This document shows, in pieces, positions 1 through 64,000 of a stretch of 64,000 bases of DNA. Within the stretch, counting starts at the first letter, position 1. Every line of letters starts with the position of its first letter. The stretch spans positions 17,508 to 81,507 of the forward strand of contig WJMT01000124.1 in the NCBI GenBank assembly GCA_014727835.1. Reading direction: 5' to 3'. A program made the position numbers and the translations under genes. Source of the stretch: Candidatus Aminicenantes bacterium (GTDB taxonomy: Bacteria > Acidobacteriota > Aminicenantia > Aminicenantales > Aminicenantaceae). A model generated the notes under the pieces. That model was given only the letters and a program-made list of their open reading frames with translations, did no database searches and was not told the origin of the DNA.

Positions 1-633
1 ATTTATCTGACAGATAAAGGCGGATATAATGTGCTCCTGCGCAATGATGTGGATGATTCGAACTGGATCCAAATTGAAATTCTATCTGATGAAATGGGTG
101 GGACCGGAGGATTGGGAGCCAAGCTGAGTCTCTATAGAACAGGACATGTGGGAGAACCCGGATTTTTAGTTGGATACCGTGAAATCACCGGTGAATACGG
201 CTACTTGGCACAGGATATGCCAGCAGTTCATTTCGGAGTTTCTCAAAACTCCCAATATGACCTGAAAATTGAATTTATAAACGGAGCACAAAGAACTCTC
301 ACCAATATCTCTCCTGGCCAGAAAATACAAACGGGCTATATTCTGCCCCCTGCTGATCTGGAGGGAGAAAGGAAGCAGAACAGGGCTTTGTTTTACCAGG
401 AAAATGTCATTCAGTTAACCTGGAATGTGAATCCAGACAATCAAAATGTTGTCAAATACAGGATTTATCAAATTGAGCAATGGCGGAAATTTGAATATAT
501 GGATGAAGTCAATGCAGATGTTTTGGTCTACAATGTGAGAAACACGTCCCCAGAAACCCAGTACACTTTTGCGGTTACGGCTGTAAACAGCAGTGATATA
601 CAAGGCGTTCCAGCTTATGTGATTGTGGAGTGA
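1..633 (+). CDS. ASPIC/UnbV-domain protein, C-terminal part with FN3-like tail (5' end outside window)
   Basis: Frame 1 is open from nt 1, with no stop before the GTG listed at 31. The segment NWIQIEI..GGTGGLGAKLSLY..GYLAQDMPAVHFGV..YDLKIEF fits the ASPIC/UnbV C-terminal pattern. The last ~90 aa look FN3-like (YRIY..YTFAVTAVN). Confidence 0.55.
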   Translation: MYLTDKGGYNVLLRNDVDDSNWIQIEILSDEMGGTGGLGAKLSLYRTGHVGEPGFLVGYREITGEYGYLAQDMPAVHFGVSQNSQYDLKIEFINGAQRTLTNISPGQKIQTGYILPPADLEGERKQNRALFYQENVIQLTWNVNPDNQNVVKYRIYQIEQWRKFEYMDEVNADVLVYNVRNTSPETQYTFAVTAVNSSDIQGVPAYVIVE

Positions 634-640
634 TTTAAAA

Positions 641-1234
641 ATGAGAAGATTTTGTATTTTTATTTTTGTGTTTGTTTTGGCCTCTTCGCTTCTTTGGACA
701 GGAACAGAAGAGGTCAAAAACTCCAGAATTTCCATTTCAGGCGGCGCTTATTTTTTACGAGACGATGTGTTCAAACAGGTTTATGGGAACCATGCATGGA
801 TTGTGTGCGGTGGATATTCATACAGACTGCCTTTTTTATTGAAGAACCATTTGGAAGTTGGAGTGAATTTTCGCTTTTTATCAGACAAAGGCAAGCTTAC
901 GGTCACCAAAGAACCGGTTGATCTTGTGATGTCAGATGTCACTTTGACCGTAAAATATCTTTTTGATTTGAATCCAATCATACCTTATGCAGGCCCCGGT
1001 CTTCAGTACATCTGGTATAAAGAAGAATATCCTCCTTTATTTCCTGTCAGCTCCGTGAGGGGTTCGGTGGCCGGACTGAGTTTTCAGGCGGGATGTTATT
1101 ATGACTTTTCCTCAAGTTTGGGAATCGATGTGAGTGTTCTCTACTGTCTGGCTCGGGCTGAAGAAGGGATGGTCCAAACAGATATAGGTGGAATTGGCAT
1201 AAAGGCAGGTATGGTATACAGGTTTGATTTTTAA
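641..1234 (+). CDS. outer-membrane beta-barrel protein (hypothetical)
   Basis: ATG at 641 is preceded by GGAG (627-630); the track start at 623 is a TTG. Signal peptide MRRFCIFIFVFVLASSLLWTG, alternating amphipathic strands, and an aromatic C-terminus GMVYRFDF typical of OM barrels. Confidence 0.5.
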   Translation: MRRFCIFIFVFVLASSLLWTGTEEVKNSRISISGGAYFLRDDVFKQVYGNHAWIVCGGYSYRLPFLLKNHLEVGVNFRFLSDKGKLTVTKEPVDLVMSDVTLTVKYLFDLNPIIPYAGPGLQYIWYKEEYPPLFPVSSVRGSVAGLSFQAGCYYDFSSSLGIDVSVLYCLARAEEGMVQTDIGGIGIKAGMVYRFDF

Positions 1235-1333
1235 CCTGGATTATTCATAAAAAAATCTTGCAAGCCGACGCAAAGAAAACCATAATAAAAACATCCATAT
1301 TTTTATGAACAGTTCCCATAGGGAGGATCCATA

Positions 1334-2191
1334 ATGAATAAGATGATTCAATCCGTTTTTTTGATTTTTTTGGTGTGTTTGTTCAGTCTCCATGCACTTG
1401 GAAACAGAACAGATGACATCTATAAACTTGGGATTGAGTTAGAGAAGCTGGCTTCTTCACTGGCATTGAACAGCTATCAACATTTTGAAGGATGGAATGG
1501 AGTGATCAGTGATCAGGAACAAGCTGTTCTTTTTAAATCAGAAGCATTTTCAGCATCGTGTCGGCTGTTTTTAAAAATGACAGCAAAAAGTTCCGGATAT
1601 TTTAGGTCTGGTTATTTGAGAACAAATCTGTACAATGCCTTTATCTATCTTTCCCGTTCTTTTAAGGTGCTGGAAAAAGAGATGACCAAAGCCAGAGTCG
1701 TCCCCTATGAAGTCTCAAGGTGTAGAGACATTTTGGATCAAATGGATTATGCGTTCTCCAGATGGCCTTCCAGAGATAATCTTGCTTATTTGCACAGGAA
1801 GTATATCAAAGCCCGCGATGATACGGTCTATATGATTGAGAGACGAGGGCCTGGGGATTACATAAGAAGGCCGTTTAAAGATCTGGAAAGCCTGTACTAC
1901 TTTAACTACAGCATTGGAAGGGAAAAAGCACCTTGGGATTATCTCGAAGAAATATCTGAAAATACGCTTATGAAGATGGAGCAAGGAACTCTGATTGAGC
2001 TCACATTTGAAGGTTGTCTGATCATAGAAAAGAGTTCCCGTCGGAACCGCTCTGTTTTCTTGATTGAGAATGGCAAAAAGAGAGGAGTGACCTCTCCCCG
2101 TGTCCTGGAACGTCTGGGCGGATGGGACCAGGTATATGAAGTTCCCAAGCAAGTGATCGATAAATATCCAGAGGGACAACCCATAAAATGA
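1334..2191 (+). CDS. secreted hypothetical protein
   Basis: Strong RBS GGGAGGA upstream of the ATG and an N-terminal signal peptide (VFLIFLVCLFSLHALG). No family recognised. Confidence 0.5.
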   Translation: MNKMIQSVFLIFLVCLFSLHALGNRTDDIYKLGIELEKLASSLALNSYQHFEGWNGVISDQEQAVLFKSEAFSASCRLFLKMTAKSSGYFRSGYLRTNLYNAFIYLSRSFKVLEKEMTKARVVPYEVSRCRDILDQMDYAFSRWPSRDNLAYLHRKYIKARDDTVYMIERRGPGDYIRRPFKDLESLYYFNYSIGREKAPWDYLEEISENTLMKMEQGTLIELTFEGCLIIEKSSRRNRSVFLIENGKKRGVTSPRVLERLGGWDQVYEVPKQVIDKYPEGQPIK

Positions 2192-2206
2192 GGCTTTAGT
2201 GAAGTT

Positions 2207-3154
2207 TTATATGGATTGTTTTCCTAAAGTTTGAAGGTGGTCAAGGGGGCCGTAGAGGGAAAGCAGTTTCTGGAATTCTTTCTCATCAGTAAAAGGGCAC
2301 GTCCCTTTTCCATAGGATTTCGCCACTTCCAGAACAAACCGAACAGCTGATTCCAGATCTGTTAGGTGATTTGCACCTGTGGCGCACCCGGGGACAGGAA
2401 CTTCACTGGTAATGGCCACTCCCACGACAGGAGACGGAGTCGCTGTGGAAGGCTGCAGGATGCTGTTGATATGAAAAAGTTCATTTCCGTAGGGTGTGAT
2501 GTCCTGAATGGTGAGGGGAAATACGACCGGCAGCTTTCCTGTGACCCATTCCATGATATCCAAGAGAGATTCACTGACTCTTAATATGTAGCCGCTCTTT
2601 ACAGTGGGGGAGATAGCAAAACCCTTGTGGTTAGTGATCCGGTTTGCTTTAGTGGTGTCAATAGAAAGGATGGCTTCCATACAGGGATCCACTTCATGTT
2701 GATTCATCACTTCTATGGATACGGGTGATCCCATAAAAGGAACCGGGTGATGCGGTATGACCGGAGCTTTGGGACACAGATGGGTCGAGATGATGACATC
2801 TCCCTGAAGATGGTCTCCTTTATCCCGCATCACAGCGATTTTTGCAGCAGCAGAGAGAGCAATGATGGCTCCGTCAGCATCTGAGACCAATCCGATTTGT
2901 TCAGGCCTGGCACCGATTCCTCCCAAACGCCCGATAATACCTAAGGTGGGAGAGGCGCCCCCTTTTGTTTTTCCGTTTTTTCCGGGGATCTTGATTTTGA
3001 CAAAAAGAGTCTGCTCCTTGTCTCCGTTGATATTTTTGAGTTTCATTTCCTGGCTTTTGATGCCCCATTTATTAAGGAATCGGGCCGCATCTTCTTTTTT
3101 TATGATGGGGGTATCCAGATATTCAGTGGTTTCTATGACCTGTTTGAAAGCCAT
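2207..3154 (-). CDS. DUF1177-family protein
   Basis: RBS AGGAGA. The motifs GASPTLGIIGRLGGIGARPEQIGLVSDADGA, HHPVPFMGSPV, ILSIDTTKANRI and PVVGVAITSE..PGCATGA match my memory of DUF1177 proteins. Lies 2 nt downstream of the permease gene, so the two are probably an operon. Confidence 0.55.
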   Translation of the reverse strand: MAFKQVIETTEYLDTPIIKKEDAARFLNKWGIKSQEMKLKNINGDKEQTLFVKIKIPGKNGKTKGGASPTLGIIGRLGGIGARPEQIGLVSDADGAIIALSAAAKIAVMRDKGDHLQGDVIISTHLCPKAPVIPHHPVPFMGSPVSIEVMNQHEVDPCMEAILSIDTTKANRITNHKGFAISPTVKSGYILRVSESLLDIMEWVTGKLPVVFPLTIQDITPYGNELFHINSILQPSTATPSPVVGVAITSEVPVPGCATGANHLTDLESAVRFVLEVAKSYGKGTCPFTDEKEFQKLLSLYGPLDHLQTLGKQSI

Positions 3155-3156
3155 GG

Positions 3157-4599
3157 TTATTCTCCTTTTTCTGGAAAAATTTTCATGATGACTGTATAAA
3201 AAAGCATGGACGACAAAATTCCGTTAAAAGCAAAAATGGAAAAGGGAAAAACTTTGATCACAAAAGGATGCCCAGAAGTGATCCATCCGATGAGAACTGA
3301 AACCAGATACACTCCCAGTGCTTTCAGGTTGACAGCAGGTCTGTTTTTTTTCTTCAGGTTCGCTGTTCTGATTCTTTTAAGAATGAAGTAATCGCAGATC
3401 AAGATCCCTCCGATCGGACCGATGCTGACAGTGAGAAAAATCAGAAACAGTTCCAGTCTTTCCAGAATCCCGATTGCGGCCAGCCCAGAGGCAAACACTC
3501 CGGCTCCTATCGTGACCAGCCATCGTTTGGTCTTGAAAATATTGTTGAGTGCAAGAACAGCGGAATAGATGTTGCTGTCATTGGTGGTCCATTGGGCGAG
3601 AAGAAGGACCAGAAAGCCGATGAAACCGAGGCCCAAATAAGTGGGCGAAATGATCAGTTCGGGAAGATTTTCATGGTAAAGTCCTGTATTCATGGCAAAC
3701 AGAGAGCCGGCCAGATGAAGAAAGGCGCTCACCAGCATGGCAACAGTGGCAGCTCCGAATATTTGCTTGAGTTTGGGTTTGGCATAACGGAAGATGTCTG
3801 CGCTGGTGGTGGCGCCTACAATGAATCCTCCGGCCACCACGGATGCGGCAGCACCTATGGTTAAAGGATAGGGATCGGGATGATGATTTTGGGCCAAATG
3901 GATCAGAGTTTGAGCAGGAAGGAAATCAAATCTGGTTTTGATGAGTCCGATAATGAAAATGACCAGCACAAATGGGGAAGCGATCCAGCTCAAAGTGCTG
4001 AGACCTTTGATTCCGAATATAGCAGGGAGCATCATGATGATCCCGCATACAAAAGAGAACAGCGGCATGGAAAAATCAGATTGGAAAAAATATTGGATGG
4101 TTCGGGCGAAAAATGCAGCTTGAACTCCAAACCAACCCAAAAGAGAAAGAGCAATGGATAGAGATATCAGCAGAGATCCGATTCTTCCGAACGAAAAGTT
4201 GGCGATCAAAGGAGTGGAGAGTCCGGTTTGAGCTCCGATGATTCCGGAAAGTCCCATCATAGCGATGAGCAGGATCTCGCCCAAAGCATAGGAAAGGATG
4301 ATGCTGGTTAGGTTTCCCAGTCCAAGCCCGATCATCATTCCCCGAAAAATGGCAGACATGACCACTGCGATCCCGATCCATACAACGGTCAGACTGATCC
4401 AGGGCTTTCTTTCAGATAAAGGGACCGGGCTTAAAGAATAATCTTCGAGGGTTTTTTGGGCTTTTTGCTGTTTGGATTTCACTCTGCTGCACCTGTACAT
4501 TCTATATAAGATTTGACTGATATAATCAAGGATTGGGGTTTTTTTGATTTGTGTCATATAGAAAGGACAGTTGATTCCAAAACAGAACAAAATTTTCAT
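3157..4599 (-). CDS. purine-cytosine permease family (NCS1) transporter
   Basis: About 12 hydrophobic helices with CodB-like spacing. The start is uncertain: candidate ATGs at 4599, 4557 and 4500 all lack a good SD, and the first TM begins near residue 63 of the longest ORF. Confidence 0.65.
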   Translation of the reverse strand: MKILFCFGINCPFYMTQIKKTPILDYISQILYRMYRCSRVKSKQQKAQKTLEDYSLSPVPLSERKPWISLTVVWIGIAVVMSAIFRGMMIGLGLGNLTSIILSYALGEILLIAMMGLSGIIGAQTGLSTPLIANFSFGRIGSLLISLSIALSLLGWFGVQAAFFARTIQYFFQSDFSMPLFSFVCGIIMMLPAIFGIKGLSTLSWIASPFVLVIFIIGLIKTRFDFLPAQTLIHLAQNHHPDPYPLTIGAAASVVAGGFIVGATTSADIFRYAKPKLKQIFGAATVAMLVSAFLHLAGSLFAMNTGLYHENLPELIISPTYLGLGFIGFLVLLLAQWTTNDSNIYSAVLALNNIFKTKRWLVTIGAGVFASGLAAIGILERLELFLIFLTVSIGPIGGILICDYFILKRIRTANLKKKNRPAVNLKALGVYLVSVLIGWITSGHPFVIKVFPFSIFAFNGILSSMLFYTVIMKIFPEKGE

Positions 4600-4629
4600 T
4601 TGTCAGGGAAGGACCCCCTAAAACAGACT

Positions 4630-4645
4630 TGGCATATAATTTGCT
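4630..4645 (+). promoter_or_regulatory. sigma-54-type promoter candidate (-24/-12)
   Basis: TGGCAT-ATAAT-TTGCT has the correct GG-N10-GC spacing against the consensus TGGCAC-N5-TTGCW. It lies 36 nt upstream of the GTG at 4681. The spacer also reads TATAAT, so a sigma-70 -10 element is an alternative. Confidence 0.45.
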
Positions 4646-4680
4646 GCATATAGCATAGAAAACTCAAAGGAGGGTTTGAC

Positions 4681-6633
4681 GTGAAAAACAAAAAAAATAC
4701 ATATAGGAACACGGGTTTCATTGTTTTATCCGCTGTTTTATTTTTGTTCCTTTCATTTCCGGCTTTTTCCAGTTCTCATTACAAATATGCCATCAAGCAG
4801 GGAATGGATGTCTATTTCGGGCACATCAGTTACATCCAAAACCTGGAATCCCAGCCGATCGTGTATAAAGAAGATCAGCTGGGTCCTGAGTATGCGGTTT
4901 TAAATTTTCCTATTGCGCCTGGAAACACCGTTCGCACCCAAGGCAAGGGACGATGCGAGGTTCAGTTTGATACAGGAACACTTCTCAGATTGGAAGAAAA
5001 TACGGAGATCACAATAGAGACCGTATTGGCTCAAAGTCTGAGTTCCCGAAAAAAGATGACCAATCTGGTTTTAAAAAAAGGGACCGTCTATGTGATGTAC
5101 AAAAGCTATATGACCCTTGAGTTATTCCAGATCATGACTCCCAATGCCGCTGTGAAGATGAATCCCTTTTCTGTCACTCTGGTGAGCGCGCACCCTGACG
5201 GTTCGACCGATGTTAAAGTCATGCAGGGTAAAGCTTTTGTGATGTATGGGCCCGATGAAAACAATCTGCGTGAGGAGAAAATCAAACAGGGTCAGTCAGC
5301 ACGAGTGGAGAAGGATCACGGATTTGAATATCTGGAAAATATATCCAGTCCGGATTTTGAGTCCTGGAACAAAAAGATCAATCAAAATTTCCAAAAACTC
5401 CACGAAGGCAAAACCCCCCTTCCCAAACCTGTCTATAGATATCCGGATGCTGTGATCTATTTTGCGGAAAAATATTCCACCACCTATGGAGAATGGCTGT
5501 GGGATGAATATTACGGATATGTGTGGAGACCGTTTCACTACCGCTATTATCCCAGCGGGTGGCAGCCTTACTCTTTCGGACAGTGGACCGCGGTGAACGG
5601 TCAGATGTTCTGGGTCCCCCAGGAACCCTGGGGCTGGGCTCCTTATCATCTCGGAGTTTGGGTCTGGAACAAGAAAAAGGGATGGCTCTGGATTCCGGGA
5701 TCTGTGTTTTCTCCGGCCTGGGTGTGCTGGAACTATGTGATCAGGCCCGGGATTGGGACCGGCTATTTTATTTGGAGACCCTGGACCGTTCTGGACTGGG
5801 TGGATTGGTCTTTTATTGATTTTTCATGGATGCATGATGATGCGGATGTGGGAATTGATAATCCCTGGCTGTATGATGAGCAGGACATCGGGGAACACAT
5901 TCCTGATGCCAATCTCCAGAGTTTAGCTAAGAAAAATGATCCTTGCTATGTGTTAACTGGACGGCTGAAAAAAGTCTTTAAGAATGTGAAAAAAGCGGTT
6001 CAGAATGGGGAAAAAGAATTGATTTCCACATACTCCTATATAAGGGGAAATCCATATCTAGTTAAACATGAATCCCTCATTTCTCCTGATATTCAGAAGA
6101 AAATCATGGACCTGGATCAGCTTGGGGAAAATTGGGATCAAGCCCTTACTCGACTTTCTCAAGGCGAACTCCAAGAGAAAATTGTGGGAGCGTATCGCAC
6201 TCTTAGGAATCCCGATATAAAGAGGCCCTCTGTTCAAAAAAGCACCAAATTCAGTGATAAAGCTTCCGGAAAACACATCTCTTCAATGCCTGTAAAAACA
6301 GCGGCAGCGACACATGAAAAAAGAGAGACTATAATGCGTTTTAGAGATTGGAATCCTGATATCGAAGTGGCTCGGGACATGGGAGTGTCTATTATCTATT
6401 CCGGGGTCCGGAATGAGATCCAGTGTCCTGAACTCCGTCTTTCTTCTGGAAAAGTACGGATAACTCCTTTCAGTAAGATCAGTTCAGGAAGCGCTTTTTA
6501 TTCGCAAAAAGGTGGAGGCCGGGGGTTCGGAGCAGGCAGTAGTTCAGGAAAAGGATCCTCAACTGCAACCAAACTGACATCCAAAACCTCTTCCTCTTCA
6601 AGCAGTAGCCGGAGCTCAAAAACAAAAAAATAG
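4681..6633 (+). CDS. FecR-domain / DUF6600-like Trp-rich secreted protein with Ser-rich tail
   Basis: GTG start with RBS GGAGGG and a signal or anchor helix. The N-terminal half resembles a FecR beta-sandwich. The central repeats YGYVWRP..GWQPYSFGQW..PWGWAPYHLGVWVW..GWLWIPG..PAWVCW are DUF6600-like. The C-terminus is a low-complexity S/K tail. Confidence 0.55.
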   Translation: MKNKKNTYRNTGFIVLSAVLFLFLSFPAFSSSHYKYAIKQGMDVYFGHISYIQNLESQPIVYKEDQLGPEYAVLNFPIAPGNTVRTQGKGRCEVQFDTGTLLRLEENTEITIETVLAQSLSSRKKMTNLVLKKGTVYVMYKSYMTLELFQIMTPNAAVKMNPFSVTLVSAHPDGSTDVKVMQGKAFVMYGPDENNLREEKIKQGQSARVEKDHGFEYLENISSPDFESWNKKINQNFQKLHEGKTPLPKPVYRYPDAVIYFAEKYSTTYGEWLWDEYYGYVWRPFHYRYYPSGWQPYSFGQWTAVNGQMFWVPQEPWGWAPYHLGVWVWNKKKGWLWIPGSVFSPAWVCWNYVIRPGIGTGYFIWRPWTVLDWVDWSFIDFSWMHDDADVGIDNPWLYDEQDIGEHIPDANLQSLAKKNDPCYVLTGRLKKVFKNVKKAVQNGEKELISTYSYIRGNPYLVKHESLISPDIQKKIMDLDQLGENWDQALTRLSQGELQEKIVGAYRTLRNPDIKRPSVQKSTKFSDKASGKHISSMPVKTAAATHEKRETIMRFRDWNPDIEVARDMGVSIIYSGVRNEIQCPELRLSSGKVRITPFSKISSGSAFYSQKGGGRGFGAGSSSGKGSSTATKLTSKTSSSSSSSRSSKTKK

Positions 6634-6747
6634 CAGGTATCCCTTTAACAATTTATCAATAATCATTTGAATTTGTCAGATTTTTTTGAGAAACTAGGAA
6701 AAAGAGTATGCCTAAGGATATCCCAAAAATAATATAAGTAGGGGGAT

Positions 6748-7671
6748 ATGAATAAAGACAAGAAGATCCAGGAAATTAGCCGCTGTTCAGATAAAGAATT
6801 GGCAAAAAAAGTGAATCGAATTGCCAAAGCCGTGCAATCAAATAAAATAATCTGTATCACGGAAAGCGGAAGATTTGCTTACGAGTTACATGATTTGAAA
6901 ACCAAATTCCGAATCATTGCAACCACAGCATCTCCAAAAGCTTATGAGGCTATGAGAGAAGATGGGATAGAGACCATTAGATTGCCTCTCCATGCAGTCG
7001 ATAAATACCGTCAAATCCGTCATGTTCTATCAGTTGTTCTCAAAGCAAAAAAAATCTCGGTTGGGGAATTAGTCGTTTGTGCGGTAGGCAATAATGTCTA
7101 CCCTGGAGAAGGGAATCTGATCGTTGTTGCTCAAATTGAAGAGAATCTTAAGGACTTGGCCATTACGGACCTTCTCAAGCTCACCAATGGAATCAGACCA
7201 AAGGCTTTGGAGGCCACCATTGCGGTTGCCTGTCAAATCGGCCGAGCGGCACGCCGAGGAAAACGATTGGGAACCATCCTCATGCTCGGGGATTCTGAAA
7301 AAGTTCTCAGAGGCTCGAGACAGCTCATTCCTAATCCATTTAAAAATCTTGATGAATCAAAACGCATGATTACAGATTCGAGCATTCATGATGCTGTCAT
7401 CGAGTTATCCAAGCTGGACGGGGCTTTGGTGCTTCGTGGGGATGGTTTTATAAAGACTGTCGGAGTTTTTCTCTCTGCAGGTGAGGTTAAAATGGACTTG
7501 CCTTCGGGATTAGGAGCACGACATTCTTCTGCTGCAGCTGTCACCGCTCGCACTTCTGCAACCGGAGTTGTGGTTTCAGCAACGGACGGAAATGTAAGGG
7601 TGTTTTCAAAGGGGCAAATGGCTTTACGAATCGATCCCGATATAGAACACGGGCCCATTAATCTGAGATGA
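6748..7671 (+). CDS. diadenylate cyclase, DacZ/CdaZ-type (PK C-terminal-like domain + DAC domain)
   Basis: RBS AGGGGGA. The N-terminal part KIICITESGRFAYELHDLKTKFRIIATTASPKAYEAMREDGIETIRL resembles the pyruvate-kinase C-terminal alpha/beta domain. The C-terminal part has DAC motifs LDGALVL and GLGARHSSAAAVT..VVVSATDGNVRVF. The canonical RHR motif reads RHS here (7519-7527). Confidence 0.65.
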   Translation: MNKDKKIQEISRCSDKELAKKVNRIAKAVQSNKIICITESGRFAYELHDLKTKFRIIATTASPKAYEAMREDGIETIRLPLHAVDKYRQIRHVLSVVLKAKKISVGELVVCAVGNNVYPGEGNLIVVAQIEENLKDLAITDLLKLTNGIRPKALEATIAVACQIGRAARRGKRLGTILMLGDSEKVLRGSRQLIPNPFKNLDESKRMITDSSIHDAVIELSKLDGALVLRGDGFIKTVGVFLSAGEVKMDLPSGLGARHSSAAAVTARTSATGVVVSATDGNVRVFSKGQMALRIDPDIEHGPINLR

Positions 7672-7710
7672 TAAAAGTTTCCTATCCCGAATCGAGTTGA
7701 ACCTGTTTCA

Positions 7711-9039
7711 TCAAAAAATGAGAGTGATGGAGGTTTCTGAATAAGGTTGGGAATGCACTCCAATAGACCCTTTGTGAAGTCTCATGATCTGTCTGGATAG
7801 ACTCAGTCCGATTCCAGAACCCCCTTCTTTGGTGGAGAAAAAGGGGATGAATATTTTTTCCATGTTTTCATTTGGAATGCCCGGGCCATTATCTGTCACT
7901 TCTAAAATGATCTTTCCTCTTTTATCCAGCCGGGCTTCCAGGTTGACTTCAGCGTTTTCACATCCCTCTACTGCCTGTTGAGCATTGAGCAAAAGATTGA
8001 TCAGCACCTGTTCAATGAGTTCTGTATCAGCAGTGAGTTCTAGAGTCTGCGGCTGGACTTTGACTAAAAACTGGATTCCTTTATCTTTGAAGTCTTTCTG
8101 CATCAGTTTTTCCACACGCAAGAAGAGTTCTTTGATTTGAAATATTTGAAAATTTGGTTTTTTGATCAAGGTCAGATTCCGGTAGGCATCCACAAAATGC
8201 ATCAAACCCTGACTTCTTTTCTTGATGGTTTGGGCTGCGTCTTTGATATCTGTCAGAGCTTCTGAAACCATATTTTTATGGACCAGGCCGTTTATGGTGG
8301 ATGCCAGAGAGGATATGGGGGTCACGGAATTCATGATTTCGTGAGTGAGAACTCGGATCAATTTTTGCCAGGCTTCAATTTCAGTCTCCTCCAGTTCGCT
8401 GTGGATGTTTTGTAAAGAGACCAGAAAATATTTGTTCCCTCCCAGTTTGAACTCTGTTCCATAGACAGACAGGTGCAGAGTCTCATTGTTAATGTCAATC
8501 TTCACCGTGTTTTTTTCCCTTGGCTTGAGTTTGAGAAGGGTATTGACCAGCTTGGGACTGAGAGATTGGAGAGATTTTATGTTTTTGAGCTGATTAATCC
8601 CAAGAAGCTGTTTGGCTGCTTTATTTATGAGTTCCACTTCTCCATCAGGCTGGAATACGATCAATCCCACTCCGATGTGTCTCACCACTGTCTGCAGGTA
8701 ACGCGCTTGTTGCTCTTTCTCGGTCCGGGTTTTGCGAAAAGCATTCATGACTTCAGTGAATGAATTTTTCAGAGAGTCAAAAGTTTGGCCTCTCCCCTCA
8801 TACTTAAAAGACTGAGAAAAATCGCTGTATCTGATAGAGTCAAAAAAATGAGTCAAGTCTCGGTTTGTTTTTTCTACATAGTGAATCAGTGCATAGGTTT
8901 GGTAGATGATCAAGAAACCGAGTATGATCAAAGCGCTGTATAAAGTGGTCTGAGTCAGGATCAGGAAAAAACTCAAAAGGGTCAATCCTAGAATGCAAAT
9001 GCGCAGGATGCAGTTGATTCTAAAATTTTTATAGACCAT
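7711..9039 (-). CDS. sensor histidine kinase (two closely spaced TM helices, PAS, HisKA, HATPase)
   Basis: H-box [17 protein letters not shown]-box [12 protein letters not shown]-boxes DNGPGI and GGSGIGLSL. The TM helices (residues ~8-28 and ~33-53) are joined only by TQTT, so there is no periplasmic domain. The ATG overlaps the upstream regulator gene by 11 nt. Confidence 0.85.
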
Positions 9040-10411
9040 ATTTTTCCATTCTCCGGTACAGTGAAGCTCTGGAAATCCCTAGTTCATCTGAGGTTTTGGA
9101 AACATTTCCGTTGTGTTTATCTAAGGCCTTATGAATGGCTATTTTTTCAAGTTCTGCCAGATTAAGGTCTTCGTATTCCAGAGAATCTCCTTTGGATTCT
9201 GGAGAAGAAAAGAAAAAATCTGAAGGCTGAAGAGTGAGAGATTCGCTCATGATCACCGCCCGTTCTATGGCATGTTGGAGCTCCCTCACATTTCCGGGCC
9301 ATGAATACTTTTCCAGTCTCTTCAAGGTGGCGTGGCTGATCTTATCTATGGATTTGTTGTATTTTTTGGAATAGATATTCAGAAAATGTTCAGCTAAAAG
9401 TGGAATGTCTTGGACTCTTTCTCTAAGAGGCGGGATCCTGATCTCAACAGTATTGATTCGATAGAGAAGGTCCTGCCGGAATTGGTCATGGGTGACCATC
9501 TTATGGATATTCATGTTTGTGGCGCAGATAAGACGGACATCGATTTCTATGGTCTTGTTTGAGCCGAGACGAGTCACTTTTCTGTTTTCAATGACAGTGA
9601 GCAGCTTGGCCTGGAGTGTTAATGGGAGATTCCCGATTTCGTCCAGAAACAGAGTCCCTCCTGATGCAATTTCGAATCGGCCGGCCCGGTCTTCTTTGGC
9701 ATCTGTAAAAGCTCCCTTGACGTGGCCGAAGAGCTCACTCTCAAAAAGAGTTTCGCTTAGGGCGCCCATATCCACGCTGATAAAGATCTCTCCGGCTCTG
9801 GGAGACTGTCTGTGAAGTTCTCTGGCCACCAGTTCTTTGCCGGTTCCATTTTCGCCGAGGATCAACACATTGGCGTCTGTTTGGGCGACTTTTTGAATAT
9901 CAGAAAAGACTTGTTGTATGGCCGGGCTTTTTCCTATGAATTCATGGAAGGGCTGGTCCAAATCCTGACTGAGCTGCTTTTGCTTTGAACGCAGATTTTT
10001 GGCTTCTGTACGGCTTTGTCTTAAATTGAGTGCTGCAGAAAGAGTGGCGATCAGTCTTTCATTTTGCCAGGGTTTGAGAATAAAATCCGTAGCCCCTTCC
10101 TTGATCGCTTTCACGGCCATTTCCACATCTCCATAGGCTGTGATCAAAACGACCACAGCACTGGGATCCAGTTCTACGATCTGATCCAGCCAATGGAATC
10201 CTTCAGCGCCGCTGGTCGCTCCTTTGGCAAAATTCATATCAAGAAAAATGACATCATAATTGTCATTCTTTAAAAGCGAGGGAATCGAGTCAGGGTTCTT
10301 TTCCGTGTGAACCTGCCCCACATGTCTTTTGAGAAGCAGCCGGGCAGCTTGAAGAATGTCTTCATCATCATCAATGACCAAAATTTTTCCATACTTTTTT
10401 TTCATGTTCAC
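9029..10411 (-). CDS. sigma-54-dependent response regulator (NtrC family enhancer-binding protein)
   Basis: Receiver domain ([17 protein letters not shown]). AAA+ domain with Walker A GENGTGKE, a GAFTGA-loop variant GAFTDA, and [11 protein letters not shown]-terminal Fis-type [33 protein letters not shown]. Confidence 0.9.
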
Positions 10412-10457
10412 ATCTCTCCTGATTTCAGTGTTACTCTCATTTCAAGTTCATTTATTA

Positions 10458-19650: not shown

Positions 19651-20784
19651 ATGTCTTATGCAACAAGGGAGGACGTGGAGAGAAAACTAAACAGCGGCTG
19701 GGAGCCGGAATATTTCAATGCCCCCTTGCCAGTGAAGGACCAAGAGCTCATCCAAACTCCCTATAAAGAAAAGCTCAATCCGAACATGAGAATCGCTGTT
19801 TCAGGAGGAGGCGGCTTTATCGGAGGGGCTATGGTCAGATATCTGAAGGACAAGGGATTCAGGAACATCGTGACGGCGGATATCAAGCCTGTTTCTGAGT
19901 GGTATCAGACCACTGAAGGTGTGGAGAATCTTTGTCTGGACCTTAGGGAATCCAGGGACTGCCAGAACCTGGTACAGGGTGCGGTTGAGGTGTATAATTT
20001 TGCTGCGGATATGGGCGGGATGGGATTTATTGAGACCCATAGAGTGGACTGTTTGATCAATTCAAGCAAAATCAATGACAATATGCTGGAAGCCTCCTGG
20101 AAAGCCGGTATCACCCGTTATTTTTTCTCTTCCTCTGCCTGTGCTTACAACACAGATCTGCAGCAGCAACATGATGTGATGGGTCTGAAAGAGAGCGATG
20201 CGTATCCTGCGGATGCTGAGAGAGGATATGGATGGGAGAAATTGATTGCTGAACAGAAGTGCCAGGAGATGTTTATTGAAAAAGGAATGGAGACCCATAT
20301 CGCACGATTTCACAATGTGTACGGTCCCTATGGAACCTGGGACGGAGGCCGTGAAAAAGCACCGGCGGCTTTAGCCCGTAAGGTCATTTCTGTATTGGAA
20401 GGAGATGAAGACCATATCTTGATCTGGGGAAACGGAAAACAAAGGCGAAGTTTCATGTACATCGATGATTGCACAGAAGGGATTTTCCGTTTGATGCATA
20501 AAATCAACACCACAGCCACTCCGTTGAATATCGGCTCTGAAGAGATGATCTCTGTCAATGAACTGGTGGATGTGATTGAAGATATATTGAACATTAAAGT
20601 CAAGCGAACATATGATGAATCCAAACCGCAGGGCGTGGTGGGCCGGAACAGTGATAACACGTTGATAAAAAAATACATGGGATGGGAGCCTAAAACCTCA
20701 TTTGCCCAGGGGATGAAACCCACCTGTGAGTGGATCAAAAAACAATACAAGAACCGGAAAGCCGGGAAAAGGACTGTAAGATAG
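19651..20784 (+). CDS. gme: GDP-mannose 3,5-epimerase-like NAD-dependent epimerase
   Basis: Close motif-by-motif resemblance to plant GME: GGGGFIGG, NFAADMGGMGFI, SSACAYN, YGWEKL, RFHNVYGPYGTWDGGREKAPAA, WGNGKQRRSFMYIDDC, GRNSDNTLIKKYMGW. The length (377 aa) also matches. Confidence 0.8.
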   Translation: MSYATREDVERKLNSGWEPEYFNAPLPVKDQELIQTPYKEKLNPNMRIAVSGGGGFIGGAMVRYLKDKGFRNIVTADIKPVSEWYQTTEGVENLCLDLRESRDCQNLVQGAVEVYNFAADMGGMGFIETHRVDCLINSSKINDNMLEASWKAGITRYFFSSSACAYNTDLQQQHDVMGLKESDAYPADAERGYGWEKLIAEQKCQEMFIEKGMETHIARFHNVYGPYGTWDGGREKAPAALARKVISVLEGDEDHILIWGNGKQRRSFMYIDDCTEGIFRLMHKINTTATPLNIGSEEMISVNELVDVIEDILNIKVKRTYDESKPQGVVGRNSDNTLIKKYMGWEPKTSFAQGMKPTCEWIKKQYKNRKAGKRTVR

Positions 20785-20826
20785 GGGTCCATATTTTGGA
20801 AGCTTCTCTGACAAAGAACAGAAAAT

Positions 20827-22137
20827 ATGTCAGCTAAAGTCGTTGAAAAGAAGTATCTTTTCCCTTTCATTCTCATCACCAGCTGTTTTGCGCTGTGGGG
20901 CTTTGCCAATGATGTGACCAATCCCATGGTGAAAGCTTTCTCTAAAATTCTGATGATGAGCAATTTCCAGGGCTCTCTGGTTCAGTTTGCCTTTTACGGG
21001 GGATATTTTTTCATGGCCTTTCCAGCAGCCCTGTTTATCCGGAGGTTCAATTATAAATCTGGGATCTTAGTGGGGCTGGGATTGTATGCCACAGGTGCGT
21101 TTCTGTTCATCCCTGCCAGCATGCTCCAGGTCTTTGGGGTTTTTCTGATCTCATATTTTATCCTGACCTGCGGATTGTCTTTTTTAGAGACCACTGCCAA
21201 TCCCTATATCCTTTCCATGGGGTCTGAGAAAACAGCCACCCGGCGTTTGAACTTTGCTCAGGCCTTCAATCCCATTGGTTCTCTCATCGGCATGTTCACA
21301 GCCCAATCTCTGATCCTCGGCAGACTCAATCCTGCAGAAAAAGCCCAGAGAGCAGCTCTCAATCTCGAAGAATTGAAAGCCATCACATCCAGTGACCTGA
21401 ACATCATCCGCACTCCGTATGTGGCCATTGCTTTGGTGATACTGGTGGTTTTATCTCTGGTTGCATTCAGCAATATGCCCACCAAAGACCAAGGAGAGCA
21501 CAAAATACACATCTTTCAGACTCTAAACAAATTGATTCAAAACAGGAAATATGTTCATGGGGTAGTGGCTCAATTTTTTTATGTGGCAGCGCAGATCATG
21601 TGCTGGACGTTTATCATCCATTACGGTACAGAACTGTTCACCTCTTCCCGATACGGCATGTCTGTCCAAAAAGCAGAGGTCCTCTCTCAGAAGTACAATA
21701 TTGCAGCTATGGTCATCTTTTGTGTCAGCCGTTTTGTGTTCACTTATCTGCTCAAATACATCAAAGCAGGGAAGCTGCTTATGGTTCTGGCCGCTGTTGG
21801 CGGGATTTTAACACTCAATGTGATGTTTTCACCCGGATTGATCGGGCTCCTAAGCCTGGTGGGGATATCAGGATGCATGTCCTTGATGTTTCCCACTATC
21901 TACGGAATCGCACTTGGAGGATTGAGAAATGACGATGCTAAAATCGGAGCAGCCGGGCTCATCATGGCTATTCTAGGGGGCTCAGTCATGCCTCCTCTTC
22001 AGGGCGCTATTATAGACCTTGGGAAGGTGGGATTTCTCTCTGGGGTTAGGGCTTCCTTTATTCTGACCGTGCTCTGTTTTGTGGTCATCTCTCATTTCGG
22101 ATACAATACCTACAGAGTGTACCAAAAAAGTCATTAA
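20827..22137 (+). CDS. L-fucose:H+ symporter (FucP) family MFS permease
   Basis: FALWGFANDVTNPMVKAF..FQGSLVQFAFYGGYFFMAFPAALFIRRFNYKSGILVGLGLYATGAFLF follows the FucP/GluP N-terminal signature. 12 TM. Lies 42 nt after the gme-like gene. Confidence 0.8.
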   Translation: MSAKVVEKKYLFPFILITSCFALWGFANDVTNPMVKAFSKILMMSNFQGSLVQFAFYGGYFFMAFPAALFIRRFNYKSGILVGLGLYATGAFLFIPASMLQVFGVFLISYFILTCGLSFLETTANPYILSMGSEKTATRRLNFAQAFNPIGSLIGMFTAQSLILGRLNPAEKAQRAALNLEELKAITSSDLNIIRTPYVAIALVILVVLSLVAFSNMPTKDQGEHKIHIFQTLNKLIQNRKYVHGVVAQFFYVAAQIMCWTFIIHYGTELFTSSRYGMSVQKAEVLSQKYNIAAMVIFCVSRFVFTYLLKYIKAGKLLMVLAAVGGILTLNVMFSPGLIGLLSLVGISGCMSLMFPTIYGIALGGLRNDDAKIGAAGLIMAILGGSVMPPLQGAIIDLGKVGFLSGVRASFILTVLCFVVISHFGYNTYRVYQKSH

Positions 22138-22204
22138 AACAGGGACACAATACCTATTTACCTTTTTTTTTGAAGAATCCAGGTTAATTGACCCCAAAGG
22201 GGAA

Positions 22205-22612
22205 TCAAAATATCTTTTTGGAAGCCAAGTAACTGACTGTGGATACGATCCCAGTTAAGACTATTCCCCATAAGATGTCAATGACCACAATATTAAAAGG
22301 CCAGTTCTTCAAGGTGGCGTAATTGGTCAGGTCATAAGTGGCGTAGGTAAAGAAACCAAACAGCCCTCCGTAAAGGACTGCGGTGATGAGAGAGTCATTT
22401 CTGATGGCCGGAGCCACTGCAAAGATGATGATCCCCACAATGAACAACAGATAGAAAATGATAGCAGCTGCCCAGTTGGGTTTGTCTCTGAGCAGCCCTT
22501 TGAGGTTGTTTCGGTATAGATTTTTTGCAATGACACCAAGCCATATCATGTCTACTGCCAAAAAAACAGTGACAGCAATAAGATAAAGGATGACATATTT
22601 TGTGATGTTCAT
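22205..22612 (-). CDS. DUF2177-family membrane protein
   Basis: RBS AGGAGG. 135 aa with 4 TM. The pattern FLAVDMIWLGVIAKNLYR..NWAAAIIFYLLF..TYATYDLTNYATLKNWP is typical of DUF2177. Confidence 0.6.
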   Translation of the reverse strand: MNITKYVILYLIAVTVFLAVDMIWLGVIAKNLYRNNLKGLLRDKPNWAAAIIFYLLFIVGIIIFAVAPAIRNDSLITAVLYGGLFGFFTYATYDLTNYATLKNWPFNIVVIDILWGIVLTGIVSTVSYLASKKIF

Positions 22613-22625
22613 TTTGCCTCCTTTA

Positions 22626-24011
22626 TTACTGCCAGTTGGTCAGAACCGGCCACACCAGCAGTAATAATGATATGATAAAGAAAAATATCTGCATGGGAAA
22701 GTTCCATTTGAACCACTTTTCATAAGGGATCTTGGCCATGGCTAAAGTTCCTATGGTCACACCTGAGGTTGGAATGATCATATTGGTGAATCCATCCCCG
22801 AACTGATAGGCCAGCACAGCAGTCTGCCGTGTGATGCCAGACAGGTCAGCCAGCTGCGACATGATGGGCATGGTCAGAGCGGCTTTAGTGGAGCCCGAGG
22901 GTATGAAAAAATTAAACATGATCTGTATGAAATACTGAAAGTCAGCGGCCAAAATTCCCGGAAGCTTGGATATGGATGAAGCCATGCTGAACAGTATGGT
23001 ATCCATAATTCCTCCCTGCTCCAGAATCACAATAATCCCTCCCACAAATCCCAAAACCAGGGCAGCAGATACCATTTCTTTGCATCCCTTGATAAAAGAA
23101 CCGGCGATTTCATTCATTCCTTTTCCTGCAATGATGGCGCTGGAAAGGCCCATGGCTAAAAACAGTCCGGCAATTTCCTTGATATACCATTTGAAGAGGA
23201 TGACTCCCACTACCATAAACACAACACCCAGTATCAAGATGCCCAAACAGGCACCATGCCTCCATGTGAATCGGCTCACAAATTCCTGCTTTTGGATCAG
23301 AGCTTCCCGTCTCTTTTGGTCGTGTTCATACATGATGCTTTTGCGGGGGTCTTTCTTGATTTTCGCAGCATAGACCATGACCCACAGGACGGTGAAGGCT
23401 GTCACTAGAATCCATATCAGCACCCGGTATCCGATTCCAGAGACTGGTTTGATATCGGAAATTTTCTGTGCGATCTGCAGAGTAAAGGGATTGATAAACG
23501 CACCGGCAAATCCCACTCCGGCAGCCAGAAAGGACAGGCAGATCCCCACAATGGAATCATATCCCAAGCTGATGGCTAACGGCACAAAAATCAGGACAAA
23601 AGGCATGGCTTCTTCACACATCCCAAACACCGCTCCGAACAATGAAAAAACAGTCATCACAATGGGGATGATCAGCAGCTCTTTTCCCTTCAGGACCTTC
23701 ACCAGTTTCCCAATCCCTGCGTTGATGGCTCCGGTCTCGTTCAGAATGTAAAAAGCTCCCCCCACTATGAATATGAAACCGATGATCTCAGCTAACTTGA
23801 TGAATCCTTTCAGGGGTGCGGTAAAGACTTCCAGGATTTGTGGATCAGACTCTGCTTTTTCATATGTTCCCTCCACCACCACGGTTCTTTGGGAATTGTT
23901 GATCTCGATTTGTCTCCTCTCATAGCTTCCTCCAGGAACAATCCAGGTTAAAGCTGCGGAAAGGATGATCAGAAAAAAAACAATCACAAACACATTTGGA
24001 ATTTTTCCCAT
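22626..24011 (-). CDS. YfcC-family (DcuC-like) transporter
   Basis: The N-terminus IPNVFVIVFFLIILSAALTWIVPGGSYERR and the multi-TM body are typical of the YfcC / C4-dicarboxylate anaerobic carrier family. Confidence 0.7.
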   Translation of the reverse strand: MGKIPNVFVIVFFLIILSAALTWIVPGGSYERRQIEINNSQRTVVVEGTYEKAESDPQILEVFTAPLKGFIKLAEIIGFIFIVGGAFYILNETGAINAGIGKLVKVLKGKELLIIPIVMTVFSLFGAVFGMCEEAMPFVLIFVPLAISLGYDSIVGICLSFLAAGVGFAGAFINPFTLQIAQKISDIKPVSGIGYRVLIWILVTAFTVLWVMVYAAKIKKDPRKSIMYEHDQKRREALIQKQEFVSRFTWRHGACLGILILGVVFMVVGVILFKWYIKEIAGLFLAMGLSSAIIAGKGMNEIAGSFIKGCKEMVSAALVLGFVGGIIVILEQGGIMDTILFSMASSISKLPGILAADFQYFIQIMFNFFIPSGSTKAALTMPIMSQLADLSGITRQTAVLAYQFGDGFTNMIIPTSGVTIGTLAMAKIPYEKWFKWNFPMQIFFFIISLLLLVWPVLTNWQ

Positions 24012-24020
24012 GGCAGATGA

Positions 24021-24998
24021 TCAATCCTTACTTAAAAACACAGGTTGAGTGCAGGCGATCCTCCCGGATGATTCAACAATCCTTGCTCTGACATAAAGTT
24101 CATTCCCATTGAAAGTGTATTCAGCGGTGGTTCCGTAAACCTCCTTGAGGATGACTCCGTCTTGTCCAATGAAAGTAGTGGTGTAGGCTGCATCTTTATA
24201 AGGCTTAATGTCTATTCTGTATTGAGTTTGAGTTATACAGATATCCTTGAGCAAAACCCCCAAAGTGGAAAAAAATTGCCCCTTTTGGATGGCATCCATA
24301 ATGGCCTCTGTGCTCAGCTCTCTGGCCTTGACCATGATCCAACCTGTACCTGGATTTGATTTTCTGGGGGTGAATTCTCCGACATAGTCATGAGCATCGT
24401 CAGAAGCGATTCCATACATCAGGATCCCTTTAGATAGGATTTTGTCCCAGATATCTTCCATTCCTGGCCTGCCCCCAGCAGAGAAGTTATTGCAGTCAGG
24501 ATGGGCATTATACAGTTCGAATAAATGGACACCTTTGGTCTGAGAGATTTCTTTGTCTGTGAATGACCACCTCCAATTGGGATGATTGATCTGTGGAACC
24601 GCGCCAGCTTCAAGTATGGCATCTGCGTTGTTTTGCAGTGTTTCTATGACGGAATCTCCGTGTTGAGGTTCAATGTGTATCTGAGAATTCAAAGCATTGA
24701 GATGAACAGGAATGCCTTGATAAGAATCTGTGACCTCTTCTCCCTGAATAAGAAGGAAGTCATCGTCTGGATCTGTATCCAGATATTTGATTTCAGTGAT
24801 GATGTTATGATCTGTGATAAATAGAAAATTGTACTCATGATCTCTGTACCATCTGATGACCTGCCTGGGATAGGAATCTCCATCTGAGTTGAGTGTGTGA
24901 CAATGAGTGTTTCCTTTATACCAATTGAATTCCTGAGCCTCAGACGGCATGACCCCCAGATAAAAAATGCTCAAGATAAGAACCATGCATTTTTTCAT
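24021..24998 (-). CDS. secreted PHP-domain (CehA/McbA-like) metallohydrolase
   Basis: Signal peptide, PHP motif YKGNTHCHTLNSDGD..FLFITDHN, and a later ASDDAHD. RBS AGGAGGG. Tightly spaced with the two downstream genes. Confidence 0.7.
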   Translation of the reverse strand: MKKCMVLILSIFYLGVMPSEAQEFNWYKGNTHCHTLNSDGDSYPRQVIRWYRDHEYNFLFITDHNIITEIKYLDTDPDDDFLLIQGEEVTDSYQGIPVHLNALNSQIHIEPQHGDSVIETLQNNADAILEAGAVPQINHPNWRWSFTDKEISQTKGVHLFELYNAHPDCNNFSAGGRPGMEDIWDKILSKGILMYGIASDDAHDYVGEFTPRKSNPGTGWIMVKARELSTEAIMDAIQKGQFFSTLGVLLKDICITQTQYRIDIKPYKDAAYTTTFIGQDGVILKEVYGTTAEYTFNGNELYVRARIVESSGRIACTQPVFLSKD

Positions 24999-25214
24999 TC
25001 AGCCCTCCTTATTTGTTTTTTCTCTTTTTGATGTCTTGATTCTGGAGACTCTGCATTCAAGCCTGCTCTGTTGATGATATTATGCTATGGAATAGACACA
25101 GTCAATGAGAAGTTTGACCCATGTTCTGACTTGAATTGTATAACTTTTTTGGAGTATCATTATTATTCAGGCCTTGAACAAGTGTGGATATTAGGAATTG
25201 CATAACAAAAGAAA

Positions 25215-27113
25215 GTGAAATTATTTCAAAATCTGTCTATCCGCAAAAAAGTCATTGGAATCATTCTGGTGATATCTTTTATAAGCTTGAGTGTTGTTTT
25301 GGGTGTGGCAGTCTTGGTCAAAGCCAGAGCAGATAGGTCAGAATTTGTGGGACAGATCAAGCAGTATGCACAAATGGCTGGAGAGTACTGTCAAGAGGCT
25401 CTCATTGCACAGGACACGGAACGAATCAGACAGAATCTATCAAAGTTAGAGGCGATTCCCTCAATCACTCAGGGTGTCATTTATGGAGAGGATCAGAATG
25501 TTTTGGCATCTTACAGCCGTAAGGGCGCTCAATTTGATCCTCCTGACCCAGAACGAATCAAGCCTTTTTTATTCACTGACCAATTTCTTCTTGTTATGGT
25601 CCCTATTTCAGATAGGAATCAAACCTATGGAGAGATATTTGTTCGGGCTTCTGTAGATGAGCTGAAAAGAAAACATAAACTTTCCATTTTCCTGGCAGCA
25701 GCTTTGTTTGTCATCATGTTCTTTTTTGTCTATGTGTTGGCGCGAAGTTTTCAGGGTGCCATTTCCAAACCCATATTAAAATTAGTAACAGCAACCAAGA
25801 GAATATCGGGATCTGGAGAAGCCGGGGTTCGAATCAAAAAAAAGAAAAAGAATGAATTGTTCATACTGCGTGATCGATTGAAGTACTTGCTGGAACTTGA
25901 AAACATGAGGGAGATGAAGTTGGAAGAGGTTGATAAAGCACGCAAAAAAGCAATAGAACTGGAGAAAACCAGGAAAGAATATCAGGAGAGGTTTGAAAAC
26001 AATGCCTATGGCATTTTTGTTTTGAAAACGGTTGATAACGGACAAAACTTTGTGATCAAAGATTTGAATAGCACAGGTGAGGTCATGGAGAGAAAACACC
26101 GAGCTGATTTAATCGGGAAAAAGATCACACAAGTCTTTCCAGAGGTGAGGCATTCCGGACTGCTGAGAGCCATACAAAATGCTTGGCGGAATGAAGAGGA
26201 AGAGTTTATTCCATATATCCGACTAAGAAGTGATAAGAAGTCTGGCTGGAGAGAAATGGTGATCCACAAGCTTCCTTCCAAGGATGTTATGGTATTATTT
26301 CGGGATGTGACAGACCAAAAAATCAAAGAAGAATCCAGGAAAAAACAAAGAGAACAACAGAAAAAGAAATTTAAAGAGAAGCTCAAAGAAGATAATAAAA
26401 AGAGATTGATGGAACTGAATAAAGGGCTTCAGCAGAAAGCTTTAGATAATGAGCTGGCAGACTTTTATGACTCTATGGCTAAAGATTGGGGTGATCCTCT
26501 GGACAAGATCAACACTTTCAGCAAGTCTTTTTTACAGGATTATGCAGAAAAAGTGGATGATGAAGGAAAGAACCGGCTCATTCAGATTCGTGCTGCAACA
26601 CACCGCATCATAAAGATGGCCCAAAAATTCGATGAGCTGGCAGACCTGTCATCTGACAGTTTGAAACTGGAGAAGGTTGACCTGAGCGGAATGGTGAAAA
26701 AGAGGTCGATTAAACTCAAGGAAGGGAATCCGGAGAAAAAAGCAGAATTTGTTATTCAGGAAGGAGTCACTGTATCAGGAGATGCCCGGCTGTTGAACCG
26801 AGTCATTGACAATCTGCTCACTAATGCGTGGATATACTCATCAAGAAAGGAGAACATCAGGATAGAATTTGGAGTTCGTGAAAGTAAGGATGTCCGAGAA
26901 TATTTCATAAAAGACAATGGAATCGGATTTGAAACAGCAGAGGCAGATCAAATGTTTCGTCCTTTTGGAAAGTTGAATCCGGATGAGGTCTTTCCTGGAT
27001 CTGGGATGGGGCTTACTCTTGTAAGGCGGATCATTCATAAACATGGCGGGACCATCCATGCTCAAGGAAAGTCGGGGGAAGGAGCGGTGTTTTATTTCAC
27101 CCTTGGAACTTGA
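25215..27113 (+). CDS. histidine-kinase-like sensor protein lacking the phosphoacceptor His (periplasmic domain, PAS, degenerate DHp, intact HATPase)
   Basis: GTG start. Two TM helices flank a ~140-aa periplasmic region, followed by a PAS domain and a coiled coil. The H-box position reads FYDSMAKDWGDPL where a family-typical H-box reads roughly FAYvaSHDLqEPL (consensus quoted from memory). The N-box NLLTNAWIY, G1 DNGIGF and G2 GSGMGL are conserved. Confidence 0.7.
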   Translation: MKLFQNLSIRKKVIGIILVISFISLSVVLGVAVLVKARADRSEFVGQIKQYAQMAGEYCQEALIAQDTERIRQNLSKLEAIPSITQGVIYGEDQNVLASYSRKGAQFDPPDPERIKPFLFTDQFLLVMVPISDRNQTYGEIFVRASVDELKRKHKLSIFLAAALFVIMFFFVYVLARSFQGAISKPILKLVTATKRISGSGEAGVRIKKKKKNELFILRDRLKYLLELENMREMKLEEVDKARKKAIELEKTRKEYQERFENNAYGIFVLKTVDNGQNFVIKDLNSTGEVMERKHRADLIGKKITQVFPEVRHSGLLRAIQNAWRNEEEEFIPYIRLRSDKKSGWREMVIHKLPSKDVMVLFRDVTDQKIKEESRKKQREQQKKKFKEKLKEDNKKRLMELNKGLQQKALDNELADFYDSMAKDWGDPLDKINTFSKSFLQDYAEKVDDEGKNRLIQIRAATHRIIKMAQKFDELADLSSDSLKLEKVDLSGMVKKRSIKLKEGNPEKKAEFVIQEGVTVSGDARLLNRVIDNLLTNAWIYSSRKENIRIEFGVRESKDVREYFIKDNGIGFETAEADQMFRPFGKLNPDEVFPGSGMGLTLVRRIIHKHGGTIHAQGKSGEGAVFYFTLGT

Positions 27114-27157
27114 GAACACTGGATTCCACAAAATAATAGGTAATTATGGAGGCAGGT

Positions 27158-29521
27158 ATGTTTAAAAAGTGTATTTTTATATGTGCTGTATTGTTGTTTT
27201 CATGCTCTGTGTCGAGCATCACGGGACTCCAGGCTCAGCAGGAGAGTCAGCAGGACAATCAATTCAGGCAGCTCTACCAGGAACTCCCCGCTCCCAATTC
27301 ATGCCGATCTGCTTCAGGAGCACCGGGTCCGGAATACTGGCAGCAGCAGGTGGACTATGATATGTCCGTGGAACTGGATGAAGGCAAACAGCGCTTGTAC
27401 GGAGAAGAAACCATCACATATACCAACAACTCGCCCCACTCTCAATCCTATCTATGGCTTCAGCTTGATCAAAACATTCGTGCTCTTGACTCCATGACAC
27501 AAAAAATCAGTTCGGGCCGCATTTCTGATTCCGTGTATTTCATGTCTCTTCAGAGATGGCACAGTGAGTTTGATGGCGGATTCAAAATCGAATATGTGAA
27601 AGACAGAAAAGGGAAAGATCTTTGTTTCACCATTGTCAACACCATGATGAGGGTAGATCTTCCGGAAGATTTAGAACCCGACTCCAAATACTCTTTTCAA
27701 ATAAAATGGTGGTATAACATCAATGACAGAGATAAGACCCATGGAAGGTCTGGATTCCATCATTTTGAAGAAGATGGGAATCATGTGTTTGCCATCGCCC
27801 AATTTTTTCCCCGCCTGGCTGTATACAGCGATGCAGAAGGCTGGCAGCACAAGCAGTTTTTAGGAAGCGGAGAATTTGCCCTTCCCTTTGGAGATTATAC
27901 TGTGCGGATCACTGCACCTGAAGACCATATCATCGGGGCGACTGGAACGCTTAAAAACCCGCGAAGTGTGTTGACACCAGAACAGCAAAACCGGCTTGAA
28001 CAAGCCCGCCGAACCACTGACAGTACAGTAAAGATCATCACTGAAGACGAGGCGGTCCAGAGTGAAAAGAAACGCTCAGAAAGCAAAAAGACATGGATTT
28101 TTGAGGCAAAAAAGGTCAGGGATTTTGCTTTTGCCAGCTCGCGGAAATTCATCTGGGATGCCATGGCCGTCCAACTCGGGACCCGCTCAGTCCTGGCCAT
28201 GTCTTTTTACAGCAGAGACGGAAATCCCCTTTGGGGAAAGTATTCCACCAAAGCCGTGGCTCATGCTGTGAAGATTTACTCCAAATACACCTTTGACTAT
28301 CCCTACCCAAAAGCCATATCTGTTCTCACGGGAAGAGGCGGAGGAATGGAATACCCAATGATTTCTTTCAATGGAGGCAAACCTGAAAAGGATGGGACGT
28401 ATTCCGAGCGTTTGAAATACAGTCTTATTGGGGTGATCATTCATGAAGTGGGCCACAATTTTTTTCCCATGATTGTGAATTCGGATGAACGACAGTGGGC
28501 TTGGATGGATGAAGGTCTCAATACATTCCTGGAATACGTTTCCGAACAGGAGTGGGAAAGAGAGTTTGCCCAAAGAAACGGTCCGGCATACACCATGGTC
28601 AGATACATGAAAGGAGAAAAAAAGTATATGTCTCCTATCATGACCGCGCCTGACATTGACATGAATGTAGGAAGCAATGCTTATGCCAAAACAGCTGCCG
28701 GCCTCAATATACTGCGCGAGACCATTATGGGAAGGGAATTGTTTGACTATGCGTTTAAAGAATTTGCCCAGAGATGGAAGTTCAGACATCCCACTCCAGC
28801 AGACTTTTTCCGCACCATGGAGGATGCATCAGGAGTGGATTTGGACTGGTTCTGGCGCGGCTGGTTTTTTGGAACCGACCATGTTGATATCGCCATGGAT
28901 GATGTGAAGTGGTATAAAATCAATACAGGAGATCCAAAGCTGGCAAAAGCCATAGAGCTGGAAAAGGAAAACCGCCTGAGGGACCAGTATATCTCTAATA
29001 TCCGGAATCAGAAGGAAATCAAAGAAACCGCAGCGGAAAAAGATGAGTCTCTGCTCGATTTTTATGATAAATATGATCCGCTTAAGGTATCCCCTAAAGA
29101 GGAAAAACAGTACCAAAAATATCTTGAATCATTGACTGAAGAACAGAGGGACATTTTGAATTCGGGACATAATTATTATGAAATCACTTTTTCTAATATC
29201 GGTGGCATGGCTATGCCTTTGATCCTTAAGTTTGAGTTCAAAGATGGGACAGAGCAAGTCCAGAGGATCCCGGCTGAGATCTGGCGCCGCAACAATGACC
29301 AGGTGAAAAAAGTATTTGTGTTTCAAAAAGAGGTCCACAAAGTCACCTTTGATCCATTTTTAGAATCTGCGGATGTGGAGAGCAGAAATAACAAATGGAC
29401 TGTACAGGAAAAACCCAATTATTTTAAAGTGAGAAAATATCAGAGACGCGCAGAGAAGAATCTGATGCAGAAAGTGAAAGATATGGAAAAACAAGACAAA
29501 AAGGAAAAAGAAAAGAAATAA
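27158..29521 (+). CDS. secreted M1-family zinc metallopeptidase (aminopeptidase N-like)
   Basis: HEVGH-x18-E (HEVGHNFFPMIVNSDERQWAWMDEG) plus a GGMEYP-type exopeptidase motif (GGGMEYPM). Signal peptide MFKKCIFICAVLLFSCS. I prefer the ATG at 27158 because GGAGG lies 5 nt upstream. Confidence 0.9.
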   Translation: MFKKCIFICAVLLFSCSVSSITGLQAQQESQQDNQFRQLYQELPAPNSCRSASGAPGPEYWQQQVDYDMSVELDEGKQRLYGEETITYTNNSPHSQSYLWLQLDQNIRALDSMTQKISSGRISDSVYFMSLQRWHSEFDGGFKIEYVKDRKGKDLCFTIVNTMMRVDLPEDLEPDSKYSFQIKWWYNINDRDKTHGRSGFHHFEEDGNHVFAIAQFFPRLAVYSDAEGWQHKQFLGSGEFALPFGDYTVRITAPEDHIIGATGTLKNPRSVLTPEQQNRLEQARRTTDSTVKIITEDEAVQSEKKRSESKKTWIFEAKKVRDFAFASSRKFIWDAMAVQLGTRSVLAMSFYSRDGNPLWGKYSTKAVAHAVKIYSKYTFDYPYPKAISVLTGRGGGMEYPMISFNGGKPEKDGTYSERLKYSLIGVIIHEVGHNFFPMIVNSDERQWAWMDEGLNTFLEYVSEQEWEREFAQRNGPAYTMVRYMKGEKKYMSPIMTAPDIDMNVGSNAYAKTAAGLNILRETIMGRELFDYAFKEFAQRWKFRHPTPADFFRTMEDASGVDLDWFWRGWFFGTDHVDIAMDDVKWYKINTGDPKLAKAIELEKENRLRDQYISNIRNQKEIKETAAEKDESLLDFYDKYDPLKVSPKEEKQYQKYLESLTEEQRDILNSGHNYYEITFSNIGGMAMPLILKFEFKDGTEQVQRIPAEIWRRNNDQVKKVFVFQKEVHKVTFDPFLESADVESRNNKWTVQEKPNYFKVRKYQRRAEKNLMQKVKDMEKQDKKEKEKK

Positions 29522-29584
29522 TCTGAATTCACCTTTTTACACAGATAAGAGTATATACAAAGGGAAAAGGCCTCAAACCAGAAG

Positions 29585-29621
29585 TGTCCGATAGCGGACA
29601 ACAATTGGTCTAAAATGGACA
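29585..29621. promoter_or_regulatory. tandem palindromic upstream activator sites (second copy of the 10535-10571 module)
   Basis: TGTCCG-ATAG-CGGACA is a perfect 16-bp palindrome (29585-29600). TGGTCT-AAAA-TGGACA follows at 29606-29621. Their centres are 21 bp apart, 83 and 62 bp from the GG of the downstream sigma-54 promoter. Confidence 0.5.
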
Positions 29622-29673
29622 CTTTGCTGTTGTTCTATTGATCTTAATGGGGGCTTTCCCTGTTTCAATAACT

Positions 29674-29689
29674 TGGCATGAAAATTGCT
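29674..29689 (+). promoter_or_regulatory. sigma-54 promoter candidate of the orphan permease
   Basis: TGGCAT-GAAAA-TTGCT has correct -24/-12 spacing. It lies 50 nt upstream of the ATG at 29739. Confidence 0.7.
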
Positions 29690-29738
29690 TAAGATAAAGA
29701 GAAACCTCTGTCAAAAATGAGACAAGGAGCTTGAATCT

Positions 29739-32105
29739 ATGATTAAAAATTATCTGCTGATGGCATTTCGTAACTTGAAAAAATATAAAGTCTATTCTTT
29801 TATCAACATCCTGGGCCTTGCTGTGGGTTTGAGTGCTTTTATCCTGATTCTTCTTTATCTGCAGTTTGAACTCAGCTACGACAAATTTCATCAAGATGCG
29901 GACCAGATATACCGGGTGGGAATAAAATCCTATCAGGAGGGCAAATACAGCAACGAATCTTATGTGTTCACTCCACCCATCGGGGAAGAAATGAAAAAGG
30001 AATTTCCCGAAGTGGAAGAATTCGTGAGGATGTCTACATTGAGGCCCGCTTACTTGAACATCAACAATGAAGCTCATAAAGAAACCAGTATGCGGTACGC
30101 ATCGGACAAAATATTTGAGATGTTTTCCTTTGACCTGATCCAGGGAGATGAGGCCACCGCACTCACAGATCCTTTTTCCATTGTGCTTTCACGGAAAACA
30201 GCGGAACGGCTTTTTGGTTCAAAAGATCCCATGGGAAAGACGGTTCAGATCGGTCCCGAACATTTGTATCAAATCACAGGTGTGGTTGAAAATCCCCCAG
30301 AAAATTCCAGTATTCAATTTACAGCTTTGATATCCTTTTCCACTCTTTATACGTTACCCAACCTTTATTTGGGCTGGAACGGAGGAAATCAGTACATAAC
30401 CTATGTCAAACTCAATGAGGGCACATCTCCCGGAGAGTTGGAAAAGAAACTGCCGGATTTCATGTGGCGTCATATCAATGAGCGGATTGCTTCATACGGA
30501 TGGAAAAACGAAGCTTATTTTCAGCCCTTAAAGAAGCTACATTTCCATTATGATCCCGGCTCCCGAATGGCCTTGACCAATTTCTACACCTTTACTGTGG
30601 TGGCTGTGTTTATTCTTTTGATTGCGGGAATCAATTTTGTCAACCTCACCACTGCCCGGGCAGCCCGGAGAGCGCGGGAAGTGGGCTTGAGAAAAGTGGT
30701 GGGAGCCAACAGGGGAAATCTGATCAGACAATTTCTAGGAGAGTCCGTGTTTTTGACCTTCCTGGCGTTTCTTCTCGGAGCCTCACTGGTCTCTCTTTTC
30801 ACTCCTTTGTACAGTCGGCTTTTAAACAAAGACCTGAATGTCTTAGCCATGATCAATCCTCTGAGTGTTTTGGCATTGATCGGATTGATTTTAGTGGTTG
30901 GTATTGCTGCAGGGATCTACCCCGCTTTTTACCTTTCAGCGTTTCAACCGGTCAAGACGGTCAGAGGGGAGGCGGAAACAGGGAGAGGACGGAAAAAATT
31001 CCGGGACTTTCTGGTTGTGTTTCAATTCGCCATATCAGTGACATTGATCATATGCACTGTTCTCGTCCAGAATCAAATCAGATTTATAAAAAAAGCAGAG
31101 CTGGGTTATGAAAAGGAAAATATGCTGGTGATCAATCTTCCCGGTCAGGAACTGGGAACCAAAACAGAAGAAATGAGAGAAAAGCTGTTATCTATTCCAG
31201 GAATAACTCATGTCAGTGCTTCCTCGCAAGTGCCTTACCGGGGGTTCACTAGAAACGGCTATGTTCCTGAAGGATATGCATCTTCACTTATGTTTCACGC
31301 TTTGGATATTGATGAGCACTTTTTTGACGCTTATGGGATTGAGGTCATAAAAGGAAGAAATTTCAACAAAGAATTTTCCACGGATAAAGAGGCCTATCTG
31401 ATCAATGAGACTCTGGCCAAGCAGTTGGGATGGGAGAATCCTGTTGGAAAGACCATCAGCCGGAACGGGGAATGGAAAGTGATCGGGGTGGTCAAGGATT
31501 TCCAGTTCTCCACTCTTCACCATGATGTAGGGTCTCTGATCATCACCCGCAATCCCTGGGAGAACCGCTTTGACTATCTCTCAGTCAAGCTCAACACCAA
31601 TGATCTTCCCAGGACGGTCCAAGAGATAAAAAAGGTGTATAAAGAATTCTCTCCCCTCCTTCCTTTTGAATACTTTTTCCTGGACCAAGCTTTTGACAGA
31701 GTTTATAAGTCAGAGGAAAGGTTTCAGAAAATCTTTCTCTATTTCTCTATCCTGGCCATTTGTATTGCTTTGCTTGGTTTGTTTAGTCTGACGGCTTTCA
31801 CAGCACAGCAGAAGGCCAAGGAAATCGGGATCCGCAAAGTCCTGGGAGCCACTGTTCCCAGCATTTTGTCCATGTTTGTCAAAGACATGATGCTTCTCAT
31901 CGGGCTGGCCAATCTCATTGCTTGGCCAGCAGCTTACTATGTCATTCAAAAATTTCTCCAAAACTATGCTTACCGGGAGGATGTGAGTTTATGGGCGTTT
32001 GTGCTGGCTCTTTTTGGAAGCGCGGTGGCTGCTCTGGCTACCATCAGTTATCAGAGTTTTAGGGCTGCGTTCAAGAATCCTGCTGATGTGCTGCGGACGG
32101 AATAA
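29739..32105 (+). CDS. duplicated FtsX/MacB-type ABC permease (ADOP-like, orphan: no adjacent ATPase)
   Basis: N-terminus MIKNYLLMAFRNLKKYKVYSFINILGLAVGLS. Two FtsX modules (INFVNLTTARAARRAREVGLRKVVGA.. and QQKAKEIGIRKVLGAT..). Ends with LRTE. RBS AGGAG. Confidence 0.9.
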   Translation: MIKNYLLMAFRNLKKYKVYSFINILGLAVGLSAFILILLYLQFELSYDKFHQDADQIYRVGIKSYQEGKYSNESYVFTPPIGEEMKKEFPEVEEFVRMSTLRPAYLNINNEAHKETSMRYASDKIFEMFSFDLIQGDEATALTDPFSIVLSRKTAERLFGSKDPMGKTVQIGPEHLYQITGVVENPPENSSIQFTALISFSTLYTLPNLYLGWNGGNQYITYVKLNEGTSPGELEKKLPDFMWRHINERIASYGWKNEAYFQPLKKLHFHYDPGSRMALTNFYTFTVVAVFILLIAGINFVNLTTARAARRAREVGLRKVVGANRGNLIRQFLGESVFLTFLAFLLGASLVSLFTPLYSRLLNKDLNVLAMINPLSVLALIGLILVVGIAAGIYPAFYLSAFQPVKTVRGEAETGRGRKKFRDFLVVFQFAISVTLIICTVLVQNQIRFIKKAELGYEKENMLVINLPGQELGTKTEEMREKLLSIPGITHVSASSQVPYRGFTRNGYVPEGYASSLMFHALDIDEHFFDAYGIEVIKGRNFNKEFSTDKEAYLINETLAKQLGWENPVGKTISRNGEWKVIGVVKDFQFSTLHHDVGSLIITRNPWENRFDYLSVKLNTNDLPRTVQEIKKVYKEFSPLLPFEYFFLDQAFDRVYKSEERFQKIFLYFSILAICIALLGLFSLTAFTAQQKAKEIGIRKVLGATVPSILSMFVKDMMLLIGLANLIAWPAAYYVIQKFLQNYAYREDVSLWAFVLALFGSAVAALATISYQSFRAAFKNPADVLRTE

Positions 32106-32168
32106 AAAGAAATAAGCTTATTACCCCCTTCCGCCAACCACGGCTCACCTTTTTGGAAAAATTGATTG

Positions 32169-32211
32169 ATACTCTCAATAGTAGTCTATGATATACTCTG
32201 ATTGAGAGTAT
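32169..32211. promoter_or_regulatory. nested inverted repeats upstream of the RHH gene (candidate operator)
   Basis: ATACTCTCAAT (32169-32179) and ATTGAGAGTAT (32201-32211) are perfect 11-bp inverted repeats. A nested palindrome ATACTCT-GATTG-AGAGTAT lies at 32193-32211. All of this is ~50 nt upstream of the ATG at 32260. Confidence 0.35.
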
Positions 32212-32259
32212 GTCAAGATTATGGTATTATAAAACATCTTTTTAACCAGAGAGGGAGTC

Positions 32260-32568
32260 ATGTCCAAGAAATTTCAAGTGGTGCTTCCAGATTGGTTGGC
32301 AAACTATATAGAAAAAACAGCAGACATCTATTCCATCAATTTGTCCGAAGTCATCCGGCTTCAGATTTGTATTGAGATCATCACTGCGGTGAGCAAATAT
32401 TATCCGGATTATGAGCCTGGAATGGATATGGAAGCGTTGTATAAAAACGGTATTGAATACAGCCACGATGATTCTGGAAGAGAACACATGTTCAAGATGA
32501 TTTCAAAAATATACTTTGAAGCCAGAAAAGCTGTTGAATACAGGATGAGAAAAGAAAAAAAGAGTTAG
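32260..32568 (+). CDS. ribbon-helix-helix (CopG/Arc-like) DNA-binding protein, hypothetical
   Basis: RBS GAGGGAG. The N-terminus KKFQVVLPDWLANYIEKTADIYSINLSEVIRLQI fits the RHH strand-helix-helix pattern. The C-terminal half is unknown. Confidence 0.4.
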   Translation: MSKKFQVVLPDWLANYIEKTADIYSINLSEVIRLQICIEIITAVSKYYPDYEPGMDMEALYKNGIEYSHDDSGREHMFKMISKIYFEARKAVEYRMRKEKKS

Positions 32569-33689
32569 CGGAGTCTGAAGAACTTGACAGCCAGAAACAG
32601 GAAAACCAGACTGAAAAGAGCTAGTATTCCGATGTGAGGAAGGACTTCCCAAAATCCGTAACCAAAAGAAATCAATTTGTGGTAGGCGTTCATGGTCCAT
32701 CCGGTCGGGAAAATCAGTCCGATAATGCGCATGCTTTTGGGAACCAGTTCCAGGGGCCACCAGCATCCTCCAAGAGCTGCCATGAGATTGGCTGCTAAGA
32801 TATTGAGAACGATCAGCACTTCTTCTTTCTGTATCAGGCATCCGAAAAGAATGCTCATGCCTGCGATGGTTCCACAAAAAAACAGGGAGACCAGAAGCAG
32901 AGCAGGCAGGGAGCCTCCCAAATAAACTCCAAACAGCAGGCGGCCGGCCAAAAACATCAAAGTGATTTGAAGCATTCCAATGAGAACCCGGGTGATCCAC
33001 TTGCCGCTGATCACAGCAGAAAAAGTGGCCGGAGTGGTGATGATCCGCTCCAACTGACCCTGACGTCTTTCCTCCAGAAGATTGATCCCTCCGTACATAA
33101 GGACTGTGAACAGCAAAAACATGACTGTAGTGCCAGGAATAGAATGGTTGAATCCAGAAGGAATGGTCTTCAATCTTCCGGCCTGTTCCACCTTTAAAGC
33201 GATGATTTTTTTGACTGTTGTCTGGCTGAAATGATCTCTGAGTTCATGTATATTTTCCGGCGCCAGGTCAATGAGCCTGGTGATGACTTTGATCACGGCT
33301 TTGAGAATGTGGGTGTAAGCAGCTTGTCCTGCTTCCATGCTGCTTTCTGCTTTTTTCTCCAGAACCAGCTCCACTTTTTGTCCATTTATGACTTTTTCCG
33401 AAAATCCTTCAGGAATGATAAGAACACGGATTTCAGATTCTTCCTTTTTTTCCACAACAGCAATGTCGTATTTCTCATGAGTGAGTTCCTCAATCAAAGC
33501 TTTTGACAGCACGCTCTGGTCCAGGTCAAGAATATTGAGTGTTGCTTTGATATCAGCAGGGGAGGAGCCTTGAAAAGCCATTCCAAAAACAAAGGAAAAC
33601 AGAAGAGGAAACAGCAGCAGCCACATGAAAAACATTTTATCTTTGAGGGCGATTTTCAAATCTGTCAGGGCAATGGTCCAGAATCTCAT
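32565..33689 (-). CDS. ABC-2 type transporter permease
   Basis: N-terminal TM, a large extracytoplasmic loop and a C-terminal 5-TM ABC-2 module. Its start overlaps the upstream permease stop by 4 nt. Confidence 0.75.
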   Translation of the reverse strand: MRFWTIALTDLKIALKDKMFFMWLLLFPLLFSFVFGMAFQGSSPADIKATLNILDLDQSVLSKALIEELTHEKYDIAVVEKKEESEIRVLIIPEGFSEKVINGQKVELVLEKKAESSMEAGQAAYTHILKAVIKVITRLIDLAPENIHELRDHFSQTTVKKIIALKVEQAGRLKTIPSGFNHSIPGTTVMFLLFTVLMYGGINLLEERRQGQLERIITTPATFSAVISGKWITRVLIGMLQITLMFLAGRLLFGVYLGGSLPALLLVSLFFCGTIAGMSILFGCLIQKEEVLIVLNILAANLMAALGGCWWPLELVPKSMRIIGLIFPTGWTMNAYHKLISFGYGFWEVLPHIGILALFSLVFLFLAVKFFRLR

Positions 33690-34942
33690 CGGTAAAGCCC
33701 TCTCTTTAGTTTGTTTCTCAGCAGCAAAGAACTGATAAAAGCAAAAATGATACCCGCTCCCAGCATGCCGAGCACAATGGGCCAGATCTGGCCCATTGGT
33801 TCACCGGTGATGTTTTTCTTAAAAGCCTCCAGTCCCCAATAATTGATTGTGAAGCGTGAGATTTTTTGGATAAAGAGGGGAAAACTCGAGATGGGAGTCA
33901 TACTCCCACCCAACAGTGCCATAACCACGATGACAGAGGACAGCAATGCCCCTGCTTGACGTTCGGTCCGGATGAATGTGTACAGGATGGCAATGAATCC
34001 GGCAATCAAGATGTTCAGACATAAAACAATCAACAAAAGGATATCCGTCCGTCCCCATCCAATGGAAAAAACCACTGCGCCCAAAATGACTAAAAACAGG
34101 GAACAGAGGACTCCGATGATGACTGCAGCCAGGATCTTGCTCCAGATGAACTCACTGATCCGCAATGGAGATATGGACATGCGAAGAAGGGTCCCTTTTT
34201 CTTTCTCGCGCAAAAGGTCTTCGAAAACAATATTGCAGATGAACATGAGGAACATGATGGATATGGCCGGGAGAATATAACTCTGGACAGTGAGGGAGTT
34301 GTTTTGGGATTCGGAATCCTTTTTTTGAGTGATCTGTTTGAGGGATATCACGGGAGGAAAGACATATTTTTCGATTCCTTGTATCCGGTCTTTGATTTTC
34401 ACAGAAAGGCTGGAAATGATTTGATCAGGAATCTCCGACTGTTCGGAGAACTCTCTGATCTGGTCGATTTCTTCGGAGAAGACCTGAAAAAGGGCGGAAA
34501 AAAGAAGAGCCGTGGTGTCGCTGATCTCTTCAGCAATTTGAGGGAGGAACTGTTCTGAAGGATTTTTGACCAGCAGAACCTGGGTGGTCTCTCCAGCCCA
34601 TATCTTGTCACCAAACTCTGATGGAATGATCATCAGGGCTGATGCTTTTCCTTTGTTCAACAGAGTCCTGGCTTTTTCTTCAGTCGGTACAGACTGAAGA
34701 TCGATCATGTCTTTCAGCTCCCCTTGAGTTAGAGTGCTGAGATACAACCGTGAAAACAAGCTCTGGTCCTGGTCTACAGAGAGGACTTTGATGCTGGGAA
34801 GAACATTTTCCTCTGAGGAGCCGAATATGATGCCGAACAAAAAGGTGAAAACAACAGGAATGAGCAGAAAACCGACGATAACCACCGGATTTTTCCATTT
34901 GCGCCGGAAATCTTTTCCGGTCAAAAGCAACACTCGTTTCAT
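33686..34942 (-). CDS. ABC-2 type transporter permease
   Basis: Same architecture as 32565-33689 and a paralogue of it. It has a 4-nt overlap with the ATPase gene. Confidence 0.75.
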   Translation of the reverse strand: MKRVLLLTGKDFRRKWKNPVVIVGFLLIPVVFTFLFGIIFGSSEENVLPSIKVLSVDQDQSLFSRLYLSTLTQGELKDMIDLQSVPTEEKARTLLNKGKASALMIIPSEFGDKIWAGETTQVLLVKNPSEQFLPQIAEEISDTTALLFSALFQVFSEEIDQIREFSEQSEIPDQIISSLSVKIKDRIQGIEKYVFPPVISLKQITQKKDSESQNNSLTVQSYILPAISIMFLMFICNIVFEDLLREKEKGTLLRMSISPLRISEFIWSKILAAVIIGVLCSLFLVILGAVVFSIGWGRTDILLLIVLCLNILIAGFIAILYTFIRTERQAGALLSSVIVVMALLGGSMTPISSFPLFIQKISRFTINYWGLEAFKKNITGEPMGQIWPIVLGMLGAGIIFAFISSLLLRNKLKRGLYR

Positions 34943-35865
34943 TCGCGAAGTTCCCTTCCAGTCAGTTTCAAGAAGACACTCTCCAGATTGGGCTGTTTGA
35001 GGGAAATATCATCCATGCTGACTCCTAGGTTAAAAAAGCTTTTCATAAGGCTTGGGATTTTCTTTGAGGCATCCAGGGATATGGCCAGATATCCGTGTTT
35101 CATGGTGATCACTTCAATTCCTTTTTCCTGGGAGATGATCTTCTGGGCCTGATCAGTGCTGAATTCTCCCTGGATCAGGGCTATGTCTTTTTCCCCCACG
35201 ATTTGGATGAGCTCCTCAAGTGTACCCACAGCCAGGATTTTGCCTTGATCCATAATCGCGATGCGGTCACAGAGGTCTTCAGCTTCGAAAAGATTGTGAG
35301 TGGTGTAAACAGTGGTGGTCCCTTTTTGAGAAGCTTCCCGGATGGATTCCAGGATGCTCATTTTCGTCTGGACATCAATGCCGATGGTGGGTTCATCCAG
35401 AAGAAGAAGGCGGGGATTGTGAAGAAGGCCGATGATGAGGTTGATGCGGCGCTTCATGCCTCCGGAATATTTTTTTAGTGGGTCATCTTCCCTTCCCTTA
35501 AGCCCGATTTTATTTAGGTAATATTGAATCTGCTGTTCTAAATCTTTACCTGACATTCCCTGGAGCCGCCCCCAGAAACGCAGGTTTTCTCTGGCGGTCA
35601 GCTCTTCGTAAAAGGCCATATCTTGGGGAACAACCCCCATGATTCCCCTGATCCTCTGTGGAGAACGCTGAATATTCATGGAATCGACTTCAATGGTTCC
35701 GGAATCTGGCTTCAGGAGCCCCGCGATCATAGAAATGGTGGTGGTCTTTCCAGCTCCGTTAGGCCCCAGGAAACCAAAGATTTCTCCCTGTTTCACCTCC
35801 AGGGAAATATCATTCACAGCCTGGACCTTGTCGAATGATTTGGACAGATGAGAAATTTTGAGCAT
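34939..35865 (-). CDS. ABC transporter ATP-binding protein (DrrA/CcmA-like, ABC-2 partner)
   Basis: Walker A GPNGAGKTT, signature YSGGMKRRINL, Walker B LLLLDEPTIGID. RBS AAGGAG. Confidence 0.9.
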   Translation of the reverse strand: MLKISHLSKSFDKVQAVNDISLEVKQGEIFGFLGPNGAGKTTTISMIAGLLKPDSGTIEVDSMNIQRSPQRIRGIMGVVPQDMAFYEELTARENLRFWGRLQGMSGKDLEQQIQYYLNKIGLKGREDDPLKKYSGGMKRRINLIIGLLHNPRLLLLDEPTIGIDVQTKMSILESIREASQKGTTTVYTTHNLFEAEDLCDRIAIMDQGKILAVGTLEELIQIVGEKDIALIQGEFSTDQAQKIISQEKGIEVITMKHGYLAISLDASKKIPSLMKSFFNLGVSMDDISLKQPNLESVFLKLTGRELRE

Positions 35866-35956
35866 AAAACCGCTCCTTCAATCTAAAAAATAGAGAATAT
35901 CTTATCACAAACAATAAAAAGATTAAAAAAATTTCAATGATTTGTTCAATTTTTTC

Positions 35957-35985
35957 TTGACATGTCTTTTTTTCGGAAGTATAAT
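35957..35985 (+). promoter_or_regulatory. sigma-70 promoter (consensus -35/-10) for the PadR-permease pair
   Basis: TTGACA (35957-35962), an exact 17-nt spacer, then TATAAT (35980-35985). It lies ~55 nt upstream of the ATG at 36042. Confidence 0.6.
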
Positions 35986-36041
35986 TCAATAAGAATACTA
36001 ATAAACGAATAATAATAAACAAATATATAAGGAGAGAAATC

Positions 36042-36371
36042 ATGGAAATGTTATCCAGGATCGAAGAGATTTTGCTCATAGCGATTTGGAAACTTAAGGA
36101 TAATGCATATGGGATTTCCATAAGGGAGCAGGTCCGAAGCGACACTGGAGTGAAATGGCAGTCTGGAGCTGTGTATGCGCCGCTGAACAGGTTGAAGAAA
36201 AATGGATATGTCCGCACGTATAAGGCTGAAGGATCAGCTGGAAAAGGGGGACGACCGCGTATCTATTATCAACTCACCAGGTTGGGTAAAAAAAAATTGG
36301 CCACCATACAGGATGTCAATGAGTCCATCTGGATGGGTGTGCCGGATTTGAAAAAAGAATTTGAGTCATGA
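36042..36371 (+). CDS. PadR-family transcriptional regulator
   Basis: LLIAIWKLKDNAYGISIREQV..WQSGAVYAPLNRLKKNGYVRTY is the PadR wHTH signature. Its stop overlaps the next ATG (ATGA). Confidence 0.85.
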   Translation: MEMLSRIEEILLIAIWKLKDNAYGISIREQVRSDTGVKWQSGAVYAPLNRLKKNGYVRTYKAEGSAGKGGRPRIYYQLTRLGKKKLATIQDVNESIWMGVPDLKKEFES

Positions 36372-38941
36372 AGCAAAATAAATTCAAACTTCCGCGATGG
36401 TTTTTTTCCATCCTGCGAAGGTTTGCTGATGAAGAGATCTTGGCTTCCATTGAGGAAGATCTGGAGGTCCGCTGCATCAGAGCCAAAGAGAAACACAGCC
36501 CCGCTTTTGCCTGGTTTTTATGTCAGCTTCAGGGACTCTCACTCCTTTTCTCTTTTTCACTTGAATCATTCTTATGGGGGATAACAATGTTTCGAAATTA
36601 TATGAAAGTCGCATTCCGGTATATCAAACGAAAAAAAGTCTATTCTTTCATCAATATTTTAGGGCTTACTATCGGGATGGCCTGTTTCTTGTTGATCGGC
36701 TTATGGGTGAAAGATGAATTGAGTTTTGACCGTTTTCATCAGAAAAAAGATCGGATTTACCGTGTGCTTAACAAAATGCCTGATGACAGTACTGATTTCA
36801 ATATCACATATGCCATAGGACCTGCATTGAAAGCGGAATACCCGGAGGTGGAAGAAGCCTGCCGTGTTTGCACCTGGTACGGATCTCATGTGAGATACCA
36901 AGACAATGTGTATGTAGAACGCAATATTTATCTTTCGGATCCTCGTTTTTTTCAAATATTTTCTTTCCCGTTCATCTCAGGAAATCCTGAGACAGCGCTT
37001 TCCGATCAGTATTCACTTGTCATCACTGAACAGACTGCACAAAAGTATTTTGGGGAAGAAGATCCTCTGGGAAAGGTTCTCAACTTGTCTCAATGGGATA
37101 ATGATTTTACCGTCACTGGGGTTATTGAAGACATCCCCACCAATTCCCATCTGCGTTTTGACATGATGGGACGGATTGAATTTCTAGGGAAAGAACGGCT
37201 GGCTCGCTGGGAGGAATGGTCAGGCCCGAATTATGTTCTTCTTAAGCCGGGAGTCTCTCCTGATGATTTTGAGAAAAAAATCGCAGGGATATACAAAAAA
37301 AATGTTGGTCCGGAAACGACTTATGTTCCGGAACTTCAGCCGCTCACTCAGGTCCATTTGTATGATCCGGGGCGTCCGGGACGAGTGAGGAAAGTCACCA
37401 TGTTTTCAGTGATTGCATTATTTATTCTTGTTATGGCTTGTATTAATTTCATGAACCTGGCTACAGCCCAGTCCTCCAGGCGTGCCTTGGAAGTGGGAAT
37501 GCGAAAGGTGATCGGAGCACAGCGGCGTCAAATCATACGACAGTTTTTAGGAGAAGCGGTGCTCATTGCCTTTTGTGCGCTTATCCTGGCACTGATCGCT
37601 GTGGAAGGGACACTTCCCTATTTCAATCAATTCACAGCAAAATCTTTAGCTCTGTTATCAAAAGCTAACATTCCCATGGTGTTGACTCTTTTGCTTGTCA
37701 CGCTGGGGACCGGAATTCTGGCTGGAATGTATCCGTCTTTGTTTCTTTCTTCCTTCCAGCCGGCTCAAACCCTAAGAAGCCAAAATTCTTTCAAAAACAA
37801 AGGGGGAGGCATTCGAAGAATTTTGATTGTGGTCCAATTCTCCATCTCCGTGGGACTGATTGTTTCAACCCTTTTGGTCTCTCAACAGCTCCGTTATATT
37901 CAAAAGAAAGATATCGGACTGGAAAGGGAACAGATCATTGGTCTGTATGTTTACCCGAGCTTTATACCCAGATTTGAGACCTTTAAAAACTCCCTGCTGA
38001 ATCAACCGGAAATAAAAGATGTCACATCTGCGGCTCAACCTCCTTTTCGTGTGGGGGAGAATATCCAGATCAACTGGGAGGGGAATCAAACGGATCAGAT
38101 GATTTCAGCGGATTACACCTGTGTGGACTATGATTTTTTTCAAACATTCAATATGCCTATTGTTCAGGGGCGTGCGTTTTCTAAAGAATACCCCACTGAT
38201 GTGAGGACCGCATGTGTTATCAATGAGACAGCAGCCCGGCGTATGGGAATCACTGATCCCATTGACACCAATATCTATATGAATCACCCTGCGTGGCCAG
38301 AATCGTTCCGGACCGTACAGGTCATTGGAGTGGTCAAAGATTTCCATTCCCGTTCTTTGCACACAGCTATAAGACCGTTTGTCTTCAGGATGTACAGACC
38401 CTGGCATCAGTATGCTTTCATAAAAATGGATGGGTCCCAAATACAGAAAGCCTTAGCCCAGATCAAAAAGGCTTACAAAGTCTTTTCTCCAGGGATACCG
38501 TTTGATTACATGTTTCTGGATGAAGTGTTCAATCAGCAGTACACATCCGAGCACCAGCTGGGAGAGCTTTTCAATGCGTTCACTTTCCTTTCTATTGCCA
38601 TTGCCTGCCTGGGCCTTTTTGGATTGGCCTCATATACTGTTGAGCAGAAGACTAAGGAAATCGGGATCCGTAAGGTTTTAGGAGCTTCCAGTCCAAGGAT
38701 TGTGGCCATGACAACCTGGGAGTTTCTCAAGTGGATTCTGATAGCCAACGCTGTTGCCTGGCCGGTTGCCTATTTTGTGATGTCCAGGTGGCTTCAGGAT
38801 TTTGCCTATAAAATCAGCATCAGCCCCTTGATTTTTGTGCTTGCTGCCGGCTTGTCCCTTACAGTTGCTGTGATGACCGTCAGTTATCATTCCATCAAGA
38901 TCGCTCTTTCCAATCCGGCTGGTTTGCTGCGGTATGAATGA
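36368..38941 (+). CDS. duplicated FtsX/MacB-type ABC permease with 73-aa N-terminal prefix domain (ADOP-like)
   Basis: The prefix (..EEILASIEEDLEV.. plus the hydrophobic AFAWFLCQLQGLSLLFSF) precedes the canonical MFRNYMKVAFRYIKRKKVYSFINILGLTIGMA. Two FtsX modules. Ends with LRYE. Confidence 0.9.
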   Translation: MKQNKFKLPRWFFSILRRFADEEILASIEEDLEVRCIRAKEKHSPAFAWFLCQLQGLSLLFSFSLESFLWGITMFRNYMKVAFRYIKRKKVYSFINILGLTIGMACFLLIGLWVKDELSFDRFHQKKDRIYRVLNKMPDDSTDFNITYAIGPALKAEYPEVEEACRVCTWYGSHVRYQDNVYVERNIYLSDPRFFQIFSFPFISGNPETALSDQYSLVITEQTAQKYFGEEDPLGKVLNLSQWDNDFTVTGVIEDIPTNSHLRFDMMGRIEFLGKERLARWEEWSGPNYVLLKPGVSPDDFEKKIAGIYKKNVGPETTYVPELQPLTQVHLYDPGRPGRVRKVTMFSVIALFILVMACINFMNLATAQSSRRALEVGMRKVIGAQRRQIIRQFLGEAVLIAFCALILALIAVEGTLPYFNQFTAKSLALLSKANIPMVLTLLLVTLGTGILAGMYPSLFLSSFQPAQTLRSQNSFKNKGGGIRRILIVVQFSISVGLIVSTLLVSQQLRYIQKKDIGLEREQIIGLYVYPSFIPRFETFKNSLLNQPEIKDVTSAAQPPFRVGENIQINWEGNQTDQMISADYTCVDYDFFQTFNMPIVQGRAFSKEYPTDVRTACVINETAARRMGITDPIDTNIYMNHPAWPESFRTVQVIGVVKDFHSRSLHTAIRPFVFRMYRPWHQYAFIKMDGSQIQKALAQIKKAYKVFSPGIPFDYMFLDEVFNQQYTSEHQLGELFNAFTFLSIAIACLGLFGLASYTVEQKTKEIGIRKVLGASSPRIVAMTTWEFLKWILIANAVAWPVAYFVMSRWLQDFAYKISISPLIFVLAAGLSLTVAVMTVSYHSIKIALSNPAGLLRYE

Positions 38942-38978
38942 ATTCTATTTTGATTACTGAAGCTTCAAGGAAAAAAAG

Positions 38979-39839
38979 CTAGAAGCTTTGGATCAGCTGC
39001 TGGAGCTTTTGACTTCTTTTTTGCTCCCTGAAAACAAGGGGATTTTTATCCTTATCATAAAGGCCGATATTCTGCTCATAAGTGTTCTTTGGAGGACCTA
39101 CATAGATCACACCCAGAGCAAAAGGATGGGTTTCCAAAGATTTTTCAAATGCGGCTCTTCGATCGTAGGGATCATATGTGTCATCCAGATAAGCAGTGTT
39201 GTCCTTAAACCATTTGAAGGTGTTGACTTTATTAAAGCTGACACAGGGCTGGAAAATATCCACCAACGCATATCCTTTATGCTGAATGGCTTTTTTGATG
39301 ATCTCTTTGGTCTCTTCCTCATCTCCTGCAAATGCCCGGGCTGCAAAAGAGGCGTTTTGTGAGACAGCTAAAGCCAGCGGATTGAAAGGCTCCAGCACAA
39401 CTCCTTTGGTTTGGACTGGGGTTTTGAACCCAAACTGGCTGGTGGGCGAGGCCTGTCCTTTGGTCAAGCCGTAGACCATATTGTTGTGGATGATGTTGGT
39501 GATATCCGGATTGCGGCGGATGGCATGAAGGAAATGATTCCCTCCTTCCCCATACATATCTCCGTCTCCGCTTTCAGCAATGACCGTGAGCTGAGGATTG
39601 ACAGCTTTGATGCCTGTGGCCGGAGGAAGCGCCCGTCCATGGAGGCCGTTGAAAAAATGAGTTTTGAAATAATGGGGGATTTTGGCTGCTTGGCCTATTC
39701 CAGAGACCACAACCAGGCCTTTGGGCTCAATACTCAGTTCAGCCAGTGCTTTTTTTAGGCTTTTGAGGATGTTGAAATTTCCGCATCCAGGACACCAAGC
39801 CATATCAATATCGTCCATATCATAGGCATTTGTTTTCAT
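38979..39839 (-). CDS. korB: 2-oxoacid:ferredoxin oxidoreductase subunit beta
   Basis: WCPGCGNF, a TPP-binding segment [13 protein letters not shown], and [12 protein letters not shown] prefer the ATG at 39839 (AGGAGG RBS, 1 nt after the korA stop) over the track start at 39908. Confidence 0.85.
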
Positions 39840-39840
39840 C

Positions 39841-41574
39841 TCAGTCCTCCTGTTCCAGAGCATGATTGATTTTCTCTGCCATTTCTTCCACTGAAAAAGC
39901 CAGACCATTGTATTTCAAAATTGTTTTGGAGATGTCAATTCCTGTTTCCAGCTTGATCAGTTTTTTGAACTGCGAAGTGGCATTGTGCTCCGCGATCACA
40001 ATCTGATCTGCTTTTTCCAAATAAATTTTGGTCTCATCAGGAAGGGGATAGACCTGCTTGAAGTGAAGAAAAGCTGTTTTTTTAAGGCCAAGCACATCCA
40101 GGGCTTCATTGATCACATGTAAGGTGGATCCCCATCCTATGATCAGATTTCGATAATCCTCAGGGCCGACCAGCTCTGGAGGGATAGCTTGTTTTTTGAT
40201 CTGGTCCATTTTTTTGAGTCTCTTTTCCGCCATCTGTGTTCTTAGATCCAGGTCTTCGGTGATGTGAGAAGATTCATCATGCTCATCACTATCCACTCCA
40301 ACCAGGCCTTCTCCGTATCCCGGGATCCCACGAGGGGAGATGCCGTCTTTGGTGATAAGGCTCCGCTTATAATCATTTTCGGTTTTGATGATGTGTTTGT
40401 TGGCCTGAACGTTCTGGAAGTCAGGTGCTGGGATATTGTAATAAGAGTCCATGAAAAATTGATCCGTCAGTATGAATACCGGGATTTGAAATTTGTCGGC
40501 CAAATCAAAGGCTTTTTGAGTCAATGAAAAGGCATCTTCCAGGCTTCCCGGAGCCAGGATGATTCTGGGAAACTCTCCATGTCCTGCATGCAGGACCAAT
40601 TCCAAATCTCCCTGTTCCGTGCGTGTGGGAAGGCCGGTGGCCGGCCCTGGTCTTTGGGCCACATGGATCACCACCGGAGTTTCGATCATTCCTGCAAGAC
40701 TGATTCCTTCCCCCATCAAAGCAAGGCCTCCGCCTGATGTGGTGACCAGGCTTCGGGCCCCGGCATAGGAAGCTCCCAAAGCCATGTTGATAGCGCTGAT
40801 TTCATCTTCAGCCTGCTCTGCTGCCACTTCAAACTTGTGAGCGTGCTGGGAGATAAAGACCAAAACACCTGTAGAAGGAGACATGGGATAGGAAGAGAGA
40901 AAATCACATCCTCCAGCAAGAGCTCCAAACCCTACGGCTTCAGCTCCATTGATCAAAACCTGATTTTTGATTTCAGTCCATGGAGTGAGGTCAAAGGAGA
41001 TTCCCTTCTGATCGGAAAACTTTTCTCCCTTTGAATACCCTTGGCTTATAGACTGGATGTTTTTTTCCACAATCTGTTTGTCTTTTTGAGAGAAAAAGTC
41101 CTTCACATCTTTTTTCATTTTGTCCAGATCAAGCTTCAGAATACCGGAGATGATCCCTGCAGCAATGATGTTGATGAATATTTTTCCCCCAATATCCCGT
41201 GCCAGATCCTCAAGAGGGACATCAATGAATTGCTTGATCTGAGTGGGACAGTCTTTACAGATTTTCTCTTTATCACCGATAACGATGGTCTCTGAGGAAA
41301 TCCTCTTTTCCAGATGGCCCAAAGCCTCTGAGTGAAGGGGAAGAAGAATGTCGATCCGGTCTTTCAAAGCTGCAGCTTTTTGGGAGGAAACCCTGATAGA
41401 GACAGAGTTGGTTCCTCCCCTGACTCTGGACATGTATTCTTTGGTTGAGAACACATGAAAACCTGAATGGCTGAAATTGTGGACCAGAAGTTTCTCCACT
41501 GTTTTGATTCCTTGACCTGCGGCACCGCAGATCACAATGGAGACATCTTTGCGTTTGTTTTGATTTGAACTCAT
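39841..41574 (-). CDS. korA: 2-oxoacid:ferredoxin oxidoreductase subunit alpha (gamma-alpha fusion)
   Basis: N-terminal gamma-like domain ([24 protein letters not shown]) followed by an alpha domain ([14 protein letters not shown].., [27 protein letters not shown]). Confidence 0.85.
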
Positions 41575-41693
41575 AACGCTCCCTTTAAATTGAAGTCTCT
41601 ATTTCATTATTCCATAATTCATTGACAAATTGCTAAGATTTTTGCAAAAGTATTGGAAGAGGCAGAAAAAATGAAGTTTGATTGATTAATTAA

Positions 41694-41717
41694 AATAATT
41701 ATTATATAATAATTATT
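41694..41717. promoter_or_regulatory. perfect 24-bp AT palindrome in the kor/rbr divergent promoter region (Fur/PerR-box-like)
   Basis: AATAATTATTAT|ATAATAATTATT equals its own reverse complement. It contains ATAATTATTATA, the core of the PerR-box consensus TTATAATNATTATAA. Confidence 0.45.
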
Positions 41718-41762
41718 ACATAAAAATGATTCTTTAAACACTAAATCAAGGGAGAATGTGAA

Positions 41763-42284
41763 ATGAGTCAAACCAAAAAAAATATTGAGGCTGCTTTTGC
41801 AGGAGAGTCTCAAGCAAGAAACAAGTACACCTATTTTGCAGAAAAGGCCAGAGAAGAAGGTTATCATTACATTGCCAAGATCTTTGAAGAAACCGCACTC
41901 AATGAGATGGAGCATGCCAGAGATCATTTCAAGCTGATGGAGGGACTGGGAACCACTGAAAAGAATTTGAAACAAGCGATTGAAGGAGAGCATTACGAGA
42001 CCGTGGATATGTATCCTGAATTTGCCAGACAAGCCAGAGAAGATGGAAACCAGGAAGCGGCTGTACTTTTCGAGCAGATAGGAAAAATCGAGGAGAATCA
42101 CAGAAAACGGTATAAGAAACTACTTGAAATGGTTCAGAACGGGACTGTATTCAAAAGAGAAAAACCAATCAAATGGAAATGCAGTGTTTGTGGATACACC
42201 GTAGAAGGAAAAGAGCCTCCTCCAAAATGTCCTTCGTGCAAGAACCCTAAAGAGTATTATGAGCCGGTGAACATGGATTTTTAA
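41763..42284 (+). CDS. rbr: rubrerythrin
   Basis: Diiron four-helix-bundle motifs (AFAGESQARNKY.., EMEHARDH, EGEHYE, EENHRKRY) plus a C-terminal rubredoxin-like CSVCGY..CPSCK. Confidence 0.9.
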   Translation: MSQTKKNIEAAFAGESQARNKYTYFAEKAREEGYHYIAKIFEETALNEMEHARDHFKLMEGLGTTEKNLKQAIEGEHYETVDMYPEFARQAREDGNQEAAVLFEQIGKIEENHRKRYKKLLEMVQNGTVFKREKPIKWKCSVCGYTVEGKEPPPKCPSCKNPKEYYEPVNMDF

Positions 42285-42303
42285 TTCTGATATCTGTTTT
42301 TGA

Positions 42304-43479
42304 TCACACTTTCTTTTTTCCGGTTAATCCCATTATCAAAGCCAGGACAAAAAGTATACCGGCCATAACCGCTGCAATAGGAAGACTCTGCTGCACTGTT
42401 TTGGCCACACTCAGGTTTCCTATGAATTTTGGAACAAAGGTGGCTCCCAAAAGACCCACAGCAAATATAATGCCAAAAATGCTTCCGTAAAGGCTGGAAT
42501 CAAACTTTGCAAAGGTCACTCCCACTATAGTGGGGAATATCGGGGCAAAAGCCAGTCCTGCGATGAAGATGGCTCCCATAGCCAGAGCCGGACTATTGGT
42601 GAAAATCATAAGCCCAATGGCTCCCAGTGAAATTAGAGCCATGACAGAGATGAGTTTGGTTCCTATAGCCGTTAGGTTCTTGACTGTGGATGAGAGGAAT
42701 CGGCCCAGCATCATGGCCACTCCAAAACCGCTGAGGACCAAGCCCGCATGAAATGCAGCATTGGGGTCATTGTTTTTTCCAAAAAGCTGTTCCATCAGCT
42801 TCCGGATCCATGTGCCCATCGATATTTCAAGGGACATGTAGCAGAACAAAGCAAGTGCTGCCATCAAAACCGCTCCCTTTCCCAGGACTTTAAAGGCCAT
42901 GGACAATTTGTATCCTGTGGCGACTTGAGGATAGGTTGTGGTGAGCGCAAAGATGAGAAACACCGCCACCAATATTCCCAGGATGGAAAGAGATGTGCTG
43001 TAGGTCAGGTTCACATTCTTTAAAAGAAACACAAACAAAAACGGAGTGATCACGTAACCCAATCCAAAAAAAGCATTTCCAAAATTACTGGCCCGGGCCG
43101 GGTCCTCACCTTTAAACAGCACCACAGGGATGAGTGTGTTTCCCACTGTGTTCAAGGACATGGCTCCAATACCCAGCAGTATACAGGCGACCAAAGCCAA
43201 TCCAAAAGTTGAAGCAAAAGCCAGAAAAAACATGCTGGCACTGGTGACCGTGAAACCCACAAGTGCGATGGGTTTGTAACCCAGTTTGTCCACCAAAGGA
43301 CCGATGATCAGCTGAACAAGACAGCTGGTCAAAAAAAGTCCCATGACAAGAGTGCCGAACTGAGCTTCATTGATTCCCAGTGATTCCATGAGTTCGACTG
43401 AAATGGCACCAAGAAGGATAAAGCAGATAGCTAGAGTGAACACGGCCATTAAGGCCACAACAGCTGTCATTTTTTTCAT
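42304..43479 (-). CDS. MFS transporter
   Basis: 12 TM helices. I prefer the ATG at 43479 (GGAGGG RBS, then MKKMTAVVALMAV) over the track start at 43620, which would overlap the divergent gene. Confidence 0.75.
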   Translation of the reverse strand: MKKMTAVVALMAVFTLAICFILLGAISVELMESLGINEAQFGTLVMGLFLTSCLVQLIIGPLVDKLGYKPIALVGFTVTSASMFFLAFASTFGLALVACILLGIGAMSLNTVGNTLIPVVLFKGEDPARASNFGNAFFGLGYVITPFLFVFLLKNVNLTYSTSLSILGILVAVFLIFALTTTYPQVATGYKLSMAFKVLGKGAVLMAALALFCYMSLEISMGTWIRKLMEQLFGKNNDPNAAFHAGLVLSGFGVAMMLGRFLSSTVKNLTAIGTKLISVMALISLGAIGLMIFTNSPALAMGAIFIAGLAFAPIFPTIVGVTFAKFDSSLYGSIFGIIFAVGLLGATFVPKFIGNLSVAKTVQQSLPIAAVMAGILFVLALIMGLTGKKKV

Positions 43480-43507
43480 AGAATTTCCCTCCATATAATC
43501 CTTTTTA

Positions 43508-43568
43508 TTGTGAATATCACAAAAAAAATTGTGAGTCAAAGTGAAATTATCTGGTAAAATCAGATAAT
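43508..43568. promoter_or_regulatory. two palindromes in the MFS/AGE divergent region (candidate operators)
   Basis: TTGTGA-ATA-TCACAA lies at 43508-43522. ATTATCTG-N7-CAGATAAT lies at 43546-43568, and its spacer holds a -10-like TAAAAT. Confidence 0.35.
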
Positions 43569-43594
43569 GTGACCAAAAGGCAGGAGAAACGAGG

Positions 43595-44899
43595 ATGAAA
43601 CACAAACAGGAATGGCCCAAGCAGAAAATGCAGAAATACAGAAATCAACTCCGGAGACATCTTGAGAATGAACTGCTGCCCTTTTGGATTGACCGGTGCA
43701 GAGATGATGATTGCGGTGGATTTATCACTCATTTTGAGGAGAAAGGAAAAGATACCGGGGAAGATGAAAAGTCTTTGGTCGCACAGGCCCGCACCATCTA
43801 CACCATGTCCTCAGCTCACAGGTCTGGTTACGGAGACGGGATTTGTGAGGACTTTGCCAGACATGGAGTTGATTTTTTGATTGAAAAGATGTGGGACGCA
43901 GAACAAGGGGGTTTTTATTGGACTGTGGACCGAAGAGGACAGGTCCGGATCAGTAAAAAAATTCTCTATGGATTGAGCTTTTCGATTTATGCCCTCAGTG
44001 AATACACCTTGGCAACCAATGATAAACGGGGCATCCATTATGCAGAAAAAACATTTAACCTCATTCAAAAGCATGCTGTTGATACCATGTACGGAGGATA
44101 CTTTGAGATGTTTGAGAGAAATTGGGAACTGTGTGAAGGAGGTGCCGGAGGAGGAGACAGAAAAACCCTGGACGTTCACATGCACCTGATGGAGGCATTG
44201 ACCACATTATATGAATGCACCCGAAAACAAGTTCATTTGCGGAAACTCAAGGAAGTGATCGAAATTCTCACTCACCGCATGCTTCATCATCAATACAGGA
44301 CAGGAGTTCCTCAGTTTTGGAGGGACTGGAGCATAGCCCCGCAGATCAAATTCGACATCATCTGGGGATGGGACCGATTCAGCCAGAAAGGAACCAAAGT
44401 GCATTCACACGATAACACCAGTTTTGGACACAATGTAGAATTGGCCTGGCTCCTGCTGCATGCCCTGGATATCATGGGAAAAGACCGGACACCTTATTTG
44501 GATATCATTAAAAAACTGCTGGATCACGCTGCCGCATACGGCATTGATAGCAAATGGGGAGGCGTTTTTGTGGAAGGGAGTCATTCCGGAGATGTGTATG
44601 ACAGGGAAAAAGAGTTTTGGCAGCAGGCTGAAGTCATGATCGGAATGCTGGACGGATGTATCCATTTCCAGCAAAAGGGTTACTGGGATGCTTATGAAAA
44701 TGTACATTATTTTGTTTTCAAGCACATGATAAACCGGCAAGCAGGAGAGTGGTATCCGTTATTGAATCAAAAAGGCAAGCCCATCTGGACTCATATGAGC
44801 CATTCCTGGAAAGTGAATTATCACACAGTCCGGTGCATGATTCAGTGCATCCAGCGTTTGAACAAACTAATGGAACTTTTTCCACAAAAAATCGTATAA
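43595..44899 (+). CDS. N-acylglucosamine 2-epimerase (AGE) family epimerase/isomerase
   Basis: LLPFWIDRCRDDDCGGF, KILYGLSFSIYALSEY, GHNVELAWLLLHA, FWQQAEVMIGML and WKVNYHTVR follow the AGE / cellobiose-2-epimerase (alpha/alpha)6 pattern. Confidence 0.8.
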   Translation: MKHKQEWPKQKMQKYRNQLRRHLENELLPFWIDRCRDDDCGGFITHFEEKGKDTGEDEKSLVAQARTIYTMSSAHRSGYGDGICEDFARHGVDFLIEKMWDAEQGGFYWTVDRRGQVRISKKILYGLSFSIYALSEYTLATNDKRGIHYAEKTFNLIQKHAVDTMYGGYFEMFERNWELCEGGAGGGDRKTLDVHMHLMEALTTLYECTRKQVHLRKLKEVIEILTHRMLHHQYRTGVPQFWRDWSIAPQIKFDIIWGWDRFSQKGTKVHSHDNTSFGHNVELAWLLLHALDIMGKDRTPYLDIIKKLLDHAAAYGIDSKWGGVFVEGSHSGDVYDREKEFWQQAEVMIGMLDGCIHFQQKGYWDAYENVHYFVFKHMINRQAGEWYPLLNQKGKPIWTHMSHSWKVNYHTVRCMIQCIQRLNKLMELFPQKIV

Positions 44900-44941
44900 T
44901 ATATTGGACACGAATCAAGAAATTCTAAAAAGGAGAGGCAG

Positions 44942-45331
44942 ATGAAAAGGACGTTATCTTCTCTTGTTATGGCCGCATTTATTCTTACTTTATTTCCTAT
45001 GGCAGCTCTTTGTCAGGGAACAGACATCACAGGAACCTGGGTTGGAAAGACCTATGTTCCGGATCAAGGGGAAGATGGACTGACTCTTGAGATCGAAAAA
45101 GAAGAGGGTGAATACACAGTGTTCATCTCAGATGATTTCGGCATGGTCCCGGGTGTGGAAGCTGATGATGCGAGTTATGAGGACGGGACCCTGAGCTTCA
45201 ATTTTTCAATTTTTGATGGTTACGAGGATATGACCGTTTGGATCACATTGGAAGTGGAAGGCGATCAAATGACCGGATATTGGGAAACTGCAGATGGAAG
45301 CCGGGATTCCATAGAAATGAAGAGGAAATAA
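44942..45331 (+). CDS. small secreted hypothetical protein
   Basis: RBS AAGGAGAGG and a signal peptide (LVMAAFILTLFPMAALCQG). Acidic mature part. Confidence 0.5.
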   Translation: MKRTLSSLVMAAFILTLFPMAALCQGTDITGTWVGKTYVPDQGEDGLTLEIEKEEGEYTVFISDDFGMVPGVEADDASYEDGTLSFNFSIFDGYEDMTVWITLEVEGDQMTGYWETADGSRDSIEMKRK

Positions 45332-45347
45332 GTTTCATAGATCTTTT

Positions 45348-45785
45348 CTAAGAAGAATGGTCGTGGATGATTTTCCATCCAGATGCAAAGCGCTTAAAGA
45401 TAATAGTGAACACCCCTTTATGGGTGACATCTTCTTGTTTTACTTTCCAATGCCCTAAAGCATAAGCTGAATCCTCACTCAAAACTTTGATTCGGATATC
45501 AGAAAACGTGAGGGTTCCCATTTTTTCACCAGCATAGTTGGTCTGGTAACGTTTGAGAAGTGTTTCCCATCCATAAAGCCTCTGATCTCCTGATTGAAAA
45601 GTCAGGTCTTGGGACTGCCAGTAATCCGCCATAAATCCCTCAATGTTGTGATTGTTCCATGCTTTCTGCTGTTGTTTTATAATGGAGAAGAGGGTGTCCT
45701 GGATGGATTCATGGTCTATTTGTGATCGGGAACAGGACACATATATCAGGGAGACCATAAACAATACAGTGATAATTTTTTTCAT
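45348..45785 (-). CDS. NTF2-like (SnoaL/DUF4440-type) lipoprotein
   Basis: Lipobox-like LIYVSCS. The body (QQQKAWNNHNIEGFMADYW.., YALGHWKV.., FTIIFKRFASGWKIIHDHSS) is typical of the NTF2 fold. Its ATG overlaps the upstream stop (ATGA). Confidence 0.55.
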   Translation of the reverse strand: MKKIITVLFMVSLIYVSCSRSQIDHESIQDTLFSIIKQQQKAWNNHNIEGFMADYWQSQDLTFQSGDQRLYGWETLLKRYQTNYAGEKMGTLTFSDIRIKVLSEDSAYALGHWKVKQEDVTHKGVFTIIFKRFASGWKIIHDHSS

Positions 45786-47278
45786 GTTTGCGTTTCAAAC
45801 TCCTTTTTGTGTTTTTTGCAGATGATTTGAGCAACATTCCGCCCGGACATCAGGGCAGTGGGAACTCCACCTCCTGGTTCCACCCACTGACCAATCAAAT
45901 AGAAATTCTCTAATCCGGGCAGAGTTTTTTTCATGTTTTTCATCCCTGTCTCAGGAGTGAGCAGCCATCCTTCAAAACTGCCTTTCCAATTGTTGGTGTA
46001 TCTGATGACTGTGGCCGGAGTGGAAACATCTGTAACATCCAAATGAGAGCGGATGCCGCCAAATTTTTGGTCCAGGCTATGAATGACCTGATCAGCGATT
46101 TCTTTCTTCTTTGCTTTATACGCGGAGATGTCTTTATCCCTCAGTTCCTGCCAAAAAGTGTGATTATCTGTGGTGAGCAGAACTATGAGCAGGGTCTTCC
46201 CTTTGGGAGACAGAATGGGATCAAAATTAAACACCCGCACTCCTATATGGTCATGTCGGGTTCCGTCTCCCAGTTCCAACGGCCGAGTTAAAGGAAAATA
46301 AAGATGGTGAGGAGCGTCTTCAAAGGTCCTTGCCACACCTAATGAGATTTGCAGATAGGAGGGAAAGGTTAAAAGATTCTGGTAATCTTTTTCAATTTTT
46401 TGGTCTGTATATTTTCCTTTCAGCATATTGAATATTGTGGTGTGTCCATCAGCTGCTGAAATCACGATATCCGCAGGATGGATTTCTTTATTCTGCAGCT
46501 CGATTCCGCAGGCCCGGTCATTTTCCGTTATGATTTTTTCAACTTTGGAGCCGTAATGAATTTTTCCTCCTGAATCCAGGTATTTTTTTTCAATAAGCCG
46601 CGCGAAATTCAATGAGCCGCCGATGGGATATCCAGCGCTTTTTTGATGCATCCAGGCCAGTGTGAAGATCAGAAAGAGCACGGACATCTCTGGGATGAAC
46701 ATATAACGGAGTGTGTTTTTGAGGAGAGGATTCTTGAATTTTTTCATATAATCTCCTGTGGATATGGAGATCCATTTTTTAAACGGACGCCAGTACGGGA
46801 GCATTTGAAAGACCATTTTTATTCCATCCCATGGGGAATACAGTTCCGGGGCTTTTTTAGCAGGCATCTCAAAACCCACAAATTTCCTGACTGCCTTGGT
46901 GAATTCCATTATCAGGGCTTTATCTTCAGGTGCTTTGTCCAGCCATTCCTGTTCCAGCTCATCAATATCCGTGGGAACTCTCATGACCTGACCATCTCTA
47001 TCCTCCACTCTCAGATATTCTTTGAAATCCACAAAATCCAGCTTTTTCATATCGATCAGCTCATTCCAGAGATGATACAGTTTGTTGGAAGGACTGGATC
47101 CCACCAGCCAATGGATGCATCCGTCTATGGTGTAGCCTTTCCGTTCCCAGGACGTGCACAGGCCTCCGGGTACAGAATTCATCTCAAATATTTCTGTGTC
47201 ATATCCGTTCATTTGGAGGTAGCAGCCGGCACACAGCCCACTGATTCCGGCTCCGATGATTTTGATATTTTTCGCCAC
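45782..47278 (-). CDS. FAD-dependent oxidoreductase, phytoene desaturase (CrtI) family
   Basis: GTG start with RBS GAGAGGAG. Dinucleotide fold IKIIGAGISGLCAGCYLQMNGYDTEIFEMNSVPGGLC. C-terminal GQWVEPGGGVPTALMSG. Confidence 0.8.
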   Translation of the reverse strand: MAKNIKIIGAGISGLCAGCYLQMNGYDTEIFEMNSVPGGLCTSWERKGYTIDGCIHWLVGSSPSNKLYHLWNELIDMKKLDFVDFKEYLRVEDRDGQVMRVPTDIDELEQEWLDKAPEDKALIMEFTKAVRKFVGFEMPAKKAPELYSPWDGIKMVFQMLPYWRPFKKWISISTGDYMKKFKNPLLKNTLRYMFIPEMSVLFLIFTLAWMHQKSAGYPIGGSLNFARLIEKKYLDSGGKIHYGSKVEKIITENDRACGIELQNKEIHPADIVISAADGHTTIFNMLKGKYTDQKIEKDYQNLLTFPSYLQISLGVARTFEDAPHHLYFPLTRPLELGDGTRHDHIGVRVFNFDPILSPKGKTLLIVLLTTDNHTFWQELRDKDISAYKAKKKEIADQVIHSLDQKFGGIRSHLDVTDVSTPATVIRYTNNWKGSFEGWLLTPETGMKNMKKTLPGLENFYLIGQWVEPGGGVPTALMSGRNVAQIICKKHKKEFETQT

Positions 47279-47397
47279 GGAAAAACTCCTCTCAAAGTTT
47301 TTTGCTATTATACACCAATATTATTTTTTTTTGTGAAATACAGATAAAGATACGGTTTAGATTTCATTAAAAAAGAAGCTGTCTGTTAGGAGTGATT

Positions 47398-47577
47398 TTA
47401 TCCCATCCAGAATCCTTTTCTATGGGAAATGCCCAGTACTTTCTTGCAGTCCAGGCAGAAGTAGATATAGCGTTTTCCCAACAGACTTTGAGCCCGTCTG
47501 AATCCCAAAGTTTTGATCAAGGAACTGCAGTGAGGGCAGATTGGGGTGATGTCATTTTTTTCTATGCTGTCTATCAT
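47398..47577 (-). CDS. small zinc-ribbon protein (hypothetical)
   Basis: ATG at 47577 with a GGAGG RBS 6 nt upstream. Two CxxC pairs (CPHC..CLDC). An antisense 93-aa ORF covers the same DNA, but it has no recognisable motif of its own. Confidence 0.4.
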   Translation of the reverse strand: MIDSIEKNDITPICPHCSSLIKTLGFRRAQSLLGKRYIYFCLDCKKVLGISHRKGFWMG

Positions 47578-47679
47578 ATGAACCTCCAAGGAATATACGC
47601 CCTTTCTGTTCAGATTATTCAATTTTTGGTTAGAAAAGCCAGCTTTATTTTGAAAGGAATCTCACAAGATTAGGAAAGT

Positions 47680-48372
47680 TTATAAATCAATTCTGAGGCC
47701 CAGCGCCCAGGAACTGTCTGAGAAAAAGGAAAACTCAGAAGTCAAAGCCAATGTGTGACTGAAGTCGTAGTCAAATCCCAAAAACATGCTGAAAAAACCC
47801 CGGCTTTTGATGTCCATTTCCTCATCTAAAGGAAGAACGGCTTTTCCCAGCAGCTTATTGGTTTTAAATCCAATGTAGCCGGCAAAACGAAACAACCTTA
47901 CTCCAAAATCAACCGCACCTTGGAGTTTCGTCAGGCTGAAATCTGATGGGTCAGAGTTGTTGAGAGGCTGAAGACGAGCGATTTGAAGGTCAAATCCGGT
48001 GCTCCCTTTGATGTTGATGTGCTTCCCGTTTTCTTCTTCAATATCCACTGTGCCGGTCAAAGTGTATTTGACTCCTCCCCCATAGTAAATGTTGTTTTCA
48101 GTAGAGAAAAAGGAGTTGGGAAAATCAGATGTTCCCACAAATGCGTATAAGTTCACATATTGTGAAGGGCTGTATTTGAAAGTGGCTTTCAGAATATCTC
48201 TTTCAACTTTTTCTTTCAGTCCATCAAACTTAAAGGTTCTGGAAAGATCCTGATAAGAAAAGGCCAGAGAGGCCCTTCCTGCAGGCGGCACAGTGACTCC
48301 GCTGTCAATGTCCTGAGAGAAAATAACACAGGGAATCATCAGAATGAGGATGATAGGTCCAAAAGCTTTCAT
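47680..48372 (-). CDS. outer-membrane beta-barrel protein (hypothetical)
   Basis: Signal peptide, alternating strand pattern, and C-terminus WALGLRIDL. Confidence 0.45.
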   Translation of the reverse strand: MKAFGPIILILMIPCVIFSQDIDSGVTVPPAGRASLAFSYQDLSRTFKFDGLKEKVERDILKATFKYSPSQYVNLYAFVGTSDFPNSFFSTENNIYYGGGVKYTLTGTVDIEEENGKHINIKGSTGFDLQIARLQPLNNSDPSDFSLTKLQGAVDFGVRLFRFAGYIGFKTNKLLGKAVLPLDEEMDIKSRGFFSMFLGFDYDFSHTLALTSEFSFFSDSSWALGLRIDL

Positions 48373-48534
48373 TGTTTTTTCCTTTGAAATTATAATGGAT
48401 TTTCAATGGCTGTTAATGTAAACGGAAATAAACTTCATAAGGTTCACTCACAAAGCAACCTTTTTTTTATTTATTGCGTATACATAAATGATATGTTTAT
48501 AGAAATTAGAAAGAAATAACAAAGGAACAGTAAC

Positions 48535-48855
48535 ATGAGAAATCTCACCAGAAAAGAAGAACTGATTATGCTTTCCATCCTTCATCTCAAAAACAAGGCC
48601 TATTTGGTGGCCATTGCTGACCATCTTTCAAAAGTAACAAAAAAGAAAGTCTCTCTCACCTCCGTTCATTTGCCTTTGAGCCGTCTTGAAAAAAAAGGAT
48701 TGATTGATTCAGAATATGGTGAATCCACTGCTGTTAGAGGAGGAAGAAGAAAGAAAGTATATCAAATAACAAGACCTGGTTTTGAATTTTTGGATGAGAC
48801 TAAGAGGATTTCAGACCTTTTGTGGAAAGATTATATAAATTTGATCGCCAAGTGA
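48535..48855 (+). CDS. PadR-family transcriptional regulator
   Basis: LIMLSILHLKNKAYLVAIADHL..SVHLPLSRLEKKGLIDSEY is the PadR wHTH signature. It ends 7 nt before the next gene. Confidence 0.8.
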   Translation: MRNLTRKEELIMLSILHLKNKAYLVAIADHLSKVTKKKVSLTSVHLPLSRLEKKGLIDSEYGESTAVRGGRRKKVYQITRPGFEFLDETKRISDLLWKDYINLIAK

Positions 48856-48862
48856 TACGTTT

Positions 48863-51472
48863 ATGGACAAACCAAAACACAATTTAAAGGTTTTGGAATT
48901 TCTACTGAGAAATCTGGTCTCTGTGGATGACAGGGAAAATCTGGCCGGAGATTTTGAAGAGATGTATGACCGGATCTATCATCAGAAGGGAAAGGCCAGA
49001 GCTGTTTTCTGGTACTTTTTCCAAGTCATCATCCTGTTTCCTGTTTGTATGAAAAATGATTTGTATTGGAGCCTAACCATGATAAAAAACTATCTCAAAA
49101 CCGCTTTTCGGAATATCAAAAAGTTCAAGTCTTATTCCTTTATCAATATTTTTGGAATGGCCATGGGAATGGCCTGCTGCATTCTGATTGTACTCTTTGT
49201 TCAGGATGAATTGAGCTTTGACCGTTATCATGACAAAGCAGACCGGATTGTGCGTTTAGTGGATGGTTTTGATGTCAAAGGAGGCTTGAGCCGTTATTAT
49301 GCCCTCTCATCAGCTCCTTTTGCTCCGAGGCTGAAAAAGGAATTTCCTGAAGTGGAAGAGACGGTAAGGATTTTCCCGGGCCGGGGGAGAATGGTTGAGT
49401 ATGAAGAAAAGAAGTTTTATGAGGACTATCTGTTCTTTGCCGATGCCTCTCTGTTCAAGGTGTTCACCTTTCCCTTAATCAAAGGAGACCCGGAAACCGC
49501 TCTCATCTCTCCCCACACCATCGTGGTTTCGGAGAAAATCGCTCGGAAGTACTTTGGCAGCAAAGATCCTTTGAACAAAATTCTCACTATCAACAACCAG
49601 GATTATCTAGTCACAGGAGTGATGAAGGAGGTCCCGGAAAATTCACATTTTTTTGCCAATCTCTTTGCTTCTCTAAAAACGCTAGAGCAGATTCCATCAA
49701 TAAAAAAACGGTATTTCCAGAGCTGGGCCCGTCATGAATTCTACACCTATCTTCTGCTTCAGGAGAGCACTTCTGTAGAAAAGCTGGAAGCCAAACTGCC
49801 CGGGTTCATTGAAAGACATGCTGCAGCTCAAATCAAATCCATTTTAGGCGGAAAGCTGTATTCGCGGCTGCAGCCTTTGACCAGTATCCATCTTCATTCC
49901 CATCTCCAGGCGGAATTAGAGCCCAACGGGGATATCAAATACGTGACTATTTTCTCTGTCATTGCTTTGTTTGTTTTGCTGATCGCGTGTGTGAATTTCA
50001 TCAATCTGGCTACAGCCCGCTCTTTTAACCGCTCCAAGGAAGTGGGTTTGAGAAAAGTGGTGGGCGCCACCCGTTATCAGATTGTCAAACAGTTTTTGAG
50101 CGAGTCTCTTTTGTTTACAGTGATGGCTTTAGGGCTTTCACTGGTCCTAGTCATAGCTGCGTTTCCTTTTTTCAATTCCTTAACTGGAAAAGAAATTGGG
50201 CTGAATCTCTTCAATCGTTTTTTTCTTATGGGAAGTCTTTTTCTGATATTGGTTTTTGTGGGCGTGTTATCAGCAAGCTATCCAGCGTTTTTCATTTCCC
50301 GGTACCAGCCAGCCCAGGTTTTGAGACAGCACAAAAAAACAGGATCTCAAAGCTCTTTTCTCAGAAAAAGTCTTGTTGTGTTTCAATTCAGCATCTCCAT
50401 TGTGTTGATTATCTCTACAGTAGTGGTTTTGAATCAACTTGATTTTTTAAGAAACCGGAAATTGGGTTTTGACAAGGAGCATGTGGTGGTCATTCCCATC
50501 AGGTCTCATAATATCAGGTCAAACGCAGAGGCCATCAAATCAGAGCTGATGCAGAACCCCAATGTGCTGTCTTCTACGGTAACTATTGGAGTTCCGGGAG
50601 GAGTCGTGGCCGGGGATGCCATTCAGCTGGTTACAGAAGATGGAAAAAAGACCTTATCCTTGGATATGATTTACACAGACCATGACTATATAAAGACCAT
50701 GGGAATGGAAATCATCGAGGGAAGGGATTTTTCAAAACAAATGTCCACAGATGCCACACAGGCATTCATCATCAATGAGGCTGCAGTCCGGAAATTGGAG
50801 CTGGAAGAGCCGCTGGAAACCCGGTTTGAATGGGGTGATAAACGGGGGAAAGTGATTGGTGTGGTCAAAGACTTCCAGTTTCAATCCCTTAGAAATGAAA
50901 TCAATCCTTTGGTTATCCATGTCTGGCTCCAGAACACCTTTGTCTTTGCTGTAAGGGTTCGGCCGGATAATATACCCCAGACTTTGGAATTCCTCAAAAC
51001 CAAATGGAAAGAATTGGATCCCGCACATCCTTTTGATTATTCTTTTATGGATGAGACATTTGATCAGATCTATAAAGGGGAAGAAAAGCTTGGTCAAGTA
51101 TTCAGCTCATTTTCCTTCTTGGCCATCTTCATCGCCTGTCTGGGTCTGTTCGGTCTGAGTATTTTCATGGTTGAGACACGGACCAAAGAAATCGGTATTC
51201 GCAAGATTCTGGGGGCTTCAGCAGGAAATATCATGCTGCTTTTATCCAAAAAATTCACCCTTCTAGTCCTGACTGCTAATCTCATTGCCTGGCCCGCTGC
51301 ATATGTTGTGATGCGAAAATGGCTTCAGAGCTTTGCCTACCGGATCCCTATGGAGCCCTGGATCTTTGTTTTATCTGGGTTCATTGCATTGATTGTGGCG
51401 CTTTGGACTATCAGTTTTCAGGCAGTAAAAGCGGCATTCACAGATCCGGTCAAGACATTGAGATATGAATGA
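48863..51472 (+). CDS. duplicated FtsX/MacB-type ABC permease with 72-aa N-terminal prefix domain (ADOP-like)
   Basis: The prefix (..NLAGDFEEMYDRI.. plus the hydrophobic AVFWYFFQVIILFPVCM) precedes MIKNYLKTAFRNIKKFKSYSFINIFGMAMGMA. Two FtsX modules. Ends with LRYE. Confidence 0.9.
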   Translation: MDKPKHNLKVLEFLLRNLVSVDDRENLAGDFEEMYDRIYHQKGKARAVFWYFFQVIILFPVCMKNDLYWSLTMIKNYLKTAFRNIKKFKSYSFINIFGMAMGMACCILIVLFVQDELSFDRYHDKADRIVRLVDGFDVKGGLSRYYALSSAPFAPRLKKEFPEVEETVRIFPGRGRMVEYEEKKFYEDYLFFADASLFKVFTFPLIKGDPETALISPHTIVVSEKIARKYFGSKDPLNKILTINNQDYLVTGVMKEVPENSHFFANLFASLKTLEQIPSIKKRYFQSWARHEFYTYLLLQESTSVEKLEAKLPGFIERHAAAQIKSILGGKLYSRLQPLTSIHLHSHLQAELEPNGDIKYVTIFSVIALFVLLIACVNFINLATARSFNRSKEVGLRKVVGATRYQIVKQFLSESLLFTVMALGLSLVLVIAAFPFFNSLTGKEIGLNLFNRFFLMGSLFLILVFVGVLSASYPAFFISRYQPAQVLRQHKKTGSQSSFLRKSLVVFQFSISIVLIISTVVVLNQLDFLRNRKLGFDKEHVVVIPIRSHNIRSNAEAIKSELMQNPNVLSSTVTIGVPGGVVAGDAIQLVTEDGKKTLSLDMIYTDHDYIKTMGMEIIEGRDFSKQMSTDATQAFIINEAAVRKLELEEPLETRFEWGDKRGKVIGVVKDFQFQSLRNEINPLVIHVWLQNTFVFAVRVRPDNIPQTLEFLKTKWKELDPAHPFDYSFMDETFDQIYKGEEKLGQVFSSFSFLAIFIACLGLFGLSIFMVETRTKEIGIRKILGASAGNIMLLLSKKFTLLVLTANLIAWPAAYVVMRKWLQSFAYRIPMEPWIFVLSGFIALIVALWTISFQAVKAAFTDPVKTLRYE

Positions 51473-51484
51473 GCTGTCCGAGTC

Positions 51485-52504
51485 TCAATATAGATTTGCA
51501 ATGGTGAAATCAATGATGTGTTTCATCATTTGAACAGTTTGGACCGGATATTTGCCCACTGCTGTTTCCCCGGAAAGCATAACATAATCCGAACCGTCCA
51601 AGACTGCATTGGCCACATCAGAGACTTCGGCTCTGGTGGGTCTGGGATTCTGTGTCATGGATTCGAGCATCTGGGTGGCTGTGATGTCGATTTTTTGATG
51701 CTGGTTGCAGAGACGGATGATGCGCTTCTGCATCACCGGGACCTCGTAAATAGGGATAGAAACCCCCAGGTCTCCTCTGGCAATCATCACTCCATCAGAT
51801 TGATTCAAGATATCTTCCACATTGTTAAGGCCCTCTCTGTTTTCAATTTTGGCGATCAGCGGGCATTCATAATCATGTTGTCCCATAAATTCTCTAAGAC
51901 GGGCCATATTCTGAGGACCGCACACAAAGGAAAGAGCCACGTAATCGACTTGATGTTGGATGCCGAATAGGATGTCTTTCTTATCTTTTTCAGTGAGGAT
52001 GTCATGATCGATAGAGAGTTCCGGGATGTTGATGCCTTTGTGGTGGGTGAGTTTTCCCGGAATAATCACTCGGGCTTTGACGCTTTCAGGTGAACTGGAC
52101 AACACTCTGAGGAGGATGTTTCCGTCATCCATATAGATCTCAAAATCTTTTTTGATCTGTGATAGATCCCCCTGAAAATCAAAAGGGATGAACGCAGTAC
52201 TCTTTTCCTGGATTTGGGTGGAATTTGGATTGAGAATCACGATCTGGTCCTTGTTTAATTGTATGGGCTGGCCGCCGGGAAGTCGGCCCACCCGTATGCG
52301 GTATCCTTCCAGATCCTGAAGAAGTTTGATGCGAAACCCATATGCGCTGTTCAGCTGTTGGATGGTATTGATCACCTCTGCATGTCGGGAATGGGATCCA
52401 TGAGAAAAATTGAGCCGCGCCATACTCATGCCTTGGTCTGCCATTTGTCTCAGAGTGTCTTTGTCACAGCTGTTGGGACCGATAGTACAAATGATTTTGG
52501 TCAT
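51485..52504 (-). CDS. pyk: pyruvate kinase, short form (A and B domains only, no C-terminal domain)
   Basis: [41 protein letters not shown] and [12 protein letters not shown]. The ORF stops at 339 aa, right after the A domain, and a convergent gene ends 12 nt away. Confidence 0.88.
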
Positions 52505-52620
52505 AAGATGATCATGTCTATTATAACAAAAAAAATGAGAGGATTTGAATTTTCTGATTGATTGTCCAATGTGATTATTTTATCATTAGGAGCACCAATG
52601 GTTTGAATGAGATGACCTGA

Positions 52621-53985
52621 ATGAAGAACACTCTAAAGAACAAATCTCTCTCCCAAAAATACATTTTTGGAGTTAAAGCCATTGCTGATTATCTGAACGT
52701 CAGCGAGAGGAGTGTCTATATTTGGGAACAGGAATTGGATTTTCCTCTTCATAGAGTGGCTGATTCCAATAAGAGGACCGTGTATGCTTCTGTGGATGAG
52801 ATAGAAAAGTGGCTGAAAAACAAACCGGTTTCCGGTGCAGAAAAAGCAAAAACCAAAAAAAGAATCCTTTGGGGTTCAGGTTTTTTGGCTGCTATCATTG
52901 TTTTGATTCTGATTTGGATTTTCTTATTGCCAAAGAGCCCTAAGATCGATTTTTACACCTCTTCTTCCCCAAATCCCCGATCTGCAGTGATCGAAGATAA
53001 ATATATATACATCAAAGACGGAACCGGAGAGGTGATATGGGCTTATATTGAAAATGACAAGCCCCTGGATAATGAATTGATGAGTGCGGAATCTAACTTG
53101 GATTTCTGTGATATTGACGGTGACCAGGCCAATGAAGTGATCGCCAAGGAGTATGATGTTGAGACCAATCGTTTTTATCTGACTTTGTTTGACAACAACG
53201 GCACCCGCATATGGCGGGAGTCTATCAGTAATGACCAAAGTTTCAGAGGCCTTTTGCTCAGATCCAACTTTTTTCCGGTGCACAGCAGATTCGCTCAAAG
53301 TCATAACAAGACCTTTATTATCACAGGATGGCGCCACAGAACCCGTTTTCTGGTGATTATAACTCGATATGATATCAATGGGAATTTATTGAATGAATAT
53401 ATTCACACAGGTCATATTTCCTTTATCAATTGTATTGATTTGAATCAGGACGGAACAGATGAGATTCTTTTTGGAGCCACCAACAATATTCTCAACGGAG
53501 AAGCGGTTTTAGCTGTTTTGCCTCTCAAGGAATTCAAAGGTGTCTGCCCTCCCAACCGCATTGAACCTGAATTCCAGCACCTCAAATATCTTCTGCAGAA
53601 ATACATTGCGGATGAAGCGGAGCCGGGAAATCAGACTGCTTATATAAGGTTTAAAAAAATCAATCAATTTGATGAATTCACCAAAACTTATATCTTTACT
53701 GTATTTGATCACTCGGATCAAAACTTGTTTCATATTTATGTTTTTCCATGGCACCATGACTATGAAAACACTTATATTGGATTTGAATATGTTTTCAGCA
53801 ATACTCTGCAATTGATGGATATTTTTCCCAACAGCGGCCTGAGAAGAGTTTATCCCCGGCTCTGCAGACAGAGCGGGAACAATACCTCGCTTCATGAGCT
53901 GACCAATATCTACGCTGAAAATATTTACGGGTGGGACCAGGATGAATGGGTCTCTCTGGATGAATTAGAGTTAAATTTTAGATGA
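52621..53985 (+). CDS. membrane-anchored HTH protein with extracytoplasmic FG-GAP-like repeats (hypothetical)
   Basis: N-terminal excisionase/MerR-type HTH (GVKAIADYLNVSERSVYIWEQELDFPLHRV..VYASVDEIEKWL). One TM helix (ILWGSGFLAAIIVLILIWIFLL). The exterior domain has Ca-loop-like motifs CDIDGDQANEVI and IDLNQDGTDEILFG. No clear RBS. Confidence 0.5.
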   Translation: MKNTLKNKSLSQKYIFGVKAIADYLNVSERSVYIWEQELDFPLHRVADSNKRTVYASVDEIEKWLKNKPVSGAEKAKTKKRILWGSGFLAAIIVLILIWIFLLPKSPKIDFYTSSSPNPRSAVIEDKYIYIKDGTGEVIWAYIENDKPLDNELMSAESNLDFCDIDGDQANEVIAKEYDVETNRFYLTLFDNNGTRIWRESISNDQSFRGLLLRSNFFPVHSRFAQSHNKTFIITGWRHRTRFLVIITRYDINGNLLNEYIHTGHISFINCIDLNQDGTDEILFGATNNILNGEAVLAVLPLKEFKGVCPPNRIEPEFQHLKYLLQKYIADEAEPGNQTAYIRFKKINQFDEFTKTYIFTVFDHSDQNLFHIYVFPWHHDYENTYIGFEYVFSNTLQLMDIFPNSGLRRVYPRLCRQSGNNTSLHELTNIYAENIYGWDQDEWVSLDELELNFR

Positions 53986-54030
53986 TCCCAAAAATTTGAG
54001 ATCATTGATAAAAGGATCATAGGAGGAGTG

Positions 54031-54534
54031 ATGTCGAAAGATAAAGTCCTTGAGGTTTTAAAAGGAGCTATTCTGTTGGAGCACAAAGGAAAAGCTCTCT
54101 ATAAATCTGTGATAGAGACATCTCAAGTTCAGGGAGTCAAAGATCTGTTCAGCATGCTGGTCAATGAAGAGGAAAAACACATCCAGATGCTGAACAAGCA
54201 GTTTTCCCGCATTTCTAAAGGAGAAGGATTTGACATCAGCGGAATCAAAGACTCTCATGCTGAAACTTCAGAAGCGGTTTTAACTGATTCCATCAAAGAA
54301 AACGTAACCGGTGCCGGTTATGAAGCAGCTGTGATTTCCGCTGCTCTGGAGTTTGAAAAGAATGCAGTGAAGTATTATTCGGACCATGCAGATAAGGCTC
54401 AATCCGAAGATGAGAAAAAGCTGTTCCAATGGCTCAGAGATTGGGAAAAAGGTCATATGATGATGCTGGCCCGGATCGATGATGACCTGAAAGAAAAGAT
54501 CTGGTTTGATCATCAGTTTTGGCCCCTGGACTGA
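54031..54534 (+). CDS. ferritin-like (rubrerythrin-family) diiron protein
   Basis: Ligand pattern E..ExxH twice (LLEHKG / EEEKHIQML / ALEFEKNA / DWEKGHMMML). ATG at 54031 follows AGGAGG. Confidence 0.7.
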   Translation: MSKDKVLEVLKGAILLEHKGKALYKSVIETSQVQGVKDLFSMLVNEEEKHIQMLNKQFSRISKGEGFDISGIKDSHAETSEAVLTDSIKENVTGAGYEAAVISAALEFEKNAVKYYSDHADKAQSEDEKKLFQWLRDWEKGHMMMLARIDDDLKEKIWFDHQFWPLD

Positions 54535-54704
54535 ATCCCATTGATTTCAAGACCGTTTCAGCCAACCCCGAATTTCCCCAGTTCATAGAGCTCCGTTTCC
54601 CTAAAAAATTCTTGGATTTTAAGAATGATGAGCCAAAAAACTTGAATTTAAGGAAAAAACACTTTATCCTGTGCAGAACTATTCCATTTTTTTAGAGGTT
54701 TTCA

Positions 54705-55955
54705 ATGAAACAATCATTGACTTCAGAAGGTGTCACTTGGAAGCGTATTCTCAGCTTTATTTCAGGTGCGGGCATGGCCGCAGCTTCTGCACTCACCGTG
54801 CAGCATTTTTTTCTGGCCAATTATCCTGAGTCCATATTTGAAGGCTCTTTTTGTGACATCAATGCTTTTTTCAACTGTGACAGCTCCGCTTTTTCGTCTT
54901 TGTCTCAACTGATGGGCGTTCCCATTGGAGTTTTTGGTTTTATAGTGGGTGCTCTGGTGATGATGGGGGCATTGTTTCCGTCCAAAAAATTCGAACTCAC
55001 CAATTCATTTATCTCATTGGCAAATATGGTTGGAGTGGTGTTTTTGTTTCTCTATTCAATTCTGGTCAATCAGACTCTGTGCCTGTTGTGTCTGGGCTAT
55101 TATGTGTTTTCCTTGTTGAGCTTTTGTCTTTTTGTTGCCTTTTCTTTCAAGAAGGATAACGGTTTTCTCTCCCGATTTTTCAATCCTTCCTTTAAGATGC
55201 TGGTGACGTTTGCGGTGATCTCATTTATGGTCTCTTTTGGAATGTTTGAGTATCATGAGGTCAGGAAAGAAGCGCAGGAAGCCGCTGCCATAAAAGTGGT
55301 CACTCAATTTTATGAACTCCCTGTGAAGGGAAATCCCAGCTTTATCTCCCCTTACTGGACTGTCCGCTCCACAGAGGAATTTGAAGAAGCTCCCATCCAT
55401 ATTGTGGAGTACGGGGATTATCTCTGTTCAGATTGTCTGTATCTGGAACAGCAGTTCAGTCAATTGAAGGAAGAATTTTCAGGAAAGATCAACGTGGCTT
55501 TCCAGTTTTTCCCTTTGGAAGGGAAATGCAACAGTGTGGTGGATAAAGATATTCATCCTGGCTCCTGTGAACTGACCTACTATGCAGCCGCAGATCCATC
55601 TCAGTTTACAGCCATCCATGATGAGATCTTTGCTAACTTCAATCTAGCCCGCACAAGTCCTGAGTGGAGGGAAGAACTGGCACTGAGATACGGTGTGTAT
55701 GAATTGGCACAGGACCCTTCTGTGCGGGAGATGGTGGACATCATTGTAAATACGGGAAGAGAGTATGAGAAAACATCTGATCGGTATGATTATGGAATCC
55801 GCTCCACTCCCACCATGATCATCAACGGACGCATGGTCATAGGCACTTTGACCCTTGAGCAGATGAGGGCCATCTTCCAGGCTCTGGTGGATGAACAGGA
55901 AAAAGGAAAAAATTTCATGGAGCACTGGGTGCCTATAAAACTCCCCGGGAAATAA
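54705..55955 (+). CDS. VKOR-family membrane oxidoreductase fused to a DsbA/thioredoxin-like domain
   Basis: Five TM helices with a loop cysteine pair (FCDINAFFNCDSS) and a membrane CxxC (CLLC). The C-terminal domain has YGDYLCSDC and a DsbA-like fold. Confidence 0.75.
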   Translation: MKQSLTSEGVTWKRILSFISGAGMAAASALTVQHFFLANYPESIFEGSFCDINAFFNCDSSAFSSLSQLMGVPIGVFGFIVGALVMMGALFPSKKFELTNSFISLANMVGVVFLFLYSILVNQTLCLLCLGYYVFSLLSFCLFVAFSFKKDNGFLSRFFNPSFKMLVTFAVISFMVSFGMFEYHEVRKEAQEAAAIKVVTQFYELPVKGNPSFISPYWTVRSTEEFEEAPIHIVEYGDYLCSDCLYLEQQFSQLKEEFSGKINVAFQFFPLEGKCNSVVDKDIHPGSCELTYYAAADPSQFTAIHDEIFANFNLARTSPEWREELALRYGVYELAQDPSVREMVDIIVNTGREYEKTSDRYDYGIRSTPTMIINGRMVIGTLTLEQMRAIFQALVDEQEKGKNFMEHWVPIKLPGK

Positions 55956-55958
55956 ATT

Positions 55959-57164
55959 TCACTTTTCTATGATCTTGTATTCATAAAACTTAGTTCCGCG
56001 TTCTTTATCCAAAAGAAAAACCCGGTCTTTATGGATGTGGATCTCATTGACAAAACATTCCAGGGGAATCCTTTGGATCAGAATTCCTTGAGGATTGAAG
56101 ATTTCAAGAACATAAGCATTGGTTTGTGTCTGTTCAGTGTTTCCCATGAGTTTTACGGACATAGAGCGCTGTCCGTTTGAGATCTGCATGCCCATTTGTT
56201 TTCTCACCTGTTCGTCTTTTTTCAGCTGCCTGTCCAGGGTGATCACCCAGACTCGTCCCTCACTGTCAACCGAGATTCCTTCACTGCATTTGTTCATTTT
56301 GGGCATCATCACTGTCATGCTTCCTCCTCTGGATTCCATCTTTCCCTTATTTTTTGGAGGATCCATACTGTAGTTTAAAGGCCGGTCAGCTCTCCATAAC
56401 AGCTTGCCTTCCGGAGAATATTTTTCGATTTTGTTTTGGTGCAAAAAGGTCAGATAAACATTATCCTTTCCATCCACAGCACATTCAAACTGGTTTCCGA
56501 GGTGGTTCAAAAGTCTGTGTTTGAAGTCAGTGGGTTCACCGGCTTCTCGGACCAGATTCCCTTTCCGGTCAAAGACTTGCAACAGTGTGGGGAGTTCATT
56601 TTCATCTGATTGGGAAATCATCATGAGACTACCTGTTTGATTCATAAGGATATTTCCTGACTTGAGCACTTTAATGGACCCCACCTGTTCTTTGGGAAAT
56701 TTAATGGTCTTGTGTTCAGAACCGTCCGGATTCAATATTTGGATTCTGTTGTTGCGGGGATCCGAGATATAAAGGAAGTTGTCTTCATCTAGAGCCAGTG
56801 ATGAGGGGAAATAGAATTCTCCCGGCCCCTGACCCTGCCTTCCTATGGTGGTGATGTATTCATATTCAGGGTTGAATTTCTGGATCCTGTGGTTTCCTGA
56901 ATCAAGGACGAAGATGTTGCCTTTATCATCAAAAACAATATCTTCGGGAAGATAGAAAGCTAGATTTTCATCCGGAGTGTTGATATCGCCTAAGGTATGG
57001 ACCAGTTCAAGGGACAAATTCAAGGAGCTGTTTTTCAGACTTTTATCAGTGTTGTGAATGATTTGAATTCCGTCTTTAGTCTCTGTTTCCTGTGAGAAGG
57101 AGACAGAAAAGACCAGTATAGAAAAGATAAGGGAAAGAAGCACACAGGGATAGATTTTTTTCAT
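55959..57164 (-). CDS. secreted NHL-repeat / six-bladed beta-propeller protein
   Basis: Signal peptide and repeated NHL-like units (GQGPGEFYFPSSLALDEDNFLYISDPRNNRIQILNPDG, FDDKGNIFVLDSGNHRIQKF). RBS AAGGAG. Confidence 0.65.
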   Translation of the reverse strand: MKKIYPCVLLSLIFSILVFSVSFSQETETKDGIQIIHNTDKSLKNSSLNLSLELVHTLGDINTPDENLAFYLPEDIVFDDKGNIFVLDSGNHRIQKFNPEYEYITTIGRQGQGPGEFYFPSSLALDEDNFLYISDPRNNRIQILNPDGSEHKTIKFPKEQVGSIKVLKSGNILMNQTGSLMMISQSDENELPTLLQVFDRKGNLVREAGEPTDFKHRLLNHLGNQFECAVDGKDNVYLTFLHQNKIEKYSPEGKLLWRADRPLNYSMDPPKNKGKMESRGGSMTVMMPKMNKCSEGISVDSEGRVWVITLDRQLKKDEQVRKQMGMQISNGQRSMSVKLMGNTEQTQTNAYVLEIFNPQGILIQRIPLECFVNEIHIHKDRVFLLDKERGTKFYEYKIIEK

Positions 57165-57267
57165 GATCAGACTCCTTTAAAGGGTGATTTGTATTTTTGT
57201 TTCACAATTTGAACTCGAAACACTGTTGCAAAGTTGCAGTGAACCGGATGATATAAAGATTATTCTT

Positions 57268-58317
57268 TCAGGGGATGTCTTCAAGTGAATCTGCAGCCGG
57301 CACTGTGAAATAGAAGTAATCATAAACATAGCGGCTGATTTCTGCGATTTTGTCTTCAACTTCTGCGGTTTTCATTGGCTGGGTATCTTTGAAAAAAACG
57401 GTCAGAGCCACATGTCCCAATCCCTCCGGCAGATAGATGATACCGGTGTTGTTCACCGTACCGCCGATGGTTCCGGTTTTATGGGCCAGGGGGATCCCCG
57501 GCGGGAGTCCAGCCTTGATGCGCCGCACCCCGGTCTCACAGCCGAGCATGATGTTGAGGATGTATTGACAGCTTTCCGGATCCAGAATCTCATGATTCCA
57601 GATTTTTTCCAGAAGTGTGTTCATGGCTTCCGGTGTGCTCTGGTCCTTCATAACCGACGTGAACGTTTCACGTGTCTCTTTTCCCAAATCCGGATTCTCC
57701 TGCCGCTTTACCCTGTAAGATGTGATGACTTCTTCCAGACTCATCCCTTTGTGTGCTTCAAAATCAAGACCAATGGCATCCATGATCAGATGCTGACAGG
57801 AACGGTTGACTGTGATTGCATCAATGCCGTATGTCTCCAGTCTCGCGTTGACGTTTTCAGCTTTCACCATGTTGAACAGGATATCAGTCGCCGAATTGTC
57901 ACTGTGCTGCATCATGAGTTTGATCAGGTTCCGGACAGAGAGAGTGATCCCTGGTGTATCCAGACCGGAGAGGATCCCGCTTCCTAGGTGCTGATCCGGA
58001 GATTGAAGCCTGATTTCTTCATCAAGGGACAGTGTTCCTTCCAAAGACTGAGCCATCAGCTCGACCAGGACAGGAAGCTTGAACACACTGGCCATGGGAA
58101 AATATTCATCCCCGTTGATCGAGATGTGATCTCCGGTTTCCATGTGTTTGGCAGCCACTCCCGCGGTCCCTTCCATCCCACTGACCAACTGCTCTATCTG
58201 AACAATGAGCCGTTGGTTTGGCGCGGGTGTTGATGAATCCTGCGAGGTTAAACTCACGGATGTGCCGACTGTAAGCAGTAAGACACCTATAACAGATGTC
58301 AAAGTTGATTTGTTCAT
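57268..58317 (-). CDS. class A beta-lactamase-related serine hydrolase
   Basis: Signal peptide, SxxK (ASVFK), SDN (HSDNSATD) and KTG (HKTGTIGG) motifs in the right order. RBS AAGGAGA. Confidence 0.75.
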   Translation of the reverse strand: MNKSTLTSVIGVLLLTVGTSVSLTSQDSSTPAPNQRLIVQIEQLVSGMEGTAGVAAKHMETGDHISINGDEYFPMASVFKLPVLVELMAQSLEGTLSLDEEIRLQSPDQHLGSGILSGLDTPGITLSVRNLIKLMMQHSDNSATDILFNMVKAENVNARLETYGIDAITVNRSCQHLIMDAIGLDFEAHKGMSLEEVITSYRVKRQENPDLGKETRETFTSVMKDQSTPEAMNTLLEKIWNHEILDPESCQYILNIMLGCETGVRRIKAGLPPGIPLAHKTGTIGGTVNNTGIIYLPEGLGHVALTVFFKDTQPMKTAEVEDKIAEISRYVYDYFYFTVPAADSLEDIP

Positions 58318-58580
58318 TTTATTCTCCTTTTTCTCGGCCAGTCTGTCTTTACTTTAGATAAATACCGTGACATCGACATTATTGATGATATCAATAGACA
58401 GATGATATCCTTGCCGTTCTAATAAATGTTTACCCTTGGAATATTTGCATCATTTATAATACCTTTGAAAAACAATTTGAGTCAATCAGATATCTTTTTC
58501 TCAATGCTATACTGAACTGAATATCTTTACAACCTGATTTGACATCTTTTTTGTCCTGGGTTAAAAATACCTGTTCGGTA

Positions 58581-60341
58581 ATGAAACTTTCTTCCGTTGA
58601 CCTGTCCCTGATCCTGGGATATTTGGTCTTTATTGCAGTCCTGGGATTCTGGATCAAGAAAAGAGCCACCAAAGGATTGGCAGCCTATTATCTGGCCGGA
58701 CGGAATGTTCCCTGGTGGATGCTGGGTCTGGCCGGATGTTCCAGCTACATTGACATCGGCGGCACCATGGCCATGGTGGGAGCCCTGTATTATCTGGGTC
58801 TTAAAGCGGTTTGGGTGACCCACATCTACTGGGGATGGTTTATGATCTGCTTTTACATGGCTTTTCAGGCCAAATGGATCCGACGCTCAGGGGTGATGAC
58901 CTTTGCGGAATGGAACCGGACCCGGTACGGAGACAACAGAGATGCGGAAAACGCCCGGATCGCCTCAGCTCTGTTTCTGCTTCTTCTTATGATGTTCAAC
59001 CTGACTTATATTGCCGTAGGCATCGGAAAATTCGCTGAAGAGTTTCTTCCTTTATCCCGTGAGCTGGCCACGCTGATTGTGTTTGCCGCTGTGGGGGTCT
59101 ATGTGACTCTGGCGGGTTTTTTCGGAGTGATATTGACAGACATGCTTCAGACTCTGCTCATCGGAGTGGGAGCGGTCATTCTGTCTGTGATGGTGTTCAC
59201 CAATAATCAGTTGACTCAGCTTTTTTCCGAAAAAAGCGCGGGGTGGCATTCCTTGAAAATCCCCTGGAAGCTGTGGTCCGGATACCTGCAGTCCTCGCCT
59301 GAAAGCTATCATCATTTTTATTTATTCGGTCCTGTGATGGTGGCTGGATTTTCATGGATGGTGTTTCGCCTTTTGGCCGGTCCCAATGTGTGGGACTTTC
59401 AGTTTTTTTTAAGCGCCCGAAGCTCCAGGGATGCGGCTTTAGCCGGGGGCATGTGGACTGTAGGCTACACAGCCCGGTGGATCATGGGATGTGCGTTTTT
59501 GGTGCTGGGAGTTTTTTTCCTGGGAACTCAGGCTGGATTTGATGCTGAAAAAATCATGCCTCTGGTGATCCTCAAACTCCCCATAGGCGTGAGGGGGCTT
59601 TTTATTGCAGTCCTGCTGGCGGCCCTGATGTCCACTCTGGATGCCATGATCAATGTGACCAGCTCTGTGATTGTGAATGACTTTCTCAAAAGATATTTCA
59701 TAAAAAACCTATCCCAGAAACAGCTGGTGAGACTCGGACAGCTGGCATCGGTTGTGATGCTGATGATCGGTTTTGTGGCCAGCATGTCGTTCGAGGATAT
59801 CATCTCTGCGTGGGAGACCATGATTTTTGTGGTCTTGACCATGATATTGGTGCCAGCCACTATGAGATGGCACTGGTGGCGGTTCAGCGCTAAGGCGTTC
59901 TACAAAAGCATGACGGCTTGTGCGGGACTGATCGCTCTTCAGAAACTGTTTTTCAGTCATTGGTCTGATCCCAAATCCCTGGGCATTGACATTGCCGCGT
60001 GTTTTGCTGTGACCGTGATATTCGGGTGGCTTGAAAAACCGACTCGAATGCCGGTGCTGGTTGATTTTTATTCCCGGGTGAGGCCGTTTGGTTTCTGGAA
60101 GCCTGTGAGAAAAGAAGCTGAGAAAAGAGGGAAGGTCCCCAAAAAGGACCGGATTCCGTTTTATGATGCTTTGAACGGGCTTTTGACCGCTGTGTTTCAG
60201 TTTTCTTTGGCCTTGGTTCCTTTTTATGCGTTGCTAAGAAAATGGAAAGGTGCTTTGGGTTGGGGAGCGGCAGCTCTAGTTTTAGCTTTTATATTGTATT
60301 TTACCTGGTATAAAAAGCTGCCATCCAGGGATGAGGAATGA
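58581..60341 (+). CDS. sodium:solute symporter (SSS) family transporter
   Basis: The ATG at 58581 gives the typical start MKLSSVDLSLILGYLVFIAVLGFWIKK..YYLAGRNVPWW; the track start at 58539 is a TTG. 13-14 TM helices. Confidence 0.85.
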   Translation: MKLSSVDLSLILGYLVFIAVLGFWIKKRATKGLAAYYLAGRNVPWWMLGLAGCSSYIDIGGTMAMVGALYYLGLKAVWVTHIYWGWFMICFYMAFQAKWIRRSGVMTFAEWNRTRYGDNRDAENARIASALFLLLLMMFNLTYIAVGIGKFAEEFLPLSRELATLIVFAAVGVYVTLAGFFGVILTDMLQTLLIGVGAVILSVMVFTNNQLTQLFSEKSAGWHSLKIPWKLWSGYLQSSPESYHHFYLFGPVMVAGFSWMVFRLLAGPNVWDFQFFLSARSSRDAALAGGMWTVGYTARWIMGCAFLVLGVFFLGTQAGFDAEKIMPLVILKLPIGVRGLFIAVLLAALMSTLDAMINVTSSVIVNDFLKRYFIKNLSQKQLVRLGQLASVVMLMIGFVASMSFEDIISAWETMIFVVLTMILVPATMRWHWWRFSAKAFYKSMTACAGLIALQKLFFSHWSDPKSLGIDIAACFAVTVIFGWLEKPTRMPVLVDFYSRVRPFGFWKPVRKEAEKRGKVPKKDRIPFYDALNGLLTAVFQFSLALVPFYALLRKWKGALGWGAAALVLAFILYFTWYKKLPSRDEE

Positions 60342-60343
60342 AG

Positions 60344-60421
60344 TTAAAACATAAATTTTGGAATAGATTATGCTCCGTTCATATTTTTAGATAATCAATC
60401 AGGCTCAAATTTATGTTTTAA
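60344..60421. repeat. 15-bp perfect inverted repeat flanking a 48-nt spacer
   Basis: TTAAAACATAAATTT (60344-60358) and AAATTTATGTTTTAA (60407-60421) are exact reverse complements. The element starts 3 nt after the SSS stop codon and is followed by TTT. Confidence 0.6.
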
Positions 60422-60474
60422 TTTGGTGAGGGAAAGCTGTTAAAATAATAAACGAAAATAAGGTTTTGAATTCG

Positions 60475-62883
60475 ATGAGGAAGCCGTGTGTGCATTTGAT
60501 CTGCAACGCCCATCTGGACCCGGTGTGGCAATGGCAGTGGGAGGAAGGATGTGCCGAGGCTCTCTCCACGTTCCGGAATGCGGTTCAGCTCCTTCATGAG
60601 CACAGAGATCTGATTTTCAATCACAACGAAGCCATTCTCTATCAGTGGATTAAAGAACATGATCCCTCTTTATTCCGGAAGATCCAGGAGTTGGTCAGAG
60701 GAAGGCAATGGGTGGTGAGCGGAGGATGGTATCTGCAGCCGGATGTGAACCTCACATCCACAGAATCCATCATCCGGCAGATTCTGGAAGGAAGACGCTT
60801 TTTCAAACAGCATTTCCATTCGTTCCCTGAAGTGGCTTACAACTTTGATTCGTTTGGACACAGTAGCGGACTTCCTCAAATCCTTAAAAAAAGCGGGTAC
60901 CAGATGTACATCCATATGCGGCCACAAAAAGACCAGCTGGTGCTTCCCTCTTTTCTTTACCGGTGGCAGGGATGCGATGGATCAGAAATTGCAGCCCTGA
61001 GAATTCCGGTGGGACTTTACCACACCGAATACCACAACATCCGAAAACGGCTCAAACAGGGGACTGAGCTGGCCTTAAAAACAGGACAGGATATTCCGGT
61101 TTTCTGGGGGCTCGGCAACCACGGAGGCGGTGCGACCAGAGAGGACCTGAAGCAGATCGATGATTTTAGAGACCGGGAAAGCCGGGTGGGTATCCGCCAC
61201 AGCACGCCGGATCTCTATTATCAGGCGGTGAAAGATTCCCTGAAAGAGGCTCCAGTTTTTAAGGGAGGGCTTCAGCGTGTTTTTACCGGATGCTACACCT
61301 CCCTTTCCCGGGTCAAAAGAAAAGCCCTCCAGAGTGCAGGCCTGCTGAAACAGGCTGAAGCTGCCAGTGCTGCGGCCTGGTGGCTGAGGGAAATTCCTTA
61401 TCCGGAAAAGAAAATTAGGGAGACTTGGAATAACCATCTGTTTAATGACTTTCATGATATCCTTCCCGGCACCTGCATCCAGTCAGCGGAAAAAGATGCT
61501 TTGGACCTTTACGGGAAAGTTCTGGATTCTGCAAGATTCCTCAGGATGAAGGGTGTGATTGCTTTGAATCAAAAGCCCAAACACAAATTCGCAATTCCCA
61601 TCACAGTTCTCAACACCAATCCTTCTTTGGCCGCAGCTCCTGTGGAAGTGGAATTCATGCTCTCCCATCGCCCCAAATGGGAAGGGCAGTGGCATGTGGA
61701 ACTATCCACTCTCAGCGGAAAACAGATAGTGTGCCAGGAGGAACAGCCGGAGGCGCTGCTTCCGTTTCATGGATGGCGGCGGAAAGTCTCATTTTTCACT
61801 CCTCTGTCAGGAATGGGAATAAGAAATTTTCAGATGAAAGTCAGGAAGGGAAAAGTCGAGCCTAATAAATTCAAGCCAGCCCTGGATTGTGAGATAAATC
61901 CCGATTCAGGCTTGATTGAAAAACTTTACGGACCTCAAAAAGAAAATGTTCTTTCAGGGCCTCTCATGCTTCCGGTGGTGATTGATGATCCCGGTGATTC
62001 CTGGGGCACCGGCATCCATAATTACCGGAGTAAGGAAGGTGTGTTTGAATTAAAGCAGGGAAGTTCCAGAGTGGTTGAGAAAGGACCTGTGCGCATGATC
62101 CAGCAGGCAGAATTCATTTATGAACAGAGTTCTATCACCATGAGGATTGTTTCCTATGCCCAGTGGCCGGTTCTGGAGTTCCGGTTGAAGATTTTGTGGA
62201 ATCACAAACACAAGCGCCTGAAATTGTTTGTTCCTACAAAATTGAAGCAAGACCACTTGTTCTGCGAAGTTCCGGGAGGAATGAGTCAAAGCCCTGCTGA
62301 CGGAGAAGAACATGTGCACAGACAATGGCTTTACATCCGGGGACAAATCAACGGAAATCCTGTATCCATGGGCATTGTCAGCAGCGGGCAGCATGGCTTT
62401 GATTTTAAAGACGGCGAGGTCCGGCTTTCTGTTTTAAGAAGTGCGGTCTATTGTCATGAGCGGGGATTGGATTTGAAAGACCATCCCGGTCACAAATGCA
62501 TGGACCTGGGAGAGCATTTCCTGCGCCTTCTGGTGGTTCCCGGGGAACCTGATTCTGTACTCCGAAGACTCCCTGATCTGGCTGACTGGTTGATGTCGCC
62601 TCCCTTTGCTCTGTCCCATCTTCCGGTGGGAGATGTTGACTCTGTGGACCTGCTTTCTGTCAGTCCTGAAAATGTGTGTCTTCTGACGTGTAAGCGTTCA
62701 GAGAATAAAGAGGCACTTATCATAAGAATTCAGGAAGCTGTGGGAATCTCTACCCAAGCTGTGGTTCAGTTAAAAAAGCCGGAGGTCACGCACAGAGTCT
62801 CTCTCAAACCCCTGGAGATCAAAACACTCTGCTTTCAAAAAGACGGCCGCGTTTCAAAGACTGACCTCTTAGAAAAACAGTAG
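60475..62883 (+). CDS. GH38-family alpha-mannosidase-like glycoside hydrolase (cytoplasmic)
   Basis: The N-terminus VHLICNAHLDPVWQW, FNHNEAILYQW and WYLQPDVNL resemble the GH38 catalytic domain. No signal peptide. I prefer the ATG at 60475 over the TTG at 60466. Confidence 0.8.
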   Translation: MRKPCVHLICNAHLDPVWQWQWEEGCAEALSTFRNAVQLLHEHRDLIFNHNEAILYQWIKEHDPSLFRKIQELVRGRQWVVSGGWYLQPDVNLTSTESIIRQILEGRRFFKQHFHSFPEVAYNFDSFGHSSGLPQILKKSGYQMYIHMRPQKDQLVLPSFLYRWQGCDGSEIAALRIPVGLYHTEYHNIRKRLKQGTELALKTGQDIPVFWGLGNHGGGATREDLKQIDDFRDRESRVGIRHSTPDLYYQAVKDSLKEAPVFKGGLQRVFTGCYTSLSRVKRKALQSAGLLKQAEAASAAAWWLREIPYPEKKIRETWNNHLFNDFHDILPGTCIQSAEKDALDLYGKVLDSARFLRMKGVIALNQKPKHKFAIPITVLNTNPSLAAAPVEVEFMLSHRPKWEGQWHVELSTLSGKQIVCQEEQPEALLPFHGWRRKVSFFTPLSGMGIRNFQMKVRKGKVEPNKFKPALDCEINPDSGLIEKLYGPQKENVLSGPLMLPVVIDDPGDSWGTGIHNYRSKEGVFELKQGSSRVVEKGPVRMIQQAEFIYEQSSITMRIVSYAQWPVLEFRLKILWNHKHKRLKLFVPTKLKQDHLFCEVPGGMSQSPADGEEHVHRQWLYIRGQINGNPVSMGIVSSGQHGFDFKDGEVRLSVLRSAVYCHERGLDLKDHPGHKCMDLGEHFLRLLVVPGEPDSVLRRLPDLADWLMSPPFALSHLPVGDVDSVDLLSVSPENVCLLTCKRSENKEALIIRIQEAVGISTQAVVQLKKPEVTHRVSLKPLEIKTLCFQKDGRVSKTDLLEKQ

Positions 62884-62952
62884 TGCTTTTATAGATTTTA
62901 TCCCGCAACATATTTATTAAGATGTCCTAAACTCAATGCATTTTAAGAATTG

Positions 62953-64000
62953 TCATGATATGATGACTTCCTGGTTTTCCTCATCAAAAGACGCCCTCTT
63001 TCCTGTGTGCATGGCCGCGATAGTCATGCACAGAGCACAGGAGTGCTTGTAAGCGGCCCTGATATCCGCCCGGGGTTTTTGCCGGCTCCGGACGCATTCC
63101 ATCCAGTTTCTCATGTGCGCGGAGGTGGCGCTGTCAGTGCCTGTATTGGCTGCAGTCTCCACACTGCTGACTTCAGAAATATCCATTTCAGGAAGACGGT
63201 TTTCCTTCATCCCCATGGCTTGGGCCATCCTCTGGGTGAGTCCGCCTTCCGGAGTGATTTTGTTTGTGGCCAGATTCAGGGTGCCCCCGTTTGAAAAGTA
63301 GAGCTCTTTCACCCCTCCGGCTGAGTTGGTCTGCCGGGATGAGTACACCACTTGAAATCCTTTGCTCATGTCATTCAGGGGTCCGTAGTCAAACACAGCG
63401 GTCAGTGTGTCGAAATTTTTCCTTCCGTCTTTCCATAGATAGAGTCCGCCGTTGACCACCACACTTCGGGGGTGTGGGAGTCCGGTGAACCAGTGAACAG
63501 TGTCGATCTGGTGGACCATCCACTGGCCGGGAATGCCCGAAGAATAGGGCCAGAACAGGCGGTATTCGATGTATTTTCTGGGATCCCAGGGCTCATAAGG
63601 ACGGTTGATGAGATAACGCCTCCAGTCCACATCTTGTTTCCTCAAGACTTTGACCAGATGCGGCCGACGCCATCTTCCTGGCTGATTCACGTTCCATGTC
63701 ATATCCGCAGCCACAATATCTCCGAATTTTCCGGACTGGATGAATTGATGGGCCTGGATATAATTTAAAGCACTCCGTCTTTGAGTTCCCACCTGTACCA
63801 TCTTTTTGGTTTGGGTCACAGCTTTGTGGGCAGCCCTTGCATCATCCATAGTGTTGGCAAAAGGTTTTTCCACATAAGCGTCGCACCCGTTATTCACTGC
63901 CTGGATGCAGTGCCGGGCGTGCTGAAAATCAGCGGTGCTGATGATCACGGCATCCACTTTTCCTGATTCATACATCTCTTCATTGTTTCTCATTCCTGTC
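62953..64000 (-). CDS. Gfo/Idh/MocA-family oxidoreductase (5' end outside window)
   Basis: VDAVIISTADFQHARHCIQAVNNGCDAYVEKPFANTMDDARA is the end of the Rossmann domain, including the EKP motif. The frame stays open upstream of the ATG at 63993 to the window edge. Confidence 0.8.
   Translation of the reverse strand, partial: TGMRNNEEMYESGKVDAVIISTADFQHARHCIQAVNNGCDAYVEKPFANTMDDARAAHKAVTQTKKMVQVGTQRRSALNYIQAHQFIQSGKFGDIVAADMTWNVNQPGRWRRPHLVKVLRKQDVDWRRYLINRPYEPWDPRKYIEYRLFWPYSSGIPGQWMVHQIDTVHWFTGLPHPRSVVVNGGLYLWKDGRKNFDTLTAVFDYGPLNDMSKGFQVVYSSRQTNSAGGVKELYFSNGGTLNLATNKITPEGGLTQRMAQAMGMKENRLPEMDISEVSSVETAANTGTDSATSAHMRNWMECVRSRQKPRADIRAAYKHSCALCMTIAAMHTGKRASFDEENQEVIIS

What the first reader, a model, noticed from the sequence alone, without database searches (positions are those of the whole stretch)
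29585..29689. The same cis-regulatory module 19 kb away in front of an orphan ADOP-type permease, implying a regulon
A perfect palindrome TGTCCG-ATAG-CGGACA and a second site TGGTCT-AAAA-TGGACA lie 21 bp apart. They are followed by TGGCAT-GAAAA-TTGCT. The distance from the first TGTCCG to the TGGCA element is 89 bp here and 90 bp at the exporter operon. The site centres are 83/62 bp from the -24 GG here and 84/63 bp there. The first 9 nt of the site (TGTCCGATA) are identical in both loci. Such conserved geometry is unlikely by chance. It suggests the regulator at 9029-10411 also drives this permease, which has no ATPase of its own and could borrow one of the two ATPases in the exporter operon.
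Basis: seen in the sequence. Interest (0 to 1): 0.65.

Follow-up and report, generated by a model that had tools for sequence, protein, structure and literature searches.

The report
Sigma-54 enhancer module before orphan permease
Two activator-binding palindromes and a sigma-54 promoter sit in front of a lone pump-permease gene, copying the layout at a complete efflux-pump operon 19 kb away; the module marks a small conserved regulon in this uncultured Aminicenantes bacterium, run by a textbook mechanism on a little-studied pump family.

Summary
TGTCCGATAGCGGACA (29585-29600) and TGGTCTAAAATGGACA (29606-29621) lie 89 and 68 bp upstream of a perfect sigma-54 promoter (29674-29689). That promoter sits 49 nt before a 788-aa duplicated FtsX/MacB-type permease gene.

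It is not chance. In the 3.1-Mb genome, tandem TGT-N10-ACA dyads 21 bp apart occur at only four loci, and each is followed by a sigma-54 promoter. The four loci are the exporter operon and its divergent regulator operon, this permease, and two more lone permeases on other contigs.

In 31 relatives a strict pattern finds 58 modules and none in the reversed control. Spacing is phase-locked: 76-82 or 88-93 bp, never 83-87. About 60% precede permease paralogues and 10 precede the core exporter.

Modules track the NtrC-type regulator gene (9029-10411). One relative lacks the regulator and exporter cassette, has no intact duplicated permease, and keeps two module-bearing permease pseudogenes.

The regulon reading is therefore well supported, and the regulon is larger than proposed. 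Binding by this regulator and ATPase sharing remain inferences. The mechanism is classical. A sigma-54/FtsX link was predicted computationally in 2025.

The parts
29585..29600 (.). Upstream activator site 1: perfect 16-bp palindrome TGTCCGATAGCGGACA, starting 89 bp upstream of the -24 TGG.
   Evidence: It is conserved in the orthologous promoters of 5 relatives.
29606..29621 (.). Upstream activator site 2: imperfect dyad TGGTCTAAAATGGACA, 21 bp (two helical turns) after site 1.
   Evidence: Conserved as TGGTCTAAAAYGRACA / TGCTCTATTACGGACA in orthologues.
29655..29662 (+). Pyrimidine-rich TTTCCCTG box ending 11 nt before the -24 element. Its role is unknown. It is conserved among orthologous promoters and recurs at many sigma-54 promoters of this lineage.
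29674..29689 (+). Sigma-54 (-24/-12) promoter TGGCATGAAAATTGCT. The GG is at 29675-29676 and the GC at 29687-29688. Predicted transcription start is near 29700.
   Evidence: rpoN is present in the genome. The start site is inferred from the standard sigma-54 geometry, not mapped.
29724..29729 (+). Ribosome-binding site AAGGAG, 9 nt before the ATG.
   Evidence: GGAG is conserved.
29739..32105 (+). 788-aa duplicated permease (2 x MacB_PCD + FtsX), monocistronic, with no MacB-type ATPase gene beside it.
10535..10571 (.). The same pair of dyads (TGTCCGATATTGAACA and TGTTCCCAAGTGAACA, 21 bp apart), shared by two divergent promoters.
10625..10640 (+). Sigma-54 promoter of the exporter operon, TGGCACATTTATTGCA.
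10458..10473 (-). Near-consensus sigma-54 promoter AGGCACGTATCTTGCA facing the regulator-kinase operon (probable autoregulation). It is conserved as AGGCACATATCTTGCA in relatives.
9029..10411 (-). NtrC-type response regulator (receiver + sigma-54 AAA+ + Fis-type HTH; L1 loop reads GAFTDA). It is the proposed binder of the dyads.
7711..9039 (-). Histidine kinase co-transcribed with the regulator.
10741..17990 (+). Core exporter operon: adaptor (10741-11997), ATPase 1 (12068-12757), small ORF, duplicated permease (13055-15379), small ORF, ATPase 2 (15736-16404) and a TolC-like channel (16431-17990).

Best explanation
The stretch 29585-29689 is a working enhancer-plus-promoter unit of the sigma-54 class.

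Proposed mechanism:
1. Two dimers of the NtrC-type response regulator encoded at 9029-10411 bind the two dyads. The dyads lie two helical turns apart, so both dimers sit on one face of the DNA. The regulator would first be phosphorylated by the kinase at 7711-9039.
2. The bound dimers assemble into the active AAA+ ring.
3. The ring loops onto RNA polymerase-sigma-54 held in closed complex at TGGCAT-N5-TTGCT.
4. ATP hydrolysis opens the promoter.
5. A monocistronic mRNA starts near 29700 and encodes the lone duplicated FtsX/MacB-type permease.

The same regulator, through identical modules, also drives its own operon, the divergent adaptor/2 x ATPase/permease/TolC exporter operon, and two further lone permease genes on other contigs. 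One signal therefore switches on a core pump together with several extra permeases.

What is shown: the sequence elements, their genome-wide exclusivity, their helical phasing, their conservation, and their co-occurrence with the regulator/exporter cassette.

What is inferred: which protein binds, that transcription is sigma-54 dependent, and that the lone permeases use the core operon's ATPases, adaptor and channel.
For: (1) Both loci have exact elements and matching geometry.

(2) In the whole 3.1-Mb assembly, tandem dyads occur only at four loci. Each has a sigma-54 promoter 81-98 bp downstream. Simulated genomes gave none. rpoN is present.

(3) A strict pattern gave 58 hits in 14 of 31 related genomes and 0 in the reversed control.

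(4) The distance from site 1 to the -24 element is bimodal: 76-82 bp (19 promoters) and 88-93 bp (38 promoters). None falls at 83-87 bp although 71-101 was allowed. The two classes differ by one helical turn.

(5) Downstream genes of the 57 promoters:
- 10 are core exporter operons.
- About 25 are duplicated permeases directly downstream.
- Several more are PadR-, small-ORF- or subtilase-led operons that contain a permease.

(6) In every genome with a regulator orthologue, one module lies in the divergent regulator/exporter gap, with a second promoter facing the regulator.

(7) Orthologues 63-69% identical in other phyla often carry similar tandem dyads just upstream.

(8) Phyletic pattern: of 13 genomes with the regulator (whole or partial), 12 have modules.

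(9) G002 lacks the regulator, the adaptor and every intact duplicated permease. Its two module-bearing permease genes are pseudogenes, while its neighbouring genes are intact.

(10) In the alignment of orthologous promoters (74% mean column identity), the invariant columns cluster in the dyads, a CCCTG box, the -24/-12 elements and the RBS, while the spacers between them vary more.

(11) The sigma-54-linked permeases are not one clade, so the modules were not simply copied along with the gene.
Against: - There is no experimental or expression evidence. The organism is an uncultured MAG and no RNA run holds the locus.
- The binder is assigned by position and co-occurrence only. The genome holds about 8 other sigma-54 activators, and one (contig C129) uses a similar half-site, TGTTCA-N5-TGAACA.
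- Modules persist in G002, which has no regulator, although they sit on pseudogenes there.
- G029 has one module but no close regulator orthologue. That assembly is 83% complete.
- G012 has the exporter with a sigma-54 promoter, but only one dyad and no regulator orthologue.
- The regulator's sigma-54 contact loop reads GAFTDA, not the canonical GAFTGA.
- The exact module pattern was not found in six more distant genomes that carry regulator orthologues.
Confidence: 0.8

Rival explanations
1. The modules are real sigma-54 enhancers, but a different activator paralogue binds them. Candidates are the second GAFTDA-type activator on contig C76 and the C129 activator, whose own sites share the TGTTCA half-site. 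On this view, the position next to the 9029-10411 regulator is coincidental or reflects cross-regulation.
For: - The genome holds about 8 other sigma-54 activators.
- The C129 sites TGTTCAATTGTTGAACA and TGTTCAACTTCTGAACA resemble the half-site.
- Second sites at two loci are 17-mers, like the C129 type.
- Modules persist in G002 without the regulator.
Against: - The module lies in the regulator's own divergent promoter region in all genomes that have it.
- Distant orthologues carry similar dyads at the same place.
- Modules are absent from relatives that lack this regulator but hold the other activators.
- The recognition helices of the paralogues differ.
- The G002 copies sit on decaying genes.
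Confidence: 0.1
2. The resemblance is inherited. The promoter region was copied together with a permease gene during paralogue expansion, so the shared layout says nothing about present co-regulation.
For: - The family is highly expanded, with about 22 paralogues here and at least 33 in some relatives.
- All non-core targets in this genome are permeases.
Against: - The four sigma-54-linked permeases are only 35-42% identical and do not form a clade. Well-supported branches force at least 3 gains or losses.
- At the exporter the module precedes an adaptor gene, not a permease.
- Only the dyads, the box and the promoter are alike. The spacers are unrelated.
- Elements are conserved at the orthologous promoters of five relatives while the spacers between them vary more.
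- In relatives the module also precedes unrelated genes.
Confidence: 0.04
3. It is a chance co-occurrence of short palindromes with a GG-N10-GC match, or the 29585-29600 palindrome is a terminator hairpin of the upstream peptidase gene.
For: - TGT-N10-ACA alone is common: 728 in the genome.
- The consensus scan lists the palindrome as a weak terminator-like hairpin on the minus strand.
Against: - The tandem arrangement is unique to sigma-54 promoters in this genome and absent from simulations.
- There were 58 hits against 0 in the reversed control.
- Phasing is strict.
- On the + strand the hairpin has a 6-bp stem and no T-run, and no gene ends there on the minus strand.
Confidence: 0.01

Closest known systems
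NtrB-NtrC acting on glnAp2, and relatives ZraSR, AtoSC and GlrKR of Enterobacteria (my own knowledge of the textbook systems)
   Same: - A two-component, NtrC-family activator.
- Tandem dyad-symmetric upstream sites on one face of the helix.
- A -24/-12 promoter.
- Activation by looping and ATP hydrolysis.
- A divergent, probably autoregulated arrangement, as in zraP-zraSR.
   Different: - The sites lie closer to the promoter (centres about -62 and -83 relative to GG) and are exactly 21 bp apart.
- The dyad is TGTYCG-N4-CGRACA.
- The activator loop reads GAFTDA.
- The targets are export-pump genes scattered over at least three contigs of the draft assembly.
- Nothing has been tested at the bench.
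Computational link between sigma-54 promoters and FtsX-like permease / COG1136 ATPase genes (PLoS One 2025, PMC12316311)
   Same: Sigma-54 promoters are predicted upstream of FtsX-family ABC components in several phyla. The authors call it the first evidence of that regulatory axis.
   Different: In the passages I read, that study gives promoter-matrix enrichment by COG and class. Those passages name no activator, enhancer motif, helical phasing or regulon of lone permeases, and my text search found no mention of Acidobacteria.
BceRS-BceAB of Bacillus subtilis and VfmIH-VfmFG of Dickeya (as discussed in PMC9306890)
   Same: A two-component system is genetically coupled to an FtsX-type ABC transporter. 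In those systems the permease is shown or proposed to act as co-sensor for a kinase that lacks a sensor domain.
   Different: - Bce uses an OmpR-type regulator and sigma-70 promoters, with one transporter operon per system.
- Here the regulator is sigma-54 dependent and drives several lone permease genes as well as the core pump.
- Homology of this regulator to VfmH was not tested here.
MacAB-TolC tripartite efflux pump and the ADOP (acidobacterial duplicated orphan permease) family TIGR03434
   Same: - Adaptor, MacB-type ATPase, FtsX permease with a periplasmic MacB domain, and a TolC-like channel.
- Permeases that are internally duplicated, encoded without an ATPase, and greatly expanded in number.
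- The function of the ADOP family is still unknown (PMC3914696).
   Different: - MacB is a fused ATPase-permease homodimer.
- Here the permease is a two-module single chain without an ATPase.
- It scores below the ADOP model's curated cut-off (313 against 622 bits).

Membership tests
Sigma-54 (-24/-12) promoter | GG and GC dinucleotides 10 bp apart within TGGCAC-N5-TTGCW, correctly oriented a short distance upstream of a gene | tested here: met
   TGGCATGAAAATTGCT at 29674-29689, 49 nt before the ATG. It is one of only 24 perfect matches in 3.1 Mb.
Sigma-54 (-24/-12) promoter | The organism encodes sigma-54 (rpoN) | tested here: met
   TIGR02395 match of 438 bits (cut-off 277) at G000:C113:10080-11465.
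Sigma-54 (-24/-12) promoter | Transcript 5' end about 12 nt downstream of the -12 GC, and dependence on rpoN | not testable with these tools
   No RNA run holds the locus. Only one sediment DNA run has 8% of the sampled words.
NtrC-type enhancer (upstream activator sites of a bacterial enhancer-binding protein) | Dyad-symmetric sites, usually in tandem, about 70-150 bp upstream of the promoter | tested here: met
   Two 16-bp dyads 21 bp apart, starting 89 and 68 bp upstream of TGG. The same layout is found at 57 promoters.
NtrC-type enhancer (upstream activator sites of a bacterial enhancer-binding protein) | Face-of-helix constraint between the sites and the promoter | tested here: met
   Distances fall at 76-82 or 88-93 bp and never at 83-87 bp.
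NtrC-type enhancer (upstream activator sites of a bacterial enhancer-binding protein) | Specific binding by the cognate activator | not testable with these tools
   The only support is indirect: the site position in the regulator's own divergent promoter, and co-occurrence across genomes.
NtrC-family sigma-54-dependent response regulator (the proposed binder, 9029-10411) | Receiver + sigma-54 interaction AAA+ + Fis-type HTH domains | tested here: met
   PF00072, PF00158 (231 bits), PF25601 and PF02954.
NtrC-family sigma-54-dependent response regulator (the proposed binder, 9029-10411) | GAFTGA sigma-54 contact loop | tested here: inconclusive
   The loop reads GAFTDA. The same variant is present in 75 of 80 orthologues across phyla, and one paralogue has it too. 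It is conserved, so probably functional, but it is not the canonical motif.
ADOP family duplicated permease (TIGR03434) | Score at or above the curated cut-off of the family model | tested here: not met
   313.1 bits against a cut-off of 622.3. The gene is therefore ADOP-like, not a certified member.
ADOP family duplicated permease (TIGR03434) | Internally duplicated MacB_PCD + FtsX architecture, about 800 aa | tested here: met
   Two stretches each of PF12704 and PF02687 in 788 aa.
ADOP family duplicated permease (TIGR03434) | Orphan: no cognate ATPase gene in the same operon | tested here: met
   The neighbours are an M1 peptidase upstream and a small gene downstream. The nearest ABC ATPase is 27% identical to the exporter operon's first ATPase gene (12068-12757) and lies on the opposite strand in a separate operon.
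Bce/Vfm-type transporter-coupled signalling | The permease acts as co-sensor for a kinase that lacks an extracytoplasmic sensor domain | not tested
Kinase topology and the permease-kinase contact were not examined here.

The most novel reading that the evidence does not exclude
The lone permeases are interchangeable heads of one combinatorial pump. A single sigma-54 two-component switch induces a shared chassis of adaptor, two ATPases and a TolC-like channel, together with several substrate-specific duplicated permeases that have no ATPase of their own. Those permeases may also feed back as co-sensors of the kinase, in the manner of Bce or Vfm. Loss of the chassis would then doom the whole permease family, as seen in relative G002.
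Probability: 0.3. Interest if true: 0.7.

Novelty: new member of a known kind. Interest (0 to 1): 0.42.

Why it matters
- ADOP-like duplicated permeases are among the most expanded and least understood transporter families in Acidobacteriota and Bacteroidota. Here there are about 22 copies in a 3-Mb genome, and more than 33 in relatives.
- Some of them share one enhancer/promoter design with a complete MacAB-TolC-like pump. That gives a concrete, testable handle on when they are made and which partners they may use.
- The motif TGTYCG-N4-CGRACA x 2, placed 76-82 or 88-93 bp from TGGCAY-N5-TTGCW, can be used to annotate this regulon in Aminicenantes MAGs.
- The mechanism itself is classical. 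The general sigma-54/FtsX link has already been predicted, so the gain is in detail rather than in concept.

Tried and rejected
- Chance: rejected by genome-wide counts, simulations and the reversed-pattern control.
- Terminator reading of the 29585-29600 palindrome: rejected. There is no T-run on the + strand, no gene ends there on the minus strand, and the site is one of a conserved dyad pair.
- Promoter copied along with the gene: rejected by the paralogue tree and by the unrelated spacers.
- Known RNA element in the leader: none. There is only a sub-threshold VrrA hit at 23.9 bits against a gathering score of 50.
- Expression evidence: no RNA run was found.
- Extension to culturable relatives: a generic tandem-dyad plus promoter pattern found nothing in Labilibaculum (2 genomes), Ancylomarina, Marinifilum, a distant Aminicenantes MAG and a Bacteroidales MAG, although all hold 65-68% identical regulators. 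Site geometry or promoter wording must differ there, so I could not name a cultured model carrying the same module.
- Apparent absence of the regulator in G003 is an assembly gap, because a contig starts inside the TolC gene of the cassette. Only G002 is a credible true loss.
- Two literature searches returned mostly unrelated papers, apart from one note on the ADOP family, and one returned nothing.

Full report
**Observation.** The sequence is exactly as described.
- At the permease, TGTCCGATAGCGGACA (29585-29600) and TGGTCTAAAATGGACA (29606-29621) are followed by TGGCATGAAAATTGCT (29674-29689). An AAGGAG ribosome-binding site and the ATG at 29739 come next.
- At the exporter, TGTCCGATATTGAACA (10535-10550) and TGTTCCCAAGTGAACA (10556-10571) are followed by TGGCACATTTATTGCA (10625-10640).
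- Site starts lie 89/68 bp before the TGG at the permease and 90/69 bp at the exporter.

**Genes.**
- ORF 9029-10411 (minus strand) is a receiver + sigma-54 AAA+ + Fis-HTH response regulator.
- ORF 7711-9039 is its histidine kinase.
- 10741-17990 encodes an adaptor, two MacB-type ATPases, a duplicated MacB_PCD/FtsX permease and a TolC-like channel.
- 29739-32105 is a second duplicated permease of 788 aa. It scores 313 bits on the ADOP model TIGR03434, below the 622-bit cut-off.
- Its neighbours are an M1 peptidase and a small gene. The nearest ABC ATPase is only 27% identical to the exporter operon's first ATPase gene (12068-12757) and belongs to a convergent operon.
- Record titles of regulator orthologues 85-89% identical place the genome in Candidatus Aminicenantes, Acidobacteriota. 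rpoN is present.

**More than chance.**
- The 3.1-Mb assembly has 24 perfect TGGCAY-N5-TTGCW sites and 24 strict TGTYCN-N4-NGRACA sites.
- A generic tandem pattern, TGT-N10-ACA-N5-YGK-N10/11-ACA, occurs at only four loci. Each has a sigma-54-type promoter 81-98 bp downstream.
- Five first-order Markov genomes gave 0-4 tandems and none with a promoter.
- The four loci are the exporter/regulator gap (read in both directions), this permease, and two further lone permeases at G000 C37:27661 and C4:11485.
- The genome has about 22 paralogues of the permease. About half of those examined follow a small upstream ORF, the others sit in varied contexts, and none of them has a sigma-54 promoter.

**Relatives.**
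- The strict pattern TGTYC-N7-VACA-N55-85-TGGCAY-N5-TTGCW hit 58 times in 14 of 31 related genomes and 0 times when read backwards.
- After duplicates were removed, 57 promoters remain.
- In nearly all, a second dyad follows 21 bp after the first.
- The distance from site 1 to TGG is 76-82 bp (19 promoters) or 88-93 bp (38 promoters). It is never 83-87 bp, although 71-101 bp was allowed. That is one helical turn of difference, the signature of an activator that must face the polymerase.
- Ten promoters head the core exporter operon. About 25 head a duplicated permease directly.
- Others head PadR-plus-permease, small-ORF-plus-permease or subtilase-plus-permease operons.
- A few head a 61-aa membrane peptide, a BlaI-type repressor, a DUF5916/CBM9 protein, a transglutaminase-like protein or an NTN-hydrolase-like protein.
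- The orthologous promoter of this very permease is present in five relatives. In that alignment (74% mean column identity) the invariant columns cluster in the dyads, a CCCTG box, the -24/-12 elements and the RBS, while the spacers between them vary more.

**Which protein binds.** This is inference, but several lines converge.
1. In every genome with a regulator orthologue, one module lies in the gap between the regulator and the exporter. A second, near-consensus promoter (AGGCAC-N5-TTGCA) faces the regulator there, which is the usual place for a cognate, autoregulated site.
2. Orthologues 63-69% identical in Ignavibacteriota, Calditrichota, Bacteroidota and other phyla often have tandem TGTNCG-N4-CGNACA dyads at the same place: 27 of 73 loci examined.
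3. Of 13 relatives with the regulator, whole or partial, 12 have modules. G015 was missed by the strict pattern only because its site ends in TACA.
4. Three genomes have modules without a detected regulator.
   - In G003, contig C269 begins inside the cassette's TolC gene, so the locus is simply unassembled.
   - G029 is an 83%-complete assembly of another family.
   - G002 is 95% complete and lacks the regulator, the adaptor and every intact duplicated permease.
5. G002's two module-bearing permease genes are wrecks. One has at least three frameshifts and an 80-aa deletion, and the other survives only as fragments. Six neighbouring genes are intact. This looks like a natural knock-out in which the targets decayed after the cassette was lost.

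**Not a by-product of gene duplication.** The four sigma-54-linked permeases of this genome are 35-42% identical. They are scattered over the paralogue tree, and well-supported branches force at least three gains or losses. Their spacers are unrelated.

**ATPase sharing.**
- The genome has about 7 MacB-type ATPase genes for about 22 duplicated permeases.
- Across 31 genomes, duplicated permeases are found in all 15 genomes with evidence of the cassette, but in only 2 of the 16 without it.
- The core operon carries two ATPase genes for one permease.
- All this fits shared use of the core ATPases, adaptor and channel, but nothing here shows a physical partnership. The phyletic correlation is also not corrected for shared ancestry.

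**Comparison with what is known.**
- Mechanistically this is a classical NtrC-type enhancer and sigma-54 promoter.
- A 2025 study predicted sigma-54 promoters before FtsX-like permease and COG1136 ATPase genes in several phyla and called it a new regulatory axis (PMC12316311).
- ADOP function is still described as unknown (PMC3914696).
- Transporter-coupled two-component systems such as BceRS-BceAB and VfmIH-VfmFG offer an analogy for permeases acting as co-sensors (PMC9306890).
- Earlier notes of this scan report the same wiring in other phyla. I treat them as leads only.
- What is specific here: the motif, the strict phasing, the family-wide regulon made mostly of lone permeases, and the G002 case.
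- I rate it a new member of a known kind, of moderate interest.

**Caveats.**
- No expression or binding data exist.
- The regulator's L1 loop is GAFTDA rather than GAFTGA, though this is conserved in 75 of 80 orthologues.
- Another activator with a similar half-site exists, on contig C129.
- The exact pattern is not found in six more distant genomes that hold regulator orthologues.

Noticed in passing
window 29655-29662 and 10605-10613; also many promoters: A pyrimidine-rich box (TTTCCCTG / TTTCCCCTG) ends 11 nt before the -24 TGG at both window promoters and at most 'long-spacing' modules in relatives. Similar CCCTG or CCTC strings also precede sigma-54 promoters of this genome that are outside the regulon (for example C60, and C66 at two sites). 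It may be a lineage-wide promoter-proximal element or a bending-protein site.
   Followed up: partly
window 9029-10411 (residues KGAFTDAKE); G000 C76:17660-18970: The regulator's sigma-54 contact loop reads GAFTDA instead of GAFTGA. 75 of 80 orthologues from many phyla share this, 4 have GSFTDA, and one paralogue in this genome has it too. The other five activators of the genome found by this motif scan keep G(A/S)FTGA.
   Followed up: partly
G002:C6:67695-69781 (L147) and G002:C3 about 2000-2430 (L148): A same-genus relative without the regulator/exporter cassette has no intact duplicated permease. It keeps two permease pseudogenes that still carry intact dyads and an intact sigma-54 promoter.
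   Followed up: yes
window 4630-4645: Another perfect sigma-54 promoter, TGGCATATAATTTGCT, lies 35 nt before ORF 4681-6633. Its upstream sites are different (TGTGTCATATAGAAAGGACA ... CAGAACA), so it probably belongs to another activator's regulon.
   Followed up: no
window 36587-38938 and 49079-51469: Two more duplicated-permease paralogues lie in the window. They have no sigma-54 module. Each follows directly on a small ORF ending in a '...YW...' motif, which is the arrangement before about half of the paralogues examined in this genome.
   Followed up: partly
G000 C129:28811-29000: A different activator gene (C129:27453-28754) is followed by two 17-bp palindromes (TGTTCAATTGTTGAACA, TGTTCAACTTCTGAACA) 80 bp apart, and then by a perfect sigma-54 promoter. 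The half-site is the same as in the regulon studied here, but the spacing is different.
   Followed up: no
G012:C75:42150-42373 (L150): In one relative the exporter operon keeps a perfect sigma-54 promoter and the promoter-proximal dyad. It has lost the distal dyad, has no regulator orthologue beside it, and none is found in the assembly.
   Followed up: partly
L023, L037, L132 (G005, G004, G006): A conserved 61-aa hydrophobic peptide gene (MKIRTKVAIFLLACF...) with no Pfam match lies about 140 nt behind one of the best modules (TGTCCGATATCGGACA). It could be a small membrane or secreted peptide of the regulon.
   Followed up: no
promoter wording: Short-spacing modules (76-82 bp) mostly read TGGCATnTTTnTTGCT. 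Long-spacing modules (88-93 bp) mostly read TGGCACAnnTATTGCA. The two geometry classes may therefore be two promoter sub-lineages.
   Followed up: no
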